The notes below the pieces were generated by a model that worked only from the letters and a program-made list of their open reading frames with translations, searched no databases and was not told the origin of the DNA. Source: a virus (taxonomy: Duplodnaviria; Caudoviricetes). Taken from it: a stretch of 64,000 nucleotides of DNA. Of this stretch, positions 1 to 64,000 are shown piece after piece; the stretch's first letter is position 1, and every line of letters begins with the position of its first letter. The translations under genes were made by a program, and so were the position numbers. Where the stretch lies: the IMG/VR virus record IMGVR_UViG_2974628631_000001, positions 61,727 to 125,726 of that record; one strand, written 5' to 3'.

Positions 1-15
1 GGATTGACACTGTAA

Positions 16-558
16 ATGGCTAAAGAAATCGAACTACTCGACAGATACGAGCAAATTAATGCCGTAGCCCAGATGTATATCAAGGGCACCACGAACCCAA
101 CTACTATTGCTAAGGAGTTGGGTATTAAGCGTGCAGAAGCACTTGACCTCATTGAAGAGTGGCGTGATATCGCCAAGAGTAATGATGACATTCGTGAGCA
201 GGCTTCGGAGGCTTTGCAGGCGGGTATTCAACACTATTCAATGATTGTAGAACGTTTCTGGGAAACTGTTGAGCAGGCCGATACTGCTGCCGATTACAAG
301 ACAAAGAATTCTGTTCTGAAGAACATCGCTGATGTTGAGGCCAAGAAGATTGATATGCTTCAAAAGGCCGGGTTGTATGATGATGCGTCCCTTGGTGATG
401 AACTAGCAGAAATGGAAGAAAAGCAGGCTATCCTTGTAGGTATCCTGAAGGAAGTCACAAGCAATTGTGACCACTGTAAGTTTGAAGTCGCTCGTCGCCT
501 TGCAAAGGTAACGGGCAAGACTGAGCCAGTAACTATTGCTGGGGAGGTAAGCGAATAA
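16..558 (+). CDS. probable terminase small subunit (N-terminal HTH)
   Basis: HTH-like PTTIAKELGIKRAEALDLI; directly upstream of the large terminase. Confidence 0.6.
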   Translation: MAKEIELLDRYEQINAVAQMYIKGTTNPTTIAKELGIKRAEALDLIEEWRDIAKSNDDIREQASEALQAGIQHYSMIVERFWETVEQADTAADYKTKNSVLKNIADVEAKKIDMLQKAGLYDDASLGDELAEMEEKQAILVGILKEVTSNCDHCKFEVARRLAKVTGKTEPVTIAGEVSE

Positions 559-597
559 AACCCTGCCGCGAAAGCGGTGGGGCTATTCGTGTTTCTC

Positions 598-2409
598 ATG
601 AATCTAGACTTTAACGACCTACTGAATATGCTCGATGGAGAGGACTTTGAAGAGCGTCCTGTCTCCATCGAAGAATTCGTACAGTCGGAAGACTATTTGA
701 ACCTTCCTACACTGTCCGAGAATCAGTACAAGCTTATCAAGGCAAGCAGCCAGATTTACAAGAAGACAACACTAGTTGCTCTTTATGGTGAGCTGGAGGC
801 AGAAAAGCGCTTTGCAGAAACAATGAACGAGGTTATCTTCCAGCTTGGAAAGGGTTCTGGTAAGGGATACACATCCTCTATTGCCTGTGCCTACATCGTT
901 TATCTGCTCATGTGTCTAAAGGACCCGGCCAAATATTATGGCAAGCCACCTGGTGACCACATCGCTATTCTGAACATTGCTATTAACGCCGCACAGGCTC
1001 AGAACGTCTTCTTCAAGTACTTCAAGCAGCGCATTACCTCAAGCCCATGGTTTGCAGGTAAGTACACCGAGAAGGCTGGAGAATTCCAGTTCGACAAGAA
1101 TGTATTTGTTTACTCAGGTCACTCAGAGCGTGAGGCTTGGGAGGGTTACAATGTAATCTTCGTTATCCTTGACGAGATTTCCGGTTTCGCTCTGGATTCA
1201 ACTTCAGGTAATGAGCAGGCAAAGACAGCTTCGGCAGTTTACAAGATGTACAAGCAGTCTGTCACTTCTCGATTCCCTGAATTCGGTAAGGTAGTTCTCC
1301 TGTCGTTCCCACGATTCAAGAACGACTTTATCCAGCAGCGCTATGCAGATGTTATTGCTGAGAAGGAAACAATTACACGCACATACCGTTTCAAGGTAAA
1401 CCCGGACCTTCCTGAGAATACGGAAGGAAATGAATTCGATATCGAGTGGGAAGAAGACCACATCATTTCCTATCGGATTCCTAAGGTGTTTGCTCTCAAG
1501 CGGCCAACATGGGAAATCAATCCTCTCATCAAGCTTGACGACCTGATGGCAGCGTTCTACGATGACCCCATCGACTCGCTGTCTCGTTTCGCCTGTATGC
1601 CACCTGACGCCATTGACGCGTTCTTCAAGGACCGTGCCAAGATTGAGTCAGCCTTTTCCTCACAGTCCTCTCTAAAGGAGGACAACAGCTTCCGCCCGGA
1701 CTTTATTCCGAACCCTGAGAAAAGGTACTACGTCCACGTGGACCTTGCCCGAGTGCACGACCATGCGGCGGTTGCTCTGGCTCACGTGGAAAAGTGGGAG
1801 CAGAGAAATATCGGCGGTAACTTGACAGAGCCAGCACCCGTAGTTATCGTGGACCAGGTTCGTTATTGGACCCCTAGCAAGACAAAGAACGTAGACTTTA
1901 CAGAGATTCGTGAATATATCCTGAGCCTCAAGAGGCGCGGGTTCAATATTCGTCTCGTCACGTTTGACCGCTGGGAGTCTGCTGACACCATGCAGTACCT
2001 CAACGACCGTGGACTCAGGGCAGAGCGTCTGTCTGTGGCAAAGAAGCACTATGAAGACTTTGCCATGGTTATTGCCGAGCAGAGAGTTGTAGGTCCAAAG
2101 ATTGAGCTATTGATTGAAGAGCTTTTGCAGCTTCGTATCATGAATAACGACAAGGTAGACCACCCTAGAAAGGGAAGTAAGGACTTGTCCGATGCGGTTT
2201 GTGGGGCTATCTTCAACGCAATTGCACATACTCCACGAAACCTTGATGAAACAATTGAAGTCAAGACATTGGAGTCAGTCCATAGAGAAGTAAGGCAGAA
2301 CAAGCTAGATAAATATGAGCAGATGAAGGCAGATGGTGTCATTCGTGCACCTAAGCGACAGATGCCACAGGAGCTTGAAGATTTTCTTGCCAGAATCTCT
2401 ACCATCTGA
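598..2409 (+). CDS. terL: terminase large subunit
   Basis: Walker A GKGSGK, Walker B VILDE, RNase H-like nuclease motifs HVDLA...TFD...KDLSDAV; ATG at 598 preferred over GTG at 577. Confidence 0.9.
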   Translation: MNLDFNDLLNMLDGEDFEERPVSIEEFVQSEDYLNLPTLSENQYKLIKASSQIYKKTTLVALYGELEAEKRFAETMNEVIFQLGKGSGKGYTSSIACAYIVYLLMCLKDPAKYYGKPPGDHIAILNIAINAAQAQNVFFKYFKQRITSSPWFAGKYTEKAGEFQFDKNVFVYSGHSEREAWEGYNVIFVILDEISGFALDSTSGNEQAKTASAVYKMYKQSVTSRFPEFGKVVLLSFPRFKNDFIQQRYADVIAEKETITRTYRFKVNPDLPENTEGNEFDIEWEEDHIISYRIPKVFALKRPTWEINPLIKLDDLMAAFYDDPIDSLSRFACMPPDAIDAFFKDRAKIESAFSSQSSLKEDNSFRPDFIPNPEKRYYVHVDLARVHDHAAVALAHVEKWEQRNIGGNLTEPAPVVIVDQVRYWTPSKTKNVDFTEIREYILSLKRRGFNIRLVTFDRWESADTMQYLNDRGLRAERLSVAKKHYEDFAMVIAEQRVVGPKIELLIEELLQLRIMNNDKVDHPRKGSKDLSDAVCGAIFNAIAHTPRNLDETIEVKTLESVHREVRQNKLDKYEQMKADGVIRAPKRQMPQELEDFLARISTI

Positions 2410-2412
2410 GGC

Positions 2413-2441
2413 TTGACACGGGACATAGGTCCCGTTAGACT
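2413..2441 (+). promoter_or_regulatory. housekeeping-sigma (HrdB-like) promoter, representative of many
   Basis: TTGACA-N17-TAGACT; similar TTGACA-N17/18-TANNNT at about 4799, 6819, 8319, 11331, 17690, 26008, 26130, 28717, 40586. Confidence 0.7.
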
Positions 2442-2473
2442 AGAAAAAGATTAAAACAATTAGTAGCAAAGAG

Positions 2474-2722
2474 ATGAAGATTACTCTAGTAGATTCTAAT
2501 GAAGTATGTAAGTGTGTAGGGAAGCACATCCCGAAGCCAACCAAACTCTATCGAATTGATTATTCGGGCGGGTTTGTCTTCGTGTGCCCCACAGCCTACT
2601 TGAATCTGGTATCCTTGGAAGAAGAGTATGTGAAGCATGATGGTCTTCCGCCTGGTTCAGTAAGGAAACACTTCTCAGAGTTTACTCATGAACTGTACAG
2701 ACTAATGACTCGTTCAGCTTGA
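2474..2722 (+). CDS. hypothetical protein
   Basis: ORF downstream of promoter. Confidence 0.6.
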   Translation: MKITLVDSNEVCKCVGKHIPKPTKLYRIDYSGGFVFVCPTAYLNLVSLEEEYVKHDGLPPGSVRKHFSEFTHELYRLMTRSA

Positions 2723-2775
2723 CAGTTGCACAGCCTGCCGGGTTATGGTAGACTGAAATCACAGGTTGAACACAA

Positions 2776-2849
2776 GTGGGTATGGGAAAGTTTGGTAATC
2801 CGTCTGCTTTGGGAGCAGAAGAACGTCGGTTCAAATCCGGCTGCCCGCA
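2776..2849 (+). tRNA. tRNA-Pro(TGG)
   Basis: anticodon arm tctgc-tt-TGG-ga-gcaga, T-loop ttcaaat. Confidence 0.9.
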
Positions 2850-2926
2850 CGTGAGGTTTTAGGTTTGCCCTCTCTGGAGCAAGGACACAACATCCATTCA
2901 GTTGGACCAGAGGAAAACCTAGCTAT

Positions 2927-3001
2927 CGGGATGTAGCTCAGCTTGGTCAGAGCGCGCGGTTTGGGACCGTGAAGTCGTAGGTTCGAATCCTATCATCCCG
3001 A
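2927..3001 (+). tRNA. tRNA-Pro(TGG), second copy
   Basis: cgggatg/catcccg acceptor stem, TGG anticodon, ttcgaat. Confidence 0.95.
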
Positions 3002-3036
3002 CTTCCTGAATAAAATGCCATGCAAAGGAAAGTCTA

Positions 3037-3555
3037 ATGAATGACATAATGACGCGTGAGGAAATCATCCTTGCGCTTGAGGCTAGAGATGGTTTAAACT
3101 GTTTCTTGTGTAAGGAACCATTCTCAAAGGATGTAAACAGTCCTTTGTTTGAGGTGACTATTGACCACTGGTATCCACAGTCTATTGCTTTTGCAGAGGG
3201 TTGGACGTATGATGAGGTCAATGCAATCTCAAACTTGAGAAAGGCGCACAGACCTTGTAACGCAAATAAGGGTGACCTAGTTCCGAATCCTGATGGTACT
3301 CTTCCACAGAGGCCAGTCAAGGAAAGAACGATTAGGCTTCCGCGTCCAGTGTCATGCGACACCTGCATGAATGGTAGAATTCTTCTACTTGGAGAAATTT
3401 GCCCGGATTGTAGTTCTGGACCACAACCCAGAGCATTCCCTAAGACTCTTCAGAAGACTCCAAAGGAATGTGACCACAGTAGTTATCACTGTTGGATGTG
3501 CGTCATCGGCCACATTCCACGAAAGTCTGCACTTCAGACGATAATTACTGGCTGA
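3037..3555 (+). CDS. HNH endonuclease
   Basis: CxxC, TIDHWYP...NLRKAHRPCNANKG. Confidence 0.85.
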   Translation: MNDIMTREEIILALEARDGLNCFLCKEPFSKDVNSPLFEVTIDHWYPQSIAFAEGWTYDEVNAISNLRKAHRPCNANKGDLVPNPDGTLPQRPVKERTIRLPRPVSCDTCMNGRILLLGEICPDCSSGPQPRAFPKTLQKTPKECDHSSYHCWMCVIGHIPRKSALQTIITG

Positions 3556-3657
3556 GCTTGACACCCCAGTCGTCAAGTAGTAACATGGTAGTACGCCCAA
3601 GGGGACCGGCGAATTTATCCCCCGCAGTTACATCTCTGCGATAGCAAAAGATGGCAA

Positions 3658-3728
3658 TGCTCCGTCGTATAACGGCAATACATTCGGCTCTGGACCGAAG
3701 AATTGAGGTTCGAATCCTTGCGGGGCAG
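3658..3728 (+). tRNA. tRNA-Gln(CTG)
   Basis: ttcgg-ct-CTG-ga-ccgaa, full cloverleaf. Confidence 0.92.
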
Positions 3729-3754
3729 CAAAGTCAAGTGCGACGGTACTTGAC

Positions 3755-3887
3755 GGGAGTGGCGGAACGCCTTACTATGGAGGTAACGCACATCGGGGCC
3801 TAACCAGCCGGTTGATAACCAAACTGATGGTCTAGACTAACGGAGTACATAGAGGTCTAGTGCCGGAAAACTTAATCCGGTCTCCCA
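3755..3887 (+). ncRNA. tRNA-like structured RNA candidate
   Basis: gggag/ctccc terminal stem, tRNA-like 5' tggcggaa, 3' gccgg-loop-ccggt arm, internal ctagac/gtctag helix. Confidence 0.4.
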
Positions 3888-3890
3888 CAT

Positions 3891-3964
3891 ATTCCAGAGC
3901 GTAGGTTGTGCCAGTCGGTCTCCAAAACCGTACTGCGAGAGTTCGAATCTCTCCTGGTTTGCCA
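3891..3964 (+). tRNA. atypical tRNA-Trp(CCA)
   Basis: cggt-ct-CCA-aa-accg, T arm gagag-ttcgaat-ctctc, encoded CCA; two U-U pairs in acceptor stem, reduced D arm. Confidence 0.7.
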
Positions 3965-4084
3965 ATACACCCTAGGAGGTGCTAGAGTGTTGATGAAGTT
4001 GAAGATGTTGCTTCACAAGTTCCGCCCGGTAGTTGATAAGCTACTGAGCAGATGGTACACTAGAAAAACAAAGTAAAAAACTTT

Positions 4085-4154
4085 TCGGGTCGGATGTAAA
4101 CGGTTATCTTTCAATTTGGTGAATACAATATCCCGTTTACAACAACACATCCGA
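4085..4154 (+). ncRNA. Y RNA-like element 1 (short)
   Basis: tcgggtcggatgtaaacggttatc...ccgtttaca...acatccga; 5' and 3' ends pair as a bulged helix. Confidence 0.65.
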
Positions 4155-4159
4155 ATCAT

Positions 4160-4234
4160 TGGGGTATAGCTCGGTCTGGTTAGAGCAATCGTCTGATAAG
4201 CGATAGGTCGTGGGTTCAAATCCCACTGCCCCAA
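4160..4234 (+). tRNA. tRNA-Ile(GAT)
   Basis: atcgt-ct-GAT-aa-gcgat. Confidence 0.93.
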
Positions 4235-4238
4235 CTGT

Positions 4239-4371
4239 GTGGGTCGAATGTTATCGGTTATCTTCCAAACAGCGGGTTATAGGTTCGAATCCTATCCTGG
4301 GCTTTCATGTCCAGGTAGCTCAATGGGTAGAGCAGCAGTCCTTTAAACACGATAGCAACAAACATATCCAC
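4239..4371 (+). ncRNA. yrlA: YrlA-type Y RNA with permuted tRNA-like domain
   Basis: GGGUCGAAUG matches GNCGAAN(0-1)G; internal order T arm (atagg-ttcgaat-cctat), loop-closed acceptor stem (cctgggc-tttcat-gtccagg), D arm (gctc-aatgggta-gagc); ends pair. Confidence 0.85.
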
Positions 4372-4378
4372 CAAGCTT

Positions 4379-4519
4379 GCGGGTCGGAGACATTCGGTTA
4401 TCTTTGATTCCAATACTATCAGAATTCCGGTTCGACTCCGGATTGTGGACGAATGGGAGTGGGTCCCAGCTAGTGTGATAGCTAGTTAGTCTACACCTTC
4501 CGATGTCATGTATATCCGC
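4379..4519 (+). ncRNA. Y RNA-like element 3
   Basis: gcgggtcggagacattcggttatc...ccgatgtc...atatccgc; internal T arm tccgg-ttcgact-ccgga. Confidence 0.7.
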
Positions 4520-4526
4520 ATATAAT

Positions 4527-4613
4527 GGAGGTTCAAGCCGATTGGCGACGGCACTTGTCTTGAAAACAAACGAGGTGTGAAAGCCCTTGGGGGTTCGACT
4601 CCCCCAGCCTCCG
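4527..4613 (+). tRNA. tRNA-Ser(TGA)
   Basis: TGA anticodon, long variable arm, G73. Confidence 0.92.
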
Positions 4614-4907
4614 CTTCCTAGTACTAAGGAGTAAAATGACTGAGACAGAAAATGTCGGTCCTTCTTCCTATCAGCTAGCAATCATCCTTGCGCTTCAAAG
4701 CAAGCATGTGTATGCTAACACTGTAAGTTACGAAGAGATTGCACGACGACGTAAGGCAAGCAAGCGGGCGCGACTTCAGCGCAGAACAAACAGAAGGCTT
4801 GACACGACACGTCGCTCGTGATAAGGTTTTAACAGAACAACAGATGGTCGGCAAGCAGGTAAGTGAGGAACACAGGAGCTTGAGCCACAACCCCTCCGCC
4901 ATCACAT

Positions 4908-4980
4908 GCGTCGTTAGTTCAGCGGTCAGAGCACTGCCCTGTCAAGGCAGAAGTCGCGGGTTCGAATCCCGTACGGCGCG
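4908..4980 (+). tRNA. tRNA-Asp(GTC)
   Basis: ctgcc-ct-GTC-aa-ggcag. Confidence 0.95.
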
Positions 4981-5018
4981 CATATATAATGTAACTGTTG
5001 CCTAGTGATTGGAATAAA

Positions 5019-5222
5019 ATGGCACGTGTTAAGAAGTTTGACCTTGTTGCCCTTGACAAGGACGGCTGGTTCTCTGCTAAGGTTAGTGGAAAGTTCCGGG
5101 GTCTGGTTGAAAAGACAGGTCGAAGCAACTATACTCTCCACCTTGGCAAGGGTGACGTGACCAACTTCAATACGAAGAAGGCACTTGAGACTTGGCTCAC
5201 GAACAAGTGGGCAACTAACTAA
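5019..5222 (+). CDS. hypothetical basic protein
   Basis: ATG after ggaat; phage-typical codon usage. Confidence 0.65.
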   Translation: MARVKKFDLVALDKDGWFSAKVSGKFRGLVEKTGRSNYTLHLGKGDVTNFNTKKALETWLTNKWATN

Positions 5223-5236
5223 ATACTTATAGCGTT

Positions 5237-5294
5237 CGGGTCGGAGGCTTTCGTTTATCATCGGAGAATAAGACGATTGTCAACCACATATCCG
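5237..5294 (+). ncRNA. Y RNA-like element 4 (short, degenerate)
   Basis: cgggtcggagg...gtttatc...acatatccg. Confidence 0.55.
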
Positions 5295-5322
5295 CTCTCT
5301 AACTTCTAGGCCCTAACAATTT

Positions 5323-5457
5323 CGGGTCGGATGTTCCTCGGTTATCTAAATTATACTGTGAATATAAAGGTGTCGGTTCGAATCCGGCCGGAAGCGCAAT
5401 GGTAGACTGTACAATCTGCCAAGTCACTGTAGTTTAAGTGTGGGAATAAAACATCCG
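5323..5457 (+). ncRNA. Y RNA-like element 5
   Basis: cgggtcggatgttcctcggttatc...gggaata...acatccg; internal T arm gtcgg-ttcgaat-ccggc. Confidence 0.7.
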
Positions 5458-5502
5458 TCCTAGGATAAGGATATGCACACGCGACCCGTGCCAGTGACGC
5501 TT

Positions 5503-5575
5503 GCCCCTGTAGTTCAATGGATAGAGCGACTGCCTTCTAAGCAGTAAGTTGCAGGTTCGAATCCTGTCGGGGGTA
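5503..5575 (+). tRNA. tRNA-Arg(TCT)
   Basis: actgc-ct-TCT-aa-gcagt. Confidence 0.95.
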
Positions 5576-5905
5576 CTTTATGAAAGACAAAATGCTTCGT
5601 AAAAGGTCTTCTTGGAGAACTTGGACCAGAACATATGGTTCTGAGCAGAAGAGGAATAACCGCGCATTTGAAAAGAAGCAATGGAGAAAAGAGTGGCTGA
5701 GCGAAAGCTGACAGTATACTTTGAATCAAGCGATGACATTGATGAAGACGAGTTCTTTGAATATGTTCATCGCTTTTTCTGTAAGAATCCCAACGACCCT
5801 GATGTAGATAATTGCAGGCTTTACGCGATGACTGCTCAAAGTGTAGTTGAGGAAGAAGAGTAAGCGTGCTATGATTGGGCTAACAAAGCCAAAGTAGGAG
5901 GCAAG

Positions 5906-6511
5906 TTGCCTAAGAGGAAATTCTTCTACGATACCGAATTCCATGAAGACGGAAAGACGATTGACCTTATTTCAATCGGCATTGTCCGTGGTGATGGAAA
6001 AGAATATTATGCGGTATCTTCAGAAGCAGATTATCGCCGGATTTATGAGAATAGTTGGCTCATGAATCATGTTATGAATACTATTCCGCATGTAGTTGTG
6101 GAGGTTCCCAATGATGGTGGATTCACCATTGTTCCAACAGGGCCGGATGTAAAGACTCGTGCTCAAATTAGAGAAGACATCATCAACTTTGTTGGAGAGA
6201 GTCAAGACGTTTTCAATGACCCTCATGGTGAGGCAAAGGCTGAGCTTTGGGCTTGGTATGCTGATTACGACCATGTAGCATTGTGTCAGCTCTTTGGTAA
6301 GATGATTGATTTGCCTGAGGGATTCCCTATGTTTACAAGGGACCTGAGACAGCATTGGGAGTATTGTGGCTATCCTGAACTTCCACGTCAGGATGATGGC
6401 GAACACAACGCGCTTGACGATGCCAGACATAATCTGGTAATGTGGAAGTACATGGAGGAGCACTGCAAGCAATATGGAAACACACGTTTTCTCGGTAATG
6501 CTTCAAGTTGA
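5906..6511 (+). CDS. DEDDh 3'-5' exoribonuclease (Rv2179c/RNase AS-like)
   Basis: FYDTEF...WAWYADYDHV...HNALDDA motifs. Confidence 0.85.
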   Translation: MPKRKFFYDTEFHEDGKTIDLISIGIVRGDGKEYYAVSSEADYRRIYENSWLMNHVMNTIPHVVVEVPNDGGFTIVPTGPDVKTRAQIREDIINFVGESQDVFNDPHGEAKAELWAWYADYDHVALCQLFGKMIDLPEGFPMFTRDLRQHWEYCGYPELPRQDDGEHNALDDARHNLVMWKYMEEHCKQYGNTRFLGNASS

Positions 6512-6859
6512 GGTAGAAGCACCATCTGAGGATGATGCTCGTGAAGCCATCAGAGATTGCTTCGGAGAGGGTAGCAACTGTGGTGCGAACGTGGTAGAGT
6601 ATGAGGTGCTTGACCATGCTAGACTTGACTGACATCGAAAATCGCGGGGTTACGTTCAAAAAGTTCTGTGGACTTGATGCCGAAGATGGTGTAGGATGTA
6701 CAGAAGAAGCGGTAGGAGACATCACTGCTGAACTAGAAGATGGAGTTAAGATTCCAGTTCCAGTGTGTGAAGGTCATCTACAAGAACTCATCGCTGCTTA
6801 CAATGTTGAGCAAGTGAGTTGACAGCGGTATGAACTCTTGCTATGATAGAAGAGTTCCT

Positions 6860-6932
6860 GGGGGTGTAGCTCCAATGGTAGAGCAACAGCTTTGCAAGCT
6901 GAAGGCTGTCGGTTCGAATCCGACCATCTCCA
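6860..6932 (+). tRNA. tRNA-Ala(TGC)
   Basis: TGC anticodon, G3-U70 pair. Confidence 0.95.
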
Positions 6933-6966
6933 CTGACCATATTTGGTCTACAAAGGGGGTGTACAC

Positions 6967-7026
6967 ATGTTGTACACACTACTAGTAATCTTGGTAATCA
7001 TCGTTATCTTGATGCTTATCTTCTAA
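6967..7026 (+). CDS. 19-aa hydrophobic peptide
   Basis: RBS aagggggt; MLYTLLVILVIIVILMLIF. Confidence 0.55.
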   Translation: MLYTLLVILVIIVILMLIF

Positions 7027-7035
7027 GGAGGTAAG

Positions 7036-7125
7036 ATGAGAGGCAGCGATGTAGTATGGACGATTGCAGGAGTACTCTTTGCGATTGCTCTAATCGTCTG
7101 GCTTGCGGATAACGTAAGCCTTTGA
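7036..7125 (+). CDS. 29-aa membrane peptide
   Basis: RBS aaggaggt; MRGSDVVWTIAGVLFAIALIVWLADNVSL. Confidence 0.6.
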   Translation: MRGSDVVWTIAGVLFAIALIVWLADNVSL

Positions 7126-7232
7126 TAGAGTAAAGCTCACGAACCTAGGTCGCCTCTGATACAAGCCGCCTATCAAGTTGTAGTGCACTACGCTTGACGC
7201 TCCAGTCCTGAGTCGGGTAAAATGGACAACAT

Positions 7233-7305
7233 GCTCCGGTAGCTCAGTTGGTAGAGCAGTTGACTCTTAATCATCAGGTCCTCGGTTCAAGTCCGAGTCG
7301 GAGTA
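7233..7305 (+). tRNA. tRNA-Lys(CTT)
   Basis: CTT anticodon, canonical D and T arms. Confidence 0.93.
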
Positions 7306-7376
7306 CGTATAGTATAATAACCCATAAAACACCCCAGTTGGTTTCCGGCTGGGGTTTTATCTTTAAAGGAGAAAAC

Positions 7377-8180
7377 ATGTTCGGTCGTCGTAAGGCTGCT
7401 TTCGTTCCCGACAACACCAAGCGAGTTCTGAAGACTGTCAAGGTTGTTAAGCGAGACCCTTCTACCGCTGCGGCCCCCGTTGACCTTATCAAGAAGGTTG
7501 GGGTTTCTTTTGAAAAGAAGGTCGAGTCTGCGGTCAATCTGAACAAGAACGTCAGTGGCCCTTCTCGTGGAGTCGTCTGGAATGTCATCGGTCTGCTTGA
7601 CGAGTCTTACTCTATGGACCCCTTCTTCTATGATGGTACGGTTCAGGAGATTGTTGACCGTGTGCTTGCATGGTCTGCGTCGGTTGATGCTGATGGCCTG
7701 GTGCCTTTCGGCGGGTTTGCTAACAGCCACGTTTGGCACGGTGACGTTGACCTGACGAACGTTAATAACGTCGTTGCTACAAATGGATGGTCCCCCTGGG
7801 GTGGAACCAACCTTGCTGACTCTCTCAAGGCTATCCTTGACATGGTTAAGGATATGGGAGATGCTTGGCAGGAAAACCCCATCCTTCTGTTCATCGTGAC
7901 GGATGGTATGCCTCAGAATCAGGCTCTTGTTAAGCAGTACATTCAGGAGCTTTCTCAGTACCCTGTCTTTATCAAGATTCTGCGGGTGGGTAGTGACCCT
8001 GGTGCCAAGGCTTTTGTTGAAGACCTTGACAACATGGTCGGTGGTCGCCTGGTGGATAATGTTGAGGCTCCGGATGATGGTCTCCGCAAGGGGATGTCTG
8101 ACGATAAGTTCAACGCTGCTATGATTAACGACATGGACAAGTACATCAACGACGCAACTGCGGCGGGTCTCCTTCAGTGA
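7377..8180 (+). CDS. vWA domain protein (Ter-associated type)
   Basis: MIDAS DESYS, GGT, FIVTDG; RBS aaggag before ATG 7377. Confidence 0.85.
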   Translation: MFGRRKAAFVPDNTKRVLKTVKVVKRDPSTAAAPVDLIKKVGVSFEKKVESAVNLNKNVSGPSRGVVWNVIGLLDESYSMDPFFYDGTVQEIVDRVLAWSASVDADGLVPFGGFANSHVWHGDVDLTNVNNVVATNGWSPWGGTNLADSLKAILDMVKDMGDAWQENPILLFIVTDGMPQNQALVKQYIQELSQYPVFIKILRVGSDPGAKAFVEDLDNMVGGRLVDNVEAPDDGLRKGMSDDKFNAAMINDMDKYINDATAAGLLQ

Positions 8181-8420
8181 ACGAACGACTTGACGACATG
8201 GTTGAAGCATGGCATACTTCAGGTGAAGAGGAAACACGCTCTCTACAAGAGTACCTTGACATGAATGATGCGGAGTTTCAGATTTGGGTAGTAACTGCGA
8301 AGTTGACAGACTCCTACCTTGACAGACATCCTGAGATGATGTAAGATATAAGAACAAGGTCGCAGGGATACAACGCGAGATTCGCTCCGGGTATGTATCT
8401 TAAAAGTAAGCTGCGATTAT

Positions 8421-8493
8421 GGCTCGGTGGTGAAATTGGTTATCACGCCTCCCTCATAAGGAAGTATTTCGGGTTCGAGTCCCGGCTGAGCTA
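8421..8493 (+). tRNA. tRNA-Met/Ile2(CAT)
   Basis: CAT anticodon, paired 1:72. Confidence 0.88.
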
Positions 8494-8494
8494 C

Positions 8495-8567
8495 TGCGCG
8501 GTAGTGGAGTTAGGTTCCACGTGGGGCTCATAACCCTAAGACGCCGGTTCGAATCCGGCCTGCGCCA
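8495..8567 (+). tRNA. initiator tRNA-fMet(CAT)
   Basis: 1:72 mismatch, GGG/CCC in anticodon stem. Confidence 0.88.
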
Positions 8568-8588
8568 CTATTTACAATAGGAGAGTAT

Positions 8589-18706: not shown

Positions 18707-18874
18707 CAATGGGAGAAATACCGAAAGGCTGGCACCTTTCGGCGGGCTTAGCAATGCTGTGCCAGCAGTAAGTTGTTAGTACCGGGGATAGTCTAGAAAA
18801 CTATCCCGTAATCCCGTAAGCTAAATCCTCGGTGTAGATACGTAAAAAGTTGGATTGAAAGAAGTCTACACAAT

Positions 18875-18954
18875 GCCCGCGTAGGCGAATGGTATAGCCG
18901 CTGGTCTCAAACACCAGGCCGAAAGGCGTGTCGGTTCGACTCCGACCGTGGGTA
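18875..18954 (+). tRNA. tRNA-Leu(CAA)
   Basis: ctggt-ct-CAA-ac-accag. Confidence 0.93.
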
Positions 18955-19553
18955 CATGTCTCTTGGAAGACCTCCGGGTGAAGTACCGAATCCAAGTGGT
19001 GGCACTAAGCCACGACAGCCTAAACCGCCAACCGGTCCAGGCCGATAAAAGGAGAAACATGATGCAGTTTACTAAGGTTGATGAAGACGCTTACACGGTT
19101 CTGATGAACCTTGATACCATTCAGCGCATTGCCAAGGCTTTTGGTGACCAGGAGAATGAGGGTATGGGAGATGAGCGAGACGCAGTTCTCGGTACATCAT
19201 TTGAGAATGCCCATGAGCGTCTGAGCAAGCCTGAGACTTCTGAGTCCGAGTGACTTACAGCCCCGGAAACGGGGCTAAGCTTTTGAGAGAGGGTGGTAAA
19301 ATGGCGAAGACCAAGTGGGTGCCAGTAGGAAATAGGATGATGGACAGAGCTTATCTGAGAGATGGCGATGTCGTTCATACTGGTGAGGCTCTGCTACTTG
19401 CGCTTCTGTTTCACGCTAAGGGTAAGACCAAGCGTAGTCAGGATGAGCTAAAGCAAGTCTCTAAGATGCTGGATGACCCTAATCTCAACAAGAGGACTCC
19501 CCGCAGAAAGAAGTGATTCTTTCTTGGCGGGGTTTTCCCGTTTTAGGAGTAAT

Positions 19554-19895
19554 ATGGCTAGACTAATTATCAACAGGACAGACTCTCGTTGCGAGAAATG
19601 CAATAAGTCTGCGAGCCCCCATGAGATGGGGCATTTCACTGTCTATGGTTATGTAGATAACGGCTATCCCGGTTGCGGAGAGCTTTGGGACAGTGTAGAC
19701 TCTGACTACATCAACTTGCCAAAGCAGATGATTGAATGGCATTTCAACATGCCTCATTTGATTGGTCTGCCTGTATATAGCGCAAGTTCTGAGCCGATTG
19801 GACTATTTGGTGGCCAGACAAGAGAGAATGCGACGTTGCCCCCAGTGTCAGAGGAAGACGATGACACCATTTATGAAGCAGAAGATTTGCGGTAA
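19554..19895 (+). CDS. hypothetical protein
   Basis: RBS aggag, CxxC. Confidence 0.6.
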   Translation: MARLIINRTDSRCEKCNKSASPHEMGHFTVYGYVDNGYPGCGELWDSVDSDYINLPKQMIEWHFNMPHLIGLPVYSASSEPIGLFGGQTRENATLPPVSEEDDDTIYEAEDLR

Positions 19896-20154
19896 CTGTT
19901 CCGCAGAGGAAATTATTAGGAGTATTCGTGGCGGGTCTGCCGAAGAAGTTGTACTATGTCCTAGTGAAGCCAGGAGGGAAGCCTCTGGGATACCGTCAGA
20001 AGGGCGGAGGGACATACACGAACGAGAAGAATGCTAATGCTCAGTACGAGCATTTGAAGAAGTATGGTTCCAATGTGGAATTGTATTCCACAGACATCAA
20101 TTGGTGGCTTGAGAAGACCTCTCAGGAGAATCCAATGGAGGGAATGCCTGGTCT

Positions 20155-20832
20155 ATGGTAAACGTGCTGTTTGTAACTGGCGCGGGTATTTCAGCCAATG
20201 CAGGCATCGCCACCTACCGTGATGGTGGTTCAACATGGGTGGACGGAGACCTTGAGAAAAAGTCTCACTCGTCTCGTTATGGCAACCACCTAGATGAGCT
20301 GTGGGATAAACACTGGGGTCCCCTGTCAAAGGCTATGGCCGATGCTGAGCCTACCTACACACATCGTGCCATAGCTGAATTTCAGAAGAGCAACCCCAGT
20401 ATCATTGCAACGCAGAACATCGATGACTTGCATGAGCGTGCCGAGTCTGATAACGTAGCACATCTACATGGCAGCATGGTCATCAAGTGCATCCGGTGCA
20501 AGAGAAGCCATCTTGAAACGAGGTGGACTAAGGGTGCTCCGCAGTGTCCACACTGTGGTAAGATGAAGACTCGTCCAGACGTTGTACTCTTTGGTGAGAA
20601 GCTGGACCTGAAAATGTTCGGTGCGCTAGAGGCTTTCGCAAAGTACGAGTCTGATGTTATCGTTGCTATTGGAACGTCGCTCAATGTGTTTCCTGCGGCG
20701 GGTTTGGTAATGGACAACATTGCTAAGTCAATCATTATCAATAAGGAACCAACCAAGTTCGACAGATTTGCATACAAGGTCTACAATGAAGACTGCGATT
20801 CAGTCATTGATGAAGTGCTAGGGAGCCTATAA
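20155..20832 (+). CDS. Sir2/sirtuin NAD-dependent deacylase
   Basis: GAGISANAGIATYR, TQNIDDLH, HLHGS, two CxxC, RPDVVLFGE, GTS. Confidence 0.93.
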   Translation: MVNVLFVTGAGISANAGIATYRDGGSTWVDGDLEKKSHSSRYGNHLDELWDKHWGPLSKAMADAEPTYTHRAIAEFQKSNPSIIATQNIDDLHERAESDNVAHLHGSMVIKCIRCKRSHLETRWTKGAPQCPHCGKMKTRPDVVLFGEKLDLKMFGALEAFAKYESDVIVAIGTSLNVFPAAGLVMDNIAKSIIINKEPTKFDRFAYKVYNEDCDSVIDEVLGSL

Positions 20833-21299
20833 TGGTAACGTATGTCAAGGGTGATGCGACCAAGCCTCAGGGTGATGGTCCTAAGATTATTGCCCATGTG
20901 TGCAATGATAAGGGTGGCTGGGGTGCTGGATTCGTCCTTGCTCTGAATAAGCTTTCTCCGAAGCCAGAGCAAGAGTACCGTTCTTGGTACAAGAGTCACG
21001 CCTTTCCCTTTCTGCCTCTAGGTAAGACTCAGTCTGTTCGCGTAAGCGAAGACCTTTGGGTTTACAATATGATTGCTCAGCATGGTACAGTGAGTAAGTT
21101 GAATCCCCAACCACTTTCTTACGAAGCACTTGAGATTGCTCTTGAAAGACTTGCTGCGGAGGCTGAATATATGAATGCGACAGTTCATATGCCCCGCATT
21201 GGTTGCGGTCTTGCAGGTGGTAAGTGGGATGTGGTAGAGTCAATCATCAACCGAACGCTTACACTTCGTGATATTGACGTAACAGTCTACGACCTGTAG
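20832..21299 (+). CDS. macrodomain ADP-ribose hydrolase (DarG/TARG1-like)
   Basis: KGDAT, IAHVCN..GGWGAG, MPRIGCGLAGGKW. Confidence 0.9.
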   Translation: MVTYVKGDATKPQGDGPKIIAHVCNDKGGWGAGFVLALNKLSPKPEQEYRSWYKSHAFPFLPLGKTQSVRVSEDLWVYNMIAQHGTVSKLNPQPLSYEALEIALERLAAEAEYMNATVHMPRIGCGLAGGKWDVVESIINRTLTLRDIDVTVYDL

Positions 21300-21356
21300 G
21301 CTGCTGGGGAGGAAACTCCCCAAGCTTCATTGGTACAACAAGAGGAGAAATAACCA

Positions 21357-23276
21357 ATGCGACCTAACACTGCAATTGCCGAGCGTCAGGGTGACCTTGG
21401 TGGTGAAAAGGTCCAGATGACCTTTGACCAGAACAGTCTTGCTCACCTGATGTCTGTTCTGACCGACCTGTATTCTGACCCTGAGCTTGCGGTAATTCGT
21501 GAGTACAGCACCAATGCCTATGATGCACAGCTTCGTGCAGGAGTTGTTCGGCCCATTGAGGTTGTTACTCCCAATCAGCTTTCGCCATTCTTCAAGGTGA
21601 AGGATTATGGCATTGGAATGAATGCAACCGATATCCGGGAAATTTATTCTCAGTACGGTGCGTCTACTAAGCGTGACAGCGATGACCAGGTTGGTATGCT
21701 TGGTCTCGGATGTAAGTCTGCTCTGACTTACACCAATAGCTTCACTGTTTCCGCAGTTAAGGATGGTGTAAAGACTCTGGTTGTTGTTTCTCGTTCTGAG
21801 GATGGCTCTGGAGTTATGGAGATTCTTTCTGAGGCTGAAACGACTGACCCGAATGGTGTCGAGATTATCGTTCCGGTCAAGAGTTACAATCAGTTTGAAC
21901 AGAAGGCTAAGAACTTCTTCCGATTTTGGGATGAAGATACTGTCCTTCTGAATGGAAAGCCTGTTCAGCGTATTTCTGGCCGGGTTATCTCTGACAATAT
22001 GCTCATCGCTAATGGTCTCAATCAGGACTATGTTGTTATGGGTAATGTTCCCTACCAGATTAGCTCTGGCTTCAGTATTTCAAATCGTGGCTATGGATAC
22101 CAGAATGGCGTTGTGGCTCGTGTGGAAATTGGAGACGTGAGCTTTACACCTTCTCGTGAGGCGTTGCATTACACCATTCGTACCAAGGAGACTATTAAGA
22201 GGCTCCAGGACGAATATGCGGCGGGTATCAAGGATGCTCTCCAGCGTGACGTTGATGCAGCAGAGAATAGCAAGGATGCTGTTATGGCATACTTTGAGTG
22301 GTCAAAGATTCTCTATGGTAGTGTCCAGCGTGCTCCGAAGATTCAGTACAAGGGCAAGGAGATTCCGACTCATGTTCGGTCTCGCAACTTCCTTTACAAG
22401 ATGACGAGTTCGCGGTATGCTGTACAAGAGGGAACGGGCCTCTATCTTGACAACATGATGGACGTTCCGGTAATTCACGGATTCAAGTTCAACAAGGTTG
22501 CTTCCCATCACCGTGAGAAGATTCGTCTGTGGTCTTCCAAGACGGGTATTACCTCTCACAGCGTCATTCTGGTAGATGAGGTTCCCGAGGATTACAAGAA
22601 TTGGGTTGGTGAGGACCAGCTTTATTCTTGGGAAGATGAAGTCAAGATTGTAAAGAAGGACCGGCCGAAGGTTGTACGTAGGGAAAAGGTCGAGTACACT
22701 GTATATCGTGAGGGCACTGCCCGACGAGAAGACATCACCCTTGACGAATTTCCTGACGTTGAGATGGTCCTTGTTTCAGCTCCAGAGTTGAAGAGTGTGG
22801 ATTATCACTGGTTCAATACTTTCAAGGAGCTTTTCCCTGACACGATGATTGTTCGGATTCCGACAACTCGTTGGGCAAAGTTCGAGCGGGATTTCGGAAA
22901 GACTCAGTCTCTCCGTGACTTTCTTGAGGAGAAGAGCCAGGATGCGGCAGACCTTCTTACTGAAGATGACAAGACGTACATGCACCTTGATTGGCACGCG
23001 CGTAGGGCTCTGCCCCGACTTGATGACAAGAAGATTGATGACCCGCAGCTTGCTCGGTTCATTCGAGTAACCCGCCGGGATGGTGAGTCTAATGAAATCA
23101 AGAACTACAAGCGTATCAATTCTCTTTGCTCTGGTATTCATGCCAAGCAGATTGATGTAGAGTATAAGGCATACAGTCCATTCATTGACTACCCTCTTTT
23201 GAGTGGACTTGGTGACAACAAGAATGATGTTTATTCTCATGCGGTCATCTATGTAAATGCTGTATACAATTCCTAG
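21357..23276 (+). CDS. rIIA: rIIA-like protein (GHKL ATPase N-terminus)
   Basis: REYSTNAYDA, DYGIGM, GMLGLGCK; followed by rIIB-like gene. Confidence 0.85.
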   Translation: MRPNTAIAERQGDLGGEKVQMTFDQNSLAHLMSVLTDLYSDPELAVIREYSTNAYDAQLRAGVVRPIEVVTPNQLSPFFKVKDYGIGMNATDIREIYSQYGASTKRDSDDQVGMLGLGCKSALTYTNSFTVSAVKDGVKTLVVVSRSEDGSGVMEILSEAETTDPNGVEIIVPVKSYNQFEQKAKNFFRFWDEDTVLLNGKPVQRISGRVISDNMLIANGLNQDYVVMGNVPYQISSGFSISNRGYGYQNGVVARVEIGDVSFTPSREALHYTIRTKETIKRLQDEYAAGIKDALQRDVDAAENSKDAVMAYFEWSKILYGSVQRAPKIQYKGKEIPTHVRSRNFLYKMTSSRYAVQEGTGLYLDNMMDVPVIHGFKFNKVASHHREKIRLWSSKTGITSHSVILVDEVPEDYKNWVGEDQLYSWEDEVKIVKKDRPKVVRREKVEYTVYREGTARREDITLDEFPDVEMVLVSAPELKSVDYHWFNTFKELFPDTMIVRIPTTRWAKFERDFGKTQSLRDFLEEKSQDAADLLTEDDKTYMHLDWHARRALPRLDDKKIDDPQLARFIRVTRRDGESNEIKNYKRINSLCSGIHAKQIDVEYKAYSPFIDYPLLSGLGDNKNDVYSHAVIYVNAVYNS

Positions 23277-23331
23277 GAATTGTGCCCCTTCGGGGGCAAG
23301 CTTCCCGAAAAGATATCTAAGGAGATAAACA

Positions 23332-24261
23332 ATGAGTTTCCCTTTCAGCATCTTCCGTTTCTCCGAGTCCGATGAGGTTAACCTTACCGCCTTCGTGGAT
23401 GGACAGATGTATTCCGCTACGGATTCTCACCCGAATTACGAGCGAATTAAGGAGATGTGTGAGGCAGGCAATGAGGACGTTGTCTCTCTGTTTGACCTTT
23501 CCATCACTGCACAGCGACGATTCGAGCGTCTTTCTGAGCGAGTCAGCATTACTTCCGGCCGGATTTACTTTGATGGCGAAGAGGTAGACAATGCTCTTAC
23601 TCAGCAGGTTGTTCGATTCATCAATGAGGGTGTAGAGGACTTCAAGCCTCTCGTTCTGTTCTTTGAGAAGGTGCAGACGAACCCAAATTCCCATTCTCAG
23701 GAGCAGCTTTACCGCTGGCTTAAGGACCGTTCCTTCACTATTAACCAGGATGGCAACATTGTTGCTTACAAGGGTGTGAAGAAGGTTACGGCAGAGCACG
23801 AGTACGAGAGTATTTCTCACGGAACTGCCATGGTTAATGGTGTTGAGCACACGGGTGGAATTCCTAACCCGCTTGGCGCTGTTGTGGAGATGCCTCGTTC
23901 TGAGGTTCAGCACAACCCTAGCGTTGGCTGTCACACTGGTCTGCACGCTGGTACGTGGAATTACGCGTCCGGATTTGCTCAGGGTGCGGTTCTGACTGTT
24001 GAAATTAATCCACGCGATGTGGTTTCTGTTCCGACCGATTGCCAGGACCAGAAGATGCGCGTTTGTCGCTACACTGTGACTGGTGTCACTGAGCAGGAGC
24101 TTGGCAGTTACATCACTGACGAGTATGATGAGGACGAAGAGGTTGAGGGTGTTGACCTTCCGAAGGAGACTCCGGAGCCTGTGAAGTATCAGCAGGTTGA
24201 CTGGCTGACTTCTGTGCCGTATCCTTATGACGACGATGATGAAGAGGACGACGTTTTCTGA
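23332..24261 (+). CDS. rIIB: rIIB-like protein
   Basis: NPNS..QLY.WL, DGNIVAYK, CHTGLH, NPRDVVSVP.D...KMRVCRY. Confidence 0.85.
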   Translation: MSFPFSIFRFSESDEVNLTAFVDGQMYSATDSHPNYERIKEMCEAGNEDVVSLFDLSITAQRRFERLSERVSITSGRIYFDGEEVDNALTQQVVRFINEGVEDFKPLVLFFEKVQTNPNSHSQEQLYRWLKDRSFTINQDGNIVAYKGVKKVTAEHEYESISHGTAMVNGVEHTGGIPNPLGAVVEMPRSEVQHNPSVGCHTGLHAGTWNYASGFAQGAVLTVEINPRDVVSVPTDCQDQKMRVCRYTVTGVTEQELGSYITDEYDEDEEVEGVDLPKETPEPVKYQQVDWLTSVPYPYDDDDEEDDVF

Positions 24262-24681
24262 TTCATCTGCCCCTTCGGGGGCAAGCTTATTACTACATAG
24301 GAGGAACAGTGACGGTTGCAGAATTGATTGCAAAGTTGCAGACGTATCACAACCAGGATGCTAAGGTTAAGGTCCGAGTTGACGATGGATGCGGTTGTTG
24401 TTCAAGCGGCGGGACGTATGAAGATATTGAGGTTGATGTTGTAGACGGAGAAATCCGAATTTCTGACTGATATACTCGCCTCTTCGGAGGCAAGCTTGAA
24501 GGGAGGGTGCATGATTGACCCTGAAGACTGGTTCCCCGAAGAGGTTTTGGATGAGCTTGAAGAAGTTGATGCAAGCTTGTATGATATCCTTCCTGAGGAA
24601 CTGATTCAGTATCTAGAGGATGCTGAAGATGACCGGAATCATTGGGACCGTTATGACGAGATGCCTTGGAATGGATAAGCA

Positions 24682-25455
24682 ATGAAGATTATGGTTCTTG
24701 GTGACACTCATGGTGAGACGCAATGGACTAAGGACATTGTAAAGCGGGCTCATCGCATGAAGGTCGAAAAGATTATTCAAGTAGGTGACTTTGGCATCTG
24801 GACTCATGAGGCTGAGGGTCACCGCTTTCTGGATACTGTCAATGAAGAACTCCGCCGGGTTGGCATTAAGATGTACTTCGTTGGCGGCAATCACGAGAAT
24901 TGGGACCATCTTAACTGGTTCCAAAAGAACAACGCCAAGAGTGGTGACGGACACACGTACATTCGTTCACACATTCTGTATACTGGACGTGTTCACCGCT
25001 GGACTTGGGGCGAGAAGGGTTCCGAGAAGATTTTTCAGGCTGTTGGTGGAGCTGTCTCCGTTGACAAGAACTGGCGAACCGTAGGAAAGACCCTGTGGCT
25101 CGATGAGGAAATTCCTGAGCCTGTCGTTTATGGTCTGGAGAAGGCTGGTCGCCAATGCGATTACCTTTTTACTCACGATGCGCCTAGCTGCGTTCCGATG
25201 AGTAATCTGAAGCCTGACATGGATTCGGCTCGTCACCGTGGTTACATGGACCGAATTGGGCGGGCTGTCCGACCCAATCTTTGGTTCCATGGTCACTACC
25301 ACAAGTGGATGGAGTACAGCTTTATGCATCAGCAGGGCTATGCTTTCGTCTACGGTCTTGACCGAGACTTCCAGTTCTACAGCTATGTTATTCTTGACAC
25401 TGATAGTGACAACGTAACTACTGCAACTGGCAAGGTTGTGGAGCACGGAAACTAA
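24682..25455 (+). CDS. calcineurin-like metallophosphoesterase
   Basis: GDTHG, GDFG, GNHE, THD, HGHYH. Confidence 0.9.
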   Translation: MKIMVLGDTHGETQWTKDIVKRAHRMKVEKIIQVGDFGIWTHEAEGHRFLDTVNEELRRVGIKMYFVGGNHENWDHLNWFQKNNAKSGDGHTYIRSHILYTGRVHRWTWGEKGSEKIFQAVGGAVSVDKNWRTVGKTLWLDEEIPEPVVYGLEKAGRQCDYLFTHDAPSCVPMSNLKPDMDSARHRGYMDRIGRAVRPNLWFHGHYHKWMEYSFMHQQGYAFVYGLDRDFQFYSYVILDTDSDNVTTATGKVVEHGN

Positions 25456-25542
25456 GCATTTGCCATTTGAAAACATTTCCAATACAATGAAATGTATGGA
25501 GGTTAACGCCTCCGATAGATTTTGAGGAGGTGTACAATTCAA

Positions 25543-25980
25543 ATGGCAAATGAAGAGAAGAACGAGTCACGTATTCTTTCTGACGATGAGCGCGCTGCTG
25601 CTCTAAAGGAGTCTGACGCTCGTGCTGCGAAGAAGGATTACAAGCCTGTTACTGCTCAGTCTGCTGTTGCGGTTCACGGACCACACGGCGTTGAGGAGGC
25701 TGCTGCAAAGCGTGCAAAGGATGCTGGTGTCATCGACCCTGCGTTCGTAAACTATGCAGAGGCTCTAGAGAATTACCAGGCTCGTCCAGACGTTGAGCCA
25801 CTAGATGAGCGTCGCGCTCGTGAGGGTGGACGTGACTTCCAGGCTGCTGCATTCCGTCGTGAAATTGGTGGAACAGACAACTCTGGAGTAACCACTTCTG
25901 AGGACGTTGCTACTGGAGCGGCTGAGGACAACAAGGACAACAACAAGACTGTTGCTGCCCGTAAGCCTTCCGCAAAGTAA
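25543..25980 (+). CDS. hypothetical protein
   Basis: strong RBS gaggagg. Confidence 0.7.
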   Translation: MANEEKNESRILSDDERAAALKESDARAAKKDYKPVTAQSAVAVHGPHGVEEAAAKRAKDAGVIDPAFVNYAEALENYQARPDVEPLDERRAREGGRDFQAAAFRREIGGTDNSGVTTSEDVATGAAEDNKDNNKTVAARKPSAK

Positions 25981-26053
25981 GCGTTGTTATTCGTAAAAAG
26001 ACCGGGGTTGACAAAGCCCCGGTCTTTTGCGTATACTATAGAAACACAAACGA

Positions 26054-26126
26054 AATCCCTTAGCTCAGTTGGCAGAGCGCTGGACTTTTAATCCAAGTGT
26101 CGTCGGTTCGAGTCCGACAGGGATTA
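26054..26126 (+). tRNA. tRNA-Lys(TTT)
   Basis: tgga-ct-TTT-aa-tcca. Confidence 0.93.
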
Positions 26127-26416
26127 CTCTTGACACGCCTGTGTCAAAAATGTTAAGATGCATGTATGATGCAATTTGAACGAAAGGTAAGGACTTATGC
26201 CTAATCTCGATTACAAGGCTGCCCACAAGTTTGTCAAGGAGCAGCGCCGGATTGGTAATGCTGTTCGCTGGGATGGCTGGGACATGGTATTCTGGAAGCC
26301 GACTCGACATGGCTTCACGAATGTCAACGGAGCCTTTGATAGGGACAAGGGTCGCTGGGGCGTAGAGTCCCGAGTTTCCGTCAATACAGACGGTGTTTGG
26401 ATGGTCCCTAAGAAGA

Positions 26417-26725
26417 ATGTCAAGTCTGCTTGAGGAATTCGGGCTAGACCCGGAGGATTTCGAATGGCAAGACTTGGCTCTATGCTCTAGTATGCCGACA
26501 GCTTTCTTCTATGATTCTTATGAGTCAGACCAGGAAACGGCAAAGTCTATTGACCAAGTCTGCCTTCGATGTCCTGTCATTAAAGAGTGTTTCTTTGCAG
26601 GTGCTAGAGGGGAACACGGAGTTTGGGGCGGGTTTTATTGGAATGGCTCTGGTAGCCCAGACAAGAATAAAAACTCCCACAAAACTGATGAGGTAAAAGC
26701 GGAGATTCTAAGGAGGGTAGAATGA
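26417..26725 (+). CDS. WhiB-family transcription factor
   Basis: WQDLALC...CLRCPVIKEC...GVWGG. Confidence 0.9.
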   Translation: MSSLLEEFGLDPEDFEWQDLALCSSMPTAFFYDSYESDQETAKSIDQVCLRCPVIKECFFAGARGEHGVWGGFYWNGSGSPDKNKNSHKTDEVKAEILRRVE

Positions 26726-27422
26726 GTCAATACTCTCCTGAAGTACAGCGAATCTTCAAGACGATGAAGTCTCCCTATCAAGGCTTCATCGTGGATATGG
26801 TAGAATATCCTGACTACCTTGCACTACGGGTCTATAAGCCTAACATTGAAGAATTCAGCGAGATGCAAAAAGTAGCTCTCGCTGAATATCTGTTTCAGCT
26901 AAGAGATACAATTAGGTCAGAAGAAGTCAAGTGCCACATTGAGGGAGTCACTGATGCACCACCTTCTGGAAAACGATAAGCGTTACCCTCGCATTCTTAT
27001 GATTGAGGAGAACGTCATCGGACATCTTGTCCAGCGCAATGCGTATTTTTCGCGGGTTAAGTACAGCATTCTTGGACATGAATACAACATTGAGGTAGAC
27101 AACGATGAATATCTGGAGCTGCCTCAGATTGGATATGAGAGCGATTGAGCGAGTCGGTTGTTTGTGCTTGCTGCGGAAGGCAGCACAATGAGCTACGTGC
27201 CCAGAACTCCAGACTGATTGCCGGAAATAAGTTCTTCGCATGTCCGTCATGCAAGGCAGACAAGAAAGAGCCTCGCGCTTACGTTATTCTTGTCGGCAGG
27301 GCTTCCGGTCCTGATTCAGTGACAGACTACATTTTGAACCGTCGATACTGCGGGGATGAAATTCTGGCCAAGGAACTGGTTACAAGGCGTTAAAACTTAA
27401 TAGGCGGGTTTTCCCGCCATAC

Positions 27423-27495
27423 CCCCGGTTAGCTTAACTGGTAAAAGCAGCGTACTTATACTACGTATTTATGAGTTCGAATCTCATACTGGGGA
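27423..27495 (+). tRNA. tRNA-Ile(TAT)
   Basis: gcgta-ct-TAT-ac-tacgt, full cloverleaf. Confidence 0.85.
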
Positions 27496-27545
27496 CCTAG
27501 AAAGTATGATTGGACTTTTAAGCGTCAAAACGTTATACTTTAATC

Positions 27546-27977
27546 ATGTCCAGACTAGTGAGTTTCTTTAAGGCTGTGGCTGAACGTCCCACTGAAGCAA
27601 TCGAAGGAATCATCGCTACGGCGGTATTTCTTGTTGGCTTGTGGTTCATCAGTCCCTTTTATGAGCCTACTACATCTGTGCAATCCCAAATTTGGGAAAG
27701 TGCAAATATCCCACAGTTTACTGGTGTCTTTCAGGCATTGGTTGCAGGAATTCTCCTATTTGCTCTGGTCAGAAAGGGTTGGGCAAGAAGGCAAATGGTT
27801 CGTCGGCAGGCGACATTTGCCATTTTCATTCTCTACCTGTTTTACGGACTCTCTTCCACCATGATTCTAGGAATGGGGAGGGTTTCATGGGTGGCTACAT
27901 TCGCTCTTGCTCTTATCTCGGGTGTGGCACATCTAAGGCTAAAGTGGGAGGAGGGTGAAGCCAATGCCAGAGATTAG
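27546..27977 (+). CDS. multi-pass membrane protein
   Basis: about four hydrophobic segments. Confidence 0.7.
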   Translation: MSRLVSFFKAVAERPTEAIEGIIATAVFLVGLWFISPFYEPTTSVQSQIWESANIPQFTGVFQALVAGILLFALVRKGWARRQMVRRQATFAIFILYLFYGLSSTMILGMGRVSWVATFALALISGVAHLRLKWEEGEANARD

Positions 27978-28260
27978 TCAGGCGTGGCTAGCCCTGCTGG
28001 GTGCTTTGCTTGGTGGTTCTGGACTCAAGATTATTGAGTATTGGCTAAATCGCTCGAAGGTGAGGGAAGATGCTGCTGCGCAGATGCGTACTGAGCTGAG
28101 AGATGAAATCAAAGTTCTCCGTGAAGAATTGCGTACAGTTGAAGACGAACTTGACAAGTGGCGCGGCAAGTACTATGAATTGATGGATGAGTTCATGAAG
28201 GCCAAGAGTGACCTAGCTGAGGCTCTAAGCCGTGCACGCAACCAAGCTAACGAGTCTTGA
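27955..28260 (+). CDS. N-terminal TM plus coiled-coil protein
   Basis: AWLALLGALLGG then heptad-like helix. Confidence 0.65.
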   Translation: MKPMPEISQAWLALLGALLGGSGLKIIEYWLNRSKVREDAAAQMRTELRDEIKVLREELRTVEDELDKWRGKYYELMDEFMKAKSDLAEALSRARNQANES

Positions 28261-28787
28261 CGAGACGCGAGAAGCTGTGTATAGTAGTAGATGCGAGTGG
28301 GAGAGAGACCCACAAACTTTTCCGGCGGGGTGAGGATGAAAGTCTGTAGAAACACCGGATGCGAGCGGAGCGCACAATCTCCGCATTAAGCTTTTAAACG
28401 ATTATGTAGTAGAATGGTTACGGAAGGGAGGTGCCTAATTTGGCATTTTACGCCGTTAACTCATTCTACTACAATGAGGAGACTGGAAACATGTTCCTCT
28501 ATCTGACTAAGCCTACAGAGGTTTCTTACGAACACTCATCAGAGTATCTTCCTGAGGACATCTTTGAGGCTCAGATTTTCCTTGATGGAGGAATCGCTTT
28601 GATTGGAAAGAACCGACCACCTTCCCAGGATGGTACAATTCCTGGTGGAATGTATGGTAGAACAGCAAGTCCTAGCGATGACACAGTTAACCCTCTAGAA
28701 GACGCTCCCGAGTGACTTGACAGAGCTTAAGACGCTCTGCTAGAGTATAGATACAAGGTAAGGCAACCGCCCAAGAGTTGCCAACAT

Positions 28788-28860
28788 GCTCCCGTAGAGT
28801 AAAGGTTATCTCGCTTCCCTCTCAAGGAAGAGACTGCCGGTTCGAATCCGGTCGGGAGTG
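28788..28860 (+). tRNA. tRNA-Glu(CTC)
   Basis: cttcc-ct-CTC-aa-ggaag. Confidence 0.93.
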
Positions 28861-29197
28861 CAAATCGTTTCTGGTTGACATATTAAAAGGTTGCAACCAC
28901 TCCAGAAATGGTCTAGGCTGAGTAGGAAACATTACGAACCCTCAATAGCCGATTCACGTAGTATACAGATGAATACTAACCGTGAATTTTGTGAAAACTG
29001 CCGACACCCTCTCGTTCCTTCAGAAGGAAAGTGGGACAATGTGGATTATCCGGATTGGGCGTGTGATGGAGTTCTGACTTTCGAGCCGGACCCGTTTGCA
29101 CAAGAAATTCATGATGACCACAGTAACTACTGGAATTGTGATGGAGGGAGATACGAGTCGGCAATGGACATTTGAATATCGGGCCTTCGGGCCACAT

Positions 29198-29272
29198 GCC
29201 CCGGTAGATTCTGCTGGTAGAATCGTAAGACTTTCAATCTTGAGTTCGCGGGTTCGATTCCCGTCCGGGGTA
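29198..29272 (+). tRNA. tRNA-Glu(TTC)
   Basis: taaga-ct-TTC-aa-tcttg. Confidence 0.9.
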
Positions 29273-29403
29273 CAATGAATAGCTAATGTTTCTGATTTCG
29301 AATAGGGAATTGCAGCTATGCAGGAGGCCCAAGATACTAGTTAGGGTAACAGATGTTGCATGACGGCTTCGGACATCTTTAAACAATCAGGAAACCGTCA
29401 CCA

Positions 29404-29474
29404 TCCGGCGTAGTAAAATGGTATTACATCTGCTTGCCAAGCAGAAAGCGCGAGTTCGATTCTCGTCGCCGGGA
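29404..29474 (+). tRNA. tRNA-Gly(GCC)
   Basis: tctgc-tt-GCC-aa-gcaga. Confidence 0.9.
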
Positions 29475-29716
29475 CTTCTGGGGCTTACATAAAGTAAGTC
29501 CCTTTTTCATTGGAGTGATATGAACTTCGTTACTCTTTGGAAGGATAAAGACGAATCAACTGGCATCACCCTGCACTATGCAGGAGATGCTACAGTTCTG
29601 GAAAGCTCTATTCTTCCAATTAAGGCTCACTATTTTGAAACTAATAGTGAAGCAAAGGAATTTATTATCAAGCAGGCTTACGCCTTGCTTTCTCTTGGAT
29701 ATGAGGTCCATTCAGA

Positions 29717-30241
29717 ATGATTCAGCTCAATTCTCGTGTGAAGATTAACGAGACCTATTCCGGCGGGATTCCTGATGTCATCGGCAAGGTTGGCAAGGTT
29801 CAGCATGTTGCCGGAAACGTCTTCCAGCTCACTGTGACTGGAAAGGTGGAGAGTCAATATTACCGTGGTCACTTCTATGACTATAACGTTCTCGCCACCC
29901 TCTCAGAAATTGATGAGGTCCCGTACAACTTCAAGGACATGGAAGGCAACCTGGTTGAACTTGGTGATACTGTCGTGTATGGTAGCAACAAGGGTGACAT
30001 GACCAAGGGCAAGGTTGTTGACATCAAGGACTTGACTCATGTACGATGGGGAGTCGATAAGAAGGAGACCAAGTTCCAGCTTGAGTACGAGGTTGATGAA
30101 AACCTGTATGATGGTGTTGAGCGTAGAGTTGCCAAGATTATCACCCGCCGAAAGTGGCTGAGTGAGGGTCATCGCACGCTTATTGTTCAGAAGGGACTCT
30201 CCAGTTATTTCCCTGGGGAGCTGATTATTCAAGATGCCTGA
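29717..30241 (+). CDS. hypothetical protein (tandem SH3/KOW-like)
   Basis: ORF with phage codon usage. Confidence 0.65.
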   Translation: MIQLNSRVKINETYSGGIPDVIGKVGKVQHVAGNVFQLTVTGKVESQYYRGHFYDYNVLATLSEIDEVPYNFKDMEGNLVELGDTVVYGSNKGDMTKGKVVDIKDLTHVRWGVDKKETKFQLEYEVDENLYDGVERRVAKIITRRKWLSEGHRTLIVQKGLSSYFPGELIIQDA

Positions 30242-30440
30242 CAGACAGAAGAAGCCAAAGCCGATGGGTAATGGAAACTACACAATTTGCAGGAAGTGCC
30301 ACGGCTTTGGTACAATCGTAGAAACGAAGCACTACCGAGGCAAGGTTCTTGCCAACAAGAACAACGAAGTTGACCTCTTCATCAGATGTCCAAAGTGTCT
30401 TGGTGGAGGCTGGACAGTCGCCAAGTAGTGTGCTATGATG

Positions 30441-30542
30441 GATACATCGGGTCGGAGATAAACGGTTATCATGGATGAAATTGACTAACGCTCGATTGGG
30501 TTTCGATACCCGCTCCGTTTGTCACACCACATCCGATGTATC
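30441..30542 (+). ncRNA. Y RNA-like element 6
   Basis: gatacatcgggtcggagataaacggttatc...ccgtttgtc...acatccgatgtatc. Confidence 0.7.
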
Positions 30543-30546
30543 TAAT

Positions 30547-30617
30547 GCGAGTGTGGTTTAATGGTAGAACAACAGACTTCCACTCTGTTAGTCGGGGTTC
30601 GATTCCCCGTACTCGCT
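30547..30617 (+). tRNA. tRNA-Gly(TCC)
   Basis: acaga-ct-TCC-ac-tctgt. Confidence 0.93.
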
Positions 30618-30906
30618 CGAAACGAATGTCCCCGCTGGTAAAAACTAGCGGGGCTTCGTTGTTTCTATGGTAAGATGGAGTCATGGAAGAGATTGTTTCG
30701 TACAGCTTTGCTGTAGATATTTACAAGACGGAGTCTGGGACGTATGCTTACGGAGTGTTCCAAGAGCTAGAGTCTGAGACTGAAGATGACCTACAGTTGC
30801 TAGAAACTGGCGAGGCTGATACACTAGCTGAAGCTGCTGACATGGCAAGCAAGAGTATCAGAACGTTGTTTTCTGTGTGACTTCTGACCCTTTCGTAAAG
30901 GGTCTT

Positions 30907-30979
30907 TCCCCTGTGGTCTAATTGGCAGTGACGCCGGGTTTTGGTCCCGGAAGTTCGAGTTCGAGTCTCGCCGGGGGAG
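30907..30979 (+). tRNA. tRNA-Gln(TTG)
   Basis: ccggg-tt-TTG-gt-cccgg. Confidence 0.92.
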
Positions 30980-31290
30980 CGCTCATATTGATGGTTACTA
31001 TCTTGGAGTTTCAATGCCTGAATGGATGATTGGACCGATTGTTGTTTACATCATCGGCGCACTTCTCATGATGTTCTGGTGCATCCAAGAACTGAGTTAT
31101 ACTATTGGTGATAACTTTATCATCGAAAAGTATGGCTCATATCGTGGAAGTACGATTATCACACTGATGGTTGCAGGTATGATGATTTTCTGGCTGCCCT
31201 TCATTATCGTAAGATATGCTTGGGGAATGATTAAGGGCCAGTAACCATCTGGGGCATACGCCCCAAGCTTTGTCTAAAAAGGAGAATAAA

Positions 31291-31800
31291 ATGTTTGACT
31301 GGATTCCGTTCGATTCTGTCCTGTTCTGGATTTGGCTTGCGGGATTCATCCTGCTTTCGCCAATTGTCTTCTTCGCTTGGATGCTCAATTCAGCATTCCT
31401 CGGAGATTCCACGGACAGTTGGTATCGGACCTACATGTTTGTCTGGTTTACTTTCCTGGGATTTGTGATGACTTGGCTCTGGCCTATCGGTCTTCCTCTG
31501 TTCCTGGTATTTGAGGCAAACAGTAAGCGTAAGTCTCGTAAGTGGGACAGGATTTACAAGTACAAGAAGGCTACCGTCCCGCATTACTGGGAAGAGGCTT
31601 ACATCAGGAATTCCAAGGTGCTTGATGGTGCCAAGGTTCGGATTCTTGACTGGGAAATTGAGCCCGGAATGACCCGTGTTTCTTCTTGGGATGGTAAGTT
31701 GATTACAAGGACTCACTTTCTTAAGCATGTGAAGCAGGCGGTTCTTCTTTGGCCTACTAAGGACCTTGAGCTTATTCCTGAAAAGGTTAAGAAGGTTTAG
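31291..31800 (+). CDS. membrane protein
   Basis: RBS aaggag, hydrophobic N-terminal half. Confidence 0.7.
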   Translation: MFDWIPFDSVLFWIWLAGFILLSPIVFFAWMLNSAFLGDSTDSWYRTYMFVWFTFLGFVMTWLWPIGLPLFLVFEANSKRKSRKWDRIYKYKKATVPHYWEEAYIRNSKVLDGAKVRILDWEIEPGMTRVSSWDGKLITRTHFLKHVKQAVLLWPTKDLELIPEKVKKV

Positions 31801-32419
31801 TAGAGTGGCCCTTCGGGGCCAAGCTTTCAACTACATAGAGGAGATAGAATGAAGGTCCTGATTGTACTTGCTCTTCTTGCGGCCTTCCTGTATCTTAGGG
31901 AGCGTAACCGTGGCATTAGGGCAGCACGAAAGTCTCGTGAGCGCCTTGAAGCCCTGAAGAAGGGTGAGAATTACGGCCGGTGGTTTACCATCGCTAGCTC
32001 ACTTGACGAAGAACGTACCTACTATGGTAAGGTAATCAGGTGGGATGTTCCAGAAGACCCCCGAAATGTTGCTGAGCTTTATTGTGTAGAGGGTTCTAAT
32101 CCTGATGGATGGACACCATCCTTCCTGTGGTATAAGGATGACCTAATTCTTCAGTAGCATTTCTGCCCGGATTACGGGCAAGCTAGCATTAACAACTGCC
32201 AATAGTTAGGTTAAGATAATGATTGCATTGCTTATGACCATCTACCTCATTGGTGCCATTGTAATGGGAGCGTATGTTCTCTTTGCAGCTATGATGGGTG
32301 CGATGTTTGGTACGCTTCCTGTTTCAGACCTTTTGAAGGTGCTCTTTGTCGCTGCCATTTGGCCCGTTGCGGTTATTTGGGGAGTTGGCAATGTGCTCTA
32401 TCAGAAGGTAAGGAACTAA

Positions 32420-33013
32420 ATGGATTTCAAAGAACTACATGAGGCTATTCCTTATGCAACTGGAGAAAAGCTCCATGTAATGGAAATGAAGCCTTATGCC
32501 AACATTACCCTATCAATGCCGGGTCGTCATCAAAATGACACTGACCCAAAGGGCGGGGATTTTGTTGTAATGGTTGACAGCTCTTCTCTTGGATGGGTTA
32601 AGCATCAGTTCACTCATGGTGACCTATGGGATGACCTTGAAAAGAAGAAGGTCGCTGATAATGCCAGAGCGGAACTTCTCATGAAGGAGTATGCTAAGGT
32701 AGTCAGAGGAGCTGAGCCTAATTGGCAGCCGCTTCCCTCTGGACAGTCAGACCCTTGGGCTGCTACACTAGACCCAACAACGTTCCTTCATGCAGTACAG
32801 TGTTTGGCAGTAGCCGAACATCGCCGGTACTGGCCTCATGAGTGTCAGGGTGGTGGAAGGTACTTGCCAGCACGGTTCTCAATGGGTATCATTGAATGGT
32901 ACTGGACAGCAGAAGACGCCAAGGCTTATCAGTATCGTGGTCGTCAAGGACTTGAGAATCTAATCAAGGAAAAGGGACGACCGACTCCGCTCAAGAAGTA
33001 TGCCGAGAGCTAA
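32420..33013 (+). CDS. hypothetical protein
   Basis: 197-aa ORF with RBS aagga. Confidence 0.75.
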   Translation: MDFKELHEAIPYATGEKLHVMEMKPYANITLSMPGRHQNDTDPKGGDFVVMVDSSSLGWVKHQFTHGDLWDDLEKKKVADNARAELLMKEYAKVVRGAEPNWQPLPSGQSDPWAATLDPTTFLHAVQCLAVAEHRRYWPHECQGGGRYLPARFSMGIIEWYWTAEDAKAYQYRGRQGLENLIKEKGRPTPLKKYAES

Positions 33014-33302
33014 AAACTCTGGGCATTTGGACCCTTTCGTAAAGGGGTCCAAGCTATGGACAATCTAGATGAAATCGCAGAGGAACTTGAAAGACATTTC
33101 TTGGTCCACAATTATGAATGGAAGTTCGAATACGGACTTTCCAACCCCGATGCTGACGACTTGAAGAAAGCCATTCAGAAGGCTGTAATTATTCTTGAAG
33201 CTCAGGAAGGTGACACCAATCTAGAGGTTGGTCATCTGCTCTTTACCAAGAGAGCAAATGTAATTGACATCTTCGTCCATACCGGAACAATTGGAGAAAA
33301 TA

Positions 33303-33785
33303 GTGAAGACAGCAGTGTATGAGTACACGCACCGGACCAACGTTGACAGCTCTCTTGCTGATGTGGTCTATTACAACGCCACGAATTACACGATGGCTAT
33401 CCAGTTCAAGAACAACGGTTACAGCACCCCGAGCGTTTTCTACGGCAGCGTTCCTGAGGTTTTCTATGACCGACTGGTAAAGGCTGACAGTCTCGGCAAG
33501 ACCTACAACATGTTCGTCAAGGACAAGTTGCCGAACCTTTCTGGTGGTACGGTTTACGATGTCACCTACACTCTTGCGGGTGAGGCAGACAGTGAGCCTA
33601 TCGTTGACCAGAAGGTTGCAACTCCTGAGACAATGCGGTATCGTGTAAAGGGTTATGTCCGACACGTGGGAACGTTTGAGGCCGATAGTCTTGAGGAGGC
33701 ACGGGAGTTCTTCCTTGACAGTCTGGTTGAAGACGGTTACGATGCTTCGGACCTAGCCGTTACGGAGGTATACATCGTTGAGTGA
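33303..33785 (+). CDS. KTSC-domain protein
   Basis: VDSSLADVVYYN...MAIQFKN...VPEVFYDRLVKADSLGKTYN. Confidence 0.65.
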   Translation: MKTAVYEYTHRTNVDSSLADVVYYNATNYTMAIQFKNNGYSTPSVFYGSVPEVFYDRLVKADSLGKTYNMFVKDKLPNLSGGTVYDVTYTLAGEADSEPIVDQKVATPETMRYRVKGYVRHVGTFEADSLEEAREFFLDSLVEDGYDASDLAVTEVYIVE

Positions 33786-34089
33786 AGTTCGTAAGGCTCA
33801 GTCTTTGGCTGAGCTTACCGAAATCATCAATAGCAATGATTCGGTTGTTGTTGATTTCAGCAAGTCTGAGGGTTGTGTTTATTGCAAGAGGCTTGCCCCG
33901 CACTTTGAGAAGGCTGCGGCAAAGTCAGATGTACCATTTGTTGAAGTTGACTTGCTAAATGTCACTGAGGCAATTGAAGCATTCGGAATTCAGTCAGTGC
34001 CAACAGTGCTACACTTCAAGACTGGGGAGCCTACTGCTACCCTTTCTGGCCGAACATCTGTTAAACTTCTTCAGGAGATTAGCGGCTGA
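33778..34089 (+). CDS. thioredoxin
   Basis: VVVDF...CVYC...IQSVPT. Confidence 0.88.
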   Translation: MSEVRKAQSLAELTEIINSNDSVVVDFSKSEGCVYCKRLAPHFEKAAAKSDVPFVEVDLLNVTEAIEAFGIQSVPTVLHFKTGEPTATLSGRTSVKLLQEISG

Positions 34090-34615
34090 TTTCGGGCGGG
34101 TTCGTAAAGGACCCGCAAGCTTTCTACAGATTGGAAATCTCATGGTTGAGAGCTACGACCTTGCCCTGGTAAAGGGTAAGTCCTTCTACGGTGACAGCTA
34201 CGCTGAAGTTCTTCAGTCGGTCGCAGACTTTGCGAAGGAAATGGAAGCCTATACAATTGTGTCCGTCAATATGGGATACAGCGATGGTCATGTCCTTGCT
34301 GACGTGACTTACGAAGGCTGATACAATGGGGCTAGGGAGAAATCCCTAGCCCTTTTTGTATTGGAGGAAGCTTGATTGATTGAAGAATGGGAAAACGAAG
34401 GAGGCTTTGTGTACACCACAAAGTACTATCTGAACGAAACTGATGACGACGACAACTGGGTTGAAGTAACCAAGGAGGAATTCGTCAGGGCAGAACGGGC
34501 GGCGGGTTTTCATAATACAATGGGCCGACCGGATGAGCCTGCCACTGGAGGATTTAGTTCTAGCAGTTACCGCAAGCGTGGCAGGGTTCGCTACATCACG
34601 AAGGATGATGAGTAA

Positions 34616-35110
34616 ATGCATGTGATTCCGAAATTTGATGGGGAGTGGTTCTTCCTCAGCAACTTTTACGAGGCCCCCACAGAATTTCTGATGGATGGTG
34701 AGAAGGTCATCATGCCTACAGGAGAGCACGCATTTCAGGCAGCAAAGTGTCACGCACTGGTTGACATGACTCAGAAGAAGGAGTATGTTCGACGTGTTGC
34801 AGACGCTCCAACCCCAAGTAAGGCCAAGTATGAAGGTCGTTCTTGTCGCATCGCTATTGACAAGTGGGACCACATCAAGGTTGACTGCATGAGAGAGGTT
34901 GTCTTCCAGAAATTTCTACAACACACAGATATCCGTGGAGAGCTTCTGGCTACTGGTGATGCGATGCTGGTAGAGGGAAATACCTGGGGCGATAAATTCT
35001 GGGGTAGAGTGGACGGCAAGGGCTATAATAAGCTCGGTGTCATTTTGATGGAGACACGTGGCTGGTGGCTTTGGCAGACCCGCCGCAATCAATCGGAGAT
35101 GGGTTCGTGA
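34616..35110 (+). CDS. NADAR (YbiA-like) hydrolase
   Basis: FLSNFY, EHAFQAAK, LLATGDAMLVEGN.WGD.FWG, NKLG.ILM. Confidence 0.9.
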   Translation: MHVIPKFDGEWFFLSNFYEAPTEFLMDGEKVIMPTGEHAFQAAKCHALVDMTQKKEYVRRVADAPTPSKAKYEGRSCRIAIDKWDHIKVDCMREVVFQKFLQHTDIRGELLATGDAMLVEGNTWGDKFWGRVDGKGYNKLGVILMETRGWWLWQTRRNQSEMGS

Positions 35111-35885
35111 AGACTTATCGTAAGGCTCAGGCTATTATCAAGGCGGGTCCTTGTGGTCATTAAAGTATATAAGGAGATAAATGAGTGACCGACAGCCCAA
35201 CTTTGCAGTTGGTGACAGAGTAATGAATGCCGGTTATGTTGGAGTAGTAAAGCGAGTTATCAAAACCGGCCCAAGCAAGTATAAGTATCGTGTTGAATTT
35301 CCTCACGATACCCTGACTCTCAGTGAAGGAAGTCTCAGGAGAGCATGAAGTACAGAGTAATTGTACAAACGGGACCGAGCAGCTTTGATACCTATACTGT
35401 TGTCCGTCACAGGTTGACAGAAGGCTGTCTCGTACTTACTATGGGTAGGCTTAAGTGTGGAGCCTGGGATGAGAAGGTAATTCCCATCCGGACCTTTATT
35501 CACGCATGGTCTGAAGACCTTGACTAAGTCGTTACCTAGGGAGGGGTTGACAACCTCTCCCAAGCTCGTTAAACTAGTAATTAAATACACTAATTATCGG
35601 CAAAGGGAAGAATAGAAAGAATAGATAATAATTATGACTCTGTCGTTAACAATTATCATGTCAATCATCGTTGTCCTTCTCATCGGCAAGTTTGACCTTA
35701 AGTGGTTCCATGCGCTACTCTGTGTTCTGTGTGGGCTTACTTTGGGTGGAACAGAAGTCGGACAGTTCCTTCTTGAAGGACTCGAAACGGTTGCCACAGC
35801 TCTTGCACAGGTGAAGTTCTAAAACCTGTGCATTATTGAGACCTTTCGTAAAGGGTCTCAAGCTTCGTCTATATAAGGAGAGATA

Positions 35886-36545
35886 ATGCGCGAGTATCCG
35901 AAGATTGATAATCTGTTCAAGCGCAATCCCGAGAAGAAGTCCGAATTGCTGATTGGTCAATATACCCGTCCGGAATTCGCACTTATCAATGAGTGGGATG
36001 TTACCGAGAAGATTGATGGAACTAATGTTCAGTTGAAGTTCCATCGAGTTTTCAATGGTAGCTTTGACTACAATGGACGTACAGAGCGAGCACAGTTTAC
36101 CATTGGCCAAGAGAACTTCCTTGAAGACCTTGGCCAGGAGACTCGTGGTTATGCAGTCGCAATCATGAATTCTTTTGACCTTGACAGTCTCACGGTGTAT
36201 GGTGAGCTGTATGGCCCGAAGATTCAGGCGGGCGGCAACTATTCCGAAACCCTTGGCTTCCGAGCGTTTGACATGCTGGTGAATGACAGGGTATGGTTGG
36301 CACCGGAGGATGTTCGAAAGAACGCAGCGTACATGAATCTTGAGATGGCTCCCCATCTTGGTTTGTATACTGTGAATGACCTCTTTGCACTGGTTGCTAA
36401 TGGATTCAAGTCAACGTTTTCTCTCAATGAGGATTACGATGCTGAGGGTGTAATTGCAAAGCCTCTGTTCAATCTGTATGACCAGAGGGGTTCACGAGTA
36501 ATGTTTAAGCTCAAGACTTGTGACCTCAAGCACGTTCATAATTGA
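35886..36545 (+). CDS. second RNA ligase (Rnl2-like adenylyltransferase domain)
   Basis: TEKIDGTN, YGELYG, FRAFD, EGVI, FKLK. Confidence 0.85.
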   Translation: MREYPKIDNLFKRNPEKKSELLIGQYTRPEFALINEWDVTEKIDGTNVQLKFHRVFNGSFDYNGRTERAQFTIGQENFLEDLGQETRGYAVAIMNSFDLDSLTVYGELYGPKIQAGGNYSETLGFRAFDMLVNDRVWLAPEDVRKNAAYMNLEMAPHLGLYTVNDLFALVANGFKSTFSLNEDYDAEGVIAKPLFNLYDQRGSRVMFKLKTCDLKHVHN

Positions 36546-36596
36546 ATGTGTGGCCCTTAGGGGCCAAGCTTCCACTTAATCAAACAAGGAGAAACT

Positions 36597-37271
36597 ATGA
36601 TTACCGAGCGCACGGCTGCAATTATCTCTGCTTACACCGGAATTACCTTTGGTGACTTCGGAAACACTCGGGATTACATTGAGGAATTGATGGAGAAGGA
36701 CCCCGATGTTAATCCTTTTGCAGGTGATGACTCTGTGGCTAACGCTTCTAAGAGTGATTTCATTGCTATCAAGGTTGACGATAACGACCCTACAGCAATG
36801 ACTGAGCGAGAGGCTGCAATCGTTACGGCGTTCACGGGTATCGCGCTTGGCAATTTTGGTGCGGCCCATCTTTACATGGAAGAGGTCATGGGTCATCCGA
36901 TTTGGACTCATGAGCTTGCTTCCCCTCTCATGTGGAAGGCCATTAAGGAAAAGTCTAAGGCTGACTTTATTGCCCTGAGTGAGAGTGTTGGCAAGGAGCC
37001 TGCCAAGCCGGTGAATTACGTTCAGACCGTTCTGAACAAGGTTGGTGAGAATCTGCCGGGTCTGCCTGATGAGCTTCTTGACCTTTACACCCTGCTTGCC
37101 ATGGTGAAGGGTGAGGATGTTACTCTGAAGGATGTTCATGACGCTTGGGCTGTCTGGAAGAATCGTATTCGTGCTGACCACAAGTCGCTCGTTCCCTTTG
37201 AGGCTCTTGATTTCCATGTGCAGGAGCTTGACCGCAAGTACGCTGAGGGAATTGCTAAGGCTGCAAAGTAA
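36597..37271 (+). CDS. hypothetical protein with internal duplication
   Basis: TERTAAIISAYTGITFGDF / TEREAAIVTAFTGIALGNF. Confidence 0.75.
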   Translation: MITERTAAIISAYTGITFGDFGNTRDYIEELMEKDPDVNPFAGDDSVANASKSDFIAIKVDDNDPTAMTEREAAIVTAFTGIALGNFGAAHLYMEEVMGHPIWTHELASPLMWKAIKEKSKADFIALSESVGKEPAKPVNYVQTVLNKVGENLPGLPDELLDLYTLLAMVKGEDVTLKDVHDAWAVWKNRIRADHKSLVPFEALDFHVQELDRKYAEGIAKAAK

Positions 37272-37699
37272 AAACACTGCCGGGTAAAACCGGCAAGCTG
37301 CGAGATATCCGACCCTTTCGTAAAGGACTATTTATGACCTTCTATCAGGAACTAAAGCGCGCTCTCACTTCTTTTATGCAGAAGAATACCAGCGCTGGTG
37401 ATGTAGATATGGTTCTCAATACAATTGAGAAGACTTTCGTTCACCACTTCGTATTCGATATCAATCTTTATCTGCATCCAAAGAAGAAGAATCGCAAGAG
37501 TAAGAAGTATTCGGCGGGTTATCGTGACGCTCTTGCAGACATGACAAAGTACTATGAGGAGAATTATGTCCAGCGTAGGCATTCATCAATGGACCATTAA
37601 GGGAAGAATCCCCGGACATTTCATTTACCTGTGTAGTAAGTGTAAGTGTGAAACACTGAGTGGGACTCCACTGCCAACCCCATATGATAAGGTGTGTAA

Positions 37700-38455
37700 G
37701 TGAAGATTCTAGTAGGCTCAAGGGCACTCAAGTGGTGGTTCGTAGACGCACGTGAACCGAAGGACACAGACTATTTCTCAGACACTCCAATTGATGGAGC
37801 TGAGACTTTCTGGCATCCGAATTTGGCGGGCTACCAGTGGCTTGATGAGCGGGTTGCTACCCCTATTGAGCTGTACACAATTAAGGTCTCTCATGCATTC
37901 TGGGACCTGCATGGTAGTTGGTCAAAGCACATGTACGATGTAAGCTTCTTGCAGCAAAAGAAGCACAATTACCTTGTTCCCGAACTTTATGACAGGCTCT
38001 ATCCTATATGGGAAGAGCGTTACGGAAAGAAGAAGGTAAACCTCAACGCTTCTCCTGAAGACTTCTTTAACAAGAACGTCGTCCGCATCTTTGACCATGA
38101 TAGTATCCATAGGTCAATCGCCTATCACGACAGGCCACTATATGAGAGTATTCTTAAGGATGGTCATGATGTAATGGTAGACAAGGCTAAATTTGATGCG
38201 CTATCCTATGAAGACAAGTTGAGGCTGGTTCGGGAAGAGGTTTACGCTACCGCGCTGGAACGTCAGATTATTCCGAGCGGGTATGTTAATAGTCCCCGTG
38301 GTGCATACGCATGGGCACTAAAGAAGACCATCACTTCATTTTCCAAGGGATGGTTTCCCCTCTTCATTGTAGAGAATTACAATGAACTAAAGTCTCCTGA
38401 TGTAGATTACGTCAAGCGACACAAGGACAACGAAGATAGGTTGATTAGGCTATGA
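37700..38455 (+). CDS. putative pol-beta-fold nucleotidyltransferase
   Basis: ILVGSRAL...KDTDY (hGS...DxD). Confidence 0.6.
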   Translation: MKILVGSRALKWWFVDAREPKDTDYFSDTPIDGAETFWHPNLAGYQWLDERVATPIELYTIKVSHAFWDLHGSWSKHMYDVSFLQQKKHNYLVPELYDRLYPIWEERYGKKKVNLNASPEDFFNKNVVRIFDHDSIHRSIAYHDRPLYESILKDGHDVMVDKAKFDALSYEDKLRLVREEVYATALERQIIPSGYVNSPRGAYAWALKKTITSFSKGWFPLFIVENYNELKSPDVDYVKRHKDNEDRLIRL

Positions 38456-38790
38456 ACGAAGAGTTTGACATCCGAGAGTTCGAACGATATCTTTCTGATG
38501 GATGGTCTCTCACTCTGAACTACTACACTCTCCATGGTGAGCGCGGTTTTTGGGGTTACCTCTGGGATGAGACAGATAGCATTCAGACCAAGTACGGCTT
38601 GGTTGAGCGTGTAAATGCTGACACTGATTATGACGAAGGTCGTGAAGAGCGAACTATGGTCGTCAAGATTGGTGACCGGTACTTCCAGAAGACGGGTTAC
38701 TATGACTCGTGGGACAGTACCTATTGGGATGGACGCTTTGTTGAGGTGAAGCCGGTCCAGAAGACGATTACCGATTACGTAATCATCTGA
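38452..38790 (+). CDS. hypothetical protein, paralog of next gene
   Basis: KIGDRYFQKTGYYDSWD. Confidence 0.75.
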   Translation: MNEEFDIREFERYLSDGWSLTLNYYTLHGERGFWGYLWDETDSIQTKYGLVERVNADTDYDEGREERTMVVKIGDRYFQKTGYYDSWDSTYWDGRFVEVKPVQKTITDYVII

Positions 38791-38832
38791 CCCAATGCCC
38801 CGAAAGGGGCAAGCTTTCGAAAGGAGGCAGTA

Positions 38833-39144
38833 ATGTTTACTGCGGCTGAGGTTAAGCACGCTATCGAGTCCGAATTCGATGGCTATGAGAATGACTTCTA
38901 TGAGGAGATTGGCTCTAGTGGTATTGAGCTTCCTCTTCTTCGCAAGACTGCTACGCTTGAGGACCGTGAAGGTGGTCACGAGGGTGGCGGAGACTATATG
39001 CACGTGGTCTTCCGAATTGGTGACCAGCTCTTCCGCAAGACTGGTTATTACAACTCCTGGGATGCAAACGACTGGGATGGGGAGATTGAAGAGGTTGAAC
39101 CTTACGAGGTGACTGTGGTACGCTATCGTGAGGTCAAGCGCTGA
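38833..39144 (+). CDS. hypothetical protein, paralog of previous gene
   Basis: RIGDQLFRKTGYYNSWD. Confidence 0.75.
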   Translation: MFTAAEVKHAIESEFDGYENDFYEEIGSSGIELPLLRKTATLEDREGGHEGGGDYMHVVFRIGDQLFRKTGYYNSWDANDWDGEIEEVEPYEVTVVRYREVKR

Positions 39145-39382
39145 AAAACTGGCGGGGTTCGTAAGAGCCTCGCAAGCTTGACAATCCATTAGAAGGGTTG
39201 GTATTCTCTGACTATGAGATACGAAGTTAAGGAAGAGACCACAGATGGCCTTAAGCAATGGGTCATCTGGGATAATCTCTATAGTGAAGTCTTTGCCCGT
39301 TTCGGAACGGAGAAAGAAGCCACTGACATCATTGATAAGTGGAAGGCTGCACAACTAGCCGCTGAAGCATCTGGAGAGTAAT

Positions 39383-39772
39383 ATGATTACAGTGCAAACT
39401 GAAGTGCAGGCGCTAGGACATATGGTTCCTGTTGAAATTTGCTTTACTCCAGATGACCCCGCATGTATTACATTTACCTTCTTCAATCAGGCAGATGATT
39501 CCACCCCTGAGTGGCTTGTCGGTCGTGACCTTTTGAAGGATGTACTTGAAAAGGGCTATTCTGGCCTTGGTGACGTAAGGTTTCTCGCCATTGAAAACGA
39601 GATTAAGATGGGCCTAAGCTCCCCTGAGGGACAAGGCTATGTCCTCTTTGATAGGGATATCATTGAGGAATTCGTAGAGATGATTTACGAAGAAGTTCCT
39701 GAGGGCGAAGATGTTTACGAGATTCCGGACGGGGTTCCAGAAGACTGGGAAGACACGTTTGACGAATCTTGA
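39383..39772 (+). CDS. SsgA-like sporulation/cell-division protein
   Basis: DDP..ITFTF, W.VGRDLL, G.GDVR, LSSPEG, VPEG.D. Confidence 0.85.
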   Translation: MITVQTEVQALGHMVPVEICFTPDDPACITFTFFNQADDSTPEWLVGRDLLKDVLEKGYSGLGDVRFLAIENEIKMGLSSPEGQGYVLFDRDIIEEFVEMIYEEVPEGEDVYEIPDGVPEDWEDTFDES

Positions 39773-40221
39773 GGTATAATAGTCTCAGGAGGCGACATGG
39801 TTGATGGAGAGCTGATTACTGACATCACGGTATGGTTTGGTATTAGAGAACCAGAGTGGTGGCCAGAAGACGAAGATGATTTTGAGGACAGAGCAATTCT
39901 TTCCAGAAATATTCCGGAAAGAAAAAGAAAGCCAATCAGAATTCGTCTTTAGAAAAGTCAAAAATCTGCCAGTATTTTGACCCTTTCGTAAAGGGCCATT
40001 TTCGCCCCGGTCAGCACGACGGGGCAAGCTTCCGCGCATTCTAAGGAACGCGCGCACGCGTGATACCACACTTCGGTTGAGGAATCAAGAGGTTGACATC
40101 AGTCCCTCACTCCCGTAGTGTCTGACCCATCGAAACAACACCTCAGAAAATTGGGGGGTTGACAGAGAGAAGCAAGACAGCTAGAGTTCTACTAACGGCA
40201 AACGAACAAGGAGAAGAAGTC

Positions 40222-40584
40222 ATGAAGGTTTCCGCTCGTATCGTCAAGGGTAAGAACAACAAGCGCGGTATCTCCATCAAGAAGCTGGGCAAGCGTCCCG
40301 AGTCGCACATGGCGGGTACGGTGGTCATGTCCGGAGTCAAGTTCGGTCGCACGATGCTTGGTACGGTCGTGGAAGAGCTTGAGAAGGTCTACATGCCTCG
40401 TGCAAAGTCTGGGGTTGACTTCACGGCTGACGGAGACATTCGTATCGTCTCTGCTGTCTCTGACTGGGACCAGGCTCGTTACATCGGCAACCTTGGTGGA
40501 TACTACAACCCCAAGACTGGTGAGCGTGTCACGGAAGCGTCTTTCGTGTACATGGCTGGTGACCGTATCTACTACACCAAGTGA
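40222..40584 (+). CDS. hypothetical protein
   Basis: promoter TTGACA at 40159, RBS aaggag. Confidence 0.75.
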   Translation: MKVSARIVKGKNNKRGISIKKLGKRPESHMAGTVVMSGVKFGRTMLGTVVEELEKVYMPRAKSGVDFTADGDIRIVSAVSDWDQARYIGNLGGYYNPKTGERVTEASFVYMAGDRIYYTK

Positions 40585-40643
40585 CTTGACATCCGACCCT
40601 TCAACCCATAGTATCTAGTTACCCAAACAGGAGGAGTAAGAAG

Positions 40644-41228
40644 ATGGCTACTGAGCGTGAGTACCTGATGTCTCTTGGTCTTGCCAAGGAGGGTCGGGGG
40701 CGATACTCTAAGGACGCTCGTGCGGCTCTGGACAAGGCAAAGGCTGATGGCATGACCTTTGACCTGACTGCCGCTGAGAAGGCAAAGCTTGAGCGTCAGA
40801 ACAAGCCCAAGCGTGAGCGTAAGGTTGTGTCGAGTGCTCCGAAGGAGGTTCGCCCTTCTCAGGACACGTATGACGCTAAGGCGGTACGTGCATGGGGTGA
40901 GCAGACTGGTGCGATTGAGAAGGGTAGGCGTGGTAAGCTGCCTACGGCTCTCATCAACGCCTATCTTGCTTCCAACAAGACTCAAAAGGCTGTCACTGTT
41001 CGTCGCATTCCCACTGCAAAGCGTTCGGTTGTGCGAGAGGAGAGCGTAGGGTACACTTACGCCAAGCGTGGACCGAAGGACCCGGTATTTATCTCTGAGC
41101 CTCTTGTGGCAGTCTCCACCTGTGGCGGATGCTCTCGGGGTGTGGCATACTGTGGTTGCAAGAGCGGTCCTACCGCTCCAAAGTACCTTGGCGGAGAGGT
41201 TCTGATGTTGACCCGCCCGTCCAAGTAA
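40644..41228 (+). CDS. Lsr2-like DNA-binding protein
   Basis: AKAVRAWG...RRGKLPTALINAY. Confidence 0.8.
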   Translation: MATEREYLMSLGLAKEGRGRYSKDARAALDKAKADGMTFDLTAAEKAKLERQNKPKRERKVVSSAPKEVRPSQDTYDAKAVRAWGEQTGAIEKGRRGKLPTALINAYLASNKTQKAVTVRRIPTAKRSVVREESVGYTYAKRGPKDPVFISEPLVAVSTCGGCSRGVAYCGCKSGPTAPKYLGGEVLMLTRPSK

Positions 41229-41682
41229 GGTAGAGTAGGCCGTGTGGGGGAGGAAAAGCCTCCCCCACCTAAGAAGGAGAAATATGGATAACGGAATGTT
41301 TACCTATGGTAATGGCGACTCTGGCCTGAACACTGGTGTCCGCCTTTCCAATGCCGCTCACCTTTCTGACCGGATGTACCGGACTCAGATGAATAAGCTT
41401 TCGGAGGCTCTTTATCGCCGGGATTTCGATGTCAATATCTTTGCCCGTAACATGATGGCTCACGCAAACCCTCTGCTTCGTGACCGTATGATGCAGCTTG
41501 CGCTTGCTTTCATTGACGCTGGTTCGGAAATGTACGATGCGTGCATGATTGAGGATGGTACAGTACAGGCTAAGCGACTCAAGGAAACTGCTGACCTTTT
41601 CCAGATGCCTCGGGGTTGACGGACACTATCGCACCTGCTAGTCTTTAGACATCAAGCCAGACGAAACTAGGAGTAAACAAAG

Positions 41683-42699
41683 ATGGACGCTGTTGAGAAG
41701 TACAAGGACATGGCTGCTTTCGCTTCTCTTCGTCGGAATGCGTGGTGGGACCTTGAGGGTGCTCACACTTTCGACAAGCCTGTGACTACCTCTGAGATGC
41801 TTGACCTTGCTCACCTTTCCGGCTGGAATCTCCGCATGGAGACTCTTGACACTGGCGAGTATTGCGACAAGGTTGAGTACAAGGTTCTTCGTGACAATCC
41901 TTTCATGGGTCGTGTTGAGCGACTGGGAATTGTCGGAACTCGATACAAGATGTTCTCGAATGAGGAACTGTTTGCCTTTGGTGATAACCTCACCAATCAG
42001 AGGCGTCGGTGGGAAACTGCCGGAAGCCTTTTCGGCGGGCGGACGGTTTTCGCTACTCTTGCGGATACTGAGGACATTATCCTTGACCCTAAGGGTTCGG
42101 GTGACCGTATCAAGAAGTATCTCATGCTCACGACTTCTCACGATGGTTCGGGTAAGATTGTCGCCAAGAAGGTGAATACCCGAGTCGAATGCGCCAATAC
42201 GCTTAACATGGCGATGAAGGAGAATGGGGCGGAATTCAGCATTCGTCACACTCAGAAGTTGGAAGGTCGTCTTGCGGAGGCTAAGCTTGCGCTTGGCTTT
42301 GCGGATGACTATGACGCTGAGTTTGAGGCTGCAATGCAGACTCTCTACGCAAAGGACATGACTCTTTCTCAGTTCGAGCGAATTGTTCTGGCTGAATTCC
42401 CTGAGCCGGATGCCGAAAAGAAGGGTGCCGTTACTCGGTGGGAAAACAAGATTGACACCATCAAGAGTGTTTGGCGGGGTTCTTCTCGCTCGATGGACAA
42501 TCTTCCTAACAACGCTTACAAGGGTCTTCAGGTTCTCACTGAGCACAATCAGTGGTTCCGTGGAATTCGCAAGGATTCCGAGACTGAGACTCCGAACGTT
42601 GAGAACTTCCTTGCGGCGGGTATGGGTATGGAGAAGCCTACCAATGACTTCCGTACCCGAGTGTTCGGCCGGATGATGGAGTTTGCCACTGCTGCATAA
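41683..42699 (+). CDS. DUF932 / phage-plasmid-like protein
   Basis: LGIVGTRY, WETAGSL.GGR.VF, TSHDGS, RVECANTL, IRHT. Confidence 0.85.
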   Translation: MDAVEKYKDMAAFASLRRNAWWDLEGAHTFDKPVTTSEMLDLAHLSGWNLRMETLDTGEYCDKVEYKVLRDNPFMGRVERLGIVGTRYKMFSNEELFAFGDNLTNQRRRWETAGSLFGGRTVFATLADTEDIILDPKGSGDRIKKYLMLTTSHDGSGKIVAKKVNTRVECANTLNMAMKENGAEFSIRHTQKLEGRLAEAKLALGFADDYDAEFEAAMQTLYAKDMTLSQFERIVLAEFPEPDAEKKGAVTRWENKIDTIKSVWRGSSRSMDNLPNNAYKGLQVLTEHNQWFRGIRKDSETETPNVENFLAAGMGMEKPTNDFRTRVFGRMMEFATAA

Positions 42700-44483
42700 G
42701 CAGTAAGAGGGGGGAGTCGAAAGACCCCCCCCTCAAGCTTTTCCTAAGGAGGAAATTGATGAAGGAGTTTTGGTGGTCGGTCGTCGGCTCTGCTATGGTT
42801 GGCGGACTGGTTACAGTGGTCGCTAATAGCAATCAGTTCAATCAACACTGGAATTTCCTCATTGTGTGGGGAGTACTCTTCGTGGTATATTGGATTCTGA
42901 GAGCGACAAAGGGCGACGCAGACTTTGACTTTGATTGGTGAAAGTCTGGGGGGTTCGCCCCCAAGCTTGTAAGGAGGAAAACAATTGGATATGCCAAACC
43001 TATCTCAGGCAATTGATGTTCAGGCATTCGATGGTAAGCTATACTTTGACCTAGACAAGACGCTTGAAATCATGTTTGAGGTAGCTTCAACTTCTCAAGT
43101 GGTTGCAACAGAGAGCCATGACGCTGCTCTAGGGGTCATGACTATGGGTATGGTGAGCATGTGTAGGGCTCTGGAAGCCGTTCTAGAGGCTCACAAGCCG
43201 CTGCTTGAAGAGAGACACCCACAGAGGATTTGCAGCTTCTCTAAGGGGCATCCAGAGCATGTGTGGATGCAAGCACGTAGACCTTTCCAGTGCCCAGGGG
43301 TTGCCTGAGGCTGGCAAACATGCTACACTAGATACATTCGTTGAGGTTATACACCTTTCTCTCATTGGACCCCGGTACTCCTATCAGTCATATCAGGCAA
43401 GGAGTTAAATAACAGTCGGCAGTTATGCCGGGGTCCCCTCACAATCGAATAGCTATGATACTATGACACTACGTGAAGGAGAAAGACATGCCTGAGGTTT
43501 ACGACTACGATGACGAGACTGGCGACTTCGAGATTCTGGACGATGTTCCGGAACAGCGTACTTTCCCGGACTACGTCTTTGAACTTGAACTCCCTACCCG
43601 ATAGGATGTAACATGCGTACCGGACTTGAGCATACTACGCCACAAGCACTGGAATCGTTGGTGAATAACCTCAAGTCCGGTACTTTCTTGGCTGTAGAAA
43701 AGATGGATTCTGCCGCATTCGAACTCGATATGACTCTGCTTCAAATCTTTGAGGCTGAATTTCTGCGGCGGGATATGGATTTCGATGGATTTATCGGAGA
43801 TAAGCTCCGAACCATCATAGACAACTGGCTTGAAGCAAGAGAATAGGAAATAACCTTGATTGTTCGTATTAGTACCACTCAGAAGCGCGCTTCTCTCGTT
43901 GATGTTCAGGCTTGCCTTTATGGTGTTGAGTCTGAGATTCTGGAAGCGGTTGACCCTGCCGATATCAAGATTGAATTGATGGGTGACCCTGAGAAGATTG
44001 CTTATGTAGTTGGTCGCACAGGTTCGCGCATCGTGTCTGTTCTTGATAAGGTGAAGCGTACTGACACTGCCACGGTTTAGGGCAGGCTGCTAGGTTGACA
44101 AACCTAGCAAGCTTCGTGTAAGGTGTTCTTACACAACGACAAGGAGTTGAAGATGGGTACTGGTCTTGTAGCTTACGACACTGTTTATCCTTACCAGGTT
44201 GAGGCTGAGGATTACGTGCGATTCACCATTGATGGTGAAGTCCATGAGGGAACTGTCCTGAATGTAGATGACACGGTTGATGGTATTCACATTACCCTTT
44301 CCGATGACACTGAGGGCGATGCTGACATTTTCACCCTCAGTGATGATGACATGGTTGACCTTCTCACTCGGGAAACTGTGGAAATCTGAGAAACTTTGCG
44401 GCCCCGGTTGACAAACCGGGGCCAAGCTTGTTAGTCTTCTTTTAACGACCTTAAACGAAGGGAGTATTAGACAGGAGAAGACT

Positions 44484-44867
44484 ATGAAGAAGGAATTTGT
44501 TTGGGGCACAATCGTAGCTGCCCTATTTGGTGCTGCTCTACTGGTTGTCATGCTATTGGCTTCCAACAAGGAACAGCCAACTACATTTGAGCAATACAAG
44601 GAGTATGCCCAGCAAGTAAACGTTGTTGATTGGACAATCAGCGAGGATACTGCTGAAAGTTTCGCTGACGCCAATTGCAATAAGCTTGAGCAGGGAGAAA
44701 TGCCTGCCATTGCTTTCCAAAATGGTGAGCACGTAAAGTCCAGTGGTGCTGTTATTGCGGCATACTGCCCGGAATCTTTTGATAACTTCTTGGCGGGTAT
44801 TGCAATGAAGTATCCAGAATACATTGAGACAGCAAAGTATCTGAACTACAGGATTAAGGTTTATTGA
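44484..44867 (+). CDS. membrane-anchored protein
   Basis: N-terminal TM segment, two Cys. Confidence 0.7.
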   Translation: MKKEFVWGTIVAALFGAALLVVMLLASNKEQPTTFEQYKEYAQQVNVVDWTISEDTAESFADANCNKLEQGEMPAIAFQNGEHVKSSGAVIAAYCPESFDNFLAGIAMKYPEYIETAKYLNYRIKVY

Positions 44868-45391
44868 TGATTGTTGTAAGGGCTCTGATTCTGTTCGTCG
44901 TGGGAATTCTCGGCGGGATTCTGGGACTTTACCTTGGATTTCTAATGGCTATCAACGGATGGTTGGGATGAGCAGGGACCGCTTTAAGATGGACCCTCTA
45001 GAAGAGCTGGTCTACGGATGCCTTGGATACATTCTGCTTGTTGGGATTGTATTCGGTGCTCTTCTTGTCGGGGCAATCTGGGGACTGATAGAGTTCTTTC
45101 AATGGGTATTCTAGATAAGGATAACAACATGGAAAAGCACGAGACAATTCGAGTATTCCTCGTTGGTTCGTTCATCACCATCGTCCTACTTGGCATCATC
45201 GGTGGCATGGTGTATGCTGGTCACCAGAACAACGTCAAGGACCAGAAGATGACCACTGAGTGTCTAAGGAACGGCGGAGAGACAAAGGTAAGCAGCAACA
45301 ACGTTCTGGTCTGTGACAAGTAGGCCAGAAGGGGGTTGACACCCCCAAGCTAACAAGGTAGATTGGTTCTCACAGGGAAGGGAGAACGGAC

Positions 45392-45787
45392 ATGAAGTCC
45401 ACCGAAGGTTACACTATTCGACTCACTGTTCACGCGCATCAGCAGATGCTTGCTAAGGAGATTTCGCCAGTCAAGATTCAGGAAGCATTCGATAACCCTG
45501 AGAAGCTTTATCCCAACAAGAAGTACGCTGGACAATTCCGGGTAGTCGGTAATGGCATTTGCCTTGTCGGTAAGCCTGAGGGTGATACCTTTACGGTATT
45601 CACCATCTATGAGGATGGTATTCTTACTCCTCCGCGCCCGGACCAGCTTGAGACTCCTGAGGGTCAGGAGTATGCTCGACGTTATGAAAGGGCTGTCACA
45701 ACTGGTAATGTCCGGCGAGACAATGAATACTGGGGACGTGTTCATGCACGTAACCGAAGTGATTCACGTCACAACTATATCCGGTAA
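45392..45787 (+). CDS. DUF4258-like (RelE/BrnT-type fold) protein
   Basis: RLTVHAHQQM..KEI....I.EAF.NP...CLV...TVFTIY. Confidence 0.55.
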   Translation: MKSTEGYTIRLTVHAHQQMLAKEISPVKIQEAFDNPEKLYPNKKYAGQFRVVGNGICLVGKPEGDTFTVFTIYEDGILTPPRPDQLETPEGQEYARRYERAVTTGNVRRDNEYWGRVHARNRSDSRHNYIR

Positions 45788-45863
45788 TTGAATTCATGGT
45801 ACTCTAGTGAAATCCGCTACCCCATTCGGGGTAGCGCGTAATAAACTGAGGAGTTATTGTTTT

Positions 45864-46343
45864 ATGTATAAGAAGACTGCGGTAATCGGAACGCTTCTTT
45901 CAGCTATGGGAGTAACCGTTCTGGTTCCTGCATCTGCTGAAGCTGCGACTTCAACTCAACAGAAGGCATACAATTTTGCCTATGCCCAGTATAAGCAGGG
46001 GGATAAGTATTCCTATGGTGCAACTGGATTTAGGTACTATGACTGCTCTGGTCTTATCTGGCGCTCTTTTGAGCAGTCAGGTAAGAAGTGGAAGCGCTAC
46101 AATGCACATGACATGAGGCGATATCAGACCAATGATATCACCGTAAACCAGCGTAAGGTTGGTGACCTTATCTTCTTCAAGAGGAAGGGTTCTTCTACCT
46201 ATACACACGTTGGAATTTACGCTGGCAGTGGATACATGGTTAATGCTGTAAATGGGAATACCTATAAGGGTGTTCGCAAGGGAAAGGTAGTTGACGGGTA
46301 CTGGAATAAGTACTATAACGCTGACTACCGCCGCGTAAAGTAA
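45864..46343 (+). CDS. secreted NlpC/P60 peptidoglycan endopeptidase
   Basis: signal peptide ending AEAA; YSYGA..YDCSGL; HVGIYAG. Confidence 0.9.
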   Translation: MYKKTAVIGTLLSAMGVTVLVPASAEAATSTQQKAYNFAYAQYKQGDKYSYGATGFRYYDCSGLIWRSFEQSGKKWKRYNAHDMRRYQTNDITVNQRKVGDLIFFKRKGSSTYTHVGIYAGSGYMVNAVNGNTYKGVRKGKVVDGYWNKYYNADYRRVK

Positions 46344-46613
46344 GTTAGTACATATGAAATACGCGGGGTGTTTCCCTTGGCACCCCGCAAGCTTCGCACT
46401 ACAAAGGAGAACCTTGATTCGCATCGTCACAGGTATTGTGCTGGTAGTTCTTGGTGTGGTAGTGTCCTGCCTGTCTGAGCAACAGGACATGGCAGTCATG
46501 ATGGGAGTTGTAGGCGTAGGCTCTTTGTTCTGGGGTATGCTTGACAAGCCCGAACCGACAGAGTAAGTTAGTCATCACAAGGCGGGGACACTCGCCAAGC
46601 TGAAAGGACAGAG

Positions 46614-46976
46614 ATGACAGAGCTTCTGTACCACACGGAAATCGGTCTTCCTGAGGGCTTCCAGAAGCCCACTGAGCGTGTTAGGATTCGGTACGGGTCG
46701 CACGCCAGGATGGAAGCCATGAAGGACCGTTACGGACTCATCAGGCTTCCGAACTTTCTCACGCTGCGTCGGATGAGGGTCATTGAGGTTGGAATGACCA
46801 ACGGTAAGGTCTCTAAGATTCTTTTCCGGGGTCGTCTGGATGACACGCGTGACCTGTGCATCGTACTGATTCCGGGGGTTGACAACAAGCCCTGGTTCTG
46901 CAAGACTGTATGGGTAAACAAGAACGACGACAAGCACGAGACGCTTGACACCACTCGATATGAGAAGGTAGCATAG
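46614..46976 (+). CDS. hypothetical protein
   Basis: RBS aagga; YGSHARMEA...KTVWVN. Confidence 0.75.
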   Translation: MTELLYHTEIGLPEGFQKPTERVRIRYGSHARMEAMKDRYGLIRLPNFLTLRRMRVIEVGMTNGKVSKILFRGRLDDTRDLCIVLIPGVDNKPWFCKTVWVNKNDDKHETLDTTRYEKVA

Positions 46977-47400
46977 TGGACGACAACGATATGCATCCTG
47001 GTTCCTGTCTCCTCTGGATTCTGGCAATCATCGGAGTCGTTTGGGTAATCGTAGACCTGATTATCCATTGACAAACCGCCCCGCAAGGGGCAAGCTTGCA
47101 ACACATCAACCAAGGAGAAAACATGAACGGCTCGATTCGCTTCGGTACCTTCTTCACCTTCTTCGGTGGAACCATTGTCGCCAATGGCTTTGTCCAGATG
47201 GACAAGAACATGACGCTGGGAATTGTCCTGGTGGTTCTTGGAATCGCTCTGGACATTATGGGTATCAACTCGGTTGAGAAGGGTGTAAAGGAAACTCTTC
47301 GAGTCCGTGACCTTGAGCGTAAGGCTGGTGTTCGGAAGAACGTTTAAGCAATACCGGCCCGAAAGGGCCAAGCTTCCAATCGAATAGACAGGAATATAAA

Positions 47401-47973
47401 ATGTCCCGGTTCTTCACGTCAGACACTCACTTTGGACACGCAAGGATTATCGAACTCTGCAATCGACCTTTCTCATCTGTTGAAGAGATGAATGAGGTAA
47501 TGATTGAGCGCTGGAATTCAGTAGTCAAGTCTACTGACACTGTAATTCACTTTGGTGATGTGGCTCTGGGAAAGATTGCCGAATCCCTTCCGCTGATTGA
47601 GAGGCTGAATGGAATTAAGTCTCTGATTCCTGGCAATCATGACCGAATCTTCTCTGGTGAAAAGGAGAAGCAGCGGGTTCGATTCATGGAGCAGTACGAG
47701 TGGGTTTTCAATGGTGGAATTATGCCTGAAACCTCTCGCTTCAAGATTGATGGAAAGCTGGTAATCGGAAGTCACTTCCCTTACAGTGGTGATTCACACG
47801 GTGAGGACAGGCACGCCGATAAGCGTCCTAGCGACATGGGATTCCCTCTAATTCACGGACACGTTCACGATAAGTGGAAGTTCAATGGTCGGATGTTCAA
47901 TGTTGGTGTGGATGTAAACAACTTCACCCCGGTTTCTGAGGACGAAGTGGTTGCGTGGCTGCGTAGTCTGTAG
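47401..47973 (+). CDS. calcineurin-like phosphoesterase
   Basis: SDTHFGH, GD, GNHD, HGHVH, NVGVD. Confidence 0.9.
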   Translation: MSRFFTSDTHFGHARIIELCNRPFSSVEEMNEVMIERWNSVVKSTDTVIHFGDVALGKIAESLPLIERLNGIKSLIPGNHDRIFSGEKEKQRVRFMEQYEWVFNGGIMPETSRFKIDGKLVIGSHFPYSGDSHGEDRHADKRPSDMGFPLIHGHVHDKWKFNGRMFNVGVDVNNFTPVSEDEVVAWLRSL

Positions 47974-48026
47974 TAAAGTGGGGGTTGTTAAGTTGATTTG
48001 ACTTAACAACCCCCACAAGCTATAAT

Positions 48027-48407
48027 GTGTCTATGCATAAGATGATTTCAAAAGACACAGAAAGCGAAACTGGAGTATGTCAGGAATGTGGTCCAGTTGA
48101 GACAAAGAACGGGCGTTGTAAGGTAGCGTATCTCAAGCACGCGAACAGAAATCGTGGATATAGATATGTCTCTTACAAGAATGCCGATGGAAAAAGATTC
48201 AGCATTAAGGTTGAAGAACGTGATAGACTCTTCAATGAATTTGGAAACGCGTGCGGAATCTGTAAGACAACAGAGAACTTGAAGCTAGACCATTGTCACG
48301 AAACAAGTAAGTTTCGCGGGTTGCTGTGCAATGACTGTAACCTAGCGTTGGGATTGTTCAAGGATTCGACAGAGCGCCTAGAGCGTGCTATCGTCTACCT
48401 TAGTTGA
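48027..48407 (+). CDS. endonuclease VII-type (homing) endonuclease
   Basis: CGICK...LDHCHET.KFRGLLC.DCN.ALG. Confidence 0.9.
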   Translation: MSMHKMISKDTESETGVCQECGPVETKNGRCKVAYLKHANRNRGYRYVSYKNADGKRFSIKVEERDRLFNEFGNACGICKTTENLKLDHCHETSKFRGLLCNDCNLALGLFKDSTERLERAIVYLS

Positions 48408-48953
48408 GCAACCCCCAAGCTTCTGTAACTAATAAGGAGAATGTTATGCGACCTTCTACCGCTTTCTTCATTGCCGCTTTCCTTTCGGCTTGCATGGTTG
48501 TGATGAATGCAGTCAGTGATTTCGCTGGTACTGCCGGTGGATTTGTTCTTGCAGCCATCTTTGGTGCTGCAATGGGCTGGACTTTTGCTTCCGGGCTTAT
48601 TGCTCGTAGGCGGGGAATGTAACTTCCCGGTGGGGCTTAGGCCCCAAGCTTCCCAACAATAGGAGTAACAAATGCTTGACTTCCTTCTTACCTCTCGTGC
48701 TTCGTTTGCCATTGCGGCTCTTTGGGTTCTTGCTGCAATTGCTAACCTTGTCACTGGTGAATACTGGGTCGCATGGCTTGAGCTTCTTCTTGCTCTGCAC
48801 AATGTGACTGATGGAATGCAGACTATGATGTTTGAAAAGGGTTTCTACCTTAAGTCTGCTGACCTTCTTAAGTAAAGAAGGTGGGACTTCGGTCCCAAGC
48901 TTGCTACAACAGTCAGTACAAAGATTGGCTGTGTGGCGTTCTAAGGAGGAAAC

Positions 48954-49244
48954 GTGAGGGTCTGGCTAGATGACCTCAGGGAGGCTCCAAGCGGCTGGCT
49001 ATGGCTCACCAACAGCCGTATGGCTATCAACTGGCTTGAGTGGGCAAAGATGTTGAACGCTCCGCCGGAAGTCTGGTCGTTTGACCATGACCTAGGTGGT
49101 GACGACACGTCCCGTCCCGTGGTACTGTGGATGTGTGAGAACGAGTTCTGGCCTACGCAGTGTTTCGTACACAGTGCGAATCCGGTCGGAATCGAATGGC
49201 TGTCTGGTATGATTGACCGATACGGACCGGGAGTTTCAAAGTGA
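48954..49244 (+). CDS. cyclic-phosphate-processing receiver-domain protein
   Basis: VWLDDLREAP, SFDHDLG, HSANPVG. Confidence 0.75.
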   Translation: MRVWLDDLREAPSGWLWLTNSRMAINWLEWAKMLNAPPEVWSFDHDLGGDDTSRPVVLWMCENEFWPTQCFVHSANPVGIEWLSGMIDRYGPGVSK

Positions 49245-51763
49245 AGCACTACAAGCACGTATGCAAGTGTGGTAAGCTCATCGCACAGTGTCGATGCCCC
49301 GGAGATAAGGAAGTGCAAGTGTCCACTACATGTGAGCACAAGGATTGGACCCAAGCTCTTGAGGATGAGCTGAGTGAAGAGTACAATGTTCCTGCCAACT
49401 CTGTTGGTCAGATTGTAAAGTACGTGGAAGTTGAGATTCCTGCCACTCGTCACTCGCTTGACATTCGTAATCACAGCCTGTATGGTTTCATTATCACCCT
49501 GTACATTGCAGACGAAACCGGCGGGGTGATGGTTGAGAAGGAACTGTACATCGGAGTCAAGGAATCAGACCTTGCCGACACAGTTCACAGCCTGTACACC
49601 AGTTATGAATGAGGGGTAATATGCCTGGTGCAAATTGGAATGACCTAACTCCCCAGGAAAAGGCGGATTGGTTCGACAATTCAATTCGCAAGTGGGAGAA
49701 TCTGTCTGCCGAAGAGAAGCAGAAGGCAGCGGATAAGATTCGTAAGGCGCGCTCTGATTCTCGTAAGGGACAGAAGCGTCACAAGAAGAAGCATTGGTGG
49801 AATCACTGATGTTTAGGCGGGTTTGAAATACAACCCGCCAAGCTTCCCTATAACAAGGAGTCGTAATGACTAAGGGTATGAATGCCTTTCTTGCCAGTCT
49901 CGGATATTTCCTTGCCTTTCTCTGGTTCATGATTGCCAGTTCAAAGGTATCGTCTGGCGACATTGACTGGACAGTGTACCTGAACTATGGTACATCTGTT
50001 ATCTGGGCAATCACGGGTACCATTTGGATGTGCAATACTCGGAACTTCCGGTAGTTGACACATCGAGTCTGGTTCGCTAGACTCAAGCTTGTAAGACCAA
50101 CCAAGGAGGAATCGTGCACGTCAACACGTCTCAGCTTCGCAAGAACGATGTTGTCCACTGCCATGGTATGCAGTTGCTCATTGACCAGGAAATCAAGGAG
50201 TACACTGGTCATGGTCCTAATCGACCGACTGTTTACCACACTTCCGCCAAGGTGATTAACCTTGACGAATGTAAGCTCAACGGTACAATTGCTTGGCGAG
50301 AGGATGAGGAAACTTTCCACGATGGCCTTATTCCCCTTTCCTGGCTTTACCCCGATGTTTTTCGTGGGGGTTGGACCAAGGATTGGGATGCAGACCCGCG
50401 TTGGGTAATTCAGGGAAATGAACTTGCCATGTGGCGAGTTTCCCGAAAGGATGAAGCTAATGAGGATGCTGGGTAAGGCATTCAGGATGTGTCCGTGGGG
50501 AAAGCGTTGTTCCTGCAATCCCCCCGCAATGCGAGCGGCTGCGAAGAAGACGCAGAAGCGACGTGAAAAGCAGGAATGGAAGCGAGAGGCTCGCTTCTAA
50601 GAAAGTCGGTCGGGGGTGTTGACAAGAGTCGTACCCCCGACTAAGCTACCATCAGGAGGAAACAAAATGGCACGCATGATGGCAAAGAGCCGCTGGAAGC
50701 GAGAGGGTTGGCGCTTCTGCTGCAAGGGTCACGACCCCAACTGGTACGTCAAGGGTGGTCAGAGGGCTAAGGAGAAGCGTCAGTGGCGTAAGGAAAGCTG
50801 AAGTCCGGTCGGGGTTGACAGACTGGTTGACCCCGGCTAAGCTTGCACTACCAACAACGACGAAGGGCACAAAATGAACTTCCGCATCGACGTTCTTGCT
50901 GAGAATGGTGTTCCGTTCCGGGCGGTTTTCTTCCCGTTCGGTGAGAGTGAGAACTACCCTTCCGTTAACACGGGTGAGCCGATGGTTGAGTTCTACGACA
51001 AGCGTTACGTCAATCACACTCCCGATGGTCAGTTCACGGGTGCTCGGTACAACCTGTCCGACCTCTTTGAGGACCGTAAGCCTTTCTCTGGACTTATCCT
51101 TGACGGTGGTGTAGAGTCGTGGCGTATCGATGGTGACACGTTCGAGCTGGTTGTGCGCTGGCTCAAGAGCTTTGAGGTTCTTCCTGGTTGACAGGGAAGG
51201 CAGTCAGGTGTAACATGGGGTTAATCCGGAAGGGGAAGGGAGCGGAAAGCTCCTCCCAACCCTTCCGGTCCCCAAAGCTTCTCAACTTAAGGATGGATAT
51301 GGACATCGCAAGTATTCGAAAGCTTGGCTATGCTCTGCTTCTTTCCTCTGCCGCTTTGGTGTACGCTGGCAATGAGGCTCTGGAAATGAATGCAGTTGTC
51401 CTGGCCAATTTCGAATTCTTCGTGAGCATGATTTGCTTCACGAATGGTGGACTTGCTATCTACATGACGAATGGAATTAAGTAGAGATGGAACACTGCGA
51501 ATATGAAGCTGGGTTCTTTTTCACCCCCGTTGAATCGACCGGATTGCTTGACCAGTACGACTGCTATGTGGTACATTCGAGTCTGAAGTATCCAAGAGGT
51601 CTCGGATATCCGGGAAGGCTGAATCACTTCACATATCTTGGTGAAGCACATGTAATCGTACACGCAAGAAACCGGCGGGTTGCTGAAAAGAAGGTTCGTC
51701 GCCTTCTCCGTAAGCATTACAGAAAGAACCGATAGACTGCCGATGACCCCGAAAGGGCGAGGA

Positions 51764-51833
51764 CAGCCCCAATAGCATAAGTAGGTCAATGCGCTAGCAA
51801 AGAGAGATTCCGGGTTCGAATCCCGGTGGGGTT
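51764..51833 (+). pseudogene. tRNA-like element lacking a proper anticodon arm
   Basis: cagcccca/tggggttg acceptor, D arm gcat..atgc, T arm ccggg-ttcgaat-cccgg; anticodon region does not form a 5-bp stem. Confidence 0.7.
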
Positions 51834-53392
51834 GCTATGTAGGTAGAATTGCCTCCGTAATGAGTCCGTGGGTACAATACCTTGCGAGGGATAAAGATGG
51901 CAATGGTGACTGCGGCTAACCTACATTTCTGTATCACTCTCTAGGAGAAACCAACATGATGATTCCTGCTCCCCGTGTTGATGTCGAGTCGTTCCCTTGT
52001 GCTGAGAAGGGCTGTGATGGCTTCTACGTCCCTTACAGCGATGGCCTGATGGTCTGCTACGATGGTCACGTTTCCAGCCTCTCTGTGGACGATGTAGAGC
52101 TTCCGGTCGGTGCACTTGTGCCAGTGCTGGAAGAGTGCTAAGTTAGTCCTAACGGCGGGGGCAACCCCGCCAAGCTTCCCAACTACATAGGAGATAAAGT
52201 GTTCACCGTTACTCAACGCATTGACGGGCCGTACATGGAGTCTATTCCCGACTTCCAGTTTGTTGCCAATATTGAGGGGAACAATGAGACTCCCCGAAAG
52301 GATGACACTCTGGTAATTGGTGGTAATACTTACACTGTCTACAATGTGGAAAGGAATTACGACACTCAATCAGTCTTTGTATATGTGACCAAGGTTGTGA
52401 ATGACGACCTGTTCTAGAAATACCGGCCGGTTTCCGGCCAAGCTTCCCATCCGAATTCATTAGGAGAAAAGCAATGGCTATCGAGACGGTTCTCAAGGAC
52501 ACTTCCGACGCTCCCTGGTCTCTCGCTGGTTGGACTGTTCGTTACAAGCAGGTTGGGGAATTCAAGTTTCACTACCTTCTGATTTCCCCCAAGGGTGAGG
52601 AGTTCGGTCACAACCGATGGAATGACCGACACTTTCGTTATGAAGGTGTGGGTACAATTGAGGAGCTGATTGAGATTCTTCCGGGCCTGTATGACACCAA
52701 GTCTTGCATTGAGCAGTATCTTGCCAAGCATGGTGAGGTTAAGGAATACAGCCTCTAGCAATACCGGGCGAGAAATCGCCCAAGCTTCCCAATAAAATAG
52801 AGTAAAGGAAATGCCATGCTGATTATGCAGGCTAAGGAACTCAATGAAGGTGACAAGGTTCGGGACATTGTCCACAATGAGGATGTCTCCTTCCTTGCAG
52901 GGCCTTTCCAAAATCTAAATGAGGCTGTCTGGCATATCGTAGGGCGAGACGAACAGGGTGTAGTAAAGCTCTACCACCTGTCAAATATTTCCAGCGTCGT
53001 AATGCCTGAGGCTGGTGAAACATGGAAGGATTCATTTGATGCCTTCGCACATGTTGACGCAGTAGCCAACGGTTATGTAGTCTTCAGGCACAGGAGGTCG
53101 GACACCAAGGAAATGGCAACGGTGATGACTCTGAGAAAGTTCGTCTCTACCTTCTATAAGGCATAAATCCCGGCGGGTTAGAAATAACCCGCAAGCTTCC
53201 CAACTAGGATTGGATAAGAAATGTCTCGGAAGACTGAAGCTTTCAAGCGGGAAATGCTGATGGGTACCATTACCCCTCACATTCCCACTCAGGTTGCCGA
53301 CTGGGAACCTTATACGCTTGCTGAAAAGAAGGTTCCTTGCCCTAGGTGTGGTAAGTCGGTTAAGCTCGATGGAAAGGCTGTAGAGCTTCATT

Positions 53393-53899
53393 ATGCAGCA
53401 ACTTCAAATTACATCTGCCACTAGAATTGGCAATAGAGAAGACGCACAGACTGTAGCTGAATGGGATTGGGACAGTAACGGATTTCCCGAAGGATGGTAC
53501 TACGAAGGTGAGGGAGCACAAAGACTTGTGCTGCTGAGTCCGGATGGTGTAATCTACAAGAAGGAAAAGCCTGGTGAACATCAGGTAAATGTAGATGAAT
53601 ATCTGAACTATCTAAGAACTCGTAAGGTGCCAGTCAAAAACTGGCGGGTTCCAAGAACAAGCCTCTACACCATAGGCTATGAATCAGTCATCGCAATGGA
53701 ATACGTTGAAGGCAAGTTTGATATAGAGTGCCAGAGATATGGCAAGGGTTACAATCAAGAATGTTCATGTAACCAAACTCCTTGCACTGCATGGGAATGG
53801 GAGAAGCCAACGACACTGTGGGATATCATAGACTTGTCAGAGACAAACATTCTGATTGAAGACGATGGAACGCGAGTCTTGATTGATATTGTGGCCTAA
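53393..53899 (+). CDS. minimal protein-kinase-fold protein
   Basis: GEGAQRLV, VIYK, E, AMEYVEG, DLSETNIL, VLID. Confidence 0.6.
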   Translation: MQQLQITSATRIGNREDAQTVAEWDWDSNGFPEGWYYEGEGAQRLVLLSPDGVIYKKEKPGEHQVNVDEYLNYLRTRKVPVKNWRVPRTSLYTIGYESVIAMEYVEGKFDIECQRYGKGYNQECSCNQTPCTAWEWEKPTTLWDIIDLSETNILIEDDGTRVLIDIVA

Positions 53900-55273
53900 T
53901 GGTCAGCGGACGAAAGTCCGCAAGCTTCGCACTATAGAAGGAGAAACACATGGCTAAGTCGGTTCGTCGCATTCAGTCTCAGAAGGTCCAGACTCCCCGG
54001 AGCAAGAAGACGCGAGACTATCGCAACGGAAATGACTTCTCCAACTTCAAGGGTCCTCGCTATTCTCGTAAGGCTAAGTATAATACGGAGTGGTAATGAC
54101 TGATTACAACAAGTATGACGTTCCCAGTCCCGATGATTGGCACGCCCCATACATTAATTGTCGCGCATGTGACGATACGGTTGTTATGGGGGAGATGACA
54201 ATTGCAGAGATGCTAAAGGAAGTTGATAAGCACGATAAGGAATGCGTTCCTAAGCCATGGACTTACTATCGTGGATACCGAATTGATGGAAATGAAAGTT
54301 GGTATCGTGAGGGTCCTGTAACAGATTCAGTCAAGGCAGAATTGACCGAAGAGTCTAAGAATCTCAATGAGGGCTGTTTGGTTAAGTTCGAACCACGAGA
54401 GTGGTAAAACCAGGCGGGTTAGCAATAACCCGCGAGCTTCCATCACTAATATATTAAGGAATAACAATGGAGCGATTTCTTCAGGCTCTCATCACTGGTA
54501 TCATCGGCTTCTTCATTGAGGGATGGATGCTGATGCTCTTTCTTGGTGGAGTCCATCACGAAGTTCTTTCTTCAGTTAGTCCGATTGGTTACTGGACTGC
54601 CTGTCTCCTCTCGGTTCCGCTTGACATCATGATTGTTTCGTACTTCTCTCTCACGTCTAACCGTGTTGACGAGATTCACAAGGCTGTTGTGGTGAAGTAA
54701 CAAAACTCTGGGCAATTACGAGACCATCGTAATTGCCCAAGCTTGTCTATAAAGGAGAATGGTACAATGAAGCAGGGAAGCGACAAGAAGACTGTTGCGG
54801 GCATCGTTGCCTTTGGCGGTTGCTGGCTCGTGGGAGCCCTTCTGAGCCTCGCAACTACGGTCCTGGTCATCTGGGGACTCTGGGAGGGTATCCAGTGGCT
54901 ACAGCGCCACTGAAAGCTTTTCCGGCGGGTGTGCTGGTGACCCGCCAAGCTGTGTTACAGTAAGGAGGTAAGACCATGAAGCAGGTTTGTCCGTTCTGTC
55001 ACCGTATGAGATGCATCTGTCGTCGCATATTCTCTTAGGGGTAGAAATGAAGCGCTCTAAGCTCCAACTGTTCGCCTTGACATCGTTAGGTGGACTGGTT
55101 ATACTGGCACTCATGTTCGGACTGATGTTGGGTGCGATTGCTCTTGATGACAGTCCGAACAAGTGCGCATCCAAGGTAGCATCTAAGGTCTATGACCCGA
55201 AGTGCTTCTAGGGTTGACAGCCACACGAGAGTGTGGCAAGCTTGCAGCAACAGAACGAACCAGAGAGGTTGAA

Positions 55274-55669
55274 ATGAAGCTCTTCGGTAAGAAGCTTGAC
55301 AAGGTTCCTGACCAGCGTAAGATTGAAGAGATGGAGATTGAGCTTGGTCTCACTCCCATCGTAACGGAAGAGAATTTCGAGCGGGAGTTTGACAGGGCTC
55401 TCATCAATGATTATCGTGAGAGGTTCGAGAAGTCTTGGATTGAAGCTGAAGCTTATATCAGTCGTTACTACGCTCGTCACAAGTATTACCGTGATGACAA
55501 TGAGGAGCGTGCAAGGAAGCGGTGGAATGAGAAGGTAAGCGAAACCGCTCGTAAGGCTTTTGAAGAGACTTTGGCTCTTCTGATTCAGGAGTCAAGTCAG
55601 GAAGAGTTCCAAAAGGAATTTGACCCGAATCACAAGGATAATTACCGTTCGTACCACTCTTACTACTAA
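55274..55669 (+). CDS. hypothetical protein
   Basis: RBS gaggt; N-terminus similar to 55727..56089. Confidence 0.7.
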   Translation: MKLFGKKLDKVPDQRKIEEMEIELGLTPIVTEENFEREFDRALINDYRERFEKSWIEAEAYISRYYARHKYYRDDNEERARKRWNEKVSETARKAFEETLALLIQESSQEEFQKEFDPNHKDNYRSYHSYY

Positions 55670-56154
55670 AATTGAATAGGGGCTATGGCCCCAAGCTGAC
55701 GGGTCCTCCGGAAACATGGAGCTGAAGTGAAGATTCGGATTCGTAATTCTGCTATCGTAAACCCGCGCAAGCCTGATTACGATGCAATCAGCAAGATGGA
55801 GAAGGAATTTCTTGGTGAGTTCCCTTCATTTGAAATCAAGTACAACGAAATGCTGATTAAGGATTTCGAGAATCGTAAGAAGAATGGCAACTGGCCTGCA
55901 CGACAGGTTATGCTTGAGCTTGGCTATCTAAGCGAAGAGCTTTGCGATACTTCACAGCGATTCGATATCCTTCGTAAGTATTCCATGTGGCGTAAGGCTT
56001 ACTACGAAAGCAGGATGAACGACCCTGAGAATCGTAAGCGGTATGACGCTCTGCGCTCTCGTATGATGCGTGGAAGGCAGTGGCGTTAAAATCGCGGGGG
56101 TTGAAAAACCCCAAGCTTGTAATACCCCATCGTAAATAACATAAGGAATGTATT

Positions 56155-56454
56155 ATGAAGCGCATTGCTGCTCTCACTGCCTCTGTCGTTGCTGGTTCGG
56201 TCCTTCTGACCGGCTGTGGTGACCTTGGTGGTAAGCCTGTAAACCCGCCTGCAAAGGGTATGGTTTATGAGCGTGAGGAGTCGCTTGATTCCACTGGTCA
56301 CAAGGTCTATGAGCTTAGCCTCACCACTGACCGAAAGGCTATCCGTCGTAAGGCTTCCCGTTCTGGCAATTCTTCCAAGAAGAAGGACATTACGGTGAGC
56401 GAGAAGGTCTACAAGAATTGTGGGCTGACGGAAATGTACCCTGCTTGTAAGTAA
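56155..56454 (+). CDS. lipoprotein
   Basis: signal peptide with lipobox LLTGC. Confidence 0.8.
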   Translation: MKRIAALTASVVAGSVLLTGCGDLGGKPVNPPAKGMVYEREESLDSTGHKVYELSLTTDRKAIRRKASRSGNSSKKKDITVSEKVYKNCGLTEMYPACK

Positions 56455-57146
56455 GGGTATGGGGCGAAAGCCCCAAGCTTCAAAAACTCTGGGCTAAAAA
56501 GGAGCCATCGTAATGGCAGTTCTCACGTACACTGTTGGTCGTCTGCGTCGCAAGGAATTCCGAGCGACCCTTTCCGAATTCAGTATGAGGGAAAAGATTG
56601 ACCAGTACGAAGAGGTCAAGGGATTTTTCGATTCACGATTTGTAGTTGATGCCAGCATTGACAATCACGTCGAAATCATCAAGTCTCTTGGCGTAAATCT
56701 TACAGAGTAAAAAACTCTGGGCATATTTTCGACCATCGTAAATGCAAAAATTCTGGGTGTTTTTGAGACCATCGTAAAGGGGTACCCCGGCCCATTGTAG
56801 CAACCACTGTACCACGGTACAAACCGTGGTACAAAGCTGAGGTTGGTTGAAGGTTCAACAGTTCAATCCTAAAAGGTTGAATCCCGAACTATCCAGCCGT
56901 CTGAATGTTGAACGTTGAACTACCTGCGCCGACTGGGATTGTACCAACCAATGTAGCAATACAAATGTTGATACAATCCGGGATTGTTGAAAGCTCAACA
57001 ATCAAAGGCTAAGAGGTTGAACGTTCAACAACTTTTTGTGTTATCAATTGTAGCAATACAAAGACTGGTACAAAGCCGGTCGGCCAGACTTGTTGAACAT
57101 TCAACGGTCAAGCCTTGCAATCGTTCAATTTTGTACATCCACAGCA

Positions 57147-57422
57147 TGTGGATAAACCTGTGGATAACTCAGCTACTTAGCGCAATGTTACTTCACAGTA
57201 TGTGAGAAAAGCTCTGTACGCCTCTCTACGGGCCTAGCGTGACTGCCCATAGGCAACCACCCCAGGACACCCACGAAAGGCCGTTAGACGCGAATTTCAC
57301 GCTGTGTAGTATCTGACGGACCGTTGGGAAACCATAGAAAACAGCAGGTCAGAGCATGTTTCGCTATATATGAAGGGTTGTTGCATAACTCCCGGTTGTC
57401 ACTCTCTGGTGACTGTGGATAA
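57147..57422 (-). promoter_or_regulatory. three perfect DnaA boxes
   Basis: TGTGGATAA (reverse complement TTATCCACA) at 57147, 57159, 57414 in a long non-coding region. Confidence 0.7.
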
Positions 57423-58263
57423 CTTCTTTTACCAAGTTGTTACCGAAACACGCCGACTAGGGGGTTGACAATCTTTAAAAAATTTGCATCAGGGGAGAAG
57501 CCGGCCAATTAGGTAAAATTTTGGTAAACATTCTCAGAAAAGCTTGACAGTCCCCGAACGGTCCTGTATTTCGCGCACACTCGCCCCGTGTGATGGGAGC
57601 GGCTCGAATGTCTACGGAGAGTAGCGACACGCCGAAGACATGCTAACTAAAAGTAGTTTTAGGCCGCTGACCTGCGGAAACGTACTTTTTCGGGGTTAGG
57701 GGGTTCCGAGCACTCGGAAACGTCGCCTAGTGTTCTCTGTGTCGGAACGGAACGGCGGAACGGGAAACCGGGAAGTCGGGAAGGGAAGACAGGCTAGACA
57801 CGCAAGACCGACTCTGATACAGTCGGAAACGCGCCGGAGGAAAACCCGAAAGGGCCAGTACAAAGGAACGCACTGGCAACACATTGAGAACTGAACAGTG
57901 GGATACAGAAACACATTACGCATCAATAAATGCGCCTAGGGCCTCTTGCGGTGAACTCTGCCGGAATGCGAAAGCTTTTTACGAACATTACTAGGCAGAA
58001 TTGATATTCTCGGCACTTTGCCAGAATTAGCGAAAAGGCATTCTCTCCCTGGTGTAGCGACCATATCGAATGCGCAGTAACCCGCCGGGCGGTAGACCGG
58101 AATGGCACGGGTGAATCTAAGTAGCGAAATTCAGCGGGTGTTTTGTTTATCAGTTGCGATGCGCCGTGGGGAATTCGATTAGATGAGTTCCCCTGTGGCT
58201 TTAGACGCTTACCCTTTCGAGCGTCTAGTGTCCACAAAGGAATTAGGGAAGAAAGCAGGAATC

Positions 58264-58584
58264 ATGACCACTGCCAAGACTGCCACGACTGCCAAGCGTG
58301 CCCCCCGCAAGACTGCGGCAAAGGCACAGACGGCCGTTTCCGCCGTTTCCACGGATGACCCGCAGAACCTTGCCGGTTGGACGTGGGAGCGTCCCCAGGG
58401 TGCCGACACGTTCGTTTCTACGGGCAAGGGTCCGGCACTCGGCAAGCTCACCCCGCGCGCACTGGAGAACCTGACGGAACTTGCGCAGGAAGGAAACACG
58501 GACTCCGCGCGTCGGTACTGGATTCGTCGTCTCGCACAGTACGGCGTGACCGTGCCTTTCGTTTCGGTTGACGCATCCGAGTAA
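58264..58584 (+). CDS. hypothetical protein with Lys/Ala/Thr-rich N-terminus
   Basis: RBS agga, host-like GC3-rich codons. Confidence 0.7.
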   Translation: MTTAKTATTAKRAPRKTAAKAQTAVSAVSTDDPQNLAGWTWERPQGADTFVSTGKGPALGKLTPRALENLTELAQEGNTDSARRYWIRRLAQYGVTVPFVSVDASE

Positions 58585-58669
58585 GGCAAACCCGCAAAAC
58601 AACTGAATAGCAATTCCCCAAAACACTAACCCCCTAATTCCTCTGCGGACACTAGAAAGGAGAAAACAA

Positions 58670-59170
58670 GTGTTCCGACTGACGAAAAACGGGCGGGTTT
58701 ACAATCCGACTTCCGTTAAGCGTTGGTATCCGCGTGCCAGTAGGGAAAGCGGATATGAGGGAAGCTGGGTTGCGTTCCAAGTGCCCTATTACCGGGCATG
58801 GCACGAATGGAACGGAAAGCGGTTCGAAATTCTCCACAAGGGCTCTATGTGGTCCCTTGCCAGGGAAATTCGGAAGTCAAAGAAGTTCGCAGAAAAGTAC
58901 CCCAATGAGGCAGCGGAATTCGTGCTGCATTACGAAAAGTATTGGGTGACTGAATGGGAACTCCTTTGCCCGTGGTGTGGCGCACGTCCCGACCAATGGG
59001 AAATGGATTGTGACGGGAATTTCCCCGTTGCTTCCTGCGGCTCACCTCAATGCGACCAATTGCGACGGTGTGAGGGTTGCGGACGGGACGGGGAAGCACA
59101 CATTAACAATCTGTGTGACCCTTGTTACGAGTCGGAATACAACCGGCCCGTACCGCAACGACGGAAGTAA
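58670..59170 (+). CDS. hypothetical Cys-rich protein
   Basis: RBS aaggag, several CxxC. Confidence 0.7.
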   Translation: MFRLTKNGRVYNPTSVKRWYPRASRESGYEGSWVAFQVPYYRAWHEWNGKRFEILHKGSMWSLAREIRKSKKFAEKYPNEAAEFVLHYEKYWVTEWELLCPWCGARPDQWEMDCDGNFPVASCGSPQCDQLRRCEGCGRDGEAHINNLCDPCYESEYNRPVPQRRK

Positions 59171-59249
59171 TTCCAAGCTGTGTGAATACCGGGCGGGTTG
59201 GGGAGCAATTCCCAACCTTGCCCGTGTCCACATAGAAGGGAAAAGAACC

Positions 59250-59720
59250 GTGGGCGATTTCAAAGTAAGTGAGCCGGTAAGCATGTGGAATTACGCAATT
59301 GAGGCGGAATACGCCTTCAATGGCGAAAACCTCATTCGGTCGGCTTTCTTCGGTTCGGCAAAGGAATTTGCCGAATGGCTTAGCTCGTTCGATTACGAAA
59401 GCGGCGACGTTTTCGGTTGGACGGGTGACAGTGCAACCATGCGGGCGGTAGACAGTTACCGCACGGACGAATACCGCGCGGTTCCGGAATTCATCACGGA
59501 ATACAACACGAGTGATGGAAGTTCGGAAATCATCGGGGCAGACCAGTTTCACAATCTGCGCCGGATGTTCCAAAAGGACCGACAGAATTACCGGATTCAC
59601 CGGCATTTCTGCGGTAACGCAAAGGTCTATTCGGTTATGTACATCGGAAACGGTGATGCCGAATTGAGTTCCTACGTGTGGCACGTTCCCTTTGGGACAG
59701 ACGAAATGCCGATTTCCTGA
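59250..59720 (+). CDS. hypothetical protein
   Basis: RBS gaaggg before GTG. Confidence 0.65.
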   Translation: MGDFKVSEPVSMWNYAIEAEYAFNGENLIRSAFFGSAKEFAEWLSSFDYESGDVFGWTGDSATMRAVDSYRTDEYRAVPEFITEYNTSDGSSEIIGADQFHNLRRMFQKDRQNYRIHRHFCGNAKVYSVMYIGNGDAELSSYVWHVPFGTDEMPIS

Positions 59721-60064
59721 AATGGGAATCACTATAGGGAAAGGGGGTGGTTACCTTGCGACGTAGGCGCAAGCGCAAATTACCCTAGGCACTAAGCCAA
59801 GCTAGCGGGATTTCAGTTCCGGGCATTCTCTGAAAAGGGAATGTCCGGGCGAATGTCCAACTAGAAAGGTGGCGCTATGCGTCAGACGGTTAAGTACGCC
59901 CGTGTTCGTGCAATTCAGGACCCGGACCGGGATTTGGACACGCCCGGTACGTATTACGGAAACAACGCGCCGGGCTCTTTCCGCTTGAACAATAAGCGGT
60001 TTGCCCGACTCGTTTTCACCATGCGGACCACTCGCGGCGCGCACGTTGCCAAGGGTGAGAGGTA

Positions 60065-60430
60065 ATGGACGCATTCAAGCGGCGTGCATTCGGCATGGTT
60101 GGTTATCTGGCCGATTGGGTCGGATACGGGTCAAGCTACGATTACCGCGATAATGCGGAATTCTTCGCAACTCTGGAAGATGCCCGTTGGGAAATGCATA
60201 CGCGGAATAGGGGAGACGGTTATTTCTCCTATATCGAGTTTGACGATTGCGGATACATTACCGGGGTTAAGGATAGGGAATATACCTTGACGCCCGGTCT
60301 GTGGGATTCGCAATATATGTCGCTGCGGCCGATTTACTACAACGATGCGGGGGAATTGGTTTACTCCGATGAATCCTCGCACACGTTGGATATCGGCCCA
60401 CGGGGCGGCATTCGGGTTCGGCGTGACTGA
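60065..60430 (+). CDS. hypothetical protein
   Basis: RBS gaggt; C-terminal GPRGGIR. Confidence 0.7.
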   Translation: MDAFKRRAFGMVGYLADWVGYGSSYDYRDNAEFFATLEDARWEMHTRNRGDGYFSYIEFDDCGYITGVKDREYTLTPGLWDSQYMSLRPIYYNDAGELVYSDESSHTLDIGPRGGIRVRRD

Positions 60431-61355
60431 CATTTAGTGTGTCAGGGGATGCACAAGCCTTTACGGTTGTGCTTTCCCCTAATGCACTGAAATACAGTGC
60501 AGGAAAGGGAAGCAATGAACATCACTACGGTTTCCGTCAACGGTCGTTCTGGCATCGCTGCGGGCGTGGGCAAGGGTCCGAACGCTGGTAAGCGGTTCAT
60601 CCTGTGGGACGACGAAAACGGTAGCGACGTGGGTTCGTGGGTTCCGGCTGAGTCGGTCATGGTGACCACTCCGCTTGACAGGGTCTGAGACACGCTAGGG
60701 GAGCGTCTAAGAGACTTTGGACGCTCCCTTGGCAGTCTGCCCCAACCAAGCTACGAACGGCCGTTAGAACGGCGCTGAGAGGATTTTTGTACCATGCACC
60801 GTACCAAGCTCGAAATCCTGGCGGAGCGCATCGAAAAGGCGCGCAAGGAACTTGCCATTTTGGAAGGAATGGCAACCGGGCTGGAAAACATTCCGTTGAA
60901 CGTCAAGTGCACGGGGTGCGGCGAATTGCTCGCAACGGAAAAGGATTTCGCCGGGCATTTCTTGGTTCCGGATGAGCAATTGCTGAACACTGGCTATTGC
61001 CCGAACAACCGGCGGAACATCTGAAATGGAATCCGCCGAAAAGTGCAAGAATTGCGGTGAGTTGATTACCTACGCTTACCGCGAATGGTGGGATAAGAAC
61101 GATGACAATGCGTGCCCTAAGGGTGAAACGCATTTCCCGTTCTTCCGAACAACGCTTGCGCCTACTCCGGTTGTCCCGACAATGGGGCCGGTTGCTAAGT
61201 GGCGCAAGAATGGTTCGGGGCGATTGGTTCCCCTAAAGGGAAAGCGTTCCGCTCCGCGCAAGCTAGTTACTGACGCTTAGTCGTCCGGGCATTGTGAATG
61301 GAGAGTTTCACAGTGTCCGAATGCTCTAAGAGTTAGGGCAGGAAAGGGGTACATC

Positions 61356-61790
61356 ATGGAAATCCGCAACGTGACCAATCCGAGCAACATCGGAACGGCC
61401 ATTCTTCGGACTTCCGAAAAGTGGGGAGACAACATCACTTCCCGTGGCATCACGTCCAACATGCGCCGGAACGGCAATTACAACGCGCGTGTAAGGCTTG
61501 TGGCGCATTCGTCCTTTGGGGACGGTACGCGGGAAAGCGCAAGCGGTAGGCGCGGCCCGTGGGTTTGCTGGCACGCGCAGCGGGACTTTTTCCGCGCGCT
61601 TTTCGAGATTGAGCCGGGCGCAACGGTTCGAACGGGTCTCGGAAAGGGTGGCGTTACCTATACCGCCGGGAATTTCGAATCGACGTTTCCGGGCACGTAC
61701 AACACGAATGCGGGGAGTCTGTATTACCCGCGTGAGTTTGGCGGGTTGTGCGGTCACGGTGGCCGGGAAGCTGTGAACGGTACTTACTGA
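61356..61790 (+). CDS. hypothetical protein
   Basis: RBS aagggg. Confidence 0.7.
   Translation: MEIRNVTNPSNIGTAILRTSEKWGDNITSRGITSNMRRNGNYNARVRLVAHSSFGDGTRESASGRRGPWVCWHAQRDFFRALFEIEPGATVRTGLGKGGVTYTAGNFESTFPGTYNTNAGSLYYPREFGGLCGHGGREAVNGTY

Positions 61791-64000: not shown

What the first reader, a model, noticed from the sequence alone, without database searches (positions are those of the whole stretch)
4085..5457. Cluster of five Y RNA-like elements sharing a Ro60-type helix with different cargo modules
Seen: five elements (4085, 4239, 4379, 5237, 5323) share GGGUCG(G/A)A at the 5' end, then a variable helix strand, G(G/U)UUAUC, an insert, the complementary strand, an A/C-rich linker and AUCC(G/A). 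The helices covary (tgtaaacgg/ccgtttaca, tgttatcg/cgatagca, gacattcgg/ccgatgtc). The copy at 4239 has a complete permuted tRNA domain (T arm, loop-closed acceptor stem, D arm). The copies at 4379 and 5323 keep only a T arm plus unrelated hairpins, and 4085 and 5237 are minimal. Established: bacterial YrlA Y RNAs have a GNCGAAN(0-1)G Ro60-binding helix plus a tRNA-like domain, and Y RNAs tether Ro60 to effectors such as PNPase. Inference: a diversified, modular family of phage Y RNA adaptors or decoys, far more than the one or two usually reported per genome. No TROVE/Ro60 gene is recognisable in this window.
Basis: partly seen in the sequence, partly recalled or inferred. Interest (0 to 1): 0.88.

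Follow-up and report, generated by a model that had tools for sequence, protein, structure and literature searches.

The report
Orphaned Y RNA genes in phage
A Streptomyces phage carries six small Y RNA-type genes among its tRNA genes, but a deletion has removed the Ro60 protein gene that its relatives keep beside them.

Summary
The window, from a roughly 126 kb Streptomyces phage of the Stanwilliamsviridae, holds six elements rather than five. Each has a terminal stem (GGGU/AUCC), an invariant GGGUCG, a covarying helix, UUAUC, a variable insert and an A/C-rich 3' linker.

Orthologues in 10 related phages keep every helix through compensatory changes. E2 is a YrlA-type tRNA mimic with a T arm, a 7-bp acceptor-like hairpin and a D arm. 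E3 has a T arm plus a conserved three-way module. E1 and E4 are hairpins.

Relatives encode a true Ro60 (TROVE plus vWA_Ro60) about 1.2 kb downstream. In this genome a 4.19 kb deletion between two identical 18-nt T arms removed Ro60 and five other genes.

Across 15 other phage genomes, the 12 with TROVE have 2-7 such elements and the 3 without have none.

These are best read as phage Y RNAs, a known kind that is unannotated here. They are unusually numerous and in this phage have lost their Ro60 partner. Ro60 binding, expression and host Ro60 remain untested.

The parts
4033..4061 (+). promoter-like site upstream of E1 (TTGATA, 17 nt, TACACT)
   Evidence: Consensus scan. The -35-like TTGACAAG and a -10-like hexamer are kept in 8 of 8 phages aligned, even where the flanking sequence differs. 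Function is inferred.
4084..4155 (+). E1, a minimal hairpin-type Y RNA-like element, 4 nt before tRNA-Ile (4160-4235)
   Evidence: Pattern match; R1 score 66.7 bits, in the training set; 17 consensus pairs in 9 phages, 6 of them compensatory. Its best Rfam match is the nematode sbRNA family RF01656, at 22 bits against a gathering score of 38.
4239..4371 (+). E2, a YrlA-type element with GUCGAAUG, UUAUC, V region, T arm, 7-bp acceptor-like hairpin and D arm; starts 3 nt after tRNA-Ile
   Evidence: Rfam YrlA 37.8 bits, model positions 1-114. 31 pairs, 15 compensatory, 97.7% of cells paired against 32-47% when partners are slid. Held out of model R1 and found at 30.6 bits.
4378..4520 (+). E3, the Y RNA core plus a T arm plus a conserved three-way module (a stem enclosing two hairpins); ends 6 nt before tRNA-Ser (4527-4614)
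   Evidence: 37 pairs, 16 compensatory, 97.0% of cells paired against 30-46% slid. Held out of R1 and found at 31.8 bits.
5237..5294 (+). E4, a minimal hairpin-type element
   Evidence: Pattern match; R1 score 55.7 bits, in the training set. The orthologue alignment gives 13 pairs with only 1 compensatory, so covariation is weak.
5320..5388 (+). E5 remnant: the 5' half (terminal-stem strand, GGGUCGGA, helix strand, UUAUC, V region, T arm) of a YrlA-type element
   Evidence: 70 of 70 columns identical to Beuffert E5. Orthologues in 10 phages are complete YrlA-like RNAs with 32 pairs. The whole chimera scores only 15.7 bits with R1, E 0.053.
5371..5388 (+). deletion junction inside a hybrid T arm
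   Evidence: blastn aligns window 3521-5388 to L004 1-1875 and window 5371-8500 to L004 6067-9250. The same 18-mer occurs in Beuffert at L004 1858 (E5 T arm) and 6067 (tRNA-Arg(acg) T arm).
5389..5502 (+). 3' end of the former tRNA-Arg(acg) plus the conserved leader of tRNA-Arg(tct) (5503-5576); not part of a Y RNA
   Evidence: The leader is 95% identical in Faust, where it lies about 160 nt away from tRNA-Arg(acg).
30411..30439 (+). promoter-like site of the E6 unit (TGGACA, 17 nt, TG-extended TATGAT)
   Evidence: Consensus scan. T(T/G)GACA and TGCTATGAT are invariant in 4 of 4 phages while the spacer varies.
30444..30540 (+). E6, the sixth Y RNA-like element, with a T-arm-like hairpin; ends 6 nt before tRNA-Gly (30547-30618)
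   Evidence: Pattern match; R1 score 61.4 bits, in the training set. Orthologues in Beuffert, Faust and Sham keep the helix through G-U intermediates and changed pairs.
30630..30662 (+). terminator-like hairpin plus T-rich tail closing the E6-tRNA-Gly unit
   Evidence: The stem covaries in 4 phages.

Best explanation
The elements are genes for phage Y RNAs, the small non-coding RNAs that partner the ring-shaped Ro60 protein.

Each RNA pairs its 5' and 3' ends into a terminal stem (flank plus GGGU with AUCC plus flank). An internal loop follows, carrying the invariant CG of GGGUCG on the 5' side and an A/C-rich 6-8 nt linker on the 3' side. Then comes a covarying 8-9 bp helix, and UUAUC opens the apical region. 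This core is the presumed Ro60 binding module (inferred by homology).

The apical region differs between paralogues:
- E2, and E5 in relatives, carry a permuted tRNA domain. Its 7-bp acceptor-like stem should make it an RNase P and CCA-adding substrate, like M. smegmatis YrlA.
- E3 carries a T arm plus a three-way module.
- E6 carries a T-like hairpin.
- E1 and E4 are plain hairpins.

The RNAs are packed head to tail with tRNAs, with spacers of 3-6 nt. They are probably made from the same precursors and released by tRNA-processing enzymes. E6 plus tRNA-Gly has its own conserved promoter-like and terminator-like signals.

In related phages the RNAs would load the phage's own Ro60, gating it or tethering it to other factors during infection (inferred from D. 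radiodurans and Salmonella). In this phage, recombination between two identical 18-nt T arms deleted 4.19 kb. The deletion removed Ro60, five neighbouring genes, most of tRNA-Arg(acg) and the 3' part of E5. The five intact RNAs are therefore either orphaned remnants of a recent loss or work with a host Ro60.
For: Family and chance:
- The joint pattern gives 6 matches against 0.07 expected, all on the + strand.

Structure:
- E2 has 31 pairs, 15 of them compensatory, with 97.7% of cells paired against 32-47% in slid controls.
- E3 has 37 pairs, 16 compensatory, with 97.0% paired against 30-46%.
- E5 orthologues have 32 pairs, 8 compensatory.
- The core across 17 paralogues and orthologues is 74.6% paired against 27-53% slid, with 0 of 500 shuffles reaching the observed covariation score.

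Kinship:
- Rfam YrlA matches E2 over model positions 1-114 at 37.8 bits, E 4.6e-6.
- E2 carries GUCGAAUG, which fits GNCGAAN0-1G, and all copies carry the YUAY (PMC4201824, section 6 read).
- The minimal E1's best Rfam hit is the nematode Y RNA homologue family RF01656. Its members also carry UUAUC at the 5' end of the loop (PMC4450293, passages read).

Model R1:
- R1 was built without E2, E3 and E5. It recovers E3 at 31.8 bits and E2 at 30.6 bits over its full length. The next unrelated hit scores 12.3 bits, E 0.44.

Ro60 link:
- Beuffert gp100 has TROVE (E 2.8e-41) and vWA_Ro60 (E 1.8e-65). It lies 1.16 kb downstream of E5 on the same strand. Faust, Sham, TunaTartare, Kenrey and Moab have the same layout.
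- Of 15 other phage genomes, all 12 with TROVE have 2-7 R1 matches and all 3 without have none.
- The same core stands in tandem directly upstream of Ro60 in unrelated IMG/VR contigs and in an Iamiaceae MAG.

Deletion. The genome is 4,209 bp shorter than Beuffert.

Expression signals.
Against: - No Ro60 binding or transcript data exist for any of these RNAs. No sequencing run listed is on record as RNA.
- Every YrlA match is far below Rfam's gathering score of 69 bits. Only E2 matches at all in the window, and Beuffert's complete E5 does not match YrlA at E up to 1.
- The AA of GNCGAA is not conserved. Five of the six window copies have GUCGGA, and orthologues have AU, UA, UU, CU, GC or GU there. 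Only GGGUCG is invariant.
- E4 shows almost no covariation, with 1 of 13 pairs compensatory.
- This genome has no Ro60, yet E1-E4 and E6 look intact. That fits a Ro60-independent role as well as it fits a recent loss.
- The co-occurrence rests on close relatives and amounts to perhaps three independent lineages. R1 was trained on sequences from seven of those genomes.
- Promoter and terminator calls are consensus matches only.
- The deletion junction has no independent read support.
Confidence: 0.8

Rival explanations
1. The RNAs have a Ro60-independent role. They would act on their own or with another protein, for example as tRNA-mimic decoys or substrates for host tRNA-directed enzymes or nucleases, or as processing or stability modules for the tRNA operons. 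On this view the neighbourhood with Ro60 in relatives is secondary.
For: This genome has no TROVE gene yet keeps five intact copies, and E1 is 76 of 77 identical to Beuffert's. E6 lies about 26 kb from Ro60 in Beuffert (record 96351 against 68904-70520) with its own promoter-like and terminator-like signals. All copies abut tRNAs at 3-6 nt. The AA of the published Ro motif is not conserved.
Against: Elements and TROVE co-occur in 15 of 15 other genomes. The Wakandavirus group (3 genomes) has the same tRNA-Ile, tRNA-Ser and tRNA-Asp genes back to back with no elements and no Ro60. The same core lies directly upstream of Ro60 in unrelated loci that have no tRNA array around it. The core also resembles YrlA and sbRNA.
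Confidence: 0.1
2. They are decayed or rearranged tRNA genes and structured spacers of a recombining tRNA array, with no function of their own.
For: The T arms are near-identical to those of the phage's tRNAs. A 17-mer is shared between E2 and tRNA-Pro at 2978, and 16-mers between E5 and tRNAs at 6907 and 8545. The array does recombine at such repeats, as shown by this deletion and by Comrade, which lacks E2 and E3. One record annotates E5 as a tRNA.
Against: The non-tRNA core (terminal stem, GGGUCG, helix, UUAUC, linker) is shared by all copies. It is kept by compensatory changes across three genera. Decay would not preserve 97% pairing.
Confidence: 0.04
3. The missing Ro60 is an assembly artefact. 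On this view the real phage has the 4.19 kb block, and the assembler collapsed it at the repeated T arm.
For: The breakpoints are an exact 18-nt repeat. No other record or contig shows this junction, and none of the four runs laid bridges it.
Against: An 18-nt repeat is shorter than the usual assembly word sizes. The record has direct terminal repeats, is rated 100% complete, and is 4,209 bp shorter than Beuffert, which equals the block. The related phage Comrade shows a comparable natural loss between repeats.
Confidence: 0.12

Closest known systems
YrlA (Y RNA-like A; Rfam RF02553; Chen et al. 2014, PMC4201824)
   Same: E2, and E5 in relatives, have the 5' GNCG motif, the YUAY that opens the V region, then a T arm, a loop-closed acceptor-like stem and a D arm. 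They lie upstream of a Ro60 orthologue on the same strand within 4 kb in relatives. The acceptor-like stem is 7 bp, as in the M. smegmatis YrlA that RNase P cleaves. The 2014 paper already reported YrlA in 22 phages; the text names only mycobacteriophages.
   Different: Scores are about half of Rfam's gathering score. The AA of GNCGAA varies between orthologues. Both strands of the terminal stem are conserved, whereas the paper says only the 5' strand is recognisable in the Salmonella and M. smegmatis RNAs. The genes sit inside tRNA operons. This genome has no Ro60.
Second Y RNAs of bacteria (M. smegmatis YrlB with a T arm; S. Typhimurium YrlB and D. radiodurans Yrn2, long hairpins)
   Same: E3 and E6 (core plus a T arm or T-like arm) and E1 and E4 (long hairpins) fit the two non-YrlA classes the paper describes. 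As in M. smegmatis, several RNAs are probably cut from one precursor.
   Different: There are five to seven paralogues per genome rather than two. E3's three-way module, conserved with covariation, matches no Rfam family. No sequence comparison with YrlB or Yrn2 was possible, because no sequences were held.
Nematode stem-bulge RNAs and metazoan Y RNAs (Rfam RF01656 ceN72-3_ceN74-2; Kowalski et al. 2015, PMC4450293)
   Same: The layout is the same: terminal stem, bulged region with GGUC(C)G, upper helix, UUAUC at the 5' end of the loop, and an A/C-rich 3' linker. RF01656 is the best Rfam match of E1 (22 bits) and of two Iamiaceae elements (29 and 28.4 bits).
   Different: All scores are below the gathering score of 38. 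The sbRNA family belongs to a eukaryotic lineage and has been tied to DNA replication. This is a resemblance of the core, not membership.
Mycobacteriophage Ro60 loci (Bxz1-type)
   Same: These are large actinobacteriophages with many tRNAs, a tmRNA, a Ro60 gene and Y RNA-like elements next to it. Bxz1 has an R1 match about 330 nt upstream of Ro60 and a YrlA match at 32.5 bits.
   Different: Bxz1 has 2 R1 matches, against 5-7 in the Loccivirinae phages with Ro60.

Membership tests
YrlA (RF02553) | GNCGAAN0-1G motif near the 5' end | tested here: inconclusive
   E2 has GUCGAAUG at 4243-4250, an exact fit. E1, E3, E4, E5 and E6 have GUCGGA, one mismatch. Orthologues vary at the AA, and only GGGUCG is invariant.
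YrlA (RF02553) | YUAY opening the V region after the first helix strand | tested here: met
   UUAU(C) follows the helix strand in 6 of 6 window copies. It is nearly invariant in 17 aligned elements.
YrlA (RF02553) | tRNA-like domain in the order T arm, loop-closed acceptor-like stem, D arm | tested here: met
   Met for E2 only. Met for E5 in 10 relatives, but not in the window, where E5 is cut after the T arm. Not met for E1, E3, E4 and E6.
YrlA (RF02553) | score at or above Rfam's gathering score (69 bits) | tested here: not met
   E2 scores 37.8 bits. Relatives score 33-37 bits and other Ro60 loci 35-51 bits.
YrlA (RF02553) | encoded within 4 kb of a Ro60 orthologue on the same strand (criterion of Chen et al. 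2014) | tested here: not met
   This genome has no TROVE gene. The criterion is met by the orthologues of E1-E5 in Beuffert, Faust, Sham, TunaTartare, Kenrey and Moab. It is not met by E6 orthologues, which lie about 26 kb away.
Y RNA in general | 5' and 3' ends paired into a stem that carries the conserved Ro60-binding helix | tested here: met
   The terminal stem and inner helix are predicted in every slot and supported by covariation. The flank pair switches between C-G (10 of 17) and U-A (7 of 17) among the aligned elements.
Y RNA in general | bound and stabilised by Ro60 | not testable with these tools
   No binding or expression data are available. Only co-occurrence with TROVE in 15 of 15 other genomes.
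Nematode sbRNA (RF01656) | score at or above the gathering score (38 bits) | tested here: not met
   E1 scores 22 bits and Beuffert E5 17.2 bits. This is a resemblance of the core only.

The most novel reading that the evidence does not exclude
Loccivirinae phages carry a kit of five to seven Y RNAs. Each would have the same Ro60-docking core and a different apical module, so that one Ro60 ring could be pointed at different partners or substrates during infection, such as tRNA-processing enzymes or an exoribonuclease. This natural Ro60-deletion phage would then show that the RNAs are kept without the phage protein. That could be because they capture a host Ro60, or because they also act alone as tRNA mimics against host tRNA-directed defences. 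The shared stem-UUAUC core with nematode sbRNAs would then point to one ancient Y RNA design spanning phages, bacteria and animals.
Probability: 0.15. Interest if true: 0.85.

Novelty: new variant of a known kind. Interest (0 to 1): 0.58.

Why it matters
Bacterial Y RNAs are understood from three species, each with about two RNAs. What their variable modules recruit is still open.

Here one phage lineage offers five to seven paralogues with a common core and clearly different modules, each conserved by covariation. It also offers natural comparison genomes:
- relatives with Ro60 and the RNAs;
- relatives with neither (the Wakandavirus group);
- this phage, with the RNAs but no Ro60.

That makes the question of what each Y RNA module does directly testable in a tractable Streptomyces phage system. 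It also shows that 118 Streptomyces phage records with a Ro60 homologue probably carry unannotated Y RNA genes. In the records seen here they are blank, and in Sham one is called a tRNA.

Tried and rejected
- **Descriptor scan.** A hand-written scan (GNCG, YUAY, a 7-bp helix and a 5-bp terminal stem) was useless. It gave 8 hits in the window against a mean of 7.0 in random sequence, and it missed E3-E5. Covariance model R1 replaced it.
- **Was the window E5 3' end part of a seventh Y RNA wrapping tRNA-Arg(acg)?** Rejected. Folding of the Beuffert region shows no such stem. In Faust the same stretch lies about 160 nt from tRNA-Arg(acg), just upstream of tRNA-Arg(tct).
- **Sequencing runs.** No RNA holder was listed and the best run held 0.27 of the words. 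Four runs were laid and no contig bridges 5371-5388. In X3 two contigs stop matching at 5385 and 5371 and run on into other sequence, as a relative with the undeleted layout would. This neither confirms nor refutes the junction and says nothing on expression.
- **Junction elsewhere.** The junction 26-mer has 0 matches in IMG/VR, with the window's own record left out. No phage record spans it.
- **Host Ro60.** A sample of 401 Actinomycetota genomes gave 13 with TROVE. That count includes the unpublished genome G049, and no names are given, so whether Streptomyces hosts have Ro60 stays open. A literature search on Streptomyces, Ro60 and TROVE returned only noise.
- **Prior reports.** Searches for Y RNAs in Streptomyces phages found none:
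  - 'YrlA' with 'phage' gave 6 papers, none on Streptomyces.
  - 'Streptomyces phage' with 'Ro-like' gave 2 papers, neither mentioning Y RNA.
  - 'Y RNA', 'Ro60', 'bacteriophage' and 'Streptomyces' together gave 0.
  - 'Y RNA', 'Ro60', 'phage' and 'tRNA-like' gave 2.
- **Sources I could not see.** The 2020 Annual Review on bacterial Ro60 is not held. Supplements are closed, so Supplemental Tables S1 and S2 of Chen et al. 2014 (which phages, and how many YrlA each) were not seen and may bear on novelty.
Full report
**What the window is.** The region matches Streptomyces phages of the Stanwilliamsviridae, subfamily Loccivirinae. Beuffert is 91.4% identical and Blueeyedbeauty 91.0%. Faust, Sham, TunaTartare and the Gilsonvirus group are 74-82% identical. 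The window is bases 61727-125726 of a 125,726-bp virus record with direct terminal repeats, rated 100% complete. It holds 30 tRNA genes and a tmRNA by ARAGORN; Rfam finds 32 tRNA matches and the tmRNA.

**The observation.** GGGTCGRA occurs 11 times in the window against 3.78 expected. Six of these are on the + strand inside the elements. The joint pattern GGTCGRA-N6-12-TTATC occurs 6 times against 0.07 expected, with 0 of 100 shuffles reaching 6. In the whole genome it gives 6 forward matches, 0 reverse and 0 for the reversed control pattern.

A sixth is at 30449. Stem-defined limits are:
- E1 4084-4155
- E2 4239-4371
- E3 4378-4520
- E4 5237-5294
- E5 from 5320
- E6 30444-30540

The copies lie 3-6 nt from neighbouring tRNAs or from each other. 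E1, tRNA-Ile, E2, E3 and tRNA-Ser form one uninterrupted head-to-tail run from 4084 to 4614.

**Anatomy and covariation.** I took orthologues from up to ten phages of three genera and folded each slot.
- E2 has 31 consensus pairs, 15 with compensatory changes. They form a terminal stem of 6 pairs, a variable helix of 9, a T arm of 5, an acceptor-like hairpin of 7 and a D arm of 4. 97.7% of cells are paired against 32-47% when partners are slid by 1-3 columns. 15 pairs have double changes against 1-5 in the slid controls.
- E3 has 37 pairs, 16 compensatory. They form the terminal stem, the helix, a T arm, and a 6-pair stem enclosing two hairpins. 97.0% of cells are paired against 30-46% slid.
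- E5 in ten relatives is a complete YrlA-like RNA with a T arm, a 7-pair acceptor-like hairpin and a D arm; 32 pairs, 8 compensatory.
- E1 has 17 pairs, 6 compensatory. Its orthologues in other genera carry larger inserts.
- E4 has 13 pairs and only 1 compensatory, so its support is weak.

Across 17 short elements, including three from a bacterial MAG and one from an unrelated viral contig, the two core helices are 74.6% paired against 27-53% slid. 0 of 500 shuffles reach the observed covariation score. The pair next to GGGU/AUCC switches between C-G (10 of 17) and U-A (7 of 17).

Only GGGUCG, UUAUC and AUCC are close to invariant. The two bases after GGGUCG vary among orthologues.

**Census with a model.** Covariance model R1 has 78 positions and 16 pairs. 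It was built from those 17 elements and so excludes E2, E3 and E5. I scanned the window with filters off.
- The training copies E1, E6 and E4 score 66.7, 61.4 and 55.7 bits.
- The held-out E3 and E2 score 31.8 and 30.6 bits over the full model.
- The E5 chimera scores 15.7 bits (E 0.053).
- The next hit scores 12.3 bits (E 0.44).
- The other half of the genome adds none.

**Kinship with known Y RNAs.** Rfam's YrlA model aligns E2 over positions 1-114 at 37.8 bits. This is below the gathering score of 69, with E 4.6e-6 in a 2.8 kb search.

Chen et al. 2014 (PMC4201824; abstract, sections 5 and 6 and passages read) define YrlA by three features: a 5' GNCGAAN0-1G, a YUAY that begins the V loop, and T, AS and D stem-loops. 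They report the RNAs within 4 kb of Ro60 on the same strand, in 254 bacteria and 22 phages. The phages named in the text are mycobacteriophages, and 'Streptomyces' does not occur in the text. E2 has GUCGAAUG and all six copies have UUAU.

The paper also reports the following:
- Only the M. smegmatis YrlA, with a 7-bp acceptor stem, is cut by RNase P and receives CCA.
- M. smegmatis YrlB has a T arm.
- Each studied species has a long-hairpin Y RNA.
- YrlA and YrlB come from one precursor.

The window's set maps onto these classes. E2 and E5 are YrlA-type with 7-bp stems, E3 and E6 are T-arm type, and E1 and E4 are hairpins.

The minimal E1's best Rfam match is RF01656 (ceN72-3_ceN74-2), at 22 bits against a gathering score of 38. 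CeN72 and CeN74-2 are C. elegans stem-bulge RNAs, which are Y RNA homologues. Their loop begins with a conserved UUAUC (PMC4450293, passages read). The Rfam consensus printed shows the same order of parts, including an A/C-rich 3' linker.

**Why Ro60 is missing.** Relatives annotate a 'Ro-like RNA binding protein' just downstream. Beuffert gp100 has TROVE (E 2.8e-41) and vWA_Ro60 (E 1.8e-65). The window's genome has no TROVE match.

blastn shows window 3521-5388 equal to Beuffert L004 1-1875, and window 5371-8500 equal to L004 6067-9250. So 4,191 bp of Beuffert are absent. The 18 bases at 5371-5388 match both edges. They are the T arm of E5 and the T arm of tRNA-Arg(acg), which share an identical 18-mer in Beuffert. 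The two genomes differ in length by 4,209 bp.

The lost block comprises:
- the acceptor-like hairpin, D arm and 3' strands of E5;
- gp97, gp98, gp99 (Pfam Phage_VG64), Ro60, gp101 and gp102;
- the first 46 nt of tRNA-Arg(acg).

That leader is 95% conserved in Faust at a different distance from tRNA-Arg(acg).

I could not verify the junction independently. It is absent from IMG/VR, no phage record spans it, and no contig of four runs bridges it.

**Link to Ro60 across genomes.** I searched 15 other phage genomes with both R1 and TROVE.
- Twelve have TROVE, and all twelve have R1 matches at E up to 0.01: Kenrey, Stigma, Moab and Forrest 7 each; Beuffert, Faust, Sham and TunaTartare 6 each; Blueeyedbeauty and Comrade 5 each; Samisti12 3; Bxz1 2.
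- Three lack TROVE (Wakanda, Muntaha, Byblos), and all three have 0 matches.

In Wakanda and Muntaha the tRNA-Ile, tRNA-Ser and tRNA-Asp genes stand back to back where the elements would be.

There are caveats. These are relatives, so the independent events are few. R1 was also trained on pieces from seven of these genomes.

Some support is independent of that training:
- IMG/VR contigs whose Ro60 is about 40% identical carry YrlA matches of 35-51 bits, and tandem elements of the same design, directly upstream of Ro60.
- An Iamiaceae MAG carries three such mini-elements in the 320 nt before Ro60.

Ro60 homologues occur in 359 of 50,697 phage records, of which 211 are Mycobacterium and 118 Streptomyces.

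**Signals of expression (inferred).** Upstream of E6 there is TGGACA, a 17-nt spacer and a TG-extended TATGAT that ends 4 nt before the RNA. Both boxes are invariant in four phages while the spacer varies. tRNA-Gly follows E6 after 6 nt. A hairpin with a T-rich tail follows the tRNA, and its stem covaries. E1 is preceded by TTGACAAG and a -10-like box, conserved in 8 of 8 phages. No terminator-like site lies within 2400-6000.

**How it most likely works.**
- Shown: a conserved, covarying RNA family of six loci; its kinship with YrlA; its genomic coupling to Ro60 in relatives; and the deletion relative to those relatives.
- In this phage the partner is gone. The five intact RNAs show no decay: E1 is 76 of 77, E2 131 of 140, E3 125 of 148 and E4 63 of 67 identical to Beuffert, and the differences in E2 and E3 stems are compensatory. 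That fits a recent loss, use of a host Ro60, or a Ro60-independent role. I cannot tell these apart.

**Novelty.** Phage YrlA next to Ro60 is known. Four things appear to be new, judging from the searches and the annotation seen:
- the presence of Y RNAs in Streptomyces phages;
- the size and diversity of the set (5-7), including the three-way module of E3 and a distal, self-contained E6-tRNA unit;
- the embedding of the genes in tRNA operons;
- a natural genome that keeps the RNAs without Ro60.

Supplements of Chen et al. 2014 and the 2020 review could not be read and may narrow this.

Noticed in passing
window 3734-3891 (+): A sub-threshold match to the manA RNA family (RF01745, 45.2 bits against a gathering score of 55.2, E 9.4e-10), just downstream of tRNA-Gln. 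Faust has the same at L002 1637-1792 (46.3 bits).
   Followed up: partly
window 3891-3961 (+): An odd tRNA-Trp(cca)-like sequence. ARAGORN does not call it and Rfam tRNA gives only 20.9 bits. It differs from Beuffert's tRNA-Trp in this slot (54.3 bits) and resembles the version annotated as tRNA-Trp in Kenrey and Wakanda.
   Followed up: partly
window 5906-6511 (+): This ORF matches the Rv2179c-like 3'-5' exoribonuclease domain (PF16473, E 9.1e-12). Relatives annotate it as a DnaQ-like DNA polymerase III subunit. It lies about 2 kb downstream of Ro60 in Beuffert, so it is a candidate nuclease partner. That link is speculation.
   Followed up: no
window 7248-8180 (+): This ORF has a vWA domain of the TerF C-terminal type (PF10138, E 9e-25). 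It is a separate vWA protein and not a Ro60 remnant.
   Followed up: no
window 5396-5500 (+): The leader upstream of tRNA-Arg(tct) is 95% identical in Faust while its surroundings diverge. It contains a hairpin and could be a promoter or another small RNA.
   Followed up: partly
L043 (Streptomyces phage Comrade) 1164-1264: Comrade lacks E2 and E3. The 5' flank of E2 is joined to the body of the extra element E3b, which suggests recombination between the conserved 5' motifs of the paralogues. Gilsonvirus phages have this seventh element (E3b), which is absent from the window.
   Followed up: partly
L003 (Streptomyces phage Sham) 3265-3326: The GenBank record annotates part of E5 as a 62-nt 'tRNA-Ser(cga)'. 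None of the three records whose features I listed across the E1-E5 cluster annotates any of the elements as ncRNA.
   Followed up: no
L054 3688-3920 (Iamiaceae MAG): Three tandem mini Y RNA-like hairpins of 68-78 nt, each with GNCGAAG, UUAUC or UUACC and an A/C-rich linker, lie directly before a bacterial Ro60 gene. Two of them match the nematode sbRNA model at 29 and 28.4 bits.
   Followed up: partly
window 4280-4296 and 2978-2994: E2's T arm shares an exact 17-mer with tRNA-Pro(tgg). E5's T arm shares 16-mers with tRNAs at 6907 and 8545. The Y RNA T arms are thus near-copies of the phage's own tRNA T arms, which makes them recombination hot spots.
   Followed up: partly
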